Source of the DNA: an uncultured Gemmatimonadales bacterium
GTDB taxonomy: Bacteria; Gemmatimonadota; Gemmatimonadetes; Gemmatimonadales; GWC2-71-9
Direction: 5' to 3'
DNA length: 64,000 nucleotides
NCBI GenBank assembly: GCA_963795085.1
Contig: CAWCFX010000006.1
Location: 96,001 to 160,000 of the forward strand
Positions 1 to 64,000 of the stretch are shown here, piece by piece. Position 1 is the first letter of the stretch. Each line of letters starts with the position of its first letter. Made by a program: the position numbers and the translations under genes. A model generated the notes under the pieces. That model saw only the letters and a program-made list of their open reading frames with translations, was not told the origin of the DNA and ran no database searches.

Positions 1-457
1 GGCCACCCTTGCCGATCTTGAGCTCGACGTTGTGCACCGTGGTGCCCAGCGGGACCTCGTGGAGCGGCACCGCGTTGCCGGTCCGGATGTCCGATCCCGG
101 CCCCGCCACCACCGTGTCGCCCTGGGACAAACCCTTGGGGTGAAGGATGTAGCGCTTCTCGCCGTCGGCGTACACGATCAGGGCGATCCGGGCCGACCGG
201 TTGGGATCGTACTCGATCTCCGCCACCCGGCCGGGGATGCCGAACTTGTTCCGCTTGAAGTCGATCTTCCGGTACATCCGCTTGTGGCCGCCGCCCCGGT
301 ACCGCATGGTGACGTGGCCCTGGTTATTGCGGCCGCCCTGGCTCTTGATCGGCTCCAGCAGCGACTTCTCCGGGGTGTCCCGGGTGATCTCGTCGAACCC
401 GGAGACCATGCGGAACCGGGTGCCCGGCGTGATCGGACGGAATTGCTTGATGCTCAT
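1..457 (-). CDS. rplB: 50S ribosomal protein L2 (N-terminal part, runs off window)
   Basis: Read by hand on the minus strand: ATG at 457, [16 protein letters not shown]...[28 protein letters not shown]...[13 protein letters not shown]. Follows rplW in S10 operon order. Confidence 0.95.
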
Positions 458-460
458 GGT

Positions 461-748
461 TTAGCCCTCGAACACGGCGATCGAATCGCCTTCCTTGAGG
501 GTGACGATGGCCTTCTTCCACCGCGGGGTGGTGCCCCGGGTGCGGCCGCGGGTCACCTCGTGGCGCCGCATCTGCATGGTGCGCACCTTGATCACGGTCA
601 CGTCGAACAGCTTCTGGAGCGCGTCCCGGATCTGGTACTTGTTCGCCTCGGGGTGCACCTCGAAGGCATACTCTTTCCGGGTCTGGTAGGCCGCCGAACT
701 CTTCTCGGTGACCACCGGCCGGACGACCACTTCGTGCAGTGTGGGCAT
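461..748 (-). CDS. rplW: 50S ribosomal protein L23
   Basis: RPVVTEKS...YAFEV...ANKYQI...WKKAIVTL; S10 operon position. Confidence 0.96.
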   Translation of the reverse strand: MPTLHEVVVRPVVTEKSSAAYQTRKEYAFEVHPEANKYQIRDALQKLFDVTVIKVRTMQMRRHEVTRGRTRGTTPRWKKAIVTLKEGDSIAVFEG

Positions 749-1621
749 TTACTTGCTCCCCTTCTTCTTCGGCGCCTTCTTGGCGGCCGGCTTCTTCGCC
801 GCCGACTTGGCACTCTTCTTGGCGGCCTTCTTTTTCGGGGCCGCGGCCCTGGCCGGCTTCTTCTTCTTCTTCGGCTTCTCGCTGGCTTCCGCCGCCGCCT
901 TCGCCGCCCGGGCCGCCTTCTTCTTCGGCTTGGCCGCTGCCGGCGCCTCCCGCCTGGCGCGCGGCTGCCGCGCGTCCAGCGAGCTGGCATCGCCGGCACC
1001 GTCCGGCGCCTGGCCGGTGATGGCGCCCTGCTCCACGACCACGACATCGGACCAAAGCACGTTATACGCCGAGACCTCGGCGTAGCTCATGACTTCGACC
1101 GTCGGCAGGTTGCGGCCGCTCAGGAAAACGTTGCTGTTGTGGCCGTGGGTCAATACCAGCACCTTGCGGCCGGCCACGTCCAGCCGGGTCAGCAGCTCCA
1201 GCAGCCGCGAGGTCTTGGGCGCGTCGAACACCAGCTTTTCGACCACCAGGACCGATCCCTCAGCGGCGCGGGCATTGAGCGCCGAGCGGCGGGCCAGCTG
1301 GCGCACCTTCTTGGGGATGTCGGACCGGTAATCCCTCGGGTGCGGCCCAAACACGACGCCGCCGCCCCGCCAGTGGGGCGCCCGGATGGACCCCTGCCGC
1401 GCGCGGCCGGTCCCTTTCTGTTTCCAGGGCTTCTGGTTGCCGCCGGACACGAAGCTCCGGGTCTTGGTGCTGGCGGTACCCTGGCGCTGGTTGTTCAGGT
1501 ACGTCTTTACCGCCTGGTGCAGCACCGGCTCGTTGACATCGCCATCGAAATAGTCGCCGGGCAGCGCGAACGCCGTGTCCCGCTTCGCCCCGCCGGGTGA
1601 GTAGTGAGCAGCTTCAAGCAT
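749..1621 (-). CDS. rplD: 50S ribosomal protein L4 with Lys/Ala-rich C-terminal extension
   Basis: [46 protein letters not shown]; ~80 aa KAAKK-rich tail. Confidence 0.96.
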
Positions 1622-2243
1622 ACCGGCCCTTCCCTCCCTGTTTGGCGACGGTCACGATCCCATTCTTGGACCCGGGCACCGCGCCCCGCACGAACAGCAG
1701 GTTCCGGTCGGTGTCGATTTTCACGACCGTCAGGCCCAGTTCGGTATGGCGCCGGTCGCCCTGGTGGCCGGGCATCTTCTTGCCCTTGATCACCCGGGAC
1801 GGGTCGGTGCCCGGGCTGATGGAACCCGGCTTCCGGTGCCGGGTGTTGCCGTGGCTGGCCGGGCCGCCGCCGAAGCCGTACCGGTGCACCACGCCCTGGA
1901 ACCCGCGGCCCTTGCTGCGGCCGGTCACCTTGACGATCTCGCCGGGGGCGAAGATCTGCACGGTGACTTCATCGCCGGCCTTGGGGGCGTCATCGCCCGC
2001 CACCGGGAACTCCCGCACGATCCGGGGCAGCGTGTCGATGCCCGCCGCCTTGGCGTGGCCCGCTTCCGCGCGGTTGACCAGCTTGGGGCGCCGGTTGCCG
2101 AAGCCCAGCTGCACCGCGCTGTCCCGGACCCGGGTGACCCGGCAGGGCCCGGCCTCGATAATGGTCACCGGGACGGAGGACCCGTCCTCGATGAACACCC
2201 GCGTCATGCCGAGCTTGCGCCCGATCAGTCCTGTCGTCGCCAT
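1614..2243 (-). CDS. rplC: 50S ribosomal protein L3
   Basis: Start trimmed to [29 protein letters not shown] and VRGAVPG motifs. Confidence 0.96.
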
Positions 2244-2245
2244 GG

Positions 2246-2554
2246 CTATTCGACCTTGATCTCGACGTCCACCCCGGCCGGCAGGTCGAGCTTGGTCAGC
2301 GCGTCCACCGTCTGGGGGCGGGAGTCGTTGATATCGAGCAGGCGCTTGTGGGTCCGCAGCTCGAACTGTTCCCGGCTCTTCTTGTCGATGTGCGGGCTCC
2401 GGAGCACCGTCCACCGTTCGATCTTCACCGGGAGCGGGATCGGACCCGACACCTGGGCGCCGGTCTTCTCCGCTGTACGCACGATGTCCGCCGCCGCCTG
2501 GTCCAGCACGACGTGATCGAAAGCCTTCAACCGGATTCGGATTCTGCCTGCCAT
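2246..2554 (-). CDS. rpsJ: 30S ribosomal protein S10
   Basis: [10 protein letters not shown]...GPIPLP...[24 protein letters not shown]. Confidence 0.98.
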
Positions 2555-2573
2555 AAAACCTCACAGTGCGAAA

Positions 2574-2655
2574 ACTGAGTACTGGGTACTGGGTACTGGG
2601 TACTGAGTGCTGAGTGCTGAGGGGTTCCTCAGTCCTCCGTACTCTTCGCTCAGTA

Positions 2656-2657
<2 letters not shown>
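2574..2657. repeat. 7-bp tandem repeat (ACTGRGT/GCTGAGT) with degenerate inverted copies
   Basis: actgagt-actgggt x3-actgagt-gctgagt-gctgagg followed by cctcagt/gctcagtact. Confidence 0.85.
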
Positions 2658-3858
<1,201 letters not shown>

Positions 3859-3877
3859 AAGTCCGACTCCGCGAGTA

Positions 3878-3964
3878 AGTACTGAGTGCTGAGTGCTGAG
3901 TGCTGAGTGAACGGCCCTGATTCGAGTATCGCTACTCAGTCCTCAGTCCTTTCGACTCAGTACT
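3878..3964. repeat. 7-bp tandem repeat (CTGAGTG) with inverted CTCAGT copies between fusA and tuf
   Basis: agtactgagtgctgagtgctgagtgctgagt ... actcagtcctcagtcct...actcagtact; the outer 10 bp form a perfect inverted pair. Confidence 0.85.
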
Positions 3965-3967
3965 GGT

Positions 3968-6067
3968 TTATTTGCCCTGATTCTTCGTGATAATCTGTTC
4001 CGCGATGCTCTTCGGAACTTCTTCATAATGATCGAACTCCATCGAGTAGACCGCCCGGCCCTGGCTCATCGAGCGGAGCACTGTGGAGTATCCGAACATC
4101 TCGGCCAGCGGCACCGTGGCCGCCACCACCTGCGCATCGCCCCGCTGGGTCATGCCGCCGATCTTGCCGCGGCGGCCCGACAGGTCGCCGATGACGTCGC
4201 CCAGGAAGTCGCTGGGTGCGACCACCTCGACCTCCATGACCGGCTCCAGCAGGATGGCGTGGGCCTTCCGGGCCGCTTCCTTGACCGCCATGGAGCCGGC
4301 GATCTTGAAAGCCATTTCCGAGCTGTCCACGTCATGGTAACTGCCGTCCACCAGTTCGACCTTGACGTCCACCATGGGATAGCCGGCCAGCACCCCGCCC
4401 TCGAGCGCTTCCTTGATCCCGGCTTCCACCGGCTTGATGAACTCGCGGGGGATGCTGCCGCCCACGATCTTGTCCTCGAAGATGAACCCCTGCCCGGCCT
4501 CGGACGGCTCCACGTGGATCACCACGTGGCCGAACTGGCCCTTGCCGCCGGACTGGCGGACAAACTTGCCCTCGACATACTCCACCCGGCGGGTGATGGT
4601 CTCCCGGAAGGCGACCTGGGGCCGGCCCACGTTGGCCTCGACCCTGAACTCGCGCTTCATCCGGTCCACGATGATCTCGAGATGCAGCTCGCCCATGCCG
4701 GCGATGATGGTCTGCCCGGTCTCGACGTCGGTGCGCACCCGGAAGGTGGGATCCTCTTCGGCCAGCTTCTGGAGCGCGATGGCCAGCTTGTCCTGGTCGG
4801 CCTTGGTCTTGGGCTCCACGGCCACGTCGATGACGGGGTTGGGGAACTTCATCGCTTCGAGGATGACCGGCTTGTCGTCGTCGCAGAGCGTATCGCCGGT
4901 GCGGGTGTCCTTGAGGCCGATGGCGGCGGCGATGTCGCCGGCCAGCACCTCGTCGATCTCCTCCCGCTTGTTGGCGTGCATCTGGAGCAGCCGGGCCACC
5001 CGCTCCCGCTTGTCCTTGGTGCTGTTGTACACGTAGCTGCCGCTCTTCAGCACCCCGGAATAGACCCGGAAGAAGGTCAGCCGCCCCACGAAGGGGTCGG
5101 TGGCGATCTTGAAGGCCAGGGCCGCGAAGGGCTCGTCATCGGAGGCGCAGCGCTCGACGTGGGTGTCGTCATGGAGCGGCAGATGCCCCTTGATGGCCGG
5201 GACGTCGGTCGGACTGGGGAGGTAGTCGATCACCGCATCCAGCAGCGCCTGGACACCCTTGTTCTTGAAGCTGGCCCCGCAGAGCACCGGGACGATGTGG
5301 CCGCCGGTGGTCGCCTTGCGGATGGCCCGCTGGATCTCCTCCAGGCTCAGCTCGGCGCCGCCCAGGTACTTCTCCATCAGTTCGTCGTCATGCTCGACCG
5401 CCGCTTCGATGACTTCGTGGCGGTACAACTCGACCTTCTCCTTGTAGACGTCGGGCACCGGCATCTCGGTGAACGTCTTGCCCATGGTGGAGTCGTCGAA
5501 GACGATCTCGACCCGGCGCAGCACGTCGATGTGCCCGGTGAACAGCTCCCCCGAGCCGACCGGAAGCTGGATTGGAAAGGCCCGCTTGGTCAGCCGGTCC
5601 CGGATCATGAACAGGCACTTGTCGAAGTCGGCCCCGATCCGGTCCATCTTGTTGGCAAAAATCAGCCGGGGCACGTTGTACCGGTCGGCCTGGCGCCAGA
5701 CGGTCTCGGTCTGCGGCTCCACGCCGGCCACCGAGTCGAGCAGCGTCACCGCGCCGTCGAGCACCCGGAGCGAGCGCTCCACCTCGACGGTGAAGTCCAC
5801 GTGGCCAGGCGTATCGATGATGTTGATGCGATAAAGGATGTCGTTCCGCTTCCAGAAACAGGTCGTGGCGGCGGAGGTAATGGTGATGCCCCGCTCCTGC
5901 TCCTGCTCCATCCAGTCCATGGTGGCCGCGCCCTCGTGGACCTCACCGATCTTGTAGTTCTTGCCGGTGTAGTAGAGGATGCGCTCGGTCGTAGTCGTCT
6001 TCCCGGCATCGATGTGGGCCATGATGCCGATATTGCGATACTTGTCGAGCGTCGTTTCACGAGCCAT
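3968..6067 (-). CDS. fusA: Elongation factor G
   Basis: [41 protein letters not shown]. Start taken at MARETT (alternative 6073). Confidence 0.98.
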
Positions 6068-6233
6068 GATCATCCCTATTCAGCGAAAAAGCGGGGCGAC
6101 CTTTGGGAAGCATCCCATGGTTTCGCTCCGCGCACATCCGGGCTCTCGCCCGTGATGGGGATCCCCAAAGGATCCCGTGCGTTGTCTTTGAAGGATGAGA
6201 GGTGGCGAATCCGTCACGTCATCCGTTGTATCA

Positions 6234-6285
6234 CCTCACACCCGTTCCCCCTCTCCATTCATGGAGAGGGGGTCAGGGGGAGAGG
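6234..6285. repeat. REP-like palindromic hairpin directly after the rpsG stop
   Basis: ccccctctccat-tc-atggagaggggg is a 12-bp perfect stem, flanked by cctcacaccc / gggggagagg. A related copy follows nusG. Confidence 0.7.
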
Positions 6286-6756
6286 TTACCAGCGGTAGTG
6301 CGCGAACGCCCGGTTGGCCTCGGCCATCCGGTGCGTGTCATCCTTCTTCTTGATGGTGTTGCCTTCGCCCTTGGACGCCAGGATCAACTCGGCGGCCAGC
6401 CGCTCCGACATGGTCTTTTCGGTCCGGGCCCGGGCGAAATCAATGATCCACCGCATCGCCAGGGTGCTCCGGCGCTCAGGCCGGACTTCCACCGGCACCT
6501 GCAGCGACGCGCCACCGACCCGGCGGCTCTTCACTTCCACCGTGGGCTTGGCGTTGTTCACGGCCTGCTTGAAGACCGCCACGCCAGGCTGGCTGGTGCG
6601 CTCTTCGATCAGGTCCATCGCGCTGTAGAAGATCCGCTCCGCGGTGCTCTTCTTGCCCTCGTTCATCAGGCTGTTGACGAACTTGGAAACCGTCTGGCTG
6701 TCGTACCGGGGATCCGGCGGGACCGGCCGCTTGACCGCACGATTACGCCGGCTCAC
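6286..6756 (-). CDS. rpsG: 30S ribosomal protein S7
   Basis: [41 protein letters not shown]. Confidence 0.98.
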
Positions 6757-7142
6757 TTCTTCCCTCCCTGGGCCTTGGGCCGCTTGGCGCCGTACTTGGA
6801 CCGGCTCTGGCGGCGGTCGTTCACACCCGCCGCGTCCAGCGTACCGCGGACAATATGGTACCGCACCCCGGGAAGATCCTTCACCCGGCCGCCCCGAATG
6901 AGCACGATCGAGTGCTCCTGCAGGTTGTGACCTTCACCCGGGATGTACGCCGTCACTTCGAATCCGTTGGTCAGCCGGACACGCGCCACTTTCCGGAGCG
7001 CCGAGTTCGGCTTCTTGGGCGTGGTGGTGTACACGCGGGTGCAGACGCCACGCTTCTGCGGATTCATCTTGAGAGCGGGCGCCTTGTCCTTCGCGAGGAC
7101 GTCGCGGCGGCCGTTCCTGATCAACTGATTGATTGTCGGCAT
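6753..7142 (-). CDS. rpsL: 30S ribosomal protein S12
   Basis: MPTINQL..., [32 protein letters not shown]. Confidence 0.98.
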
Positions 7143-7306
7143 GCGATCCCGAAAAACTGTCCGTAACTGGCCCCAAAAAATGGCAGACGCCAAACATAGA
7201 CAGGGACCGGGCTTAGGTCAAGTCGGTCGGCTCCTCCGCCCCCCGGCAACGGCCACAAAGACGCGAAGGCGCTCCAGAATAACGCAAGCCTCTCGGGCGA
7301 CAGGAC

Positions 7307-8401
7307 TTAGATCTCGATAACGGCCTTTATCACCTCCCGCGCCTCCACGGCGGCCAGCGCCGAGCCCGCCTCCTCCAGGCGAAACCGATTTCCCGCCAGG
7401 TCCCGCCAGGGAACCTGCTCGCCAAGCCGGGCAGCCAGCGCCACCCCCCGGTGAAAATGGGAATAATCCGATCCCCAGCAGCCCCGGATCGTGACGTGCC
7501 TCCGATTGATCTGGCGGTGGGGATTGATGGGTACATCTCCAAGGTCGGCATACTGTCCCACCACGACCACCCGGCCCCCGTCGCGCACCAGGTCCAGCGC
7601 CTGGGAGACCGCCGGGGGAGCGCCGGAGGCTTCCACGACAACGTCCGCTCCCCGGCCGCCGGTCAGCCGCCGGACCTCGCGAACCCGGTCCTCGTGGGGG
7701 ACCGCCAGGTCCAGCATGGCGCTCGCCCCCATGCGCCCGGCCATGGCCAGCCGGGCCGCCGGGGCGCCCACCACCACGACCTCGCCGGCCCCGGACAACC
7801 GGGCCAGCGCGGCCGCCGACAGGCCAACCGGCCCAGCGCCCAGCACCACCACGGATTCCCCCAGGCGCAGGGCCGCGAGGTCTGTCGCGTGGAGGGCGGT
7901 CACCAGGCCGCAGCCACCCCCGATGAAGGTCCGGGGATCGAGTTGCTCCGGAATTCGAACCATCCGCACCCCTGGCTTCATCCAGATCGCCTCGGCCCAC
8001 CCGCCGAGCAGCCCGTCGTGCGCCGAGTAGGTGATCCCGTAAACTTTTCGATGGGGGCAACGGGTGGTCTCTTTCGCGACCAGGCAGTACCAGCAGGCGT
8101 GGCAGGTTTCGTGGACGTCGAGAAAGGTGACCAGGTCGCCGGCCCGAAGCGGCATCCCTTCGATGTCGTGGACCGCGCCGTTCACCTCGGCGATCTCGCC
8201 GATCGAGACGTGGCCGGGAATGATGGGATAGGGAACCCCGGCCAGCCGCCCGTAATGAAGATGCACATCCGTACCGCAGACCTCGGAGAACCGGGTGCGC
8301 AACAGCGCCGCTCCCGGCGCCAGGGACGGCGCGGGACGGTCTTCCACCCGCAGCGGCTTCCCCGGCCCCGGCATCAGGACCGCACGATAGGTCTGGGTCA
8401 T
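7307..8401 (-). CDS. Zinc-binding alcohol dehydrogenase (MDR family)
   Basis: VCGTDVH, structural-zinc CHACWYC...C, GAGPVG Rossmann motif, GADVVVEASG. Start trimmed to MTQTYR. Confidence 0.9.
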   Translation of the reverse strand: MTQTYRAVLMPGPGKPLRVEDRPAPSLAPGAALLRTRFSEVCGTDVHLHYGRLAGVPYPIIPGHVSIGEIAEVNGAVHDIEGMPLRAGDLVTFLDVHETCHACWYCLVAKETTRCPHRKVYGITYSAHDGLLGGWAEAIWMKPGVRMVRIPEQLDPRTFIGGGCGLVTALHATDLAALRLGESVVVLGAGPVGLSAAALARLSGAGEVVVVGAPAARLAMAGRMGASAMLDLAVPHEDRVREVRRLTGGRGADVVVEASGAPPAVSQALDLVRDGGRVVVVGQYADLGDVPINPHRQINRRHVTIRGCWGSDYSHFHRGVALAARLGEQVPWRDLAGNRFRLEEAGSALAAVEAREVIKAVIEI

Positions 8402-8484
8402 CGATTCTCCCGGTTGGGTCAGGTAATTATAGATTGCAGATGCCATCCTGATGCACGACCATTCACCTCCTCGGGGACACCGCC

Positions 8485-10134
8485 TTGGCCCGACACCCCC
8501 TCGCCGGCAGACCTGCCCCCACCGACCAGCTCATCGACCCCGCCGCAGTGGAACGAGAGTACCACACCCGGCGCCCCGACCTGGACGATCCCACCCAGCT
8601 GGTCGCCTTTGGCACCAGCGGGCACCGCGGCTCCCCGCTGCGCGGCACCTTCACCGAGGCCCATATCCTGGCCATCACCCAGGCCATCTGTGATTATCGG
8701 GCCAGCCAGGGCATCACCGGAGCGCTGTACCTGGGCAAGGACACCCACGCAGTCTCCCGGCCCGCCGAACGGACCGCGCTCGAGGTCCTGGCCGGAAACG
8801 GGGTCCAGGTTGTCCTCCAGCGCGAGGATGGCTACACCCCGACGCCGGTGATATCCTGGCTGATCCTGGCGGCGAACGAGGCCGGCCGGCCCGGCGGACA
8901 GGCGGACGGAATCATCGTGACGCCGTCCCATAATCCGCCGGAAGACGGCGGGTTCAAGTACAATCCCCCCAATGGGGGACCGGCGGATACCGACATTACC
9001 GGGTGGATGCAGGACCGGGCCAACCAGCTCCTCGCCGAGGATAATCGCAGCGTGCGGCGGGTGCCGTTGCAGCAGGCCAGCTCGGCTCCCACCACCCAGG
9101 AGGAGGACCTGGTCACTCCGTATGTGAAGGCCCTCGCCGGCGCGATCGATTTCGAAAGCATTCGCCGGGCGGGCATCCGGATCGGCGTGGACCCCATGGG
9201 CGGCGCGTCCCTTCCCTACTGGGAGCCGATCGCTTCCGCGTACGGGCTTGAACTGACGGTGGTCAACCGGCAGGTCGATCCTACGTTTGGATTCATGACG
9301 CTGGACCACGACGGAAAGATCCGGATGGACTGCTCCAGCCCTTATGCCATGGCCAGCCTCCTCGGCCTCAAGGATGATTTCGACATCGCCTTCGGCAGCG
9401 ATCCCGACGCCGATCGCCACGGCATCGTGACCGGGTCGGCTGGACTCCTGAACCCCAACCATTATCTCGCGGTGGCCATTCAGTATCTGCTGACCCACCG
9501 CCCGGGCTGGTCCCCGGCCAGCGCGGTCGGCAAGACGCTGGTCTCCAGCGCGCTTATCGACCGGGTGGTGGCGGACCTGGGACGGGAGCTTCTGGAAGTG
9601 CCGGTCGGATTCAAGTGGTTTGCCCCGGGTCTGTTCGATGGTTCCTGCTGCTTCGGCGGCGAGGAGAGCGCCGGCGCCAGTTTTCTCCAGCGGGACGGAT
9701 CGGTCTGGACGACCGACAAGGACGGCCTTCTGCTGGGCCTGCTCGCCGCGGAGATCACGGCGGTGACGGGGAAAGACCCGGGCATGCTGTACCTGGAACT
9801 GGCCGACCGGCTCGGCGCCCCGGTCTATGCCCGTATTGACACGCCCTGCCGGCCGGAGGAGAAGGAAGGGTTCAAGCGATTGACCCCGGAGGCCGTCACC
9901 GCCGCCACACTGGCCGGCGACCCCATCCTGGCCAGGCTCACCCGCGCACCCGGCAACGGTGAACCGATCGGCGGGCTCAAGGTGACCACCGCGAACGGCT
10001 GGTTCGCGGCCCGGCCCTCGGGGACCGAGAACGTCTACAAGGTGTACGCCGAGAGCTTCCGGGATGAGGCCCACCTGGCCTGGGTGCTGCGAGACGCCCA
10101 GGCGATCGTCTCCCGGGCACTGGGGGCCGGGTGA
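8485..10134 (+). CDS. pgm: Phosphoglucomutase (alpha-D-glucose-phosphate specific)
   Basis: [43 protein letters not shown] start. Confidence 0.95.
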
Positions 10135-10213
10135 GCGCCTCGGCTATGGCCGGGCGCCCCGGGGTGGTAGTATCCAACCAGCGGCGCCTTCCCCCTCCCA
10201 TCCGGATGACCTC

Positions 10214-11095
10214 ATGATCTGGGCCCAGTTTTCCATCAACCCGGAGCAATTGCAGACAGCGGCACTGGCCGCGGTCCCGCGAATCGTGGCCGCCGTCCTG
10301 GTCTTTCTGCTGTTCTGGCTGGTCCTCCGGCTCACCCAGCCGGCAGTCCGGGCTGCGCTCCAGCGGGCCCGGTTTGTCGATGCCCTGATCAAGCTCATGG
10401 TCGACGGCGTGTACCGGGGGACCCTGCTCACGCTGGGCCTGGTGATGGCCGTGAGCCAGCTCGGCGTCAACGTGAGCGCGGTGCTCGCGGGGATCGGCGT
10501 GGTCGGCATCGCGGTGGGCTTCGCCGCCCAGGAGACGGTCGCCAACATGATCGCCGGGTTCCTGATCTTCTGGGACCGCCCTTTCGTGATCGGGGATTTC
10601 ATCACCACCCAGGATCTCTACGGCGAAGTCCGCGAGATCACGCTCCGCACCACCCGGATCCGGACCAACGAGAATACCTACGTCGTCATTCCCAACAAGC
10701 AGGTCATCGGCGACACGCTGGTCAATCATTCCATGTATGGCGAGACCCGGGTCAACGTGCCCATCGGCATCGCCTACAAGGAGCGGATCGCCGAGGCCCG
10801 CGAGGTCATCCTCGCGGCGATCCGGAATGTGGACGGCGTGATGCCGCAGCCGGAACCGGACGTCGTGGCCCTCTCGATGGGCGATTCCAGCGTGAACCTG
10901 ATGGTCCGGGTCTGGATTGATGAGGCCAGGGACGAGCGTCCCGTCTTCCACCGGGTCATGGAGGCGAGCAAGGTGGCCCTCGACGCCGCGGGCATCGAGA
11001 TTCCCTATCCCCATCTCCAGCTCTTCATCGAGAGCATCCGGGACGAGGTCTGGTCCGGGGCGGCCGGTGCGCTCGGCCGGGGGAGGAGCGGATGA
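10214..11095 (+). CDS. Small-conductance mechanosensitive channel (MscS family)
   Basis: TM helices, then GIAVGFAAQETVANMIAG, RPFVIGD, GEVREITLRTT, VIPN, GIEIPYP. Confidence 0.92.
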   Translation: MIWAQFSINPEQLQTAALAAVPRIVAAVLVFLLFWLVLRLTQPAVRAALQRARFVDALIKLMVDGVYRGTLLTLGLVMAVSQLGVNVSAVLAGIGVVGIAVGFAAQETVANMIAGFLIFWDRPFVIGDFITTQDLYGEVREITLRTTRIRTNENTYVVIPNKQVIGDTLVNHSMYGETRVNVPIGIAYKERIAEAREVILAAIRNVDGVMPQPEPDVVALSMGDSSVNLMVRVWIDEARDERPVFHRVMEASKVALDAAGIEIPYPHLQLFIESIRDEVWSGAAGALGRGRSG

Positions 11096-12246
11096 AGCGC
11101 CATCTGGAGATGCTGAGCGAGCCGGTATTCGCGACGGCAGCGCGCCTCTTCATGTTCCGCAAGCGCCATCCCCCCGTCGGCTCCATGCCGGGGACGCTGG
11201 TGACCGAGCCGGGCGGAGCCAAGCCGGTCATCCGGATCATGTCCTATACGACCGAGGGGGTAAAAGAGGAAGAAGGAGTGACTGACCTCGAGGCGCTACG
11301 GCAGTATGTCGGGTCGGCCGGGGTCACCTGGGTGGACGTCCAGGGGCTGGGCGACGAGCAGGTACTCCGCACCATCGCCGGGATCTTCGAGATCCATCCC
11401 CTTGCCCTGGAAGACGCCGTCAACGTACCCCAGCGCCCCAAGTCGGAAAGCTACGAGGACCAGCACCTGTTCATCGCCCGGATGACCCGGGTGGCCGAAA
11501 AGAACCGGATCGACGCGGAGCAGGTCAGTTTCTTCATCGGGGCGCACTACATCCTGACATTCCAGGAACTGTACGGAGACGTCTTCGACCCGGTGCGCAA
11601 GCGGATCAGGGCCGGCAAGGGACCGATCCGGCGCATGGGACCCGACTACCTGGCGTATGCGCTGATTGATACCGTGATCGACGCGTATTATCCCCTGATC
11701 GAGACCATCGGGGACCAGCTCTACGAGCTGGAAGAGGCGATTCTCACCCGGCCCACCGAGAAGGGGCTGCACCGGATCCACGCGATGCGGCGGGAGTTGC
11801 TGGGCATCCGGCGGGCCGTGTGGCCACAACGGGAGGCCGTCAACGCCCTGATCCGGGAGGAGAGCCCGCTCATCACCGAACCGGTCAGGGTCTATCTCCG
11901 GGACTGCCTGGACCACGCGACCCAGATCGCCGACCTCCTGGAGAACTACCGGGAGATCACCAACAGCCTGATGGACATCTACCTGTCCAGCATGGGCCAG
12001 CGTACCAACGAGGTCATGAAGGTGCTCACCATCATGGCCAGCATTTTCATTCCGCTCACTTTCGTCGCCGGCGTGTACGGCATGAACTTCCAGTACCTGC
12101 CCGGCCTGGCCTGGCACGAGGCCTGGGCGGTGCTCCTGGGGGGCATGGGCGTCGTGGTCATCGGCATGCTCTGGTATTTCCGCCGCCGGGGCTGGATTGG
12201 CAACCAGGATGATGACGAGAAGCCTGAGCACGGGGAGGCGGCGTGA
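11092..12246 (+). CDS. corA: Magnesium/cobalt transporter CorA
   Basis: HPLALED, QRPK, NEVMKVLTI..IFIPLTFVAGVYGMNF signature. Confidence 0.93.
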   Translation: MKRHLEMLSEPVFATAARLFMFRKRHPPVGSMPGTLVTEPGGAKPVIRIMSYTTEGVKEEEGVTDLEALRQYVGSAGVTWVDVQGLGDEQVLRTIAGIFEIHPLALEDAVNVPQRPKSESYEDQHLFIARMTRVAEKNRIDAEQVSFFIGAHYILTFQELYGDVFDPVRKRIRAGKGPIRRMGPDYLAYALIDTVIDAYYPLIETIGDQLYELEEAILTRPTEKGLHRIHAMRRELLGIRRAVWPQREAVNALIREESPLITEPVRVYLRDCLDHATQIADLLENYREITNSLMDIYLSSMGQRTNEVMKVLTIMASIFIPLTFVAGVYGMNFQYLPGLAWHEAWAVLLGGMGVVVIGMLWYFRRRGWIGNQDDDEKPEHGEAA

Positions 12247-12277
12247 CCCAGAATGCCCAACGACCGGGAGAACCGGG

Positions 12278-12763
12278 ATGAAAATCGGTTACCTGCTGGC
12301 TGGTTTATTCGCCACCGGCTCCCTTACCGGGAGCGCGGGCCGGGACACGAACTCCGGGCTGGAGCAGGCCCGGTGGCTCGCCGGGTGTTGGGAGTTGACC
12401 CGGGGCGCCCGCACCGGATTCGAGATGTGGATGCCGCCGGCCGGAGGCCTCATGATGGGGGCGAGCCGGACCCTGTCGGCGGGCCGGGTGGTGGAATGGG
12501 AACGGCTGGAACTGCGGGAACGGGACGGGCGGCTGGTCTATACTTCTCTCCCCTCGGGTCAGGCCGAAGCCTCCTTCACGTCCGTCGAGGTGAGCGACAG
12601 CGGGTTCACGGTCGAAAACCTGGCGCACGATTTTCCCCAGCGCATCAACTACCGGCGCCGGGGTCCGGACTCACTGGTCGCCCGAATCGAGGGGCCGGGG
12701 CCGAACGGGCGGCGGCGGATAGAGTTCCCCATGCGGCGAGCCACCTGCGAGGTGTCCGAGTAG
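12278..12763 (+). CDS. Secreted hypothetical protein (DUF6265-like)
   Basis: Signal peptide MKIGYLLAGLF; WLAGCW, E.W.PP.GG.M.G, ENLAHDFPQRI.Y. Confidence 0.7.
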   Translation: MKIGYLLAGLFATGSLTGSAGRDTNSGLEQARWLAGCWELTRGARTGFEMWMPPAGGLMMGASRTLSAGRVVEWERLELRERDGRLVYTSLPSGQAEASFTSVEVSDSGFTVENLAHDFPQRINYRRRGPDSLVARIEGPGPNGRRRIEFPMRRATCEVSE

Positions 12764-15614
12764 GTCTTCCACCCGCCGCACCAGGTCATCCATCGTGAAG
12801 GGCTTCTGCAGGAAGGGCGCGCGTTCGGGCATCAGCCCCCGGCGGGCCACCTCGTCTCCGGCGTATCCCGATGTATAGAGTACCGGCAGATCGGCGTGGA
12901 GCCGGCCCAGCGCCTGGCCCAGTTCCCGCCCGTTCATTTCCGGCATGATCACGTCGCTGATGACCAGGTCCGGCTTCCGGACCCCATCGGCAAGGATCTC
13001 CATGGCCCGGCGGCCATGCTCGGCCTCGATCACATGGTAACCGGATCCTTCCAGCGCCCGCCGGGCCAGCACCCGAATGGCCGCATCGTCCTCGACGACC
13101 AGCACGGTCCGGAGGGCGGCGCCCGTCCGGACCCCGGGAACGCCGACCGGGCCCCCGTCGTCCCGCGCCTCGGCCGGCACCGTCACCACAGCCGGGGAGG
13201 CTGGCAGGTAGATCCGGATAGAGGTGCCCACCCCAGGCTCGCTATAGGCCCAGACGAATCCCTGGTGCTGCTTCACGATGCCATAGACCGTGGACATGCC
13301 CAGTCCGGTTCCCTGCCCGACCGGCTTGGTGGTAAAGAATGGCTCGAAGACCTGGGCCAGGGTCGCCCGGTCCATGCCGACGCCGGTATCGGACAGCCGT
13401 GAGCAGCACGAAGGGCCCGGGCCGGAGATAGATACCGCCGTGCGCCTCGGCATACCCGCGGTCCAGATCCACGTCGTCAATGGAAATAGTGAGGGTGCCG
13501 CCTGCCGGCATCGCATCGCGCGCGTTGGCGGTCAGGTTGATCAGGACCTGTTCCAGCTGGGTGGGGTCGGCATGGACCGGCCGGATGGTACGCCGGGGGA
13601 CGAGATTGAGAACATTGTCGGCTCCCAGCAACTGGGCGAGCACCGGCTGCAACTCGCTGACGACGTCGAACAGGTCCACGTCACGCGGGCGGGTGACCTG
13701 ACGGCGGCTGAAGGCCAGCAACTGCTGGGTGATCGACGCGGTCCGTTCCGCCGCTTTCACCATGTGCTGCACATCGTCGAACTGGGGATGTTCCAGCCCG
13801 AGCCCCCGGAGCACGAATGCCCCGAAGCCCAGCACCGCCGTCATCTGGTTGTTGACCTCATGCGCGACGCCACCGGCCAGTGTTCCCACGGCCTGCAGCT
13901 GCCGGGCCTGGCGCAACTGGTGCTCGGTCCGGATCCGGGCCCGGAGGTCCCGGCCCACGGTGGCAAGGCAGAGCGGCGTGTCGGTGGCCGGGTCCCGCAC
14001 CAGGAAGATGGTCTGGTCCATGGGGATGGGCGCATCGGTCACTCGGTGGCGGAACCGGAGTTCCCCCCGCCACAGTCCGTCCCGGAGCACGGTGGGCAGG
14101 GCCTCGTCGCGGACGATCGGCCAGCTCTCGGACGTGAGGTAGTCGGGAATCGTCGTCCGCTCGACCGCGTCTGCATCCGGCAGGCCCACCAGCTCGCGGC
14201 CGGCGGCATTCACGTAAATGGCCTTGCCTTCCAGGGTGGCCATGCCGATGTAATCCGCGCTGTTCTCCACCAGGGAGACAAACTGCTGGCGGACCGCTTC
14301 CGCCCGCCAGCGGTCCAGTCCCAGGGCAATCGAATGGACAACCGACCGCATCGCCTCCAGGGTAGGCTCGCTCAGCGAATGCTTCGCGAACAGGGCCATG
14401 ACCCCGTTGAGCCGGTCGCCCACCATCAGCGGGAAACCGGCGAAGGCCACCATCCCTTCCCGGCGGGCCCACTCCGGGTCCCTGATGTTGGGATCGTTGG
14501 GGACATCGTTGCTCACGAGCGGGGTACGCGACTCGGCAATCCGTCCGATCTTGAACCGGCCGACCGGGACGATCGCGTGAGCGCCATCCAGGCTGGTGTA
14601 GAGGCCGGCGCTGGCCTGGAGTTCCAGCATGCCGGTGGCCGTGTTGAGCGTCCAGATCCGCGCGAACGCGGCGTCCAGATGCTCCACCACGGCCCGGCAG
14701 CAGCGGTCCAGCATGGCGGCCAGGGTGGGGCTCCCGGTAAGCGCAATGCCGACCTGGGCCGTGAAGGCGGCGAGATTGGCGCGCTCCCGCAGCGATTCTT
14801 CCCGCTCCACGCGCTCCGTCACATCCACGCAGGCGCCGGTCATGTATCGGGGCACACCCGCCGCGTCCACGAAGGTCTTGCCCTTGTTATCGAGCCAGCG
14901 GACAGCACCGTCCGGCAGCATGACCCGGTATTCCTGGTCGAAGTCCGCCCCGGTCTCGACGCACTGCCGGAGTGCGGCGGCCACCCGGGGCCGGTCATCG
15001 AGGTGTACCAGGGTAAGAAAATGCTCGATGGTCGCGACGCTGGCCTGGGGCTCGACTCCGAATAGCCGGCACAGGCTCTCGTCCCACTCCACGCCCCCGG
15101 TGGCGATATTCCACCGGGACGTCCCCGTCCCGGATGCAAACAGCGCCGCCTCCAGCCGCTCTTGCCGCTCCCGGAGAACAAGCGCCGCCGCCCGCTGCTC
15201 GTCCACGTCCGTATTGGTCCCGAACCAGCGGAGGATCCGACCCGAGGCATCCTTGATGGGCAGGACCCGGGTGAGGAACCAGCGAAGGTTCCCGTCCGAC
15301 CCGCGGAGCGGGAACTCCAGGTCGAAGGGCTCGCCGGTCTCCAGCGAGCGGCGCCAGACTTCAAGGACGCGCGGCAACTCCTTCGGATCGTGGACCGCCT
15401 GCCACCCCCAGCCCTCCATGGCCTCCGGAGTGGTGCCGGTGTATTCATACCATCGCTGGTTGTACCAGAAAATGTGGCCGTCCGGATGCGCCATCCAGGT
15501 GAGCTGGGGAATGGACTCGGCCAGGGTGCGAAATTCCCGCTCCCGCTGCAGCAACTGGCCGCTCGCAGGTTCTCCATCGGGAGCGGCCTGGCCATCAGGG
15601 GTTTCCTGAGTCAT
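12671..15614 (-). pseudogene. PAS/GAF hybrid sensor histidine kinase-response regulator, split by a 1-bp frameshift near 13397
   Basis: Frame 1 (15614-~13398): PAS/PAC x2, GAF, PAS, H-box GVAHEVNNQ, N-box NLTANARDAM. Frame 2 continues SDTGVGMD...FEPFFTTK..G.GTGLG plus a receiver domain. Confidence 0.85.
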
Positions 15615-15646
15615 GTTTCGCGCTTCCACCGGGCTTTCGGCTCTGA

Positions 15647-15847
15647 TCACGCGGGCGTGGGGCGGACCAGGCGGCGGTAAGCCCACCATGCCACGGCGAG
15701 CGCCACCACCGTCACCAGGGCCTTGAGGACCAGCACCGCGAACCCCAGCGCCAAACCGAGAACCGGCAGCAGGAGCACGGCGAGGATTTTCCATGCGAGG
15801 ACAGCCACGACCGTGGTCGCGGCCACTCCCATGACGGGCTTGATCAT
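15647..15847 (-). CDS. Small hydrophobic membrane protein
   Basis: 66 aa, almost entirely hydrophobic with a basic C-terminus; ggagg upstream of the start. Confidence 0.6.
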   Translation of the reverse strand: MIKPVMGVAATTVVAVLAWKILAVLLLPVLGLALGFAVLVLKALVTVVALAVAWWAYRRLVRPTPA

Positions 15848-15969
15848 CCGGCCCTCCGGAAAGGGGTTTCAAGTATAAGGTGAGGAATCCGGCCGGGCAA
15901 AGGAGAGGGCGGGCCTGGCGGACCAGGTCGGCGGTTACCCTGACCTGCCGGGAAGATCGAGGGGAATAC

Positions 15970-15998
15970 AAAAGGGCGCAGCACTCGCTGCGCCCTTT
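15970..15998 (-). terminator. Intrinsic terminator downstream of rpoC (probably bidirectional)
   Basis: aaaagggcgcagc-actc-gctgcgcccttt perfect stem with A/T flanks. Confidence 0.8.
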
Positions 15999-16041
15999 CG
16001 TGGATGGCTTCCCGGGCCCCTGGGCGGGGCCGCTTGCGCGG

Positions 16042-20556
<4,515 letters not shown>

Positions 20557-20582
20557 TTATAGGTTCCCTCTGGTAATTGCTA

Positions 20583-20614
20583 CGCTGCACTCTGCACGCT
20601 GCACTCTGCACTCT
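20583..20614. repeat. 7-bp tandem repeat (CTGCACT/G) x4 between rpoB and rpoC
   Basis: cg-ctgcact-ctgcacg-ctgcact-ctgcact-ct. Confidence 0.8.
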
Positions 20615-20617
20615 ATA

Positions 20618-25090
<4,473 letters not shown>

Positions 25091-25265
25091 CTTCACTCTC
25101 ATGCAACACAAATGGCCCCGTCGCGTGCCTCCCGCCCAATGCGGGAGGACCTCGCGGGGCTGCTGGTACGACGGATTAGGAAGTGCTTCTCAATGTCATG
25201 TCGTCTCACCGAAGCAGGGGAGCCTGAAGCCCGGGCGGCTGAACGCCATCCCGGGTCGGCTTCGC

Positions 25266-25658
25266 CTACTTCAGCTCGACGGACGCGCCCTGCTCTTCCA
25301 GCTTCTTCTTGATTTCCTCGGCCTCGGCCTTGGCGATGCCTTCCTTGATGTTGCTGGGCGGGGCGTCCACCAGGTCCTTGGCCTCCTTGAGGCCCAGGCT
25401 GGTCACTTCGCGGACCACCTTGATGACCTGGATCTTCTTCGCGCCGGCCTCTTTGAGCACCACCGTGAACTCGGTCTTCTCTTCGGCCGGCGCCGCCGCG
25501 GCACCGCCGCCGGCGCCCGCGGCCGGAGCCGCCGCCACTGGAGCCGCGATGGTCACGTTGAACTTGGTCTTGAACGACTCGATGAGATCCGCGAGTTCGA
25601 TCACGGTCTTGTTGCCGATGGCGTCGAGGATCTCGTCGTTGCTGAGCGTCGTGGGCAT
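25266..25658 (-). CDS. rplL: 50S ribosomal protein L7/L12
   Basis: [31 protein letters not shown]; ggaga RBS before MPTTLS. Confidence 0.97.
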
Positions 25659-25678
25659 TTCAGTGTCTCCCAATGTGA

Positions 25679-26203
25679 TTAAGAACCAGCGCTGCGCTGG
25701 GTACGGAGCGCTTCGAGAGCGCCAACCATCTGCATGAGCAAACCATTCATTACACCCGCGAGCTGGGCCATGGGGGCCTGCAGCGTCCCCGCCAGCTGGC
25801 TCAGCAGGACTTCACGGGACGGGAGGCTGGCCAGTTGCCGGACCTGGTCCGGCGTCACCGCCTTGCCGTCCACCAGCCCGATCCTGATGGCCGGCTTCTC
25901 GAACTCGCGGGCAAAATCGGTCAGCACTTTCGCCGCGGCGACCGGGTCGGACCCGCCCAGCACCAGCCCGGTGGGGCCGGCCAGGTGATCGTCCAGCTCG
26001 GTGATCTGGTTCGCCGCCAGCGCCCGCTGCGCCAGCGAATTCTTGACCACCACGTAGCCCACCCCGGCCGACCGGAGCCGGCGGCGCAGCTCGGTCATCC
26101 GGAGCACGTTGAGCCCCGTGAAATCGGTCACGTACAGGGTCGGCGAGGCCTTGAACTGCTGGGCCAGGCTCTCCACGGTTTCCTGCCGTTGGGTCTTGCT
26201 CAT
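25679..26203 (-). CDS. rplJ: 50S ribosomal protein L10
   Basis: [32 protein letters not shown]. Confidence 0.95.
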
Positions 26204-26889
26204 CGATACACCGCCGTGTCGAGCGGAACGCCGGGGCCCATGGTGCTGGAAACCGTGGCGGACCGGATGTAGATCCCCTTCGCCGCGGCCGGCTTGGCCC
26301 GAACGATGGTGTCCATGAATGCGCTGAGATTCTCCGCCAGCTGGTCGGCGCTGAACTTGACCTTGCCGATCGGCGCGTGAACGTTCCCGGTCTTGTCCAC
26401 CCGGAACTCGATCTTGCCGGCCTTGATCTCCTTGACCGCCTTGGTGACGTCCATGGTGACGGTGCCGGCCTTGGGATTCGGCATCAGGCCCCGGGGCCCG
26501 AGCACCTTGCCCAGCTGGCCGAACTGGCCCATCACGTCCGGCGTGGCCACGATGACATCGGCCTCCAGCCAGCCATCCTTCAGCTTCTGGATGTACTCAA
26601 CCCCGACGAAATCGGCGCCCGCGGCCTCGGCTTCCTTGACCCGCTCGCCCTGGGCAATCACCAGCACCCGGACCGACTTCCCGGTTCCATGGGGCAGCAC
26701 CACCGTGCCCCGGACCACCTGGTCGGCGTGCCGGGGATCCACGCCCAGCCGCACGGCGATATCCACCGTCTCGTTGAACTTGGCGAAGGACGCCGACTTC
26801 ACGGTTTCCACCGCGTCCTTGATGGAATAGGCCTTGGACCGGTCCACCTTGGCGACGGCGGCCGCGAATTTCTTTCCCTGGCTCGGCAT
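26200..26889 (-). CDS. rplA: 50S ribosomal protein L1
   Basis: [47 protein letters not shown]. Confidence 0.98.
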
Positions 26890-27314
26890 CAGTCAGCCAC
26901 CTCCAGGCCCATCGACCGGGCGGTCCCGGCGATCATTTTCATCGCCGAGTCGAGGTCCGACGCATTCAGGTCGGCCATCTTGATCTCGGCGATCTTCCGG
27001 AGCTGGGCCCGGGTCACCTTGCCCACCTTGTTCCGGTTGGGCTGCGCGCTGCCCTTGTCGAGCCCGGCTTCCTTGAGCAGGAGGTTCGGCGCGGGCGGCG
27101 TCTTGGTAATGAAGGTGAAGGTCCGGTCCCCGAAAATGGTCACCACCACGGGGATGACCATCCCCGCCTGGGTCTGGGTCCGGGCGTTGAACTGCTTGCA
27201 GAACTCCATGATGTTGACGCCGTGCGGACCCAGCGCCGTACCCACGGGCGGTGCCGGGTTCGCCGCGCCAGCCGGGCACTGCAGCTTGACGACAGCGGTG
27301 ATCTTCTTGGCCAT
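26889..27314 (-). CDS. rplK: 50S ribosomal protein L11
   Basis: [37 protein letters not shown]. Confidence 0.98.
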
Positions 27315-27327
27315 CTAACTCTCCCTC

Positions 27328-27351
27328 ATAGCGCCCTCGCGGGCTCCCACC
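27328..27351 (-). promoter_or_regulatory. Putative L1-binding autoregulatory site in the rplK leader
   Basis: Minus strand GGGAG-CCC-GCGA-GGG-CG just before the RBS resembles the GGAG.../..GGCG L1 operator hairpin. Judged by eye only. Confidence 0.4.
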
Positions 27352-27385
27352 TGAAGACCGGGTGGTTGCGGTTCCCTTGTCCTGC

Positions 27386-27469
27386 CCTCTCCGTAAAAGG
27401 GAGAGGAAAACGTTCCGTAGAACTCACCCATCGCTCCCGCTCCGTGAACGGAGAGGCAACAGGGCGAGG
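27386..27469. repeat. Two REP-like hairpins downstream of nusG
   Basis: cctctcc-gtaaaag-ggagagg and ctcaccc...ctccgt-ga-acggag...gggcgag; same architecture as 6234-6285. Confidence 0.55.
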
Positions 27470-27472
27470 CCT

Positions 27473-28015
27473 TTAATGTCCCCGGAGCTGCAGGTAATCC
27501 AGTTCCACGACCGTGGGCCGCCCGAACAGGCTGACGCTGACCCGGACCTTGCCCTTGTCGCCGAGAATCTCCTCGACGGTGCCGCTGAAGTCGGAGAACG
27601 GCCCCTCGGTGATCTCCACCACCTGGCCTACCAGGAACGGGATCTCCTCCTTGGGCTCCGACTCGGCCACTTCCTCGACCACGCCCAGCAGCCGGTTGAC
27701 CTCGTCCTGCCGCAGCGGCTGGGGAAACCGGCCCGATCCGACGAACTTGATCACTCCCTGGATGCTGTTGATCACGTGGAGCGCCTCCTGGCCCATGCCC
27801 ATCTCCACCAGGACATAGCCGGGGTACAGCTTCCGCTCGACGTTGACCTTCTTGCCGTTCTTGATCTCGACCACGTCCTGCACCGGCACCAGGGCCTGGC
27901 GGATGAGCTTGTCGCCCTCCGGCCGGGGGTCCTCCCCGATCCGCTGGGCGATCAGGTTACGAACCTTGTTCTCATGCCCGGCCGTGGTCTGGATGGCGTA
28001 CCAGCGATATTCCAT
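27473..28015 (-). CDS. nusG: Transcription termination/antitermination factor NusG
   Basis: WYAIQT..G.ENKV, KLYPGYVLV, KOW GPFSDFSG, FGRPTVVEL. Confidence 0.97.
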   Translation of the reverse strand: MEYRWYAIQTTAGHENKVRNLIAQRIGEDPRPEGDKLIRQALVPVQDVVEIKNGKKVNVERKLYPGYVLVEMGMGQEALHVINSIQGVIKFVGSGRFPQPLRQDEVNRLLGVVEEVAESEPKEEIPFLVGQVVEITEGPFSDFSGTVEEILGDKGKVRVSVSLFGRPTVVELDYLQLRGH

Positions 28016-28020
28016 ACCGG

Positions 28021-28287
28021 CTAACGGGCCAGCAGGGCCACGCCGTCCACCAGCACCTTCTGCAGCACCAGGTCCAGCAGGCCGATCATGATGCCCAGCA
28101 CCACCGAGAAGATCAGGATCATCCGGGTCGCCTTGACCAGCTCGTCCCGCGTGGGCCAGGTGACTTTCTTCATCTCGGCCTGGGCCTCGGCCACGAACGT
28201 CACGGAGCGGGCGAAGAAGTTCTTCTCGCCACCCTCCCCGCCCTTCGGTTTGCCCGGCTCGGAGCGCTCGATGACGTCCGCGCTCAC
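28021..28287 (-). CDS. secE: Preprotein translocase subunit SecE
   Basis: [13 protein letters not shown] plus a TM helix; upstream of nusG. Confidence 0.95.
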
Positions 28288-28436
28288 TTCGATTCCTTGT
28301 GCAGGTTGTGCTTATTGCAGCGGGGGCAGTACTTCTTCCACTCCACCCGCTCCGGGTGCTTCCGGCGGTTCTTGTCCTGGAAATAGTTCCGCTCTTTGCA
28401 GTCGGTGCATTCCAGGATGATCTTTTCGCGTGGCAT
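28284..28436 (-). CDS. rpmG: 50S ribosomal protein L33 (zinc-binding type; missing from the ORF track)
   Basis: Translated by hand: [50 protein letters not shown]. Confidence 0.95.
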
Positions 28437-28457
28437 CGGTCAGCCTATCACAGTTGC

Positions 28458-28515
28458 GAGTACTGAGTACTGAGTGCTGAGGGGTTCCTCAGTCCTCCGT
28501 ACTCTTCGCTCAGTA

Positions 28516-28517
<2 letters not shown>
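28458..28517. repeat. 7-bp repeat hairpin downstream of the second tuf; matches 2601-2657
   Basis: gagtactgagtactgagtgctgaggggttcctcagtcctccgtactcttcgctcagtact. Confidence 0.85.
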
Positions 28518-29718
<1,201 letters not shown>

Positions 29719-29843
29719 TCTGCAAACTCCGTGGTGCTGGGTTCCGTGTTCTGGTGAGCGGCCAGTGGGTCTCGAAGATCGCCCCGCGCTGACTGCCGCA
29801 ACTACGCCTGGTTTACTCTCCCGCTCCCTGCGTACCGTTGTCA

Positions 29844-29916
29844 AGCTCGCGCGCGGGATCGAACCGCGGACCTCATCCTTACCAAGGATGTGCTCTACCA
29901 ACTGAGCTACGCGAGC
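29844..29916 (-). tRNA. tRNA-Thr(GGT)
   Basis: GCTCGCGTAGCTCAGTTGGTAGAGC-ATCC-TT-GGT-AA-GGAT...GGTTCGATCCC; cloverleaf folds. Confidence 0.95.
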
Positions 29917-29932
29917 GGTCGCTTGTACCTCA

Positions 29933-30005
29933 AGCGGGCGACGGGGCTCGAACCCGCGACCCTCAGCTTGGAAGGCTGATGCTCTACCAACTGAGCTACA
30001 CCCGC
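29933..30005 (-). tRNA. tRNA-Gly(TCC)
   Basis: GCGGGTGTAGCTCAGTTGGTAGAGC, anticodon arm TCAGC-CT-TCC-AA-GCTGA, GGTTCGAG T-arm. Confidence 0.95.
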
Positions 30006-30095
30006 AAACAGCGGCGGACACCGAATAAGCCGCCGGCGCATCCCGTTCGTCCACCCCAACTCATCTGATCCACCGTCTATCCGCCCGTCCGCCAA

Positions 30096-30179
30096 TGGTG
30101 GGGGTAGGATTCGAACCTACGTAGGGCAGAGCCCGGCAGATTTACAGTCTGCTACCATTAGCCACTCGGTCACCCCACC
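30096..30179 (-). tRNA. tRNA-Tyr(GTA)
   Basis: GGTGGGGTGACCGAGTGG, anticodon arm GCAGA-CT-GTA-AA-TCTGC, long variable arm, GTAGGTTCGAATCCTAC. Confidence 0.95.
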
Positions 30180-30266
30180 GACAGCCACTCAGGCCCCTTA
30201 CGACACAGAACCCCGCCGCCCTGCGGGGTTCGAAAAACTCAATTGGGCCGGCTGCAGCTTCTCCAC

Positions 30267-30342
30267 TGGAGCTGACGATGGGAATCGAACCCATAACCTC
30301 CCGCTTACAAGGCGGGTGCTCTGCCAATTGAGCTACGTCAGC
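30267..30342 (-). tRNA. tRNA-Thr(TGT)
   Basis: GCTGACGTAGCTCAATTGGCAGAGC, CCCGC-CT-TGT-AA-GCGGG, GGTTCGATTCC, encoded CCA. Confidence 0.95.
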
Positions 30343-30566
30343 CGGACAGCCAAAAATGGCAGACCCATATGATAAACAGTGAGTTAGCGTGGGTCAACGG
30401 GGCCGGGCTGGATCAGAAGAAGCGGGCTAAGCATCATGGGGGCGAGGGATTGTCCCCATCCGCGTCGGGCTCCGCCGTGGCGCGGCTGCGACAGGAGGGG
30501 GCTGGTGCCGGTGGCCGGGCCCGGGGCGGAGTGCATAAACACCTGAAATCCAATGACTTAGACTAT

Positions 30567-32939
30567 CTACCGCTGGCCTCTCACCTTGACCGGAAATGGA
30601 ATACCCCCGACTTCGCCCAGGGTTGCGGAGCCCAGTTGGCCGGAGGTTGCAGCGCCCCAGCAATACGCGGTTGACTGGACCGTGATTCCGCAGGTGTGGC
30701 CGGACCCGGCACTCAGCAACCGGAAGGTCAGGCCACCCAGCACCGGGACCGGAGTGGTACGTCGGGATCCGTTGGGCAGAAACGACCCGTCTCCAAGTTG
30801 GCCGGAGGTATTCGCGCCCCAGCAATAGGCCTGACCCGTGGCGGTCAACCCGCAGCTGTGGGAGTATCCCATGGTGAGCGCTGTAAACTTGAAGCCTCCC
30901 GGAAGGAGGGCAGGATGCGGATCCCCCGCCCCTGTGGGCCAGCAGTACACGTCCTGGGACAAGGCAAGCCCGCAGGCGCGGCGCTCCCCATTCCTGACCT
31001 CTGAGAACTGGTGTCCCCCGGTGACCATAAGGGGCAGAGGACTGTCAGTCCGAACCCCGTTGCCGAGCTGCCCAGAATAGTTGTCTCCCCAGCAGTATGC
31101 GGCACCCGCACCCGTCAGCCCGCAGACATGATAAGAACCCGCCGCAATATCGCTGAAACTGTGGCCTCCCACCACGGCGGTCGGCACACTCCGGGGTAGT
31201 TCCGTTCCATCCCCAAGAGCACCGTGATAGTTGGAACCCCAGCACCACGCCGCCCCGCCAGAATCAACGCCGCAGATGGCCGAGGAGCCGATGGCCAGCT
31301 TCGAGAACGCATGGCCGCCGGGCACCAGGGTCGGACTGCCGCCCCAGCACCAGGTCTCGACCCCAGTCAGGCCGCACGCCCCCGAACTCCCCGCGACGAC
31401 CGCCTGAAACACAAGGCCGCCCGACACCGGGACGGGAGCGTCACTGAACGTGGATCCGTTTCCAAGCGACCCGAATCCCCAGCACCAGGCGGCACCGGCG
31501 GCGTCGAGGGCGCAGGTGGGCCCCCGCGTTGAGATGTCAGCAAAAACATGACCCCCGGTGACCAGTTCGGGGGTATGGACCGAGATCGCCGGCGACCCGG
31601 TCCCCAGTCCGCCACCGTAGTTGGCGCCCCAGCACCACGCTTCTCCGTTGGCCGTCAGGCCGCAAGTGGAGTACTCCCCGGCGCTGATCCGTGTGAAGAC
31701 ATGGCCGCCAGCAACCTTCGCCGCCGGGTACTGAACGTTCTGGGAACCGGTCACGCCGGTGCCCAGTTGCCCTTCGGTATTGGCGCCCCAGCACCATGCC
31801 TCGCCCAGAGAGGTGAGACCGCAGCTGTGCTCACCCCCCTCGCTGATCGACGCGAAGGCCACCGAAGCCGCCTCGGCCACCGGAATGTTGCTCTCCTTTC
31901 CTGCATGATGAAACCGCTTGAAGCCCCAGCACCAGGCCACTCCGCTCCCGTCCAGCCCACACCCGCGGTCGAACTCCCCACTCACCTGGGTGAAGGAATG
32001 TCCTCCCGACACCGGCGAGGGCGACGTGCTGTAGTAGACGGTGTCGTAACCCAGGTTTCCGAAATAGTTCGAACCCCAGCAGGCGGCCTCCTGCGCGATC
32101 GTGAGCCCGCAGCTGAAGTAGGGGGAGGTGGTGCTGACCTCGAAGAACTCGAAACCGCCCACGACCGGGGCCGGGGTAAGACGGTGCTGCCGGGAACCAT
32201 CGCCGAGTTGTCCAAACAGATTCTCGCCCCAGCAGTACGCGGCCCCTCCGGTGGTAGTGCCGCAGGTGTGACCCCAGGGTGAGGAGATGGAGGAAAAGGT
32301 GTGTCCGCCGCTGACGGGTGCCGGCCAGAACCGGCTCGTGGTGGATCCATCCCCGACCTCACCCGTGGAGTTCGCACCCCAGCACCGTGCAACCCCCGCT
32401 AGGTCCACACCGCAAGTGTTGCCCTGCCCGGCCCGGACGGACTGCCACCGGTAAAAGGCCACCGGCCGCGGGGTCACGCTCTCATCCGGCTCGGAGGGTC
32501 CTATGCCAAGTTCACCCTGGCTGTTGGACCCCCAGCACCACCCGGCACCCTGGACCGTGACGGCGCACGTATGCTGACCACCCGCCGAGATGGCCGCAAA
32601 TTCCAGCCGGAACCCCGTCACGACCGAGGTGGCCGACCGGCCTTCAATGGTGGCGGTGATAGTCGCGGGGCCTTCGGCCCGTGCGGTGGCGAGTCCGCCC
32701 GGGGAAACCTCGATGATATCCGGATCGCTGCTGACCCAGCTCACCTGGCGCCCGCGCAGGGTGTCTCCACTCGCCGAGATCCCCACCGCGTGGATCCGGA
32801 CCGTATCGTCGAGGAGAATATCACCCGCTCCCATCCCCGCGAAGGCCACCCGCTCTACCGGCACCGCCTCGCCGGGCGCAATGATCCGGTCAGTGCAGGC
32901 GAGTGCCAGCAGAGCGACCGGCCAGGCGCGAAGCTTCAC
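30567..32939 (-). CDS. Lipoprotein with Ig-like (Big_2) domain and 14 RCC1/BLIP-II repeats
   Basis: GTG start overlapping the upstream stop; lipobox LALAC; WVSSDP..G.ATITAT Ig-like motif; 14 A[WY]CWG-type repeats. Confidence 0.88.
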   Translation of the reverse strand: MKLRAWPVALLALACTDRIIAPGEAVPVERVAFAGMGAGDILLDDTVRIHAVGISASGDTLRGRQVSWVSSDPDIIEVSPGGLATARAEGPATITATIEGRSATSVVTGFRLEFAAISAGGQHTCAVTVQGAGWCWGSNSQGELGIGPSEPDESVTPRPVAFYRWQSVRAGQGNTCGVDLAGVARCWGANSTGEVGDGSTTSRFWPAPVSGGHTFSSISSPWGHTCGTTTGGAAYCWGENLFGQLGDGSRQHRLTPAPVVGGFEFFEVSTTSPYFSCGLTIAQEAACWGSNYFGNLGYDTVYYSTSPSPVSGGHSFTQVSGEFDRGCGLDGSGVAWCWGFKRFHHAGKESNIPVAEAASVAFASISEGGEHSCGLTSLGEAWCWGANTEGQLGTGVTGSQNVQYPAAKVAGGHVFTRISAGEYSTCGLTANGEAWCWGANYGGGLGTGSPAISVHTPELVTGGHVFADISTRGPTCALDAAGAAWCWGFGSLGNGSTFSDAPVPVSGGLVFQAVVAGSSGACGLTGVETWCWGGSPTLVPGGHAFSKLAIGSSAICGVDSGGAAWCWGSNYHGALGDGTELPRSVPTAVVGGHSFSDIAAGSYHVCGLTGAGAAYCWGDNYSGQLGNGVRTDSPLPLMVTGGHQFSEVRNGERRACGLALSQDVYCWPTGAGDPHPALLPGGFKFTALTMGYSHSCGLTATGQAYCWGANTSGQLGDGSFLPNGSRRTTPVPVLGGLTFRLLSAGSGHTCGITVQSTAYCWGAATSGQLGSATLGEVGGIPFPVKVRGQR

Positions 32940-34291
32940 GGCGCCCACACCACCACCGGTTGGTGCCGGTTGACATAAGTGTTGTCCCCCAGCTGGCCGT
33001 AGAAGTTTGCGCCCCAGCAGTACACCACTCCGGTCACCGCGATGGCGCAGGTATGGGCCCCCCCAGCGGCAATCGACGCAAATCGATGACCTCCGGCCAC
33101 CGCGACCGGGCCGGTGGGAACGATCGTGGTCCCATCGCCCAACTGGCCGACGTAATTGTCGCCCCAGCACCAGGCGTCGCCCTGACCGGTCAATCCGCAG
33201 GCGTGTGCCGCCCCCGCGGTGAGTGTGGTAAAACGATGGCCCCCGCTGACCGGGACGGGTACCAGACTGCCACCTGGGCCTCCATCCCCGAGTTGCCCGC
33301 TGTAGTTCTCACCCCAGCACCAGGCCTCGCCGGCAATCACCACGCCGCAACTGAACTGGTATCCTGCCTCGAGGGCGGTGAACCTGAGCCCCCCGGCCAC
33401 CGCAACGGGAGCGGTCTGAAAGTTGGTGGTTCCATCGCCCAGCTGACCGGAATAGTTTGCGCCCCAGCACCACGCCGTGCCGTTCGCAGAGAGGCCGCAG
33501 GCGTAGCTGTCACCGAGGTCGAGCGACACCAGCGCGGGAGGTCCGGCAAAGCCCCCGATGAAACCGGATCCCCAGCAATGCACCCCTGCGGCAACGATCC
33601 CGCAGGAACTGCTGCCCCCGGTCGCGATGCTGGTCATGGTGAGTGCGGACATTATTCTGGTCGGGGTGATCCGGTGTGCGCTGGTACCGTCACCCAGCTG
33701 GCCGTTCCAGTTGCTGCCCCAGCAGTACCCGGCGCCCCCCGCCAGCCCGCACGCGTGGGAACCGTACGGGCTGGCGGCCGCGAGGCTCGACCAGGTATGG
33801 GCCCCGGCCAGCGGCATGGGTCGGGGAACACTGCCTCCGACAAGACCAATCCCGAGGTTTCCGTAGAAGTTGCTTCCCCAGCAATAGCCTGCCCCCTGCG
33901 TCCCCAGGGCGCATGAAAAATCGCCGCCGAGCGACAGGCGGGCCGCCCGCAGGGGGGCGATAACCGCCAGCCCGGCACTGTCGGCGTGGGAACCGCTGGC
34001 GGCGTACAGGAATGTCTGCCCCGGTCCAACCCCGCGTACGAGGCCGCCCCGGTCCACCGTCGCCACGGAAGGGTCACCGGTGGCCCACTCGATCCGCTGG
34101 GTAAGCACGTTCTCCCCGTTGGCGTCGAGAGCGGCGGCGACCAGCCGGAGGGTGTCTCCCACCAGGAGCGATCCGGTGGCGGGGGCCACCACCACGCTGG
34201 CGACGTCTCCGCCCGGACCCACGACGACTTCGTCGCAGGCGCCGAGGGCGAGCCCAGCGAGCAGTGCATGCAGGAGCGGCTGTCTGGGCAT
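32936..34291 (-). CDS. Lipoprotein with Ig-like (Big_2) domain and 7 RCC1/BLIP-II repeats
   Basis: Lipobox LALGAC; W..GDPSVATVD..GLV; 7 CWG repeats, most followed by N..GQLG. Confidence 0.88.
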   Translation of the reverse strand: MPRQPLLHALLAGLALGACDEVVVGPGGDVASVVVAPATGSLLVGDTLRLVAAALDANGENVLTQRIEWATGDPSVATVDRGGLVRGVGPGQTFLYAASGSHADSAGLAVIAPLRAARLSLGGDFSCALGTQGAGYCWGSNFYGNLGIGLVGGSVPRPMPLAGAHTWSSLAAASPYGSHACGLAGGAGYCWGSNWNGQLGDGTSAHRITPTRIMSALTMTSIATGGSSSCGIVAAGVHCWGSGFIGGFAGPPALVSLDLGDSYACGLSANGTAWCWGANYSGQLGDGTTNFQTAPVAVAGGLRFTALEAGYQFSCGVVIAGEAWCWGENYSGQLGDGGPGGSLVPVPVSGGHRFTTLTAGAAHACGLTGQGDAWCWGDNYVGQLGDGTTIVPTGPVAVAGGHRFASIAAGGAHTCAIAVTGVVYCWGANFYGQLGDNTYVNRHQPVVVWAP

Positions 34292-34389
34292 GGCGTGCCC
34301 CACAATGGAAGGAACCCCGGGCGGCGGCCGCTGCCCGGGTTATGAGATTGGGGACGAGGACACCGGACGGCCCCGCACAGGGCCGGGCA

Positions 34390-35814
34390 TCACCCCATAC
34401 GCCATTTAGTCCCGCCCGGGGTGTCCTCCAGGACTACTCCCTTCGCGGTGAGTTCTGCCCGAATCGTATCGGCCTGGACGAAGTCCCGCTTCTTCTTGGC
34501 CTCCCGCCGCGCCTCGATCCGCTCCTCCACCCAGGCCCGGAGATCCTGGTCCACCGCCTTCTTGGCGGGAACGATATCGAGTACACCCGCCGCCCAGTGG
34601 AACGCCTCGGCCAACCGAGTGCTGCCGGCGTTCTGGTCCAACAGGCGGTTGGCCCCCGTGACAAAGGTGAACAGGGCGGCGACCGCCCTCGGTGCGTTGA
34701 GATCGTCGTTCATCGCGGCGGCAAACTCTTCCCGGAACTCGGTGGCCAGGCGGTCCGCGTCCGCGCCCGGGGCCGCCGTGCCGGACTCCGCCAAACGCCC
34801 CTGGAAATTGCCCAGCCGGGTGGCGCCCTCCCCCGCCGCTGCCAGCGCCTCGTCGGTCAGGTCCAGCTTCTGCCGGTAGTGGGTCTGGCACATGAGCAGC
34901 CGTATGGCCCCGGCATCCACCCCATCGTTCTGGAGATCGCGGGCCGTGGTGATGTTGCCGAACCGCTTGCTCATCTTGGTGCCACGGACGTTCAGAAACT
35001 CCCCGTGCAGCCAATGCCGGGCAAACTCGGCGCGCCCGGTGAAGGCGCAGCTCTGGGCGATCTCGTCCTCGTGGTGGGGAAAGATCAGGTCCACGCCACC
35101 GGCATGGATGTCCAGTACGTCCCCCCAGCCCCGCTTCCCCAGCAGGTCGAGCGCCATGGCCGAGCACTCCAGGTGCCACCCGGGACGGCCCCGGCCGAAC
35201 GGGGCGTCCCAGGCGGCCCCCACCTGTTCGTCGGTGGGCGAGGCAGCTTTCCAGAGTACGAAATCCCGGGCGTCCTCCTTCGCGTATTCGTCGCTGCTTA
35301 CCCGGCCGCTCGCGCCGGTGCGCAGTTCCCGCTGGTCCAGCCGGGAGAGACGTCCGTAGGCCGGAAACTTTTCGATGGAGAAGTACACCGAACCATCCTC
35401 GCCCCGGTAGGCGATGCCCTTGGCGAGAAGGCCCTCCACCAGCCGGATCATGGGAGGGATGTACTGGGTGGCGCGGGGGTACTCGTGGGCGGGCCGGATT
35501 CGGAGATAGTCACGGTCTTCGAAAAATGCCTGCGCGTACGGCTCCACGTGGTCCCGGAGGGAGAGGCCCTTCTCCGCCGCGGCCTTGATGGTGCGGTCGT
35601 CCACGTCGGTGAGATTCATGATGTGGTACACTTCGAACCCGCTCGCTTCCAGCCACCGCCGCAGCAGGTCCTCGAACAGAAAGGTCCGGAAGTTCCCGAT
35701 GTGGGCGTAGTTCCATACCGTGGGACCGCAGGTGTACATGGAGACCCGGCCCGGAGCGATCGGCGCCAGGGGTTCCACCCGCCGGGACAGCGTGTTGTAC
35801 AGGTGGAGGCTCAT
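34390..35814 (-). CDS. cysS: Cysteine--tRNA ligase
   Basis: YTCGPTV, HIGN, GRPGWHLECSAM, HAGGVDLIFPHHE, KMSK. Confidence 0.97.
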   Translation of the reverse strand: MSLHLYNTLSRRVEPLAPIAPGRVSMYTCGPTVWNYAHIGNFRTFLFEDLLRRWLEASGFEVYHIMNLTDVDDRTIKAAAEKGLSLRDHVEPYAQAFFEDRDYLRIRPAHEYPRATQYIPPMIRLVEGLLAKGIAYRGEDGSVYFSIEKFPAYGRLSRLDQRELRTGASGRVSSDEYAKEDARDFVLWKAASPTDEQVGAAWDAPFGRGRPGWHLECSAMALDLLGKRGWGDVLDIHAGGVDLIFPHHEDEIAQSCAFTGRAEFARHWLHGEFLNVRGTKMSKRFGNITTARDLQNDGVDAGAIRLLMCQTHYRQKLDLTDEALAAAGEGATRLGNFQGRLAESGTAAPGADADRLATEFREEFAAAMNDDLNAPRAVAALFTFVTGANRLLDQNAGSTRLAEAFHWAAGVLDIVPAKKAVDQDLRAWVEERIEARREAKKKRDFVQADTIRAELTAKGVVLEDTPGGTKWRMG

Positions 35815-36749
35815 CCGCCCTTCCGCTCCCCGCCCGGCTCACCGCCGCCAAACAACCGGGGAATTCGTTCGTCGTCGATTCGCAGGTGCATGGTGCGCTG
35901 GGGGAAGGGAATCTCGATGCCCTCCTGGTCCAGCCGGATCTTGATGCGGCGCCGGAATTCGCGGGCCACGTCCCACTGGGATCCTGGCACGGTACGCAGC
36001 AGCGTGCGGATGACGATCGCGTTGTCGCCCAGCGACTCGACGCCCGACACCTCGGGCGCGCCGTCCACCTTGTGCTTCCACTTGGGATCGGCGTACAGCT
36101 TCCCGGCCTCGTCCCGGAAGACGGCCAGGGCATGGTCAACGTCGGTCGCGTAGGCCACCCCTATTTCCATCACCGAGCGAGACCAGCCCCGGGTCCGGTT
36201 GGAGACCACCGCGATCTCCCCGTTCGGGATGGTATGCAGGATGCCCTCGAGATCGCGCAACTGGACCACCCGGAGCGTCATCCGCTCCACCACGCCCGCC
36301 TTTCCGGCGGCCATGATGATGTCCCCCACCGCGAACTGGTTCTCCAGCAGAATGAAGAACCCGGAGATGATGTCCTTCACCAGGCTCTGGGCGCCGAACG
36401 AGACCGCCAGTCCGAGGATGCCGGCGCCGGCCAGGATGGGGGTAATCGCCACGAACGTGTTGAAGGTGGCCAGGATCGCCACGACGAGGATCACCACCCG
36501 GCCAACGCTGCGCAGCAACTGGGCAACCGTCTGCCCCCGCTTTTCCCGGATGGTCAGGGTGCTGTCGTCGCCATCGTCCACCGACTTGATGATCCGGCGC
36601 GCCGCCATTCGGACCAGCTGGTTCCCGATCCAGGCACCGATCCAGATCAGCAGGACGGCGACCGCCTTGCGGGTCAGGACCGCGTACTCGACGTCGAAGA
36701 AATGCGCCAGGGACTCGACCAGGCTTCTCAGATCGAACAACTCGCTCAC
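35811..36749 (-). CDS. MscS-family mechanosensitive channel (YbiO-like)
   Basis: GAGILGLAVSFGAQSLVKDIISGFFIL.ENQF.VGD, IPNG, GIEIPFPQ; GTG start after gaggt. Confidence 0.92.
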   Translation of the reverse strand: MSELFDLRSLVESLAHFFDVEYAVLTRKAVAVLLIWIGAWIGNQLVRMAARRIIKSVDDGDDSTLTIREKRGQTVAQLLRSVGRVVILVVAILATFNTFVAITPILAGAGILGLAVSFGAQSLVKDIISGFFILLENQFAVGDIIMAAGKAGVVERMTLRVVQLRDLEGILHTIPNGEIAVVSNRTRGWSRSVMEIGVAYATDVDHALAVFRDEAGKLYADPKWKHKVDGAPEVSGVESLGDNAIVIRTLLRTVPGSQWDVAREFRRRIKIRLDQEGIEIPFPQRTMHLRIDDERIPRLFGGGEPGGERKGG

Positions 36750-36795
36750 TGCGCACACCTCATTTCGGGGAGAGCAAGGTGCGAAACCTATGCCC

Positions 36796-37503
36796 CTACG
36801 GGTGTGGAGGGTAGCCGCGAATCCGGCTGGACGGCGAGGCGGGCCGGCGGCCGTCCGGCCTGCATTGGAGCAGCGGATACCAGAGGACTGACCCGGTCAC
36901 CGGGATCCCCCCTTCCCGAAGCCGGCCGAGCACCTCCTCCGGGTGGCGCCCCTCGAGACGGACCTGGATGCCCTCCCGATCGGAGTGGTGGAGGGAACCG
37001 AGACCGTCCAGCAGGCGGGCGGCCCGCGCGGAATCGGGCAGCGCGATCGCCAGGGTGGCTGACGCCAGAACCTGACTTCGGTCGCTAATGCGAAGCAGAG
37101 TCTCCCGCACCAGCTGGATGATCCCACAGTGATCGGGCTGGGTATTCTGGCTGGGGGGATACACCTGGGGGGTTACGATGCGGTCGGCCCAGCCGAGGAG
37201 CGCTCCCGCCCGCCGGCTGGCCACGCCAACCCCACGGCTCCGCGGCAGCAGGCGGGCGATGAGGGCGCCGGTCGCGAAGGTTTTCGTCCCCGGGTCCAGC
37301 AACAGGTGGCAACACCGCCCATCCACGGCATGCCACGCGACTGGTTCATTTTGGGGAATCACCCGTACGCCCCTGCCCGCAGGGGCCGTCCAGTCTATCC
37401 ATGGGCTACCCAGAAAAAATCCGGTGACCAGGCCTGGTTCCAGCAGATGTGGCAGATCGTCCGGCTCACAGCGGCCGGCCGGCGCGGTTCGGGGTGCGCT
37501 CAT
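36796..37503 (-). CDS. Hypothetical protein
   Basis: Fits the intergenic space co-oriented with its neighbours. No intact motif; the C-terminus vaguely resembles ABC-ATPase tails. Confidence 0.45.
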   Translation of the reverse strand: MSAPRTAPAGRCEPDDLPHLLEPGLVTGFFLGSPWIDWTAPAGRGVRVIPQNEPVAWHAVDGRCCHLLLDPGTKTFATGALIARLLPRSRGVGVASRRAGALLGWADRIVTPQVYPPSQNTQPDHCGIIQLVRETLLRISDRSQVLASATLAIALPDSARAARLLDGLGSLHHSDREGIQVRLEGRHPEEVLGRLREGGIPVTGSVLWYPLLQCRPDGRRPASPSSRIRGYPPHP

Positions 37504-37603
37504 GCCCCACGATGTCCGCGCGGGCAGTCCGGTGTGGCATCAGAATCATGCGGACGGGATCAGAATCGCGCCGCCGCTCTGGGGACGGGCGAAAGTCGCG
37601 GGA

Positions 37604-38071
37604 TCAGCGCGGGAAGGCCCGCTTCCATTTTGGAATTGCGGCGCCGACCACCGCCCCCACGACCATGCCCGTTCCACCACCCAGAAGGCCGATGGTGACC
37701 TCGCTGTTGTCCCGACAGTCGAATTCGCAGACGGCATCGACGATGGACCCGAGGAAGATCCCGCTGGCCACGCCCAGGATCCCACCCACGATCGCCCCGG
37801 TCTTGATCCGGCGGCCCCGGACCCACAGGGTATCTACCGACCCAAGGGAAACCCGGCGGTCCCCGGAATCCGTCCGCAGCACCAGGTCCGGGCGCAATTG
37901 GCGCACCGTACCCGAGATCCGCCCGATCCCCGGACCGTGAATCCGGACAAGACGATCCGGCGTCAACAGCCGCGCGACCCCGGTATCGGATTGATTCTCC
38001 TGCGCCGCGATCCGGCCCGAGAGGGCCGCTATGAGGCTGAACCCCACCCACACCGCGCGTCCTATCGCCAT
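37604..38071 (-). CDS. Secreted/membrane hypothetical protein with glycine-zipper helices
   Basis: Signal-like N-terminus; GAIVGGILGVASG and GMVVGAVVGA. Confidence 0.7.
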   Translation of the reverse strand: MAIGRAVWVGFSLIAALSGRIAAQENQSDTGVARLLTPDRLVRIHGPGIGRISGTVRQLRPDLVLRTDSGDRRVSLGSVDTLWVRGRRIKTGAIVGGILGVASGIFLGSIVDAVCEFDCRDNSEVTIGLLGGGTGMVVGAVVGAAIPKWKRAFPR

Positions 38072-38565
38072 GTGAACCTCATTCCCCCGGTGAGGGTGAG
38101 AAACGTCCATTTGTTACTACCGGGTCCCAGGCGTTGCAGGTTCTCATAGGCCCGGGCCTCCACCGTAAAGGTGGTCAAGCCTGAACCGATCGGCACACCC
38201 ACGCCCAGGCTCCCGGTCAGGAGGTTGGTTCCCAGGTCGGCGCCTTTCCACTGGGTGCCGCCCAGGCTGGCGATGAGGTAGGGCCGAAACCCCTGCCCTT
38301 GCCTGGCCAGGTGCAGCCGAGCCACACCGGCGAGCCCGGACACCCGGACCCCACCCGGGAAGAAGAGCACTTCGGGCCCGAAGGAAAGCGAGGACGCCAC
38401 GAACGCGAAACTGGCCGATCCGCCCGCCCGCACCGGTAGCCCACCCGCCTCCACCCCGCTGGCCATCCCGGCATTGACGCGGACTTCTCCGATCTGGGCA
38501 GCGGCGGGTGGGCTCATCAGCCCCCACGGAACACCGGCGAGCAGAATGGCAAGCTGAGTTCTCAT
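38062..38565 (-). CDS. Putative small outer-membrane beta-barrel protein
   Basis: Signal peptide ...AAA-Q; amphipathic strands RPYL..SLG, VEAR; C-terminal GMRFTW. Confidence 0.65.
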   Translation of the reverse strand: MRTQLAILLAGVPWGLMSPPAAAQIGEVRVNAGMASGVEAGGLPVRAGGSASFAFVASSLSFGPEVLFFPGGVRVSGLAGVARLHLARQGQGFRPYLIASLGGTQWKGADLGTNLLTGSLGVGVPIGSGLTTFTVEARAYENLQRLGPGSNKWTFLTLTGGMRFTWR

Positions 38566-38724
38566 GTCACTTACGCTCGATCTTGATGAAGAACCCGCCG
38601 GGCGATGCCTTCACGCGGTTTTCACGCGCCCGGCCTATTATTCATGGCCTACGCTACAGCCGGAACCTGCCGGCCGGCCGTGGCGCAGCCGTGACCTGGC
38701 CGGTCCATCCTCAAGGAGGCGCGT

Positions 38725-39192
38725 GTGGATCTCAGTCCCGCTCACATCCACCTGATGTTCAACCATATCCCGGTGCTGGGACCCTGGTTTCTCGCCCTGC
38801 TCTTCGCGTTCGGACTGGTCCGCAAGTCTCCCGACCTGCTTCGCGCCGCCATGCTGCTGACGGTACTGCTGGCCGGCACGACCGGATTGGTCTTTCTGAC
38901 CGGCGAACCGGCTGAGCACCAGGTCGAGGAACAGGCCTGGTTCGATGAGGACCGGGTGCACGAGCACGAGGAGCGGGCCGAGGCCGGGCTGATCGCCACC
39001 GCCATCACCGGAGTTCTCGCCCTGGTGGGGCTGGTGCTGGCGCGGAAGGGCAGACCCCTGCACCGGGGCCTGGTCCTCATGGTGCTGGCGGCGACCCTGA
39101 TCACCGGCGGACTCTTCGGGTGGACAGCCCTGGCCGGAGGCGAAATTCGCCATGACGAGGTTCGCCCCCCAGGGCATAGTGTCCGCGTCTGA
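38725..39192 (+). CDS. Four-TM membrane protein (DUF2231-like, His-containing)
   Basis: HL..NH.P, TGE.AE, HE..A, TA..GG.IRH.E pattern; aggagg RBS. Confidence 0.7.
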   Translation: MDLSPAHIHLMFNHIPVLGPWFLALLFAFGLVRKSPDLLRAAMLLTVLLAGTTGLVFLTGEPAEHQVEEQAWFDEDRVHEHEERAEAGLIATAITGVLALVGLVLARKGRPLHRGLVLMVLAATLITGGLFGWTALAGGEIRHDEVRPPGHSVRV

Positions 39193-39213
39193 CCCGCCGG
39201 GTCCCGGGGATCC

Positions 39214-39783
39214 GTGACGCGGGAAATTCTCTGGCGCCGGCTGGACCGGCCGGGGATGGAGGCGGCCAGCCTGTCCCGGCGCGGGGCGAACTGGAATCTC
39301 CAGGGCACCGTGCTGGTGGAGGAATCGGGACGGCCCTGCCGGCTCGACTATGCGGTCGTCTGTGACCGCGAGTGGCGCACCCAGTGGGCCCGGGTCAGCG
39401 GCTGGATCGGTTCGGCGCTGGTGACCCAGCGACTGGCCCGGAGCCCGTCCGGCGAGTGGCGCCAGAACGGCGAAGTGCGCGCCGGGGTGCTGGGGTGCGT
39501 GGACCTCGATCTTGCGTTCTCTCCTGCCACCAACCTTCTCCCCATCAGGCGGCTGGCCCTTGCGGTGGGAGCCGGAGAAACGGTCCGCGCCGCCTGGCTC
39601 CGCTTTCCGGATTTTCAACTGGTGCCGCTGGAACAGCGCTATACCAGGACCGGCGAGCAGGAGTACCGGTATGAGAGCGGAAATGGCGCGTTCACCGCCG
39701 GCATCTCGGTTGACGGCGACGGACTGGTGGTACGCTATGGAGCCCTGTGGGTCGCTGAGCCGCTCCGCCCGCCGGGCACCTAG
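39214..39783 (+). CDS. Putative glycolipid-binding domain protein
   Basis: GCVDLDLAFSPATNLLPIRRL, LEQRYTR, VD.DGLV. Confidence 0.8.
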   Translation: MTREILWRRLDRPGMEAASLSRRGANWNLQGTVLVEESGRPCRLDYAVVCDREWRTQWARVSGWIGSALVTQRLARSPSGEWRQNGEVRAGVLGCVDLDLAFSPATNLLPIRRLALAVGAGETVRAAWLRFPDFQLVPLEQRYTRTGEQEYRYESGNGAFTAGISVDGDGLVVRYGALWVAEPLRPPGT

Positions 39784-39784
39784 C

Positions 39785-40255
39785 GTGGGCAAGGCCAGCG
39801 CCGGTGTCCTGCTCTTCCGAAGACGCGGCCCCGACCTCGAAGTCCTGCTGGTCCACCCGGGCGGTCCCTTCTGGGCCAGGAAAGACGCGGGCGCCTGGTC
39901 GATACCCAAGGGTGTGATCGAGGGGGAAGAGGATCCCGAACAGGCGGCGTTCCGGGAACTGAGGGAAGAAACCGGGTGGGACCTCGCGGGCGATCCGATC
40001 CGCCTGGAGCCGGTCCGGCAGGCCGGGGGCAAAGTGGTTCACGCCTGGGGACTGGAGACCGATGTGGATTCCTCGAGCTGCCGCAGCAACACCTTTCAGA
40101 TGGAGTGGCCGCCCCGTTCGGGCCGGCAGCAGGAGTTCCCGGAAGTGGACCGGGCCGGCTGGTTCTCGCTCAGTGAGGCCCGGGCCAGGATTCTGCCCGG
40201 CCAGATCCCGTTGCTCGACGACCTCGCCACCAGGCTCAGACATCCCCCCAAGTGA
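39785..40255 (+). CDS. NUDIX hydrolase (COG4119-like)
   Basis: LLVHPGGPFW..KD.GAWSIPKG, AFRELREETG Nudix box, EWPPRSG, FPEVDRA. Confidence 0.9.
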   Translation: MGKASAGVLLFRRRGPDLEVLLVHPGGPFWARKDAGAWSIPKGVIEGEEDPEQAAFRELREETGWDLAGDPIRLEPVRQAGGKVVHAWGLETDVDSSSCRSNTFQMEWPPRSGRQQEFPEVDRAGWFSLSEARARILPGQIPLLDDLATRLRHPPK

Positions 40256-40268
40256 GCCGCCCACCGGC

Positions 40269-41348
40269 TCAGGACCGCGGCGCCCCCTTCTTGCTGCTCT
40301 CCGAGCGAGCCTTGATAATCGCGTCCACCAGCGGGGCCTGGTCGAACCGAACCGGGTCAGTGGCCGGGAGGCCGGTGTCCCGGGCTGCCTTCTCGCAGGC
40401 CGCCCGGGCTTCCTCCTCGGTCATGTCAAAAGTGTTGAGGCAGATCCCGATCACCCGCGTGGGATGCACCGCGGAGCCGATGGCTTCGTACCAGCGGATG
40501 TAGTCGGTCAGGGGCGGGATACGGAGCCACGAGGCCTCCCGGTAATCTCCGATATACTCCCGGCTGGCCTGGTGGCAGAGGATGAGCGCGTCGGGACAGG
40601 AGCCATGCAGGAGCCCAACCGTGACGGCCGAGTAGCCGGGATGGTTGATACTCCCCTGTCCTTCGACCAGCACGATATCCGCGTTCTTGGCGCCTTCCAG
40701 GACCAGCATCTCCGCTGCCCCGTTCACGAAGTCGGAGACCACGGCATCCACCGCGATGCCCCAGCCTTCGATCATGATCCCGGTCTGGCCGGTCGCCACG
40801 AACCGGGTCCGGATGCCGCGCCGGTTCAGGTCGCTGGCCAACTGGAGCTGGGCGGTCATCTTGCCCACGTTGCAGTCGGTTCCCACCGCCGTCACCACGA
40901 ACGCGTCCACTTCTTTCGCCGCGCCGGAGGCCACCGGGATCTCCGCCGGCGGCTTTCGCAGGTCAAAGAGCCGGGTCCCCTTCTGCTCGGCCTTGGCCAC
41001 CAGCATGGGATCGTCGGTGAGGAATGTGTGCAGGCCGCTCCAGAGGTCGCACCCGGCGGCGATCGCTTCCGCCAGCCAGCCCCGCCACTTCTCGGGCAGT
41101 TTCCCGCCCGCCGGGGCGATGCCGATCAGGACCGCGGTCGGCTTCAGGGCCAGCCCTTCGGCCATGGTGGCGACCACCGGGATGGTGCCGCCGAATCCCA
41201 GGACCTGCTGGACGGTCTTGCCCGCCTGCAAGTGATCCACCACGGCCAGCGTCTGCTCGGGCCGGTAGCGGATGACCGAGTTGGCGGTCTTGGAGGTCAG
41301 CGGGCCGAAGTCGCCGTCGGCGAGAATGACGAAGCGGGGCAAGGACAT
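40269..41348 (-). CDS. DUF1611 domain-containing protein
   Basis: KTA, GIAPAGG, SGLH, VGTDCNVGKMT, ATGQTGI, VEGQGS..HP.YS.V. Start trimmed to MSLPRF. Confidence 0.9.
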   Translation of the reverse strand: MSLPRFVILADGDFGPLTSKTANSVIRYRPEQTLAVVDHLQAGKTVQQVLGFGGTIPVVATMAEGLALKPTAVLIGIAPAGGKLPEKWRGWLAEAIAAGCDLWSGLHTFLTDDPMLVAKAEQKGTRLFDLRKPPAEIPVASGAAKEVDAFVVTAVGTDCNVGKMTAQLQLASDLNRRGIRTRFVATGQTGIMIEGWGIAVDAVVSDFVNGAAEMLVLEGAKNADIVLVEGQGSINHPGYSAVTVGLLHGSCPDALILCHQASREYIGDYREASWLRIPPLTDYIRWYEAIGSAVHPTRVIGICLNTFDMTEEEARAACEKAARDTGLPATDPVRFDQAPLVDAIIKARSESSKKGAPRS

Positions 41349-41539
41349 TGAGGGAATTAGGGAATTGAGGGAATGTTGGAATTGAGGGAATGTTGGAATT
41401 GAGGGAATGTTGGAATTGAGGGAATGTTGGAATTTGAGGGAAATGTTGGAATTGAGGGAATGTTGGAATTGAGTTGAGCCTCTCAAATTCCACAATTCCC
41501 TCAATTCCCCCATTCCTTCAATTCCCTAATTCCCTCAAT
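41347..41539. repeat. Inverted tandem-repeat element: six ~17-bp GGAATTGAGGGAATGTT units bounded by a perfect 22-bp inverted repeat
   Basis: attgagggaattagggaattga (41347-41368) is the exact reverse complement of 41518-41539. Confidence 0.92.
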
Positions 41540-41540
41540 T

Positions 41541-42302
41541 CTAATCTTTCCCATCCTCCAGCAGTTCGGCATCGTGAATGGTTTCACCGCCCTTGCCGAG
41601 CTGCCGGGCCTTTTCGCCGCTGCCGGGCTTGAGGACGCCCATCTTCATTTTCAGTTCGATGAGTTGCTGGTCCGAGCTGCCCTTGTACTCCAGCGACTCG
41701 AACTGGCGGGCCAGGGCGTCGCCGGAGAACTCCTCCTGGAGTTCCGCGGCCGCGATGGCCTTGCGTTCGTTGGCTTCGATCTTCTCCGCCATGCGCTCGA
41801 ACCCTTCGAAGGCGCTCTTGTCGGAGAGCCCCGACATGGTCTCCTGGATGCGCTGCTGGGCTTCCGCCCGGCGGGCCCGGGCGACCAGGATGTTCTTCTT
41901 GCGCTTGGCCTCTTCAATCTTGTCGTTCAGCTGGCGAAGACTGTTCTTGAGGTTCTCGGTCTCCGCCTTGTGCTTGAGCCAGGTCTCATGCAGCGTCTGG
42001 GCGCCCTGCAGTGACTCGTTGTAGCGGACCAGCGCCTGCTTGGCCAGGTCGTCCCGGCCCTCCTGGACGGCAAGCATGGCGCGGCGCTCCCAGTCTTCCG
42101 CCTGTTTCTTGAGCTGCTCGGCGTCAGCCTGGAGCTTTTTCTCGTCGGCGATGGAGGAGGCAACCTGCTGCTTCGCCTTGGCCAGCTGGCCTTTCATATC
42201 GATGATCAGCTGGTTCAGCATCTTCTCGGGATTTTCCGCCCGGGAGATCAGGTCGTTGATGTTCGACCGGAGCATCGTGGACAAACGGTCAAAAATCCCC
42301 AT
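41541..42302 (-). CDS. pspA: PspA/IM30 family protein
   Basis: MGIFDRL...NDLI.RAENPEKMLNQLI.DM, W..RA..A...GRDDLAKQAL, FERM.EKI. Confidence 0.95.
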   Translation of the reverse strand: MGIFDRLSTMLRSNINDLISRAENPEKMLNQLIIDMKGQLAKAKQQVASSIADEKKLQADAEQLKKQAEDWERRAMLAVQEGRDDLAKQALVRYNESLQGAQTLHETWLKHKAETENLKNSLRQLNDKIEEAKRKKNILVARARRAEAQQRIQETMSGLSDKSAFEGFERMAEKIEANERKAIAAAELQEEFSGDALARQFESLEYKGSSDQQLIELKMKMGVLKPGSGEKARQLGKGGETIHDAELLEDGKD

Positions 42303-42304
42303 TG

Positions 42305-42700
42305 CTACTTCTCCCGGTAGGGCGCGAGGGCGCCGAGATGTGAGGCAAGCGCCAGGGTGAGGGAATCGAAGCTGGCTTCAAACTCGCTGTAGTCCAGATC
42401 TTCCAGTTCCAGGGTGTCGGTCAGGACGACATGGTCGCCTTCCAGTCCGTACGACCCGTGGACCAGGTCGCGGGCATTCAGTTCGAGCAGCTGGCGGAAC
42501 AGTTCCCCGCGGCGCGGCTCGGCCGCCGGGAGCTCCATGACGCGCACCCGCAGGATGACCACGGGAGGGGCGCAATGCACCACCACCTCGGCGTCGTGGG
42601 GCGTACGGGCAATCCAGAGGCCGGGTTCCACCTCGGTGGATTCGACCGTCCCGCTGTCAAGCCGGCCCAGGAAGGACTCAATGTCATCTCGGGTCACCAT
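42305..42700 (-). CDS. CesT/YbjN-like type III secretion chaperone-fold protein
   Basis: Acidic 131 aa; LFRQLLELNA..LVHGSYGL....VVL...LELEDLD..EF pattern. Confidence 0.8.
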   Translation of the reverse strand: MVTRDDIESFLGRLDSGTVESTEVEPGLWIARTPHDAEVVVHCAPPVVILRVRVMELPAAEPRRGELFRQLLELNARDLVHGSYGLEGDHVVLTDTLELEDLDYSEFEASFDSLTLALASHLGALAPYREK

Positions 42701-42793
42701 GTCATGTTCCCCTTTTCCAGGCCTCACGGCCCCCTGATCTGTCCCGTGGATGCTGCAATGTAATTCGTCCCGCCGGGCGCGCGCAGCGGCGGA

Positions 42794-42904
42794 TCAGCCT
42801 CCCTCGAGTGAGGGCCGGATATCCTCCCTCGGCCCCGCCAGCACCCGCTCGGCGGCGTCCACCCGTTCTTCCAGTTCCTTGACCCGTTGCTGGTCCGCCT
42901 CCCC
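42794..42904 (-). pseudogene. Eleventh array unit: coiled-coil-only remnant, in frame after the TAG of the previous gene
   Basis: GEADQQRVKELEERVDAAERVLAGPREDIRPSLEGG*; no TM segment and no start of its own at the 5' end. Confidence 0.7.
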
Positions 42905-43246
42905 CTACCCGGGCAGACGCTCGGTATTCTGCCGGCTCAGCAGCCGCTCGGTAAAATCCACCCGCTCCTCCAACTCCACGAGGCGGTCCTGCAACCCCTC
43001 GAGGTATGCCACTCGCTCCTCGACTTCGGCGACCCGATCGGGGTCCCGTGCGTGCTCCCTGGCGAGGCGGCGGAGGCCGCGTTCTCGGCGGACGCCGAGG
43101 AGGAGAACCGACCCGGCGGTAATCATCGGGTACAGCGCCGCCGGCCCGTCCGTGACTCCGACGAATCCAAGCACGCAGCCGGTTACGACCAGGTGAATGA
43201 CCAGGTCCACCGGATCGAAACCCATCAGCCGCTTAAAGGCCGTCAA
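42905..43246 (-). CDS. Array paralog 10: two-TM protein with coiled-coil tail
   Basis: GFDPVDLVIH, two TMs, ELEERVDFTERLL. Confidence 0.88.
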   Translation of the reverse strand: MTAFKRLMGFDPVDLVIHLVVTGCVLGFVGVTDGPAALYPMITAGSVLLLGVRRERGLRRLAREHARDPDRVAEVEERVAYLEGLQDRLVELEERVDFTERLLSRQNTERLPG

Positions 43247-43527
43247 TGTGCGTCTCTCTGAACCATGGGAACGGACTTCTCCCGGGCCAACAGCCGCTCG
43301 GCAAAGTCCAGTCGCTCTTCTACCTCCTCCAGGCGGGCCTCCGCCTGCTCCGCTCCCAGCAGCCGCCGTTCGAGATCCTCCACCCGCTGGACCAGGTCGG
43401 GATCGGCCCGGCCGGTGCCTTCGAGCCGGCGGCCCAGGGCCCGTCCGATCGGCCCCCGGAGGACCAGGACGACCGAACCCGCCACGATGAGCATCGCGAG
43501 GAGCGGACCAGCGACTTCAGGATTCAC
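43243..43527 (-). CDS. Array paralog 9: one-TM protein with coiled-coil tail
   Basis: TM, GPIGRALGRRLEG, EVEERLDFAERLL. Confidence 0.88.
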   Translation of the reverse strand: MNPEVAGPLLAMLIVAGSVVLVLRGPIGRALGRRLEGTGRADPDLVQRVEDLERRLLGAEQAEARLEEVEERLDFAERLLAREKSVPMVQRDAH

Positions 43528-43811
43528 CGGCTGGCTCCCTGGTCAAGTCCGCCCGCATCGTCCCTGCCCTGGACCAGCAGCCGTTCCGAGAAATCCATGC
43601 GTTCCTCCACCTCGTTCACCCGCGCGTGCAACTGCTCCAACTCGGCGATGCGACTCCGCAGGTCTTCCAGTTCCCGAATGGTGTCGGGGGTGACGGTCTT
43701 TCCCTCCAACCGGCGTTGAAATACCCGAACCCCCACAAAACCGGCATAGAAGAGGAGGGGAAATCCCATCATCATGATGACCGCTATCGCGACCTTGAGG
43801 AGGTCATCCAT
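43524..43811 (-). CDS. Array paralog 8: one-TM protein with coiled-coil tail
   Basis: TM, RRLEG, EVEERMDFSERLL. Confidence 0.88.
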   Translation of the reverse strand: MDDLLKVAIAVIMMMGFPLLFYAGFVGVRVFQRRLEGKTVTPDTIRELEDLRSRIAELEQLHARVNEVEERMDFSERLLVQGRDDAGGLDQGASR

Positions 43812-44095
43812 CAGCGCAGTTGCTCCGGTTCCCGCTGGGCCAGCATCCGCTCAGTGAAGTCGAGCCGCTCCTCCAGTTCGGCCAGCCGGGCCGCCGGAAC
43901 CCCCTCGGCCGGGGTGCGCTGGAGCAGCGCCTCCAGCTCGGCCACCCGGTTCTCCAGGTCCACCATCCGCCGGGGTGCGCCGCCCGCTTTCGATTCGATC
44001 CAGCGGCCAACCGCCCTGGCAATGGGCCCGAAGAAGATGCCCACCATCGTGAGGCCGATAGCGCCGTACATGGCAAATTCACCGAGCTCGCTCAT
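43811..44095 (-). CDS. Array paralog 7: one-TM protein with coiled-coil tail
   Basis: TM, GPIARAVGRWIE, ELEERLDFTERML. Confidence 0.88.
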   Translation of the reverse strand: MSELGEFAMYGAIGLTMVGIFFGPIARAVGRWIESKAGGAPRRMVDLENRVAELEALLQRTPAEGVPAARLAELEERLDFTERMLAQREPEQLR

Positions 44096-44445
44096 CGGGG
44101 CTCCTCGATTCGGTCGGGGCGCCCCTGGGCCAGCAGGCGCTCGGCGAAATCCACCCGTTCTTCCAGTTCATAGATGCGCTGCTGAGCCGCTTCCAGGTCG
44201 GCAACCCGGTGCTCCAGGTCCAGGTTGTACTCCCCGGATGGCGCGGCCGGCGATCCCAGTGCTCCCCGCTTCCGGGCCCAGTGCCGGCGCCATGCCAGGA
44301 CCCCCAGGGACCCCGCGAACACGGCCCCGATCATCATGTCTTCGTGTTGCCGATTGATACTGGAGAGGACCACGGCAATGCACATGGTGATCCCGGCCTG
44401 AATCAGGAAATCCACTCCGTCAATGCCCAGCCAACGTTGGATCAT
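44092..44445 (-). CDS. Array paralog 6: two-TM protein with coiled-coil tail
   Basis: Start trimmed to MIQRWLGIDGVDFLIQ; ELEERVDFAERLL. Confidence 0.88.
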   Translation of the reverse strand: MIQRWLGIDGVDFLIQAGITMCIAVVLSSINRQHEDMMIGAVFAGSLGVLAWRRHWARKRGALGSPAAPSGEYNLDLEHRVADLEAAQQRIYELEERVDFAERLLAQGRPDRIEEPR

Positions 44446-44762
44446 CGCGGCGCCCTCGTGGCTTCGTCCCGGGCCAGCACCCGCTCCGTGAAATCCAGGC
44501 GCTCCTCGAGTTCGACGATGCGACCCTGCCGGTCCTCGAGCCTGCTGACACGGTCGTGAAGGACCGTCTGCTCCATCCCGGAGGACGGTCTTCCCCTCGA
44601 TCTGATGCGGCGGGCAAAGGCCCGCCCCACCGGCCAGCACAGCACCAGCACTCCGGCCATGACGGACAGCACTATCAGCGCCGCCACTGCGGGCGGCAGG
44701 TGGGGGCCGGGAAAGAGCCAGATCACCGGATCCGGCGGTACGGGCGCCTGGAGAGTGATCAT
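44442..44762 (-). CDS. Array paralog 5: Pro-rich N-terminus, one TM, coiled-coil tail
   Basis: LQAPVPPDP, WPVGRAFARRI, ELEERLDFTERVL. Confidence 0.88.
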   Translation of the reverse strand: MITLQAPVPPDPVIWLFPGPHLPPAVAALIVLSVMAGVLVLCWPVGRAFARRIRSRGRPSSGMEQTVLHDRVSRLEDRQGRIVELEERLDFTERVLARDEATRAPR

Positions 44763-45115
44763 CTTCCCTCCTCTAACTTCTCCGCCTCGCGAACCCGGGT
44801 GAGCAGGCGCTCGGCAAAGTCCAGCCGCTCCTCGAGCTCCAGGATCCGCTGCTGTCCTGCCTCCAGCTCCGCGATCCGGTCGTCAAGTTCCTCGACGCGT
44901 TCGGCGGGGAGGGCGACGGTCTCCTCCGCGGCCAGGGCCCGGGTACGCCGCCAGGCCAGGAGCGCCAGCGAGGAGGCGAACACGCCGGACATCAGCATGT
45001 CTTCAACCCGTCCCTCGCTGGCCTCGGAGAGCAGGGCGGCGACCCCCAGGGTCACCAGCACATGCACGGCAACGTCAAAGAGATCCATCCCGAACAGTTT
45101 CCAGCGGGTCTTCAC
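44759..45115 (-). CDS. Array paralog 4: two-TM protein with coiled-coil tail
   Basis: GMDLFDVAVH, LAWRR, ELEERLDFAERLL. Confidence 0.88.
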   Translation of the reverse strand: MKTRWKLFGMDLFDVAVHVLVTLGVAALLSEASEGRVEDMLMSGVFASSLALLAWRRTRALAAEETVALPAERVEELDDRIAELEAGQQRILELEERLDFAERLLTRVREAEKLEEGR

Positions 45116-45480
45116 GGGCCGATCTCCCGGGGTTCCGCCTTGCGGGCCAGTAGCCGCTCGGCAAAGTCCATTCGTTCTTCCAATTCATTCATTCGGCCCT
45201 GGTGTGCCTCGAGGTCAGCCACCCGGGTTCGCAGGTGGTCGAGTTCCTCCAGTACCGCCGGGTCCTGCCCTCTGCCCTCGATGCGCCGGGCGATCGCCCG
45301 AACCAGGGGCCAGAGAATTACCACCGCGCCGGCGACGACACCCAGAACAATGAGCACGAAGACGGGCGCCGGCAGCACTTCCCATGGCGCGGGTGTTCCA
45401 TGGGGGAAGGGAGGAAACTGCTGGACCAGGACCTGGTCCGGCGACGGGGGCGCGGGAGGCGCCACTTGCAGGAGGGTCAT
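45112..45480 (-). CDS. Array paralog 3: Pro-rich N-terminus, one TM, coiled-coil tail
   Basis: LQVAPPAPPSPD, WPLVRAIARRIEG, ELEERMDFAERLL. Confidence 0.88.
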   Translation of the reverse strand: MTLLQVAPPAPPSPDQVLVQQFPPFPHGTPAPWEVLPAPVFVLIVLGVVAGAVVILWPLVRAIARRIEGRGQDPAVLEELDHLRTRVADLEAHQGRMNELEERMDFAERLLARKAEPREIGP

Positions 45481-45728
45481 GATCCCTTTCCGATCTCGCC
45501 CGGCTCGCGGCCCTGGGCCAGTAGCCGTTCAGCGAAGTCCATTCGTTCGTGCAGGTCGCTCAATTCTCGACGCAATTGGTCCAGTTCTTCGTAGATCACC
45601 GGGTCGGGGACGGGGGCGGCGTGCTTCCCCCGCAAACGGTCGGCGACGGCTCGCCCGACCGGACTGAAGGACAGCGCGGTCAGCGTGCCGCCGCCGAAAA
45701 TGAGCAAGATCGCAAGGATGTCTTCCAT
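45477..45728 (-). CDS. Array paralog 2: one-TM protein with coiled-coil tail
   Basis: SPVGRAVADRLRG, DLHERMDFAERLL. Confidence 0.88.
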   Translation of the reverse strand: MEDILAILLIFGGGTLTALSFSPVGRAVADRLRGKHAAPVPDPVIYEELDQLRRELSDLHERMDFAERLLAQGREPGEIGKGS

Positions 45729-45732
45729 TCCT

Positions 45733-46020
45733 TTACTCTCCGGAGAGCGGGGTGGCCGGCCGAGGGCGGCTCAGCATCCGCTCGGCAAAATCAAGGCGCT
45801 CCTGGGCTTCTCCCAGCTGGCGCTGCAGCTCATCAACCTGTTCCCGGAGAAAGCCCAGCTCGGCGCGGAAATCCTCCTCGGCCTCGCCGCTGGTGCCCTG
45901 GATCCTGCGGCCCAGCGCGATTCCGACCGGGCTGTGCATGATGCGCACAACGCCGAAGATGATGCCCCCGGTAATCAGGACCCCGGTGATCATCCCGAAG
46001 ATCGGAATCAGTTCTCCCAT
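45733..46020 (-). CDS. Array paralog 1: one-TM protein with coiled-coil tail
   Basis: Start trimmed to MGELIPIFG; SPVGIALGRRIQG, EAQERLDFAERML. Confidence 0.88.
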   Translation of the reverse strand: MGELIPIFGMITGVLITGGIIFGVVRIMHSPVGIALGRRIQGTSGEAEEDFRAELGFLREQVDELQRQLGEAQERLDFAERMLSRPRPATPLSGE

Positions 46021-46065
46021 GTCGGTTCCGTTCAGTGGTGCGGGTGCAGCCCATCCACGAGGGTG

Positions 46066-46092
46066 TACGGGATGGTGTTCCACAATGTTTCA
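46066..46092 (-). promoter_or_regulatory. Putative ECF sigma (sigmaW-type) promoter
   Basis: Minus strand TGAAAC-N17-CGTA, 45 bp upstream of the first array ATG. Confidence 0.6.
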
Positions 46093-46146
46093 AGTCGGAA
46101 CACCTCAAGGGCGGCCACCGATGCCAAGGTGTTGGCCGCCAGCATG

Positions 46147-46365
46147 TTAGGACACGATTTCAACCGACTGGATCGCCGCCAGCGAAACGGCGATCTCAGT
46201 TTCTTCGGCTCCGGCCGGTCGGAGGAATACCTCATGCGCCGCCATCTCGGGGTCAACGCTGGTGGGCACGCCGACGACTTGAAGGTTTCCGGTTGTCCGG
46301 ATGCGCACGGCCTGCTCATGATCGCCGGCGTATCCCAGTAGAGATACGATCTGGTCGTATTCCAT
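46147..46365 (-). CDS. Small hypothetical protein (72 aa, possible Sm/SH3-like fold)
   Basis: MEYDQIVSLL...AVRIRT...VVG...VD...VFL...VSLAAIQSVEIV; gggga RBS. Confidence 0.65.
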   Translation of the reverse strand: MEYDQIVSLLGYAGDHEQAVRIRTTGNLQVVGVPTSVDPEMAAHEVFLRPAGAEETEIAVSLAAIQSVEIVS

Positions 46366-46446
46366 GGAATCCCCCACGGAAAAAGGGTTGCCTGCGCTTT
46401 CGGCAGAGGATGATCCTTTAACATGCGGCAATGACTCCCCGAACGC

Positions 46447-46475
46447 AAAACCGCCCCCGGGGTCTCCGGAGGCGG
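46447..46475 (-). terminator. Intrinsic terminator after the S9 peptidase
   Basis: Minus strand ccgcctccgg-agacc-ccgggggcgg-tttt. Confidence 0.7.
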
Positions 46476-46493
46476 CCTGGGCCGGCCGTGCCG

Positions 46494-48767
46494 TCAGGTG
46501 GCCGGCCGGGGCTTGGGGTTCATGAGGTGGTCGTTCAGATAGTTGGTAATGAGGGTGAACAGGTGCAGCCGGGTATTGCCCCCGAAGATCCCGTGGTTGC
46601 GGTTGGGATACTCCATCAGGGCGAATTGCTTGTTGGCGGTAACCAGCGAGTTCACCAGCGCCTGGCTGTTCTGGAAGTGCACGTTATCATCGCCGGACCC
46701 GTGCACCAGGAGCAGGTCTCCCCGAAGCTGGTTCACGTAGCTCAGGGGCGAACCCTTGTCGTATCCCTCCCGGTTTTCCTGGGGGAGACCGTTATACCGC
46801 TCGGTGTAGATGTTATCGTAGTATTTCCAGTGCGTTACCGGCGCGACGGCCACGGCGGTCCGGTACACTTCGCCGTGCTGGAAGAGCGTGTTCAGGCTCA
46901 TGAATCCGCCATAGCTCCAGCCCCAGATGCCCATCCGGGTGGAATCCACGTAGGGCCACCGCCCGATGGCCCGGGCCGCAGCGGCCTGGTCCCGGGTTTC
47001 GACCACGCCCATCTGGCCGTAGATGATCTTCCGCCAATCCCGACCCCGCGCGCCGGTCCCCCGGTTATCGACGCTGGCCACGAGGTACCCCTGCTGGGTC
47101 AGGAGCAGAAACCAGAGATACTGGCTGCCCCCCCAGGAGTCGAGCACCGTCTGGGACCCCGGTCCCCCGTACACGAAGAAGAGAATGGGATACTTCCGCG
47201 CCGGGTCGAACCCCGGGGGCTTCATGATCCAGCCGTTGAGGGCAACACCGTCCTCCACCGGCACCTGGAAGAACTCCCGCGGTCCCTCCTTGAGCACCGC
47301 GACCCGTGACCGCAGCCGGGCGTTCTCGACCACGGTGCGCGCCACCGCGTGGGTCGGCAACTGGACCAGCGCGGTGACCGGGGGAACCCCCATGCGGGAG
47401 TGGGTGTGGAAGGCCCATTGAAAATTGGGCGCGACGTTGTAGCTGTTGGAGCCAGGCTGATCCGCCGGGGTCAACCGCTCCGGGCGTCCCCGGCCGTCCA
47501 GCCTGGCGCGGAAGAGGTATCGCTGGGCCGGGTTGTCGGGTGAGGCGACAAAGTAGACAAAGCCGCCCTTTTCATCGATGCCTTGCACGCTGATGACATC
47601 GTATGCGCCGGGCGTCACCAGTTTCACGTCACGTCCGTCCCGGGATACCACGTAAACATGGTTCCAGCCATCGCGTTCGCTGACCCAGGTAAACCGCTGG
47701 CCCCCGTCCAGCCATTCCATGTCGTCGACCACTTCGACCCAGGCCTGGTCCTTTTCCGTGAGAATGGTCCGTACCTGCCCGGTGGCGGCGTCCCCCAGCA
47801 TGAGGTCGAGGGTGTTCTGCAGCCGGTTGAGCCGCTGGACATGGACCTCCCGGGAATTGGCGGCCCAGTCCATCCGGGCGGGATAGTTGTTCCGCGGGTC
47901 GCCCGGCAGCGCCAGCCACTGGGTACCGCCTCCCTTGATGCTGACGATTCCGATCCGGGCCGCCGAGTTGCTCTCGCCGGCCTTGGGATACTGGACCGGC
48001 ACCACGTTGGCGTAAAGCGAGTCGGTGTCGTTGATGAGATTGAAATCGCGGACGCTGTCCGCGTTCAGTTGCCAGTAGGCGATAGACTGGCCGTCCGGGC
48101 TCCAGCGCCAGCCATCCTGGAGACCCAGCTCTTCTTCATAGACCCAGTCGAAGGTGCCGTTGATGATGGTCCGCGAGCCGTTATCGGTGAGCTGGGTGAT
48201 CCGGCCGTCGGTCAGGTCCTCGACGTAGAGATTGTTCTCCCGGACATAGGCGACTTTCCGGCCATCCGGGGAAAACTTCGCGAACATCAGCGTGCTGGGG
48301 CGGGCTGCCGGGCCACCAAGCTTCCGAAGCTGCCAGCTGGTGCGGTTGAGGATCCAGTAATCGCCCCGGGTGTTGGTCCGCCACACCGGTCGCGAGTTGG
48401 TGTAGATCAACACCGCACCCAGGTCGGGAGACCAGCGGTAGTTCTCGACCGCCAGGGGTACCGAGTCGCCTCCGGGCTGGAATCGGGCTGCCGGGATCAA
48501 CACCTCGCGGGCGCCCGAGCGGGTCTCATAGCGCACCAGGTCCCGGCCCCGGCCTTCGGCGGGCCGCTCCAGCGTCGTGTAGGCCGCCCCGTCGTTCATC
48601 CACCGAATGGGACCGAACGTTTCGGACTGAAAATCCTGGGAGGCATGGACCCGGTGCAGGGTCAACAGGCTGGAATCCGCAGCCGGCGTCTGGGCATCAG
48701 CGGCGGATCCGGCGAGAACGCCCAGGGCAACGAGCAAGACAGCGCGGGGACGGAAAGACACGGGCAT
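46494..48767 (-). CDS. Dipeptidyl peptidase IV (S9B family), secreted
   Basis: Signal peptide; DWVYEEE, YPKAG, GWSYGG, HGSGDDNVHFQN, C-terminal H. Confidence 0.95.
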   Translation of the reverse strand: MPVSFRPRAVLLVALGVLAGSAADAQTPAADSSLLTLHRVHASQDFQSETFGPIRWMNDGAAYTTLERPAEGRGRDLVRYETRSGAREVLIPAARFQPGGDSVPLAVENYRWSPDLGAVLIYTNSRPVWRTNTRGDYWILNRTSWQLRKLGGPAARPSTLMFAKFSPDGRKVAYVRENNLYVEDLTDGRITQLTDNGSRTIINGTFDWVYEEELGLQDGWRWSPDGQSIAYWQLNADSVRDFNLINDTDSLYANVVPVQYPKAGESNSAARIGIVSIKGGGTQWLALPGDPRNNYPARMDWAANSREVHVQRLNRLQNTLDLMLGDAATGQVRTILTEKDQAWVEVVDDMEWLDGGQRFTWVSERDGWNHVYVVSRDGRDVKLVTPGAYDVISVQGIDEKGGFVYFVASPDNPAQRYLFRARLDGRGRPERLTPADQPGSNSYNVAPNFQWAFHTHSRMGVPPVTALVQLPTHAVARTVVENARLRSRVAVLKEGPREFFQVPVEDGVALNGWIMKPPGFDPARKYPILFFVYGGPGSQTVLDSWGGSQYLWFLLLTQQGYLVASVDNRGTGARGRDWRKIIYGQMGVVETRDQAAAARAIGRWPYVDSTRMGIWGWSYGGFMSLNTLFQHGEVYRTAVAVAPVTHWKYYDNIYTERYNGLPQENREGYDKGSPLSYVNQLRGDLLLVHGSGDDNVHFQNSQALVNSLVTANKQFALMEYPNRNHGIFGGNTRLHLFTLITNYLNDHLMNPKPRPAT

Positions 48768-48926
48768 GACCTGGTTAGGGGATCGAGGGCAAATACGAAC
48801 TGCGCAGAGTGGAAGTTACAGGGAGAACCGCGGGGTCGCCACGGCATCGCTGACTGGGTGTGGGCAAGGTACGTGCATCAATCTTGCCTTCCGCTGCGGT
48901 TCTTTGGCTATGTCTCGGCGCCGCCG

Positions 48927-49763
48927 CTATCCCCCCGTCTCGCGCAGCGCGATTCGCAACCGCCGCTCCTGCCAGAATACAATCAGCCCGAGCAGGAGCA
49001 GGCTCCCGACCAGGATCGTAGTCGCCAGCACGTTGATCTGGGGCGGGAATGCCGCCCGGCGTGCGCCATATACATAGAGAGGATAGGTGACCCGGCTGCC
49101 GGCGTTGAACAGGGTAATGATGAAATCGTCCAGTGACAGCGCGAATGACAGCATCGCCGCCGCGACGATCCCGGGAGCGATCAGGGGCAGGGTGACGCGG
49201 GTCACCACCCGGAACGGCCGGGCCCCCAGGTCCATGGCCGCCTCCTCCAGGGTCCAGTCAAACCCCCGGATCCGGGCCTTGACCGTCAGCGCCACGTAGC
49301 TGATCGAGAACATGACGTGGGCGATGACGATGGTTGCAAAGCCGGTCGCCACGTTGAACTGGAGGAAAAGCGCCAAGAGCGAAGAACCGAGGACGACTTC
49401 CGGCGTGGTCAACGGCAGCACCAGCAGCAGGTTCAGGGGACGGCTGCCCTTGAAACGGTAGCGGCCCATGGCCAGGGCGATGAGCGTCCCGAAGATCGCG
49501 GCGGCCAGGGTGGACACCCCGGCCACCTTCAGGCTCAGCTTCAGGGCCTCTACCAGCGCGGGGTAGCGAAACGGGTCAGCCCAGGCGTCCAGCGAAAAGG
49601 CCTTCCACACGAAGTTGAACTTCCCCGCCGGTTCGTTGAAGCTGTACAGGACGATGACAAAAATGGGGATGAAGAGATAGAGCAGCACCAGGCCGGCCAC
49701 GAGATCGAGGACCCGGGCCGACCATCGTGCACCGACCATTCCCTCCCCCTTGCCCCCGGTCAT
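48927..49763 (-). CDS. potC: Spermidine/putrescine ABC transporter permease (PotC-like)
   Basis: LEEAAMDLGA EAA motif, SFALSLDDFIIT. Confidence 0.85.
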   Translation of the reverse strand: MTGGKGEGMVGARWSARVLDLVAGLVLLYLFIPIFVIVLYSFNEPAGKFNFVWKAFSLDAWADPFRYPALVEALKLSLKVAGVSTLAAAIFGTLIALAMGRYRFKGSRPLNLLLVLPLTTPEVVLGSSLLALFLQFNVATGFATIVIAHVMFSISYVALTVKARIRGFDWTLEEAAMDLGARPFRVVTRVTLPLIAPGIVAAAMLSFALSLDDFIITLFNAGSRVTYPLYVYGARRAAFPPQINVLATTILVGSLLLLGLIVFWQERRLRIALRETGG

Positions 49764-50602
49764 GCCAGGTCGTCGGTGCCAAGCACCCGGGTGTAGGTCA
49801 GCACCAGGAGTATGACGATCAGCATGAGCACGAATGAAAGCGATGCGGCCAGCGGATAGTCCCGGACGGTCAGGAACTGCCCCTGGATGACCGACCCCAG
49901 CACCCGCTGGTTGGGGCTGCCCAGCAGCTCGGCGTTGATGAAATCGCCGGAAGCGGGGATGAACGTCAGGAGGCTCCCCGCGAACACCCCCGGGAGCGAG
50001 AGTGGAAAGATCACCTTGCGGAAGGCCTGCCGCGGGCTCGAATACAGGTCCTGCGCCGCCTCCACCAGCCGCCGGTCAATCTTCTCCAGGCTGACGTAGA
50101 TCGGGAGAATCATGAACGGGAGAAAATTGTAGGTAAGCCCGCCGACCACGGCCCAGCTGGTGTTGAGCAGGCGGCCTTCGGCGGGGAGCAGGTGAAGCCA
50201 GCCGAGGGCGCTCACCACCATCCCCCCGTCGCCCAGGATGGTCTTCCACGCGAAGGTGCGGACCAGGAAGGTGGTGAAAAACGGGAGAATGACCAGGCCG
50301 AGCAGCAGGTTCTTGAGCCGCCCGGCGCGGAAGGCCATCACGTATGCCAGCGGGTAACCCATGACGAACGCGGCGCCGGTGGCCAGCGCGGCGAATCCGA
50401 AGGACCGGCCCAGGTGATCGCCGTAGACCGTAAAGGCCTGGGCGTACCCGGCGTACCACGGCGCCGGCCCGGCCAGCGAGGTGCGGGCCAGCGCCAGGGT
50501 GGGCAGGACATAAAAGAACAGCAGCCAGGCGATCCCCGGCGCCACCAGCAGGTAGGGCGCCCAGGATGCCTCCCGGGGGCTGGAGCTGCCGACGCCGGCC
50601 AC
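49760..50602 (-). CDS. potB: Spermidine/putrescine ABC transporter permease (PotB-like)
   Basis: GYPLAY, LPFMILPIY.SL.KID..L.EAA.DL. Start approximate (GTG). Confidence 0.85.
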   Translation of the reverse strand: MAGVGSSSPREASWAPYLLVAPGIAWLLFFYVLPTLALARTSLAGPAPWYAGYAQAFTVYGDHLGRSFGFAALATGAAFVMGYPLAYVMAFRAGRLKNLLLGLVILPFFTTFLVRTFAWKTILGDGGMVVSALGWLHLLPAEGRLLNTSWAVVGGLTYNFLPFMILPIYVSLEKIDRRLVEAAQDLYSSPRQAFRKVIFPLSLPGVFAGSLLTFIPASGDFINAELLGSPNQRVLGSVIQGQFLTVRDYPLAASLSFVLMLIVILLVLTYTRVLGTDDLA

Positions 50603-50607
50603 CCGGG

Positions 50608-51771
50608 TCAGGCTCCCATGGCGTCCTGGAAGATCCGGCTGAACTCCTGGTCCTCGGCATCGTCCAGGGAGCGGAAGCTGTGCAGCCGGGCCACCAGGTC
50701 GGCCGGCGGGCTGACCAGCGGGCTCGACGCCAGCTCGGGGGCGATCCGGGCCAGCTCCGAGGAGGTGCCCTTCACCGGCGAGATATATGGGGCGGCCTTG
50801 ACGATCTTGGCGGACACGGCGGGCTGATAGACATAATTGATCCACGCCATGGCCTGGTCCACCCGGTTCGACGTCCTGGGGATCAGCATGTTGTCCGAGT
50901 AGCGCATCGCCCCTTCAGCCGGCGCGATCCAGCGCAGGTCGGGATTGTCGGCCGCCAGTCCCTGGATGTCACCTGACCAGGCAACGGCCACCGCGATATT
51001 CCCGGCGGCGAGGTCTTCGGCGTAGTCGTTGCCCGTAAAGGCCCGGATATGGCCGTTCTCGCGGTAGCGCTTGATCCGGGCCGCCGCGGCTTCGACATCT
51101 GCCCGGGTCGCCGCGCCGGGGTCCTTGCCATCGCCGAGCATGACGAGGCCGAGGGTGTCCCGCATTTCCGTCAACATTGTCACCTGGCCCTTGAACCTGG
51201 GGTCGAACAGGTCGGCGACGCTGGTGAGTTCACGCCCGGTCTTGGCGGGATTGTATCCGATGCCCGCCATACCGGACAGCCAGGGCACGCTGAACCGCCG
51301 CCCCGGATCGAAGTCAACGCCGCGGAGGCTGTCTTCCAGGTTGACCTTGTTGGGGAACTTGGCATCCGGCAGTTCAGCCGCATATCCCATCCGTATCAGC
51401 CGGCCCACCATCCAGTCGGTCAGCACGATAATGTCGCGCCCGATATCCTGGGAGCGGGAGAGCGGTTCGCTGATCTTGGCGAAGAACTCGTTGTTGTCGT
51501 TGACGTCCTCGGTATACTCGGCCCGGATCCCGGTCGCCTGCTGGAAATCGGCCGGGATCGCCGGGTCGGTGTACAGCGGCCAGTTGGAGACCCGCACACT
51601 CGCCGCGGCGGCGGTGCCATCGCCGCCATCCTTCCCGGAGCAGGCACTGAGAAACGCGCCGCCGAAGGCCAGCCCCCCCGCCGCCAGGGCCGACCGGCGG
51701 AGAAAGGTGCGACGGTTGAGATTTCTGAGCAGATACTCCCGGATCGGATCACCGCTGTCATGCTGGCTCAT
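50608..51771 (-). CDS. potD: Polyamine ABC transporter substrate-binding lipoprotein (Tat signal; PotD-like)
   Basis: NRRTFL twin-arginine, LSAC lipobox, NWPLY, AWSGD, PAEG...DN. Confidence 0.85.
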
Positions 51772-52958
51772 GGCTGGGTCTCGGGGCTGGGGGAATTGTT
51801 CACTGCCCGGTCGGCAGTATCGGCGAAGTCAGACTCAAGCGCGGGACGCAGCTGGCTGGGCGGCAGGAGCCGGGCCGCGTCCCCATCCCACCCGGCAAAG
51901 AGGGATTGGCCGGCCGTGAGGTCGGGGATCGGATGGTCGGGGCCCAGGTGGCCGATGATCTCCGTGCCATCTCCGGCCCGGAGCGCCAGCCGGACCACCG
52001 GCCCCTGGAAAATGGCGCTCTCGACGGTGACCGGAATGGAATGGCCGTGGGGACGCGGGGCCAGGGAAATATGGAGCCGCTCCGGCCGGACCATGACGAT
52101 CGCGGCCTCTCCCGGGTTGGCGGTCCACGGGCCAATGGTCACCGGCATGACCGCGCCGCTGATGACCGCGGTCGGGCCGCTGCCATTGGAGGGCCCGGCC
52201 CGCGCCCGCAGCAGGTTGGCGACTCCGATAAAATTCGCGACGAATACCGTGGCGGGGGCGTGGTAGATCTCCCGGGGCGTGCCGATCTGCTCGACCCGGC
52301 CCTCGTTCATCACCACGATCCGGTCGGACATGGTCAGCGCTTCTTCCTGGTCGTGGGTGACATAAATGAACGCGATGCCCACTTCCCGCTGAATCCGCTT
52401 GAGCTCGATCTGCATCGCCTGGCGCAGCTTCAGGTCGAGCGCTCCCAGGGGCTCATCCAGCAGAAGGGCGCTGGGATAGTTCACCAGCGCCCGGGCCAGG
52501 GCCACGCGTTGCTGCTGGCCTCCGCTCAGCTGTCCCGGCTTTCGCCGGGCCAGCGCCCCCAGCCGGATGATCTCCAGCAGTTCCTTCACCCGGCGGTCGG
52601 TTTCCTCCGAATCCAGCTTCTGGGATCGGGGGCCGAACGCGACGTTGTCATACACCGACATGTGGGGGAAGAGGGCATAGTGCTGGAACACGGTGTTGAC
52701 GTTGCGGCGGTACGGCGGCACGGTGGAGACATCCCGCCCCTGGAGGATGATCCGGCCGGCGGATGGGTGTTCGAACCCGGCGATCATCCGGAGGGTGGTC
52801 GTCTTGCCGCAGCCGGAAGGCCCCAGCAGGCTGAAGAACTCGCCGGAGCCGATATCGAAGTGCGCGTCGTCCACCGCCACGAAGTCTCCGAATCGCTTGG
52901 AGACGTGCTCGACCCTGATGACCGGACCGGCTGGGGTGGGGCTTGCGTTCAGGTTCAT
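51768..52958 (-). CDS. potA: Polyamine ABC transporter ATP-binding protein (PotA-like)
   Basis: [55 protein letters not shown] tail. Confidence 0.9.
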
Positions 52959-53102
52959 CGGTGAGAGCGCTTGCGGTGGAGGGTGCGTCAATCTGCAGGT
53001 TTCCCCGGACTTTGACAACCGGGGCCGGGGGGCCGCCAAACTTCCCAGGTCTGGAGCGGCCGAGTAGTTTGAGGCCGCCCCCACCCCCAGGAGCAGCGTA
53101 CC

Positions 53103-54497
53103 ATGAAGACCGGAGCGGCCCCGTCCCCCAGTTCCACGCCCGTGGCCGGGCGGCTGGCCGAGCGCGCCAACCAGATCCGGGAACGCGAAATGGCGCGCCT
53201 GCTCGCCCGGACCCCGAAATCCGCGGCCCTCTACCTGCGCGCCCGGCGCACGCTTCCCTTCGGCGTGGTTTCTTCGTTCCAGAAAATGGCCCCCTACCCG
53301 ATCTATCTCTCCCGGGGCGTCGCCGGCCAGGTGTGGGACCAGGACGGGCACGCCTACCGGGATTTCCACGGGGGGTTCGGGGCCATGGTGGTGGGACACG
53401 CCCATCCCCGGATCGTGGCGGCGATCGGGGAGGCGGCCGCCCGCGGGACCCACTTCGCCGTCACCACCGAGTCCGCGGTCGAGTACGGCGAGGAGCTGTG
53501 CCGGCGGTTCAACCTGGAGATGATCCGGTTTGCCAACTCGGGCACGGAAACCACCATGGACGCCATCCGGGTAGCCCGGGCCGCCACCGGCCGCGACGTG
53601 GTCTGCAAGATCGAAGGTTCCTACCACGGCCACCACGACGCGGTCATGTTCTCGGTCGTCCCCAACGCGGACGTCATGGGCGGCCGCGAGCGGCCCGCCA
53701 AGGCGCCGGTGTCCACTGGCCTGGTCAAGGATGCCCACCGGTACATCGAAGTGGTTCCCTTCAACGGCGTGGCCGAAGTCGAGCAATTGTTCGCGGAACG
53801 AGGGCAGGACATCGCCTGCATCATCATGGAACCGGCCATGATGAACATCGGGATCGTGCTGCCGGAGCCGGGGTACCTCGAACGGGTTCGCGAGTTATGC
53901 ACCCGCCACGGGATCGTCCTGATCTACGACGAGGTGAAAACCGGGGTGACGATCGCCGCCGGAGGCGCCACCGAGCGGTTCGGCGTCCAGCCGGACCTGG
54001 TATGCCTGGCCAAGGCGATCGCCGGCGGACTCTCCGGCGGCGCCTTTGGAGGGCGAGCCGATTTGATGATGCTGATCGAGCGGGGGGTATCGCAGATGGG
54101 CACCTTCAACGGCAACCCGCTGGTCGCCCATGTCGGGCTGGTCACGCTGAAGGAGATTCTCACGGCGGACGCCTACGAGTACCTGGGCCGGCTGGGACAC
54201 CGGATGGCCGAAGGGTGCCGGCAGGCGATCGCGCAGTACGACCTGCCCGCCCACGTGATCGACCTCGGCGCCAAGGGATGCGTTTCCTATCGCCGGGAAC
54301 CGATGCGGAACTACCGGGACTTCCTGGACACCCAGCCGGAGATCTTCGGCGCTTCCTACCCGTACCTCCTGAACCGGGGGATCTTCATGACGCCGGGGGA
54401 CGAAGAACAGTGGACGTTGTCCGTCCAGCATACCCCGGCGGACGTGGACGCCTATCTCGAGGTCTTCACCGAATTCTGCCGGGAACTGGCGGGCTGA
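53103..54497 (+). CDS. Class III PLP-dependent aminotransferase (GSA-aminomutase-like)
   Basis: [42 protein letters not shown]. Confidence 0.88.
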
Positions 54498-57388
54498 AGG
54501 GGGCGGCTGACCGCCGGCCGGGGCTCCAGCACCTTCCGGAGGAATTGGCCGGTATGGCTGGCGGCGACCCGGCTCACCTCCTCCGGCGTGCCTTCGGCCA
54601 CGGTCAGCCCGCCCTGCTCGCCGCCTTCCGGGCCCAGGTCCAGGATCCAGTCCGCCGTCTTGATGACGTCCAGGTTGTGCTCGATCACGATCACGCTGTT
54701 GCCCTTGTCCACCAGCCGGTGGAGCACCTCCAGGAGCAGCCGCACGTCCTCGAAGTGAAGGCCGGTGGTCGGCTCGTCGAGGATATAGAGGGTCCGGCCG
54801 GTATCGCGCTTGGCCAGCTCGGTGGCCAGCTTGACCCGTTGCGCCTCGCCGCCGGAGAGCGTGGTCGCCGCCTGCCCCAGGTGGATGTACCCCAATCCCA
54901 CGTCGTTCAACAGCTCCAGCTTCTCCGCGATCCGCCGCTGGTTGGCAAAGAAATCGAGGGCGTCCTCCACCGTGAGATCCAGGACGTCCGCGATGCTTTT
55001 TCCCTTATACCGGACCTCCAGCGTCTCCCGGTTATAGCGCCGCCCTTTGCAGACTTCGCAGGGGACGTACACGTCCGGGAGGAAATGCATCTCGATCTTG
55101 ACCAGCCCGTCTCCCTGGCAGGCCTCGCAGCGGCCGCCCTTCACGTTGAACGAGAAGCGGCCCGGACCATACCCGCGGAGCTTGGCCTCCGGCAGCTGGG
55201 TAAACAGTTCCCGGATGGGAGTGAAGAGCCCGCTGTAGGTGGCGGGGTTGGACCGGGGGGTCCGGCCGATAGGACTCTGGTCGATATCAATGACCTTGTC
55301 GATCTGGTCCAGCCCCTCGAGCCGCTGGTGCTGGCCGGGCACCACCTTGGCGCGATAGAAATGGCGGGCCAGCGCGCGGTAGAGGATGTCGGTCACCAGG
55401 CTGGACTTCCCGGAGCCCGATACGCCGGTCACCGCGACGAAGAGCCCCAGCGGAAAATCCACCGTGAGGTCCTGGAGGTTGTTCTCCCGGGCTCCCACCA
55501 CGCGGAGGCGCTTGCCCCGGGTGGCCAGCCGGCGGCCGCTGGGAACCGGGATGCGCAGTTCGCCTCGCAGGTAGCGGGCGGTCAGCGACGTGGGGTGGGC
55601 CAGGATGTCGTCCACTGAGCCCTGGGCCACCACCTCGCCGCCAAACCGCCCCGCGCCGGGACCCAGGTCCACCACATGGTCCGCCGCCCGGATGGTGTCT
55701 TCGTCGTGCTCCACGACGAGCACCGTATTGCCGAGGTCCCGCAGGTCGCGCAATGTCCCCAGCAATCGTTCGTTGTCCCGCTGGTGCAGCCCGATGCTTG
55801 GCTCGTCCAGGATGTAGAGAACGCCCACCAGCCGGGAACCGATCTGGGTGGCCAGCCGGATTCGCTGCGCCTCGCCGCCGGACAGCGACGCGGCGCCCCG
55901 GCCCAGGGTGAGATACTCCAGGCCCACATCGCGGAGGAACCGGAGCCGGTCGCAGACTTCCTTGAGAATCGGACCGGCGACGTCGGGGTCGAGGGCGCCG
56001 TCGCCGGTCCGGCCCAGGGGAATGCTCTGGAAGAACTGCAGGGCCTGGCCCACGGGTAACTGGACGACGTCACCGATGCTCCGCCCCCGGACCAGCACCG
56101 CCAGGCTCTCCGGCTTGAGCCGCCGGCCGCCGCAGGTGGCGCAGGGCTGCTCCACCATGAACTCCTCCATGCTGGACCGGATCGAGTCGCTGGATGATTC
56201 CCGGTACCGGCGCTCCACGTTCCGGAGCACCCCTTCCCACTCGCTCTCGTACTCGCTTTTGGCCCGGGCTCCTTCGGCGTGAAACTTGAGCACTTTGCCG
56301 GGCACCCCGTTGAGGATGGCGCCCCGGGCCGACTCGCTCAATTCGCCCCACGGCGTATTGAGATCGAACTTGAAGGCGCGCCCCAGCGTGGGCAGGACCA
56401 CCTTGCGCAGGTAGCCGCTCGGCTCGCCCCAGGGCAGGATCACCCCTTCCAGGATCGAGATGCTGGAATCCCCGAGGATCAGGCCGGCGTTGACCTCGCG
56501 GCGGGTGCCCAGGCCGTGACAATCGGGGCAGGTCCCGAAGGGCGAGTTGAAGGAGAACTGGCGGGGTTCCAGCTCGGGGAGCGAGAGTCCGCAGACCGGA
56601 CAGGCAAACCGCTCGCTGAACATGAACGTCTCGGTATCCGGCCCGCCGGGGCGTCGGTCGGCCGTTCCGCCATGGCGAATAACCTCGACCACGCCATCGG
56701 CGGCTTTCAGGGCAGTCTCGATGGAATCGTGGAGCCGGGACCGGTCCGCGGCGGATACCGCCAGCCGGTCCACCACCACGGAAATGTCGTGGTTCTGGCG
56801 CCGGTTAAGCGCCGGCACCTGGGTGAGATCACAGGTCTGGCCATCGACCCGCACCCGGATGAACCCCTGGCGGCGGGCATCGTCGAACAGGTCCTTGAAC
56901 TCCCCTTTCCGCCCCCGCACCAGCGGCGCCAGGATCTCCAGCCGCGTGCCGTCCGGCCACCCGGCGACCAGGTCGCTGATCTGGGACGCGCTCTGCCGCT
57001 GCACCGGGCTGCCGTCGTTGGGACAATGGGGCACCCCGACCCGGGCCCAGAGCAGCCGGAGATAGTCGTAGATCTCGGTGATGGTTCCGACGGTGGACCG
57101 GGGATTCTGGGCGCCGGCCTTCTGCTCGATGGAGATGGCCGGCGAGAGGCCCTCGATGGCATCCACGTCGGGCTTTTCCATCAAGCCGAGGAACTGGCGG
57201 GCATAGGCGGAGAGCGATTCGACATAGCGCCGCTGCCCCTCGGCGTAGATGGTGTCGAACGCCAGCGAAGATTTTCCCGACCCGGAGAGGCCGGTAAACA
57301 CGGTCAGCGCATTTCGGGGGAGCGAAACGGAGATGTTCTTGAGGTTGTGCTCGCGGGCACCGCGTACAACGAGGAACTCTTCAGGCAT
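54452..57388 (-). CDS. uvrA: Excinuclease ABC subunit A
   Basis: [32 protein letters not shown], two LSGGEAQR motifs, zinc fingers. Confidence 0.98.
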
Positions 57389-57639
57389 AAGACGTCAAAG
57401 CTAGCCCTGAGGACGGACCCAGTTCAAGACTCGGGCCCCGGGCAAGGCTCGGGTTGTTGCTGACCCGGGACGAGCGAGGGACCCGCGGCACGGCGGAACC
57501 GGGACAGATTCCCGCAGTTGTAGCTTTCGATTAATTCGCTAACATTGTATCAGGCAATCATCGGGATCAGCCCTTCTATATGCTGTCACCAGGCGCCTCG
57601 TTCCCGGAGCCGCCTTGCCAGATACTGGAGTCGTTATTC

Positions 57640-58440
57640 ATGCGTCGTGCCCGTCATAGCCGGAGCAGTGGCCGGGAACAGGCCCTGGACGAACTCTTCG
57701 CCACCGCCGGCCTGGAGGCCGACCCGGCCGCCCGGGGCGTGGACAGTCATTTTTCGCTGCGGCCCTTCGCCGAGGGGAGCGTCGGCGACGGGGTCGTGGA
57801 ACCGGACCCCGTCGCTGAGGGCACCGTCCCGGAACAGTTGCTGCGCCGGGCCCGGGAGGCCGCCGACCGCAACCGCCGCGGGGATGCCATCCAGATCTAC
57901 CGCCAGCTGTTGACCATCGAACCGGGCAATCTGGCCGGGCGCAACAACCTGGCGCTCCTGTTCGAGGCCGGCGGCGAGCCCGAGATGGCCATCGACGAAC
58001 TGAACGCGGCGCTTCGCCACCACCCCGACCAGGTGGACCTGCTGGTCAACCGGGGCGCCATCCAGGGCACCCTCAAGCGGTACCCGGAGGCCGAGGCTGA
58101 CCTGCGGCGTGCCTTGCGGCTGGCGCCCGGGCATGCCGGCGCCCACTACAACCTGGGCCTGGTGCTCTGGAAGAAAGGTCTGCCCGAGGATGCGTCCGCC
58201 GAGTTCCAGCGGGCGGTCGAGAAGGATCGCGACCACACGGCGGCCTGGTACTACCTGGGCGATGCGCGCAACCAGGCCGGCGATCTCCCCGGCGCGCAGC
58301 AGGCGCTGGAGGAAGCCGTCCGGCTCGACGCTTCGTTCAGCAAGGCCTACCACCTGCTGGGCCGGGTGTTCGACCGGATGCATCGACCCGGCGAGGCCAT
58401 CGAGATGTATCGCCGAGCGCGGGAGATCGCCACGCAGTGA
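57640..58440 (+). CDS. Tetratricopeptide repeat protein
   Basis: About six TPRs (AHYNLG, AWYYLG, AYHLLG). Start uncertain. Confidence 0.88.
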   Translation: MRRARHSRSSGREQALDELFATAGLEADPAARGVDSHFSLRPFAEGSVGDGVVEPDPVAEGTVPEQLLRRAREAADRNRRGDAIQIYRQLLTIEPGNLAGRNNLALLFEAGGEPEMAIDELNAALRHHPDQVDLLVNRGAIQGTLKRYPEAEADLRRALRLAPGHAGAHYNLGLVLWKKGLPEDASAEFQRAVEKDRDHTAAWYYLGDARNQAGDLPGAQQALEEAVRLDASFSKAYHLLGRVFDRMHRPGEAIEMYRRAREIATQ

Positions 58441-58940
58441 TCGAGGTCGTGGTTGACGATCTCGCCTTCCTGGCGGTCGATGCCATCCTGAGGCCGGCCA
58501 GCGAACGGCTCGACCCCGTCACCCCGGCCATGTCACGTCTCGACCACGCGGCCGGCCCCGGGTTTGCCGATCAGCGGCGGATCCAGACCGCGCTCGATAT
58601 CGGCGCCGCCGTGGTCACCGGGGCCGGCGACCTGGCCGCCAAACTGGTGGTCCATGTCGTCATCCAGGGCGAGGACCGCGCGGCAACGCCGGATTCGGTC
58701 CGGCGGGGCCTGCTGTCGGCCTGGCAGCGGGCCGAAGACTGGGGACTGGAAGCCGTGGCCATGCCGTTGATCGGAGCCGGGGCAGGTCAACTCTCCCTTG
58801 AGGATGCCACGACTATCCTGATCCAGACGCTGGAGCAGCACCGGACCCGGGCCCGGTTCCCCACGCTGGTGCGGATCGTCCTGGAGCGCGAACCGGAGCG
58901 CGCCGCGGTCGCCGCCGTGGTGGCAAGGCGGCCATCCTGA
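58437..58940 (+). CDS. Macro domain protein (degenerate motifs)
   Basis: IEVVVDDL...VDAI, GAAVVTGAGDL.AK.VVHV, VAMPLIGAG. Confidence 0.8.
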   Translation: MIEVVVDDLAFLAVDAILRPASERLDPVTPAMSRLDHAAGPGFADQRRIQTALDIGAAVVTGAGDLAAKLVVHVVIQGEDRAATPDSVRRGLLSAWQRAEDWGLEAVAMPLIGAGAGQLSLEDATTILIQTLEQHRTRARFPTLVRIVLEREPERAAVAAVVARRPS

Positions 58941-60472
58941 ATCGCAGGACTCTGGCGACCTTCATCCTGGCCTCGTGGGTCCTGACGCTGGGGTGGCTGA
59001 CCTGGCGGGTCTACCGCCGGGGACCCTCCACCTTCCAGTCCGCCGCGGGACCCATCCTTCCCCCCGATGCCTATTTCTTCACCGTGCGGGCAGCCGGCCG
59101 GCAGATCGGGATCGCGTCAATTACCATCGACACCCTCTCCGATGGCGTGCAGGTCATCGAGCGCCTTGGACTCGACCTGCCCTTGCATCCTACCAGTACC
59201 CGCAGCCAGTTCACGACCCAGTTCACCATCGGGACCGACCTGCGGCTCCGGGAATTCCGGGTCACTTCACCGGGGCCGACCGACCCGGTGGTGCAACACG
59301 GCACGGTTGAAGGAGATTCCCTCATCACGGTGTCGCCCGGCACCGGCGAACCCCGGTGGCGAATACCGGCCGGTTCCAGTTCGCTGATTCCCCCCCTGGC
59401 CGCCCCGGTCGCCCTGGCCCTGCAGCAGAAGCTTCGGGTCGGGGAGCGCCTCTCGGTGCCGGTTTTCGACCCGCGCACCCTGGCGCCGGGGATCATTGCC
59501 CTCACCGTCCTGGATGATTCGGTATTCCTGGTTCCCGACAGCGCCGATTTCGATTCCGCGGCCGGCGGCTGGCTCCCGGCCCATTCCGACACCATCCCGG
59601 CGTGGAAACTGGCATGGTCGGACGGCAGCCGCAGCCTCGAGATGTGGGTGGACAGCCGGGGCCTGCCGATCCGGATCGTATCCCCGGCGGGGCTCGAGTT
59701 CGACCGCTCCGCCTTCGAGATCGTCACCATCAACTACCGGCGCAGCCGGGAGGCCGGCCGGATCCAACCGGAGCCAGCCATCGTCCCCCGGACCGCGGTG
59801 GCGGGTGGAGCGGAGCCGGACCGGGGCATCGGCTCCCTGCGGGTCCGCCTCAGTGTGGGGGGCCAGGCATGGCGCCTCCCGGCCGATTCCTTGGCCGGCG
59901 GGAGCCAGCACATGGAGGGCGATGTTGCCGTCACCAGCCAGGTGGCGCTCGCCGGGACCGACACCGTGCCGCTGCCAGAGGATCAGCGCATCCGGTGGCT
60001 GGGCGATGCGCCGTTCCTGGGCATTGGGGATTCGGCCATCCAGCGTCAAGCCGCCCAGATCGCGGGTCCGGAGCGGGATCCGGGCGCCGTCGCGACCCGG
60101 CTCACGGCATGGGTCGCCCGCAACATTGCCCGGGTGCCCTCCCTGCGCGTGCCGCGGGCTGCAACGGTCCTCCGCGAGCGGCAAGCCGACGTGGACGGCC
60201 ACACGGTCCTGCTGGTCGCGCTGGCCCGCGCCTCCGGCATCCCGGCCCGGCCGGTCAGCGGCATTCTTCTCGCAGGAGGGCGGTTCTACCTCCACTCCTG
60301 GGTCGAAGTGTACCTGGACCGGTGGGTGCCGGTGGACCCGACCTGGGGAGAGATGCCCGCCGGCGCCAACCGGCTTCGGCTGGTGACCGGCGGCCTGGCC
60401 CGGCCCCTCGACCTGCTGCCGCTGGTGGCCGGCCTGGATGCCGAACTGCTGACCCAACGACAACGCCCATGA
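58937..60472 (+). CDS. Membrane-anchored transglutaminase-like domain protein
   Basis: ALARASGIPARPVSG, HSWVEVY..RWVPVDPT. The frame extends upstream to CTG at 58937, adding an N-terminal TM anchor. Confidence 0.85.
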   Translation: MNRRTLATFILASWVLTLGWLTWRVYRRGPSTFQSAAGPILPPDAYFFTVRAAGRQIGIASITIDTLSDGVQVIERLGLDLPLHPTSTRSQFTTQFTIGTDLRLREFRVTSPGPTDPVVQHGTVEGDSLITVSPGTGEPRWRIPAGSSSLIPPLAAPVALALQQKLRVGERLSVPVFDPRTLAPGIIALTVLDDSVFLVPDSADFDSAAGGWLPAHSDTIPAWKLAWSDGSRSLEMWVDSRGLPIRIVSPAGLEFDRSAFEIVTINYRRSREAGRIQPEPAIVPRTAVAGGAEPDRGIGSLRVRLSVGGQAWRLPADSLAGGSQHMEGDVAVTSQVALAGTDTVPLPEDQRIRWLGDAPFLGIGDSAIQRQAAQIAGPERDPGAVATRLTAWVARNIARVPSLRVPRAATVLRERQADVDGHTVLLVALARASGIPARPVSGILLAGGRFYLHSWVEVYLDRWVPVDPTWGEMPAGANRLRLVTGGLARPLDLLPLVAGLDAELLTQRQRP

Positions 60473-61239
60473 TCCGCCTGAATGGTCTGACCAAGAAGTA
60501 CGGCCGGTTCACCGCCGTGGACGGCATCAACCTCACGGTGCCCGAGGGGGAGCTGTTCGGCTTCCTGGGCCCGAACGGCGCCGGCAAGACCACCACGCTG
60601 CGGATGATCGCCGGCATCCTCAAGCCTTCCGCCGGGACCGTGGAGATCGCGGGCGACGACATCCAGGCCCGGCCGCTGCATGCCAAGGCGCGGCTGGGGT
60701 TCATCCCGGACCGGCCCTACGTCTACGAAAAGCTGACCGGCGCGGAGTTCCTCCGCTTTGTCGCCGCGCTCTACGGGCAAAGCGGGGCCGAGGTCGAAGA
60801 ACGCGCCGGTGAACTGCTGGAACTGTTCGAGCTCACCCCGTGGAAGCACGAGCTGGTCGAGTCGTACAGCCACGGCATGCGCCAGAAACTGATCATCTCC
60901 AGCGCGCTGGTCCACCGGCCGGCCGTCATCGTGGTGGACGAGCCGATGGTGGGCCTCGACCCCCGCAGCGCCAAGCTGCTGAAGGATCTCTTTCGCCAGT
61001 TCGTCACCCGGGGCGGCACCGTGCTCATGAGCACCCACACCCTCGAAGTCGCCGAGACCATGTGCGACCGGATCGCGATCATCGTCAAAGGCAGGATCGC
61101 CGCCTACGGGACCATGGCGGAGTTGCGGGAACAGACCTCCTCGGCCGACATGAGCCTGGAAGAGCTCTTCCTCAAGATCACCGGCGGAACTCCGGACCGG
61201 GACATCGGTGCCGTGCTGGGAGCGAACAGTGCCGAATGA
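60469..61239 (+). CDS. ABC-2 type transporter ATP-binding protein
   Basis: GPNGAGKTT, YSHGMRQK, VDEPMVGLDP, STH. Confidence 0.93.
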   Translation: MIRLNGLTKKYGRFTAVDGINLTVPEGELFGFLGPNGAGKTTTLRMIAGILKPSAGTVEIAGDDIQARPLHAKARLGFIPDRPYVYEKLTGAEFLRFVAALYGQSGAEVEERAGELLELFELTPWKHELVESYSHGMRQKLIISSALVHRPAVIVVDEPMVGLDPRSAKLLKDLFRQFVTRGGTVLMSTHTLEVAETMCDRIAIIVKGRIAAYGTMAELREQTSSADMSLEELFLKITGGTPDRDIGAVLGANSAE

Positions 61240-61374
61240 CCGGCCACCGGTGAGAAACGCGCGGCGAGAGGGGCGGATGATCCCGTTGCGGCCAGTCGCG
61301 ACCGGACGGGAAGCCGGCCTGGCTTGCCTGGCGCCGGCCACCCCTCGCCGGTTGCCGAACTAGAGGACGCCCGG

Positions 61375-63075
61375 ATGGATACGCCGATTCCGCAGCCCCA
61401 TGTCTGGCAACTGCTGATGCCGAAGTGGCGAAGCGCGCTTACCCGCGGGCGCCAGGGCCGGTCGGGCGCCAGCGGCAAGGCGATCCTCCTGGGGCTGGTG
61501 GGCGTGCTGTTCTGGCTGGGGATTTTCTTCATTATGTACCGGGTGCTCAAGAGCTTCCGGGCCACCGAGGAAATCGGGACCCTGGTGCCCGGGAAGCTAC
61601 TCGGCATCATGCTGCTGGCGTTCCTGTCCATCCTGCTGTTGTCGAACCTCATCACCTCGCTCTCCACCTTCTTCATGGCCAAGGACCTCGACCTGATGGT
61701 CTCGGCGCCGGTGGACTGGCTCCGGTTTTACCTCGCCAAGCTGGCCGAGACGACGGTGCACTCGTCCTGGATGGTGATGCTGATCGCGGTACCGATCTTT
61801 ACGGCCTACGGCGTGGTGTTTGGCGGCGGGTGGCTCTTTCCGCTGGTAGTCATCGCCGCGGTGGTGCCCTTCCTGGTGATGCCCGCCGTAATGGGATCGA
61901 TTCTCACGCTGGTGCTGGTGAACGTCTTCCCCGCCCGGCGCACCCGGGACCTGCTGAGCCTGGTCGCCATCGGCGCCGCCGGGGGCGTGGTGCTGCTGCT
62001 CCGGATCGCCCGGCCCGAGCGGCTGGCGCGGCCCGAGGGGTTCCAGAACCTGGTGGATTTCATCACCGTGCTGCGCACCCCCACTACACCGTACCTGCCC
62101 AATGAATGGGCCACCAACATGGTGATGAACTGGCTGGTGCGGGTTTCCGACCCCTTGCCGATCGCCCTGCTCTGGACCACCGCCGCCGCCTTCGTCGTGT
62201 TCGGGGCCATGCTGCACCAGAAACTCTACGCGACCGGGTTCACCAAGGCCCAGGAAGGCGCCGAGAAATTCGTGCGGGGCGCCGGGTGGCAGCGGGCCGG
62301 TTCCCGGCTCTTCGGGCGGCTCTCGGCGTCCCGGCGGGAGTTTCTGCTCAAGGACCTGCGGGTGTTCTTCCGCGACGCGACCCAGTGGAGCCAGTTGATC
62401 CTGCTCGCGGTGCTCATCGTGGTCTATCTCTTCAACATCACCGCGCTGCCGCTGTTCACCGGCGAACGAGTCTCCTTTTTCCTGGTGACCCTCATCGTCT
62501 TCCTCAACCTGGGCCTGGCGGGCTTTGTGCTCGCGGCGATCGCCGGGCGGTTCATCTTTCCGTCTTTTTCCCTCGAAGGGAAGCAGATGTGGCTGCTCCG
62601 TTCCAGTCCGCTCGATCTCCGGGCGCTGTTGTGGAGCAAGTTCTGGATCGGGACCGCCCCGCTCCTGGTGCTGGCGCTGGTGATCACGGTGCTGACCAAC
62701 ACGATACTGCAGGCATCGCCCTTCATGATGGGCGTGAGCGTGGTGACGATTCTCCTGCTGACCTTTGCCATCTCCGCCCTGGCGCTCTGTTTCGGGGTGC
62801 TCTATCCCCAGTTCGATACCGAAAATGCGGCCCAGATCCCCACCAGCTTCGGGGGCCTGGTCTATATGATGGCCGCCGTGAGCCTCCTGGGCCTGGTGAT
62901 CATGATCGAGGCGCGGCCGGTCATGGAGTATCTCCGGTCCCAGCAGTACGGCGGCACCGCCAACCTCACCGGCGAACTGTTGTTCTCCGGCGCCTGCGTG
63001 GTCGCGATCTGTCTCGCGGCCACCATCATTCCCCTCAAGCTGGGGCTGCGCCGGATGGAAGAAATGGAGTTCTGA
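61375..63075 (+). CDS. Putative ABC exporter permease (about 12 TM)
   Basis: Many TM helices; follows the ABC ATPase; KDLRVFFRD and FSLEG...W.LRSSP. Confidence 0.85.
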   Translation: MDTPIPQPHVWQLLMPKWRSALTRGRQGRSGASGKAILLGLVGVLFWLGIFFIMYRVLKSFRATEEIGTLVPGKLLGIMLLAFLSILLLSNLITSLSTFFMAKDLDLMVSAPVDWLRFYLAKLAETTVHSSWMVMLIAVPIFTAYGVVFGGGWLFPLVVIAAVVPFLVMPAVMGSILTLVLVNVFPARRTRDLLSLVAIGAAGGVVLLLRIARPERLARPEGFQNLVDFITVLRTPTTPYLPNEWATNMVMNWLVRVSDPLPIALLWTTAAAFVVFGAMLHQKLYATGFTKAQEGAEKFVRGAGWQRAGSRLFGRLSASRREFLLKDLRVFFRDATQWSQLILLAVLIVVYLFNITALPLFTGERVSFFLVTLIVFLNLGLAGFVLAAIAGRFIFPSFSLEGKQMWLLRSSPLDLRALLWSKFWIGTAPLLVLALVITVLTNTILQASPFMMGVSVVTILLLTFAISALALCFGVLYPQFDTENAAQIPTSFGGLVYMMAAVSLLGLVIMIEARPVMEYLRSQQYGGTANLTGELLFSGACVVAICLAATIIPLKLGLRRMEEMEF

Positions 63076-63089
63076 CCCTGGAAACCGAC

Positions 63090-64000
63090 ATGATCGATCT
63101 TTTCAGCGACACCGCCACCCGCCCCTCGGCCGCCATGCGCCGCGCCATGGCGGAAGCCGAGGTGGGCGACGAGCAACGCAAACTGGACCCTACCGTAAAC
63201 CGGCTCCAGGCAATGGCCGCGGACATCGTCGGCAAGGAGGCCGGCCTGTTTCTCCCCTCCGGCACCATGTGCAACCAGATCGCCTTTGCCGTCCACTGCC
63301 GCCCGGGCGACGAGATCATCATGGATGTCCTGGCCCACCCGTTCCATCATGAAGGGGGCGGCCCGGCAGCGGTCAGCGGGACCCTGATTCGCCCGGTCGC
63401 GGGGACCCGCGGCGTGTTCACCCCCGACCAGGTGTCCGCCGCCATCCATGGCAGCGCCTACGGGCACTCGCGCACCCGGGCGATCTCCATCGAGCAACCA
63501 GCCAGCGATGCCGGCGGCACCCTCTGGCCGCTGGACGCCATGCGCGCGGTCTGCCAGCGGGCCCGCGAGCATGGCATGGCGACGCACCTCGATGGCGCGC
63601 GGCTGCTTAACGCGCAGGTCGCCTCCGGCATCCCGGCCCGGGAGTATGCCGCGACGTTCGATTCGGTATGGATCGACCTGAGCAAGGGGCTGGGCTGCCC
63701 GGTGGGCGCGGTACTGACCGGGTCACGCGCGTTCATCGAAGAGGCATGGTACGTGAAGCACCGGCTGGGCGGCGCGATGCGGCAGGCCGGTATCATTGCC
63801 GCGGCGGGTGTCTATGCGCTGACCCACAACATCGAGCGGCTGGCCGACGATCATGCCAACGCCCGGCGCCTCGCGGAGCAGCTGGCCGGGGTGAGGGGAA
63901 TATCCCTGGATCCGGAGCGGGTCAAGACCAATATCGTGATCTTCGAGGTCGCCGAGGCCGAGCGCCTGGCGGCCCGGCTGGAGGAGAAGGGGGTAATCCT
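63090..64000 (+). CDS. ltaE: Low-specificity L-threonine aldolase (partial, runs off window)
   Basis: Read by hand: MIDLFSDTATRP, VGDE..DPTV, PSGTMCNQ, HLDGARL, SKGLG.PVG, GGAMRQAG. Confidence 0.9.
   Translation, partial: MIDLFSDTATRPSAAMRRAMAEAEVGDEQRKLDPTVNRLQAMAADIVGKEAGLFLPSGTMCNQIAFAVHCRPGDEIIMDVLAHPFHHEGGGPAAVSGTLIRPVAGTRGVFTPDQVSAAIHGSAYGHSRTRAISIEQPASDAGGTLWPLDAMRAVCQRAREHGMATHLDGARLLNAQVASGIPAREYAATFDSVWIDLSKGLGCPVGAVLTGSRAFIEEAWYVKHRLGGAMRQAGIIAAAGVYALTHNIERLADDHANARRLAEQLAGVRGISLDPERVKTNIVIFEVAEAERLAARLEEKGVI

Follow-up and report, generated by a model that had tools for sequence, protein, structure and literature searches.

PspA, IM30 and Vipp1 are bacterial relatives of ESCRT-III, and PspA acts as an ESCRT-III-like membrane-repair protein. 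To our knowledge, how such proteins are delivered to damaged membrane is understood in just a handful of model organisms. That PspA may work with a small membrane partner is already a familiar idea. In LiaI-LiaH and PspB/C, a small membrane protein whose gene accompanies that of a PspA homologue serves as the homologue's anchor or signal unit, and the enterobacterial model presents PspB and PspC as units of signalling and not just as a docking site (PMC9239133, in the part drawn on here). A CesT/Tir-PspA dyad is also a known conserved core (Ravi et al. 2024, PMC11237479); the part of that paper used here describes larger dyad operons that add band-7/flotillin proteins, AAA+ ATPases and YqiJ/YuaF, as well as spermine-synthase-like or ATP-grasp genes.

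Here we describe a pspA locus in a window of 64,000 nucleotides from a soil Gemmatimonadales bacterium, a lineage known mainly through uncultured soil genomes. Ten back-to-back small genes on the minus strand (42905-46020) are followed downstream by a CesT/YbjN-like gene and then by pspA. Our literature search found no description of such an array, and a term search of the main text and one supplement of PMC11237479 found no occurrence of 'Gemmatimonad'. The array proteins are best explained as a probable unnamed Gemmatimonadota family of small inner-membrane proteins, standing in place of PspB/PspC, which are absent as searched in this genome. With moderate confidence we propose that they are lineage-specific, stress-induced membrane partners or anchors of PspA and not relatives of PspB. 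If true, they would be a new class of partner for the Psp/ESCRT-III field, and their diversifying membrane part, set against a fixed 13-residue tip, would offer a precise and testable peptide handle on PspA recruitment.

Organisation of the array and its surroundings

The list of open reading frames gives ten consecutive minus-strand genes with products of 83-122 aa. Gene 1 (45733..46020, 95 aa from its ATG) and gene 2 (45477..45728, 83 aa, in the largest cross-genus orthogroup, with 14 loci) each encode a single membrane helix, predicted N-out in gene 1. The products of gene 3 (45112..45480, 122 aa) and gene 5 (44442..44762, 106 aa) have a proline-rich N-terminal tail, predicted to lie outside in gene 3, together with one membrane helix. 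Two membrane helices are found in gene 4 (44759..45115, 118 aa), gene 6 (44092..44445, 117 aa from the ATG at 44445) and gene 10 (42905..43246, 113 aa, with a TTG start). The coiled coil of gene 7 (43811..44095, 94 aa) has an extra 10-residue insert, and gene 8 (43524..43811, 95 aa) and gene 9 (43243..43527, 94 aa) complete the array. In a whole-genome search with the family profile all ten scored far beyond chance (E 9e-19 to 4e-34; gene 1, 2.9e-26).

Start and stop codons overlap at eight of the nine junctions, seven by 4 nt (ATGA, GTGA or TTGA) and one by 1 nt (TGATG), and genes 1 and 2 are separated by a 4-nt gap. The coordinates and sequence thus agree with the original prediction on the number and size of the reading frames and on every junction, and they support its view of the array as one operon-like unit. 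That prediction had also included a remnant sharing the C-terminal tail of the intact genes. A decayed eleventh unit is indeed recognisable on the minus strand (42794..42904, profile E 1.8e-5), in frame directly behind the TAG stop of gene 10 and lacking a start codon, but the tail is not shared: the motif has degraded to ERVDAAERVL and the invariant F is gone.

An ECF-sigma-type promoter-like motif, TGAAAC-N17-CGTA, lies on the minus strand at 46066..46092, 45 nt upstream of the gene 1 ATG. We take TGAAAC-N16-CGTA to be the sigma-W-type ECF consensus. A search of the 300 nt preceding each array found TGAAAC-N15-18-CGT[AT] at 18 of 31 loci, where chance predicts about 0.006 per search window; the strict motif was not found at the other 13, which include nine of the ten loci lacking the CesT-like gene (L084-L092). 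Of 12 non-array loci from other families, 5 have a [TG]GAAAC form ahead of the module's first gene. With both elements present at the right spacing and conserved in relatives, as in ECF-sigma-type promoters, we regard the motif as a putative promoter. Its position makes the ATG at 46020 the most likely start of gene 1; the alternative GTG at 46083 falls within the conserved motif and is disfavoured.

Downstream of the array, on the same strand, is a CesT/Tir-like (YbjN-like) chaperone-fold gene (42305..42727; PF22550, E 6.4e-26), whose probable start codon, judged by its relatives, is the ATG at 42700. A 2-nt gap separates it from pspA (41541..42302, 253 aa; PspA/IM30 family PF04012, E 1.3e-46; TIGR02977, E 9e-40 but under the equivalog cut-off), and the two form a CesT/Tir-PspA dyad that is kept at all 12 loci from other families. 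Directly 3' of the pspA stop, two inverted arrays of a 17-nt repeat form a long minus-strand hairpin (41347..41541) with a folding energy of -82.65 kcal/mol (z -9.1; none of 200 shuffles was equally stable), likely the 3' end of the transcription unit. We infer that the array, the CesT-like gene and pspA are co-transcribed from an ECF-sigma-type (envelope-stress) promoter.

A constant C-terminal box and its linkage to pspA

Each of the ten products has one or two membrane helices in its N-terminal part, followed by a basic juxtamembrane helix and then by a long, heptad-like C-terminal helix ending in E-R-x-D-F-x-E-R-x-L. The model of gene 9 (mean pLDDT 90.2) places helices at residues 3-24, 26-35 and 43-85. 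Predicted topologies are single-pass and N-out for seven of the ten and two-pass hairpins for three (genes 4, 6 and 10); by the positive-inside rule, the long helix is predicted to be cytoplasmic in all. When the ten are aligned, overall identity with the first is 23-38 %, and E, R, D, F, E, R and L of the tail ER.DF.ER.L are invariant. The full box, E-x-x-E-R-x-D-F-x-E-R-x-L, occupies 13 residues at the membrane-distal end of the coiled coil and is near-invariant: among 181 copies from 31 pspA-linked arrays, the F is retained in 180, E80 and R81 in 181, R75 in 180 and D77 in 166. The anatomy first proposed, including highly divergent N-termini joined to a nearly invariant C-terminal motif, is therefore upheld by the alignment, the model and the retention of the box. 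Membrane-segment identity is 0.48 within orthogroups vs 0.21 between them, and box identity 0.79 vs 0.72; the orthogroups were defined from the same alignment, so the informative quantity is the contrast between the regions and not the raw within-versus-between difference.

Linkage to pspA extends to other genomes, as had been anticipated. Main arrays, of 2-12 copies, lie directly upstream of pspA at all 30 related loci and at the window's own. In the bacterium's own family this holds for 18 of 18 arrays (at least 10 genera), 17 of them separated from pspA by the CesT-like gene, and in a second family (f3) for both arrays, which the CesT-like gene likewise separates from pspA. Arrays are present and a CesT-like match absent in 53 of 125 own-family genomes; in ten genera without a CesT-like match anywhere in the genome, 10 of 10 arrays still abut pspA, and the F, E80 and R81 are retained equally well (51 of 51 copies). 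In three sister families (f5, f6 and f8) a single gene encoding a membrane helix and a coiled coil, with the tail EEQxF[ML]TxLL, lies immediately upstream of the CesT-like gene and pspA. The hhalign comparison identifies it as a homologue of the array family (93.2 %, E 3e-7, 68 columns), and its best profile match abuts the CesT-like match in 23 genomes, with coordinates compared by eye.

The family also occurs away from pspA and has thousands of members in metagenomes. This genome has five dispersed copies with the same box, of which one encodes a TM2-domain protein and another immediately follows a PadR gene; three-gene arrays lie away from pspA in two genomes (G049 and G059), and singletons with the box occur in four families (f2, f4, f6 and f7) among neighbours without a common theme. 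Thus, the box need not be PspA-specific. Likewise, families f7, f4 and f2 have CesT-like-pspA dyads without an adjoining small gene, so PspA needs no such next-door partner.

Across 58 same-genus reciprocal-best pairs of array genes the median dN/dS is 0.28 (maximum 0.69), which bears out the purifying selection expected of functional units; for pspA in the same 12 locus pairs the median is 0.097. The largest orthogroups cover 14, 10, 9 and 9 loci, and the six same-locus sister pairs all sit on long branches. On this comparative sequence evidence the array genes are real and maintained, and the paralogues are old and individually conserved.

Candidate roles of the array proteins

We propose that the array proteins are anchored in parallel in the membrane and form coiled coils, whose tips would all display the box as one charged and aromatic patch. 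This patch would bind PspA, making the long helix the docking helix of the original prediction, and would recruit or regulate it, and the diversified membrane ends may give each paralogue its own membrane place or cue. Several lines of evidence support the PspA-partner reading: the linkage to pspA, which includes genera without the CesT-like gene and the single-copy homologue; the shared promoter-like motif; variable membrane segments against a constant box; purifying selection on old paralogues; and, by analogy, the LiaI-LiaH, PspB/C and CesT/Tir-PspA precedents. The reading is weakened by the copies of the box away from pspA, by the dyads without an adjoining small gene, by the 13 array loci where the strict motif was not found and by the kinship of the compared genomes. 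Possible, though doubtful, is a bolder form in which the array would supply the ESCRT-III-like PspA with a combinatorial set of adaptors, many membrane 'antennae' with one invariant tip patch. As many as a dozen antennae, diverged long ago, would each respond to a membrane site or type of damage of its own, any of them could nucleate or position one PspA polymer, and the same tag on unrelated membrane proteins, namely the TM2-domain and PadR-linked ones, would call PspA to them. Such a set, if true, would have its counterpart in eukaryotes, where many adaptors bring ESCRT-III to different membranes.

A descent from PspB, as originally suggested, is not borne out. Pfam, NCBIfam, PADLOC and PDB hold no matching family for the array proteins, which agrees with the expectation that no characterised family would be matched. 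That the genes are very remote, multiplied PspB homologues, which would control PspA by signalling as PspB does, but with no PspC, would fit their linkage to pspA, the PspB build of seven of the ten copies (a single N-terminal membrane helix before a short cytoplasmic one, about 75 aa in PspB, which is a generic build), a nearest named ESM Atlas cluster of PspB type (0.78, a lead only) and matches of seven copies to TIGR02976 over the C-terminal helix. These matches, however, reach 10.3-14.4 bits (E 0.035-0.66) against a cut-off of 51.7, the best in the whole genome is 17 bits, and sub-threshold matches at E<=1 also appear in 13 of 14 control genomes. No copy matches Pfam PspB (PF06667) at E<=1, hhalign gives 1.6 % over 5 columns against a shallow PspB alignment (15 enterobacterial sequences, 84-92 % identical to its first), and ER.DF.ER.L differs from the PspB motif. 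A search for pspC (PF04024, E<=0.01) found none in this genome, which is 93.4 % complete, and found it in 7 of 14 control genomes. PspB homology is thus unsupported, and we regard a remote relationship as improbable; with no pspC and no pspB above cut-off, the usual membrane partners are missing, which we count in favour of the PspA-partner reading.

The box might instead be an oligomerisation determinant, with paralogues and dispersed members assembling into homo- or hetero-oligomeric coiled coils; these would make up a membrane-attached scaffold, co-induced with PspA by envelope stress yet acting on its own. The long heptad-like helix agrees with this, as do the box on proteins encoded far from pspA and a PDB profile search that returned coiled coils only (best E 0.044). 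By eye, R75-[LVM]-D-F-[ATS]-E80, for example R75-L-D-F-A-E80, also fits R-h-x-x-h-E, which we take to be a trimerisation pattern in which Arg and Glu, five residues apart, sit on either side of two core positions. We nevertheless consider the self-sufficient scaffold unlikely: in the heptad register read from the 181-copy alignment the invariant D77 and F78 face outward, and an aromatic that is both exposed and invariant would be expected at a partner-binding surface more than in a coiled-coil core. The scaffold and the PspA-partner readings overlap in part, and both could be true. CesT-fold proteins bind client peptide segments (PMC11237479, in the part used here), and the tail could accordingly be a client signal of the CesT-like chaperone, which would hold or deliver the small proteins with PspA a mere neighbour; the position of its gene between array and pspA, in 17 of 18 own-family loci and both f3 loci, suits such a role. 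There is little probability in it, given the 53 own-family genomes with arrays and no CesT-like match, the intact box and pspA adjacency of the CesT-less arrays, and the frequency of the dyad in families without an adjoining small gene. Finally, the compared genomes are kin, so the 30 of 30 linkage may go back to a single ancient event, or to a few, passed on by descent. An adjacency that is mere inherited synteny, the proteins being general Gemmatimonadota small membrane proteins with another role, would match the unrelated neighbours of the dispersed copies and the comparative nature of all the evidence; yet the linkage outlived loss of the CesT-like gene, repeated copy gain and loss and changes of flanking genes, is shared by the single-copy homologue of three other families, and comes with a shared upstream promoter-like motif and stop/start overlaps through the array. 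We judge this explanation very improbable.

Comparison with known PspA partners

PspB shares with the array proteins its small size, its bitopic placement in the inner membrane (a membrane helix at the N-terminus, then a cytoplasmic helix), an operon that includes pspA and, as would hold here, a part in an envelope-stress response. However, proteobacterial pspB follows pspA, singly or in two copies, and its product acts together with PspC under the control of sigma-54 and PspF, whereas the array genes lie upstream in 2-12 copies, with an ECF-type promoter-like motif and no pspC found. Beyond the lack of detectable homology and the different box, three of the ten array copies have two membrane helices. 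PspM (Rv2743c, NF047839), of the mycobacterial clgR-pspA-pspM-pspN locus, is likewise a lineage-specific integral membrane partner of PspA replacing PspB/PspC, but it is a single gene downstream of pspA; among the array proteins gene 6 alone matches NF047839, at 16 bits against a cut-off of 80.

The PF22550 gene immediately upstream of pspA places the locus with the CesT/Tir-PspA dyad, as in the described core, and the array of small coiled-coil membrane proteins sets it apart from the dyad operons in the part of PMC11237479 used here. No LiaI/LiaF-type membrane domain is among the Pfam and NCBIfam matches at E<=1. Like the array genes, liaI of Bacillus subtilis encodes a small membrane protein directly upstream of a PspA homologue, LiaH; liaI occurs singly, however, its product is not known to have a long coiled coil, and it is controlled by a two-component system and not by an ECF-type promoter. 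LiaI is described as the stress-induced membrane anchor of LiaH (PMC9239133, in the part used here), and LiaI-LiaH is the closest functional analogy to the role that we propose.

Anatomy and surroundings of the array

Ten successive ORFs of 83-122 aa lie on the minus strand at 42905-46020, beginning with gene 1 (45733-46020). Stop and start codons overlap at eight of the nine junctions and the remaining one is a 4-nt gap; purine-rich Shine-Dalgarno-like runs are visible by eye before several starts, within the 3′ end of the preceding gene. The ORF listing, the coordinates and the sequence confirm the original prediction as to the number, size, strand and junctions of these genes. The encoded proteins share only 23-38% identity with the first copy in an alignment of all ten, and the motif E-R-x-D-F-x-E-R-x-L, here called the box, is invariant near every C-terminus. 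Charges flanking the hydrophobic segments predict seven single-pass proteins, their acidic or proline-rich N-termini facing out, and two-helix hairpins for genes 4, 6 and 10; by the same reading the coiled coil is predicted to be cytoplasmic in all ten. The AlphaFold2 model of gene 9 (mean pLDDT 90.2, 140-sequence alignment) has a membrane helix at residues 3-24, a short juxtamembrane helix at 26-35, a linker, a long helix at 43-85 and a disordered tail. The predicted remnant, behind gene 10 (42794-42904, minus strand), proved to be a real unit of the family that continues the gene 10 frame past its TAG stop; it is decayed, lacking a start codon and reading ERVDAAERVL at the box.

Downstream of the array on the same strand are a CesT/Tir-like (YbjN-like) gene (PF22550, E 6.4e-26) and, 2 nt after it, pspA (PF04012, E 1.3e-46). 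A 17-nt repeat, present as two inverted arrays of 7.4 and 3.3 copies directly 3′ of the pspA stop, forms a hairpin at 41347-41541 with a folding energy of -82.65 kcal/mol (z -9.1), plausibly the 3′ end of the array-pspA unit. A scan of 40200-48900 found three terminator-like sites, fewer than in shuffled sequence. A DUF1611 gene comes next after the hairpin; its long ORF call (start 41513) crosses the 17-nt repeats, which makes the ATG near 41346 its probable true start. Preceding the array are an S9 peptidase gene and a 94-aa ORF (46147-46431) without Pfam or NCBIfam match, whose position upstream of the array is conserved in 17 of 18 loci; several relatives have some 1.7 kb of intervening sequence between the ORF and the array.

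Upstream of the first array gene, the 7-mer TGAAACA occurs in 21 of 31 loci (0.8 expected) and the bipartite TGAAAC-N15-18-CGT[AT] in 18 of 31 (about 0.006 expected per window); the window carries the latter at 46066-46092, 45 nt upstream of the gene 1 ATG. We take this motif to equal the consensus of sigma-W-type ECF sigma factors. The form GGAAC-N15-18-CGT was dropped in favor of TGAAAC because it is present in just 2 of 31 loci, and a sigma-70 scan of 40200-48900 gave no promoter-like site. The strict TGAAAC form was not found in 13 of the 31 array loci, including nine of the ten in one set lacking the CesT-like gene. Of 12 non-array loci, five carry a [TG]GAAAC form before the first gene of the module; that gene is the single small gene in families f6 and f8, and in f7 and f4 it is the CesT-like gene. 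Genome-wide, the strict motif occurs 33 times on both strands as a raw count; these sites are a possible list of candidates for an ECF-sigma regulon.

Linkage to pspA and age of the copies

A profile built from the ten genes retrieved more than 6,400 proteins from a metagenome-scale database, none with a Pfam domain. Of the 80 top-scoring loci from species genomes, 79 belong to Gemmatimonadota, Gemmatimonadales or Gemmatimonadaceae MAGs. The other, in a record labelled Miltoncostaeaceae, carries a typical array (L159, 2432-5205), with seven or more copies ahead of pspA, on a 1.5-Mb contig; either the actinobacterial name comes from mislabelling or misbinning, or the family extends outside Gemmatimonadota. 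Of 301 sampled genomes of the phylum, the 125 that come from the family of the window's genome all have several profile matches.

Array neighbourhoods were read from fetched 20-kb regions. Within this family, all 18 loci examined, which represent at least ten genera, have an array of 2-12 copies immediately upstream of pspA, 17 of them with the CesT-like gene in between, and both loci from a second family of the same order show the identical array-CesT-like-pspA layout. The CesT-like gene has no match in 53 of the 125 genomes, in a genus-consistent pattern; in ten such loci, each from another genus, the array still adjoins pspA (10/10). The linkage to pspA put forward for survey thus appears in 30 of 30 related loci. 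Four unpublished genomes (G057, G097, G157 and G182) enter the tallies of family matches, CesT-like genes and single-copy adjacency; no locus-level claim rests on them.

In a tree of 181 copies, orthogroups extend across 14, 10, 9 and 9 loci, and only six sister pairs, all long-branched, come from the same locus. The paralogues are therefore older than the genera and have been kept individually, with gains, losses and remnants. They show purifying selection, as the original prediction had implied: Nei-Gojobori dN/dS over 58 same-genus reciprocal-best pairs reaches at most 0.69 (median 0.28), many dS values being rough because they are near 1, and the five closest pairs (dS 0.27-0.70) give 0-0.30. 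For pspA in the same 12 locus pairs the median is 0.097. Identity of the membrane segment is 0.48 within and 0.21 between orthogroups, and that of the box 0.79 and 0.72; since the orthogroups derive from the same alignment, only the contrast between regions counts. It agrees with the alignment in upholding the predicted pairing of divergent N-termini with a near-invariant C-terminal motif.

Known families and a single-copy homologue

None of the ten array proteins has a meaningful family match in Pfam, NCBIfam, PADLOC (no match for 12 proteins) or the PDB, where a sequence profile search returned coiled-coil noise alone (best E 0.044); PHROGs gave only weak matches of unknown function (E 0.0015-0.0087). 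The expectation that no characterised family would match was borne out in these databases. Descent from PspB, as in the proposal of PspB-like sensors, is not supported. Seven of the ten match the PspB model TIGR02976 at 10-14 bits, under its cut-off of 51.7 and always through the C-terminal helix, and sub-threshold matches at E<=1 also occur in 13 of 14 control genomes. Profile-profile comparison of the array with 15 enterobacterial PspB sequences gives a probability of 1.6%. The closest ESM Atlas clusters consist of unnamed Gemmatimonadota proteins (0.93-0.94); the nearest named one, a PspB cluster at 0.78, falls under the tool's meaningful level and is a lead only. For these reasons we do not file the array genes as PspB.

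A search for longer or fused forms yielded three proteins, none with a Pfam domain and no informative fusion; by eye, two seem to be array genes that were read in a wrong frame or run together, and the third has the box once. The top profile match, a 209-aa metagenome protein (P0001), holds a gene-2-like and a gene-3-like unit in one frame. Such database proteins may be either real fusions or products of lost stop codons.

The dyad of CesT-like gene and pspA is widespread in other families of the class (f2 56/69, f4 6/6, f6 22/23, f7 45/47, f8 4/4). In 12 loci from other families, picked by their CesT match, pspA follows the CesT-like gene every time. Four of them (f5, f6 and f8) have one gene of 89-101 aa ending at or overlapping the CesT-like start; its product combines a single membrane helix with a coiled coil and has the tail EEQxF[ML]TxLL. 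Aligned copies of this gene match the array alignment in profile-profile comparison with a probability of 93.2% (E 3e-7, 68 columns). The best match to the single-copy profile adjoins the CesT-like match in 23 genomes (19 f6, 3 f8 and 1 f5; coordinates read by eye). The f7, f4 and f2 loci among the 12 have no small gene next to the dyad; a large ABC-type ORF, which by eye looks like uvrA, lies upstream of it in three of them. In the simplest history, a triad of single small gene, CesT-like gene and pspA resembles the ancestral state, copies of the small gene accumulated in the window's lineage, and part of that lineage subsequently dropped the CesT-like gene.

A putative role for the box

From the column profile, L72, [LVM]76, [ATS]79 and L83 would form the coiled-coil core in the last heptads, and the invariant D77 and F78 would be surface-exposed, flanked by E74, R75, E80 and R81. 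The stretch R75-h-x-x-h-E80 presumably fits a trimerisation pattern. N-terminally anchored proteins of one membrane might then pair in parallel and display the box patch on the tip of a roughly 40-residue stalk, where it could dock PspA or control PspA assembly; the CesT-like protein would be an optional helper. PspA is favored over the CesT-like protein as the partner on three grounds: loci lacking the CesT-like gene conserve the box equally well (51 of 51 copies keep F, E80 and R81), array and pspA stay together in all 30 related loci examined, and the usual PspB and PspC partners are absent, a search of the 3.89-Mb genome (93% complete) having returned no pspC and no pspB above cut-off. The same genome has a second, divergent PspA/IM30-family gene (C4:294363-295004; 36 bits, just over the Pfam cut-off).

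The box also occurs away from pspA, and the dyad is kept without an adjacent small gene in many relatives; because of this, the box may serve pure oligomerisation or bind some partner that is not PspA. In the genome of the window, the ER.DF.ER.L tail recurs on different membrane anchors in five dispersed genes, at C6:412872-413102 (L073), C6:62737-62886 (L074), C1:1348285-1348449 (L075), C2:460685-460816 (L076) and C2:527-730 (L077). Their products include a TM2-domain protein (PF05154, E 1.3e-19); a second gene of the five begins 2 nt after a PadR-family regulator gene, and no common theme was found among the neighbours of the dispersed copies. Two other genomes also have a three-gene tandem array of the family with no pspA within 9 kb, at L061 (G049:C72) 9246-10278, between genes for a tricorn-like protease and a sodium:solute symporter, and at L094 (G059:C9) 10242-11047.

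The small family, its box and its array expansion were not found in our literature search, in the parts consulted of PMC11237479 with one supplement, or in those of PMC9239133; further supplements could list Gemmatimonadota neighbourhoods. In the parts covered, these sources describe the CesT/Tir-PspA dyad (PMC11237479) and LiaI, PspB/C and PspM as small membrane partners of PspA homologues (PMC9239133, PMC11237479). The dyad and small partners of PspA are thus known, and the family, the box and the expansion into arrays appear new relative to the literature searched. The window shares with the described dyad its CesT/Tir-like gene and pspA, and differs by the array added upstream.
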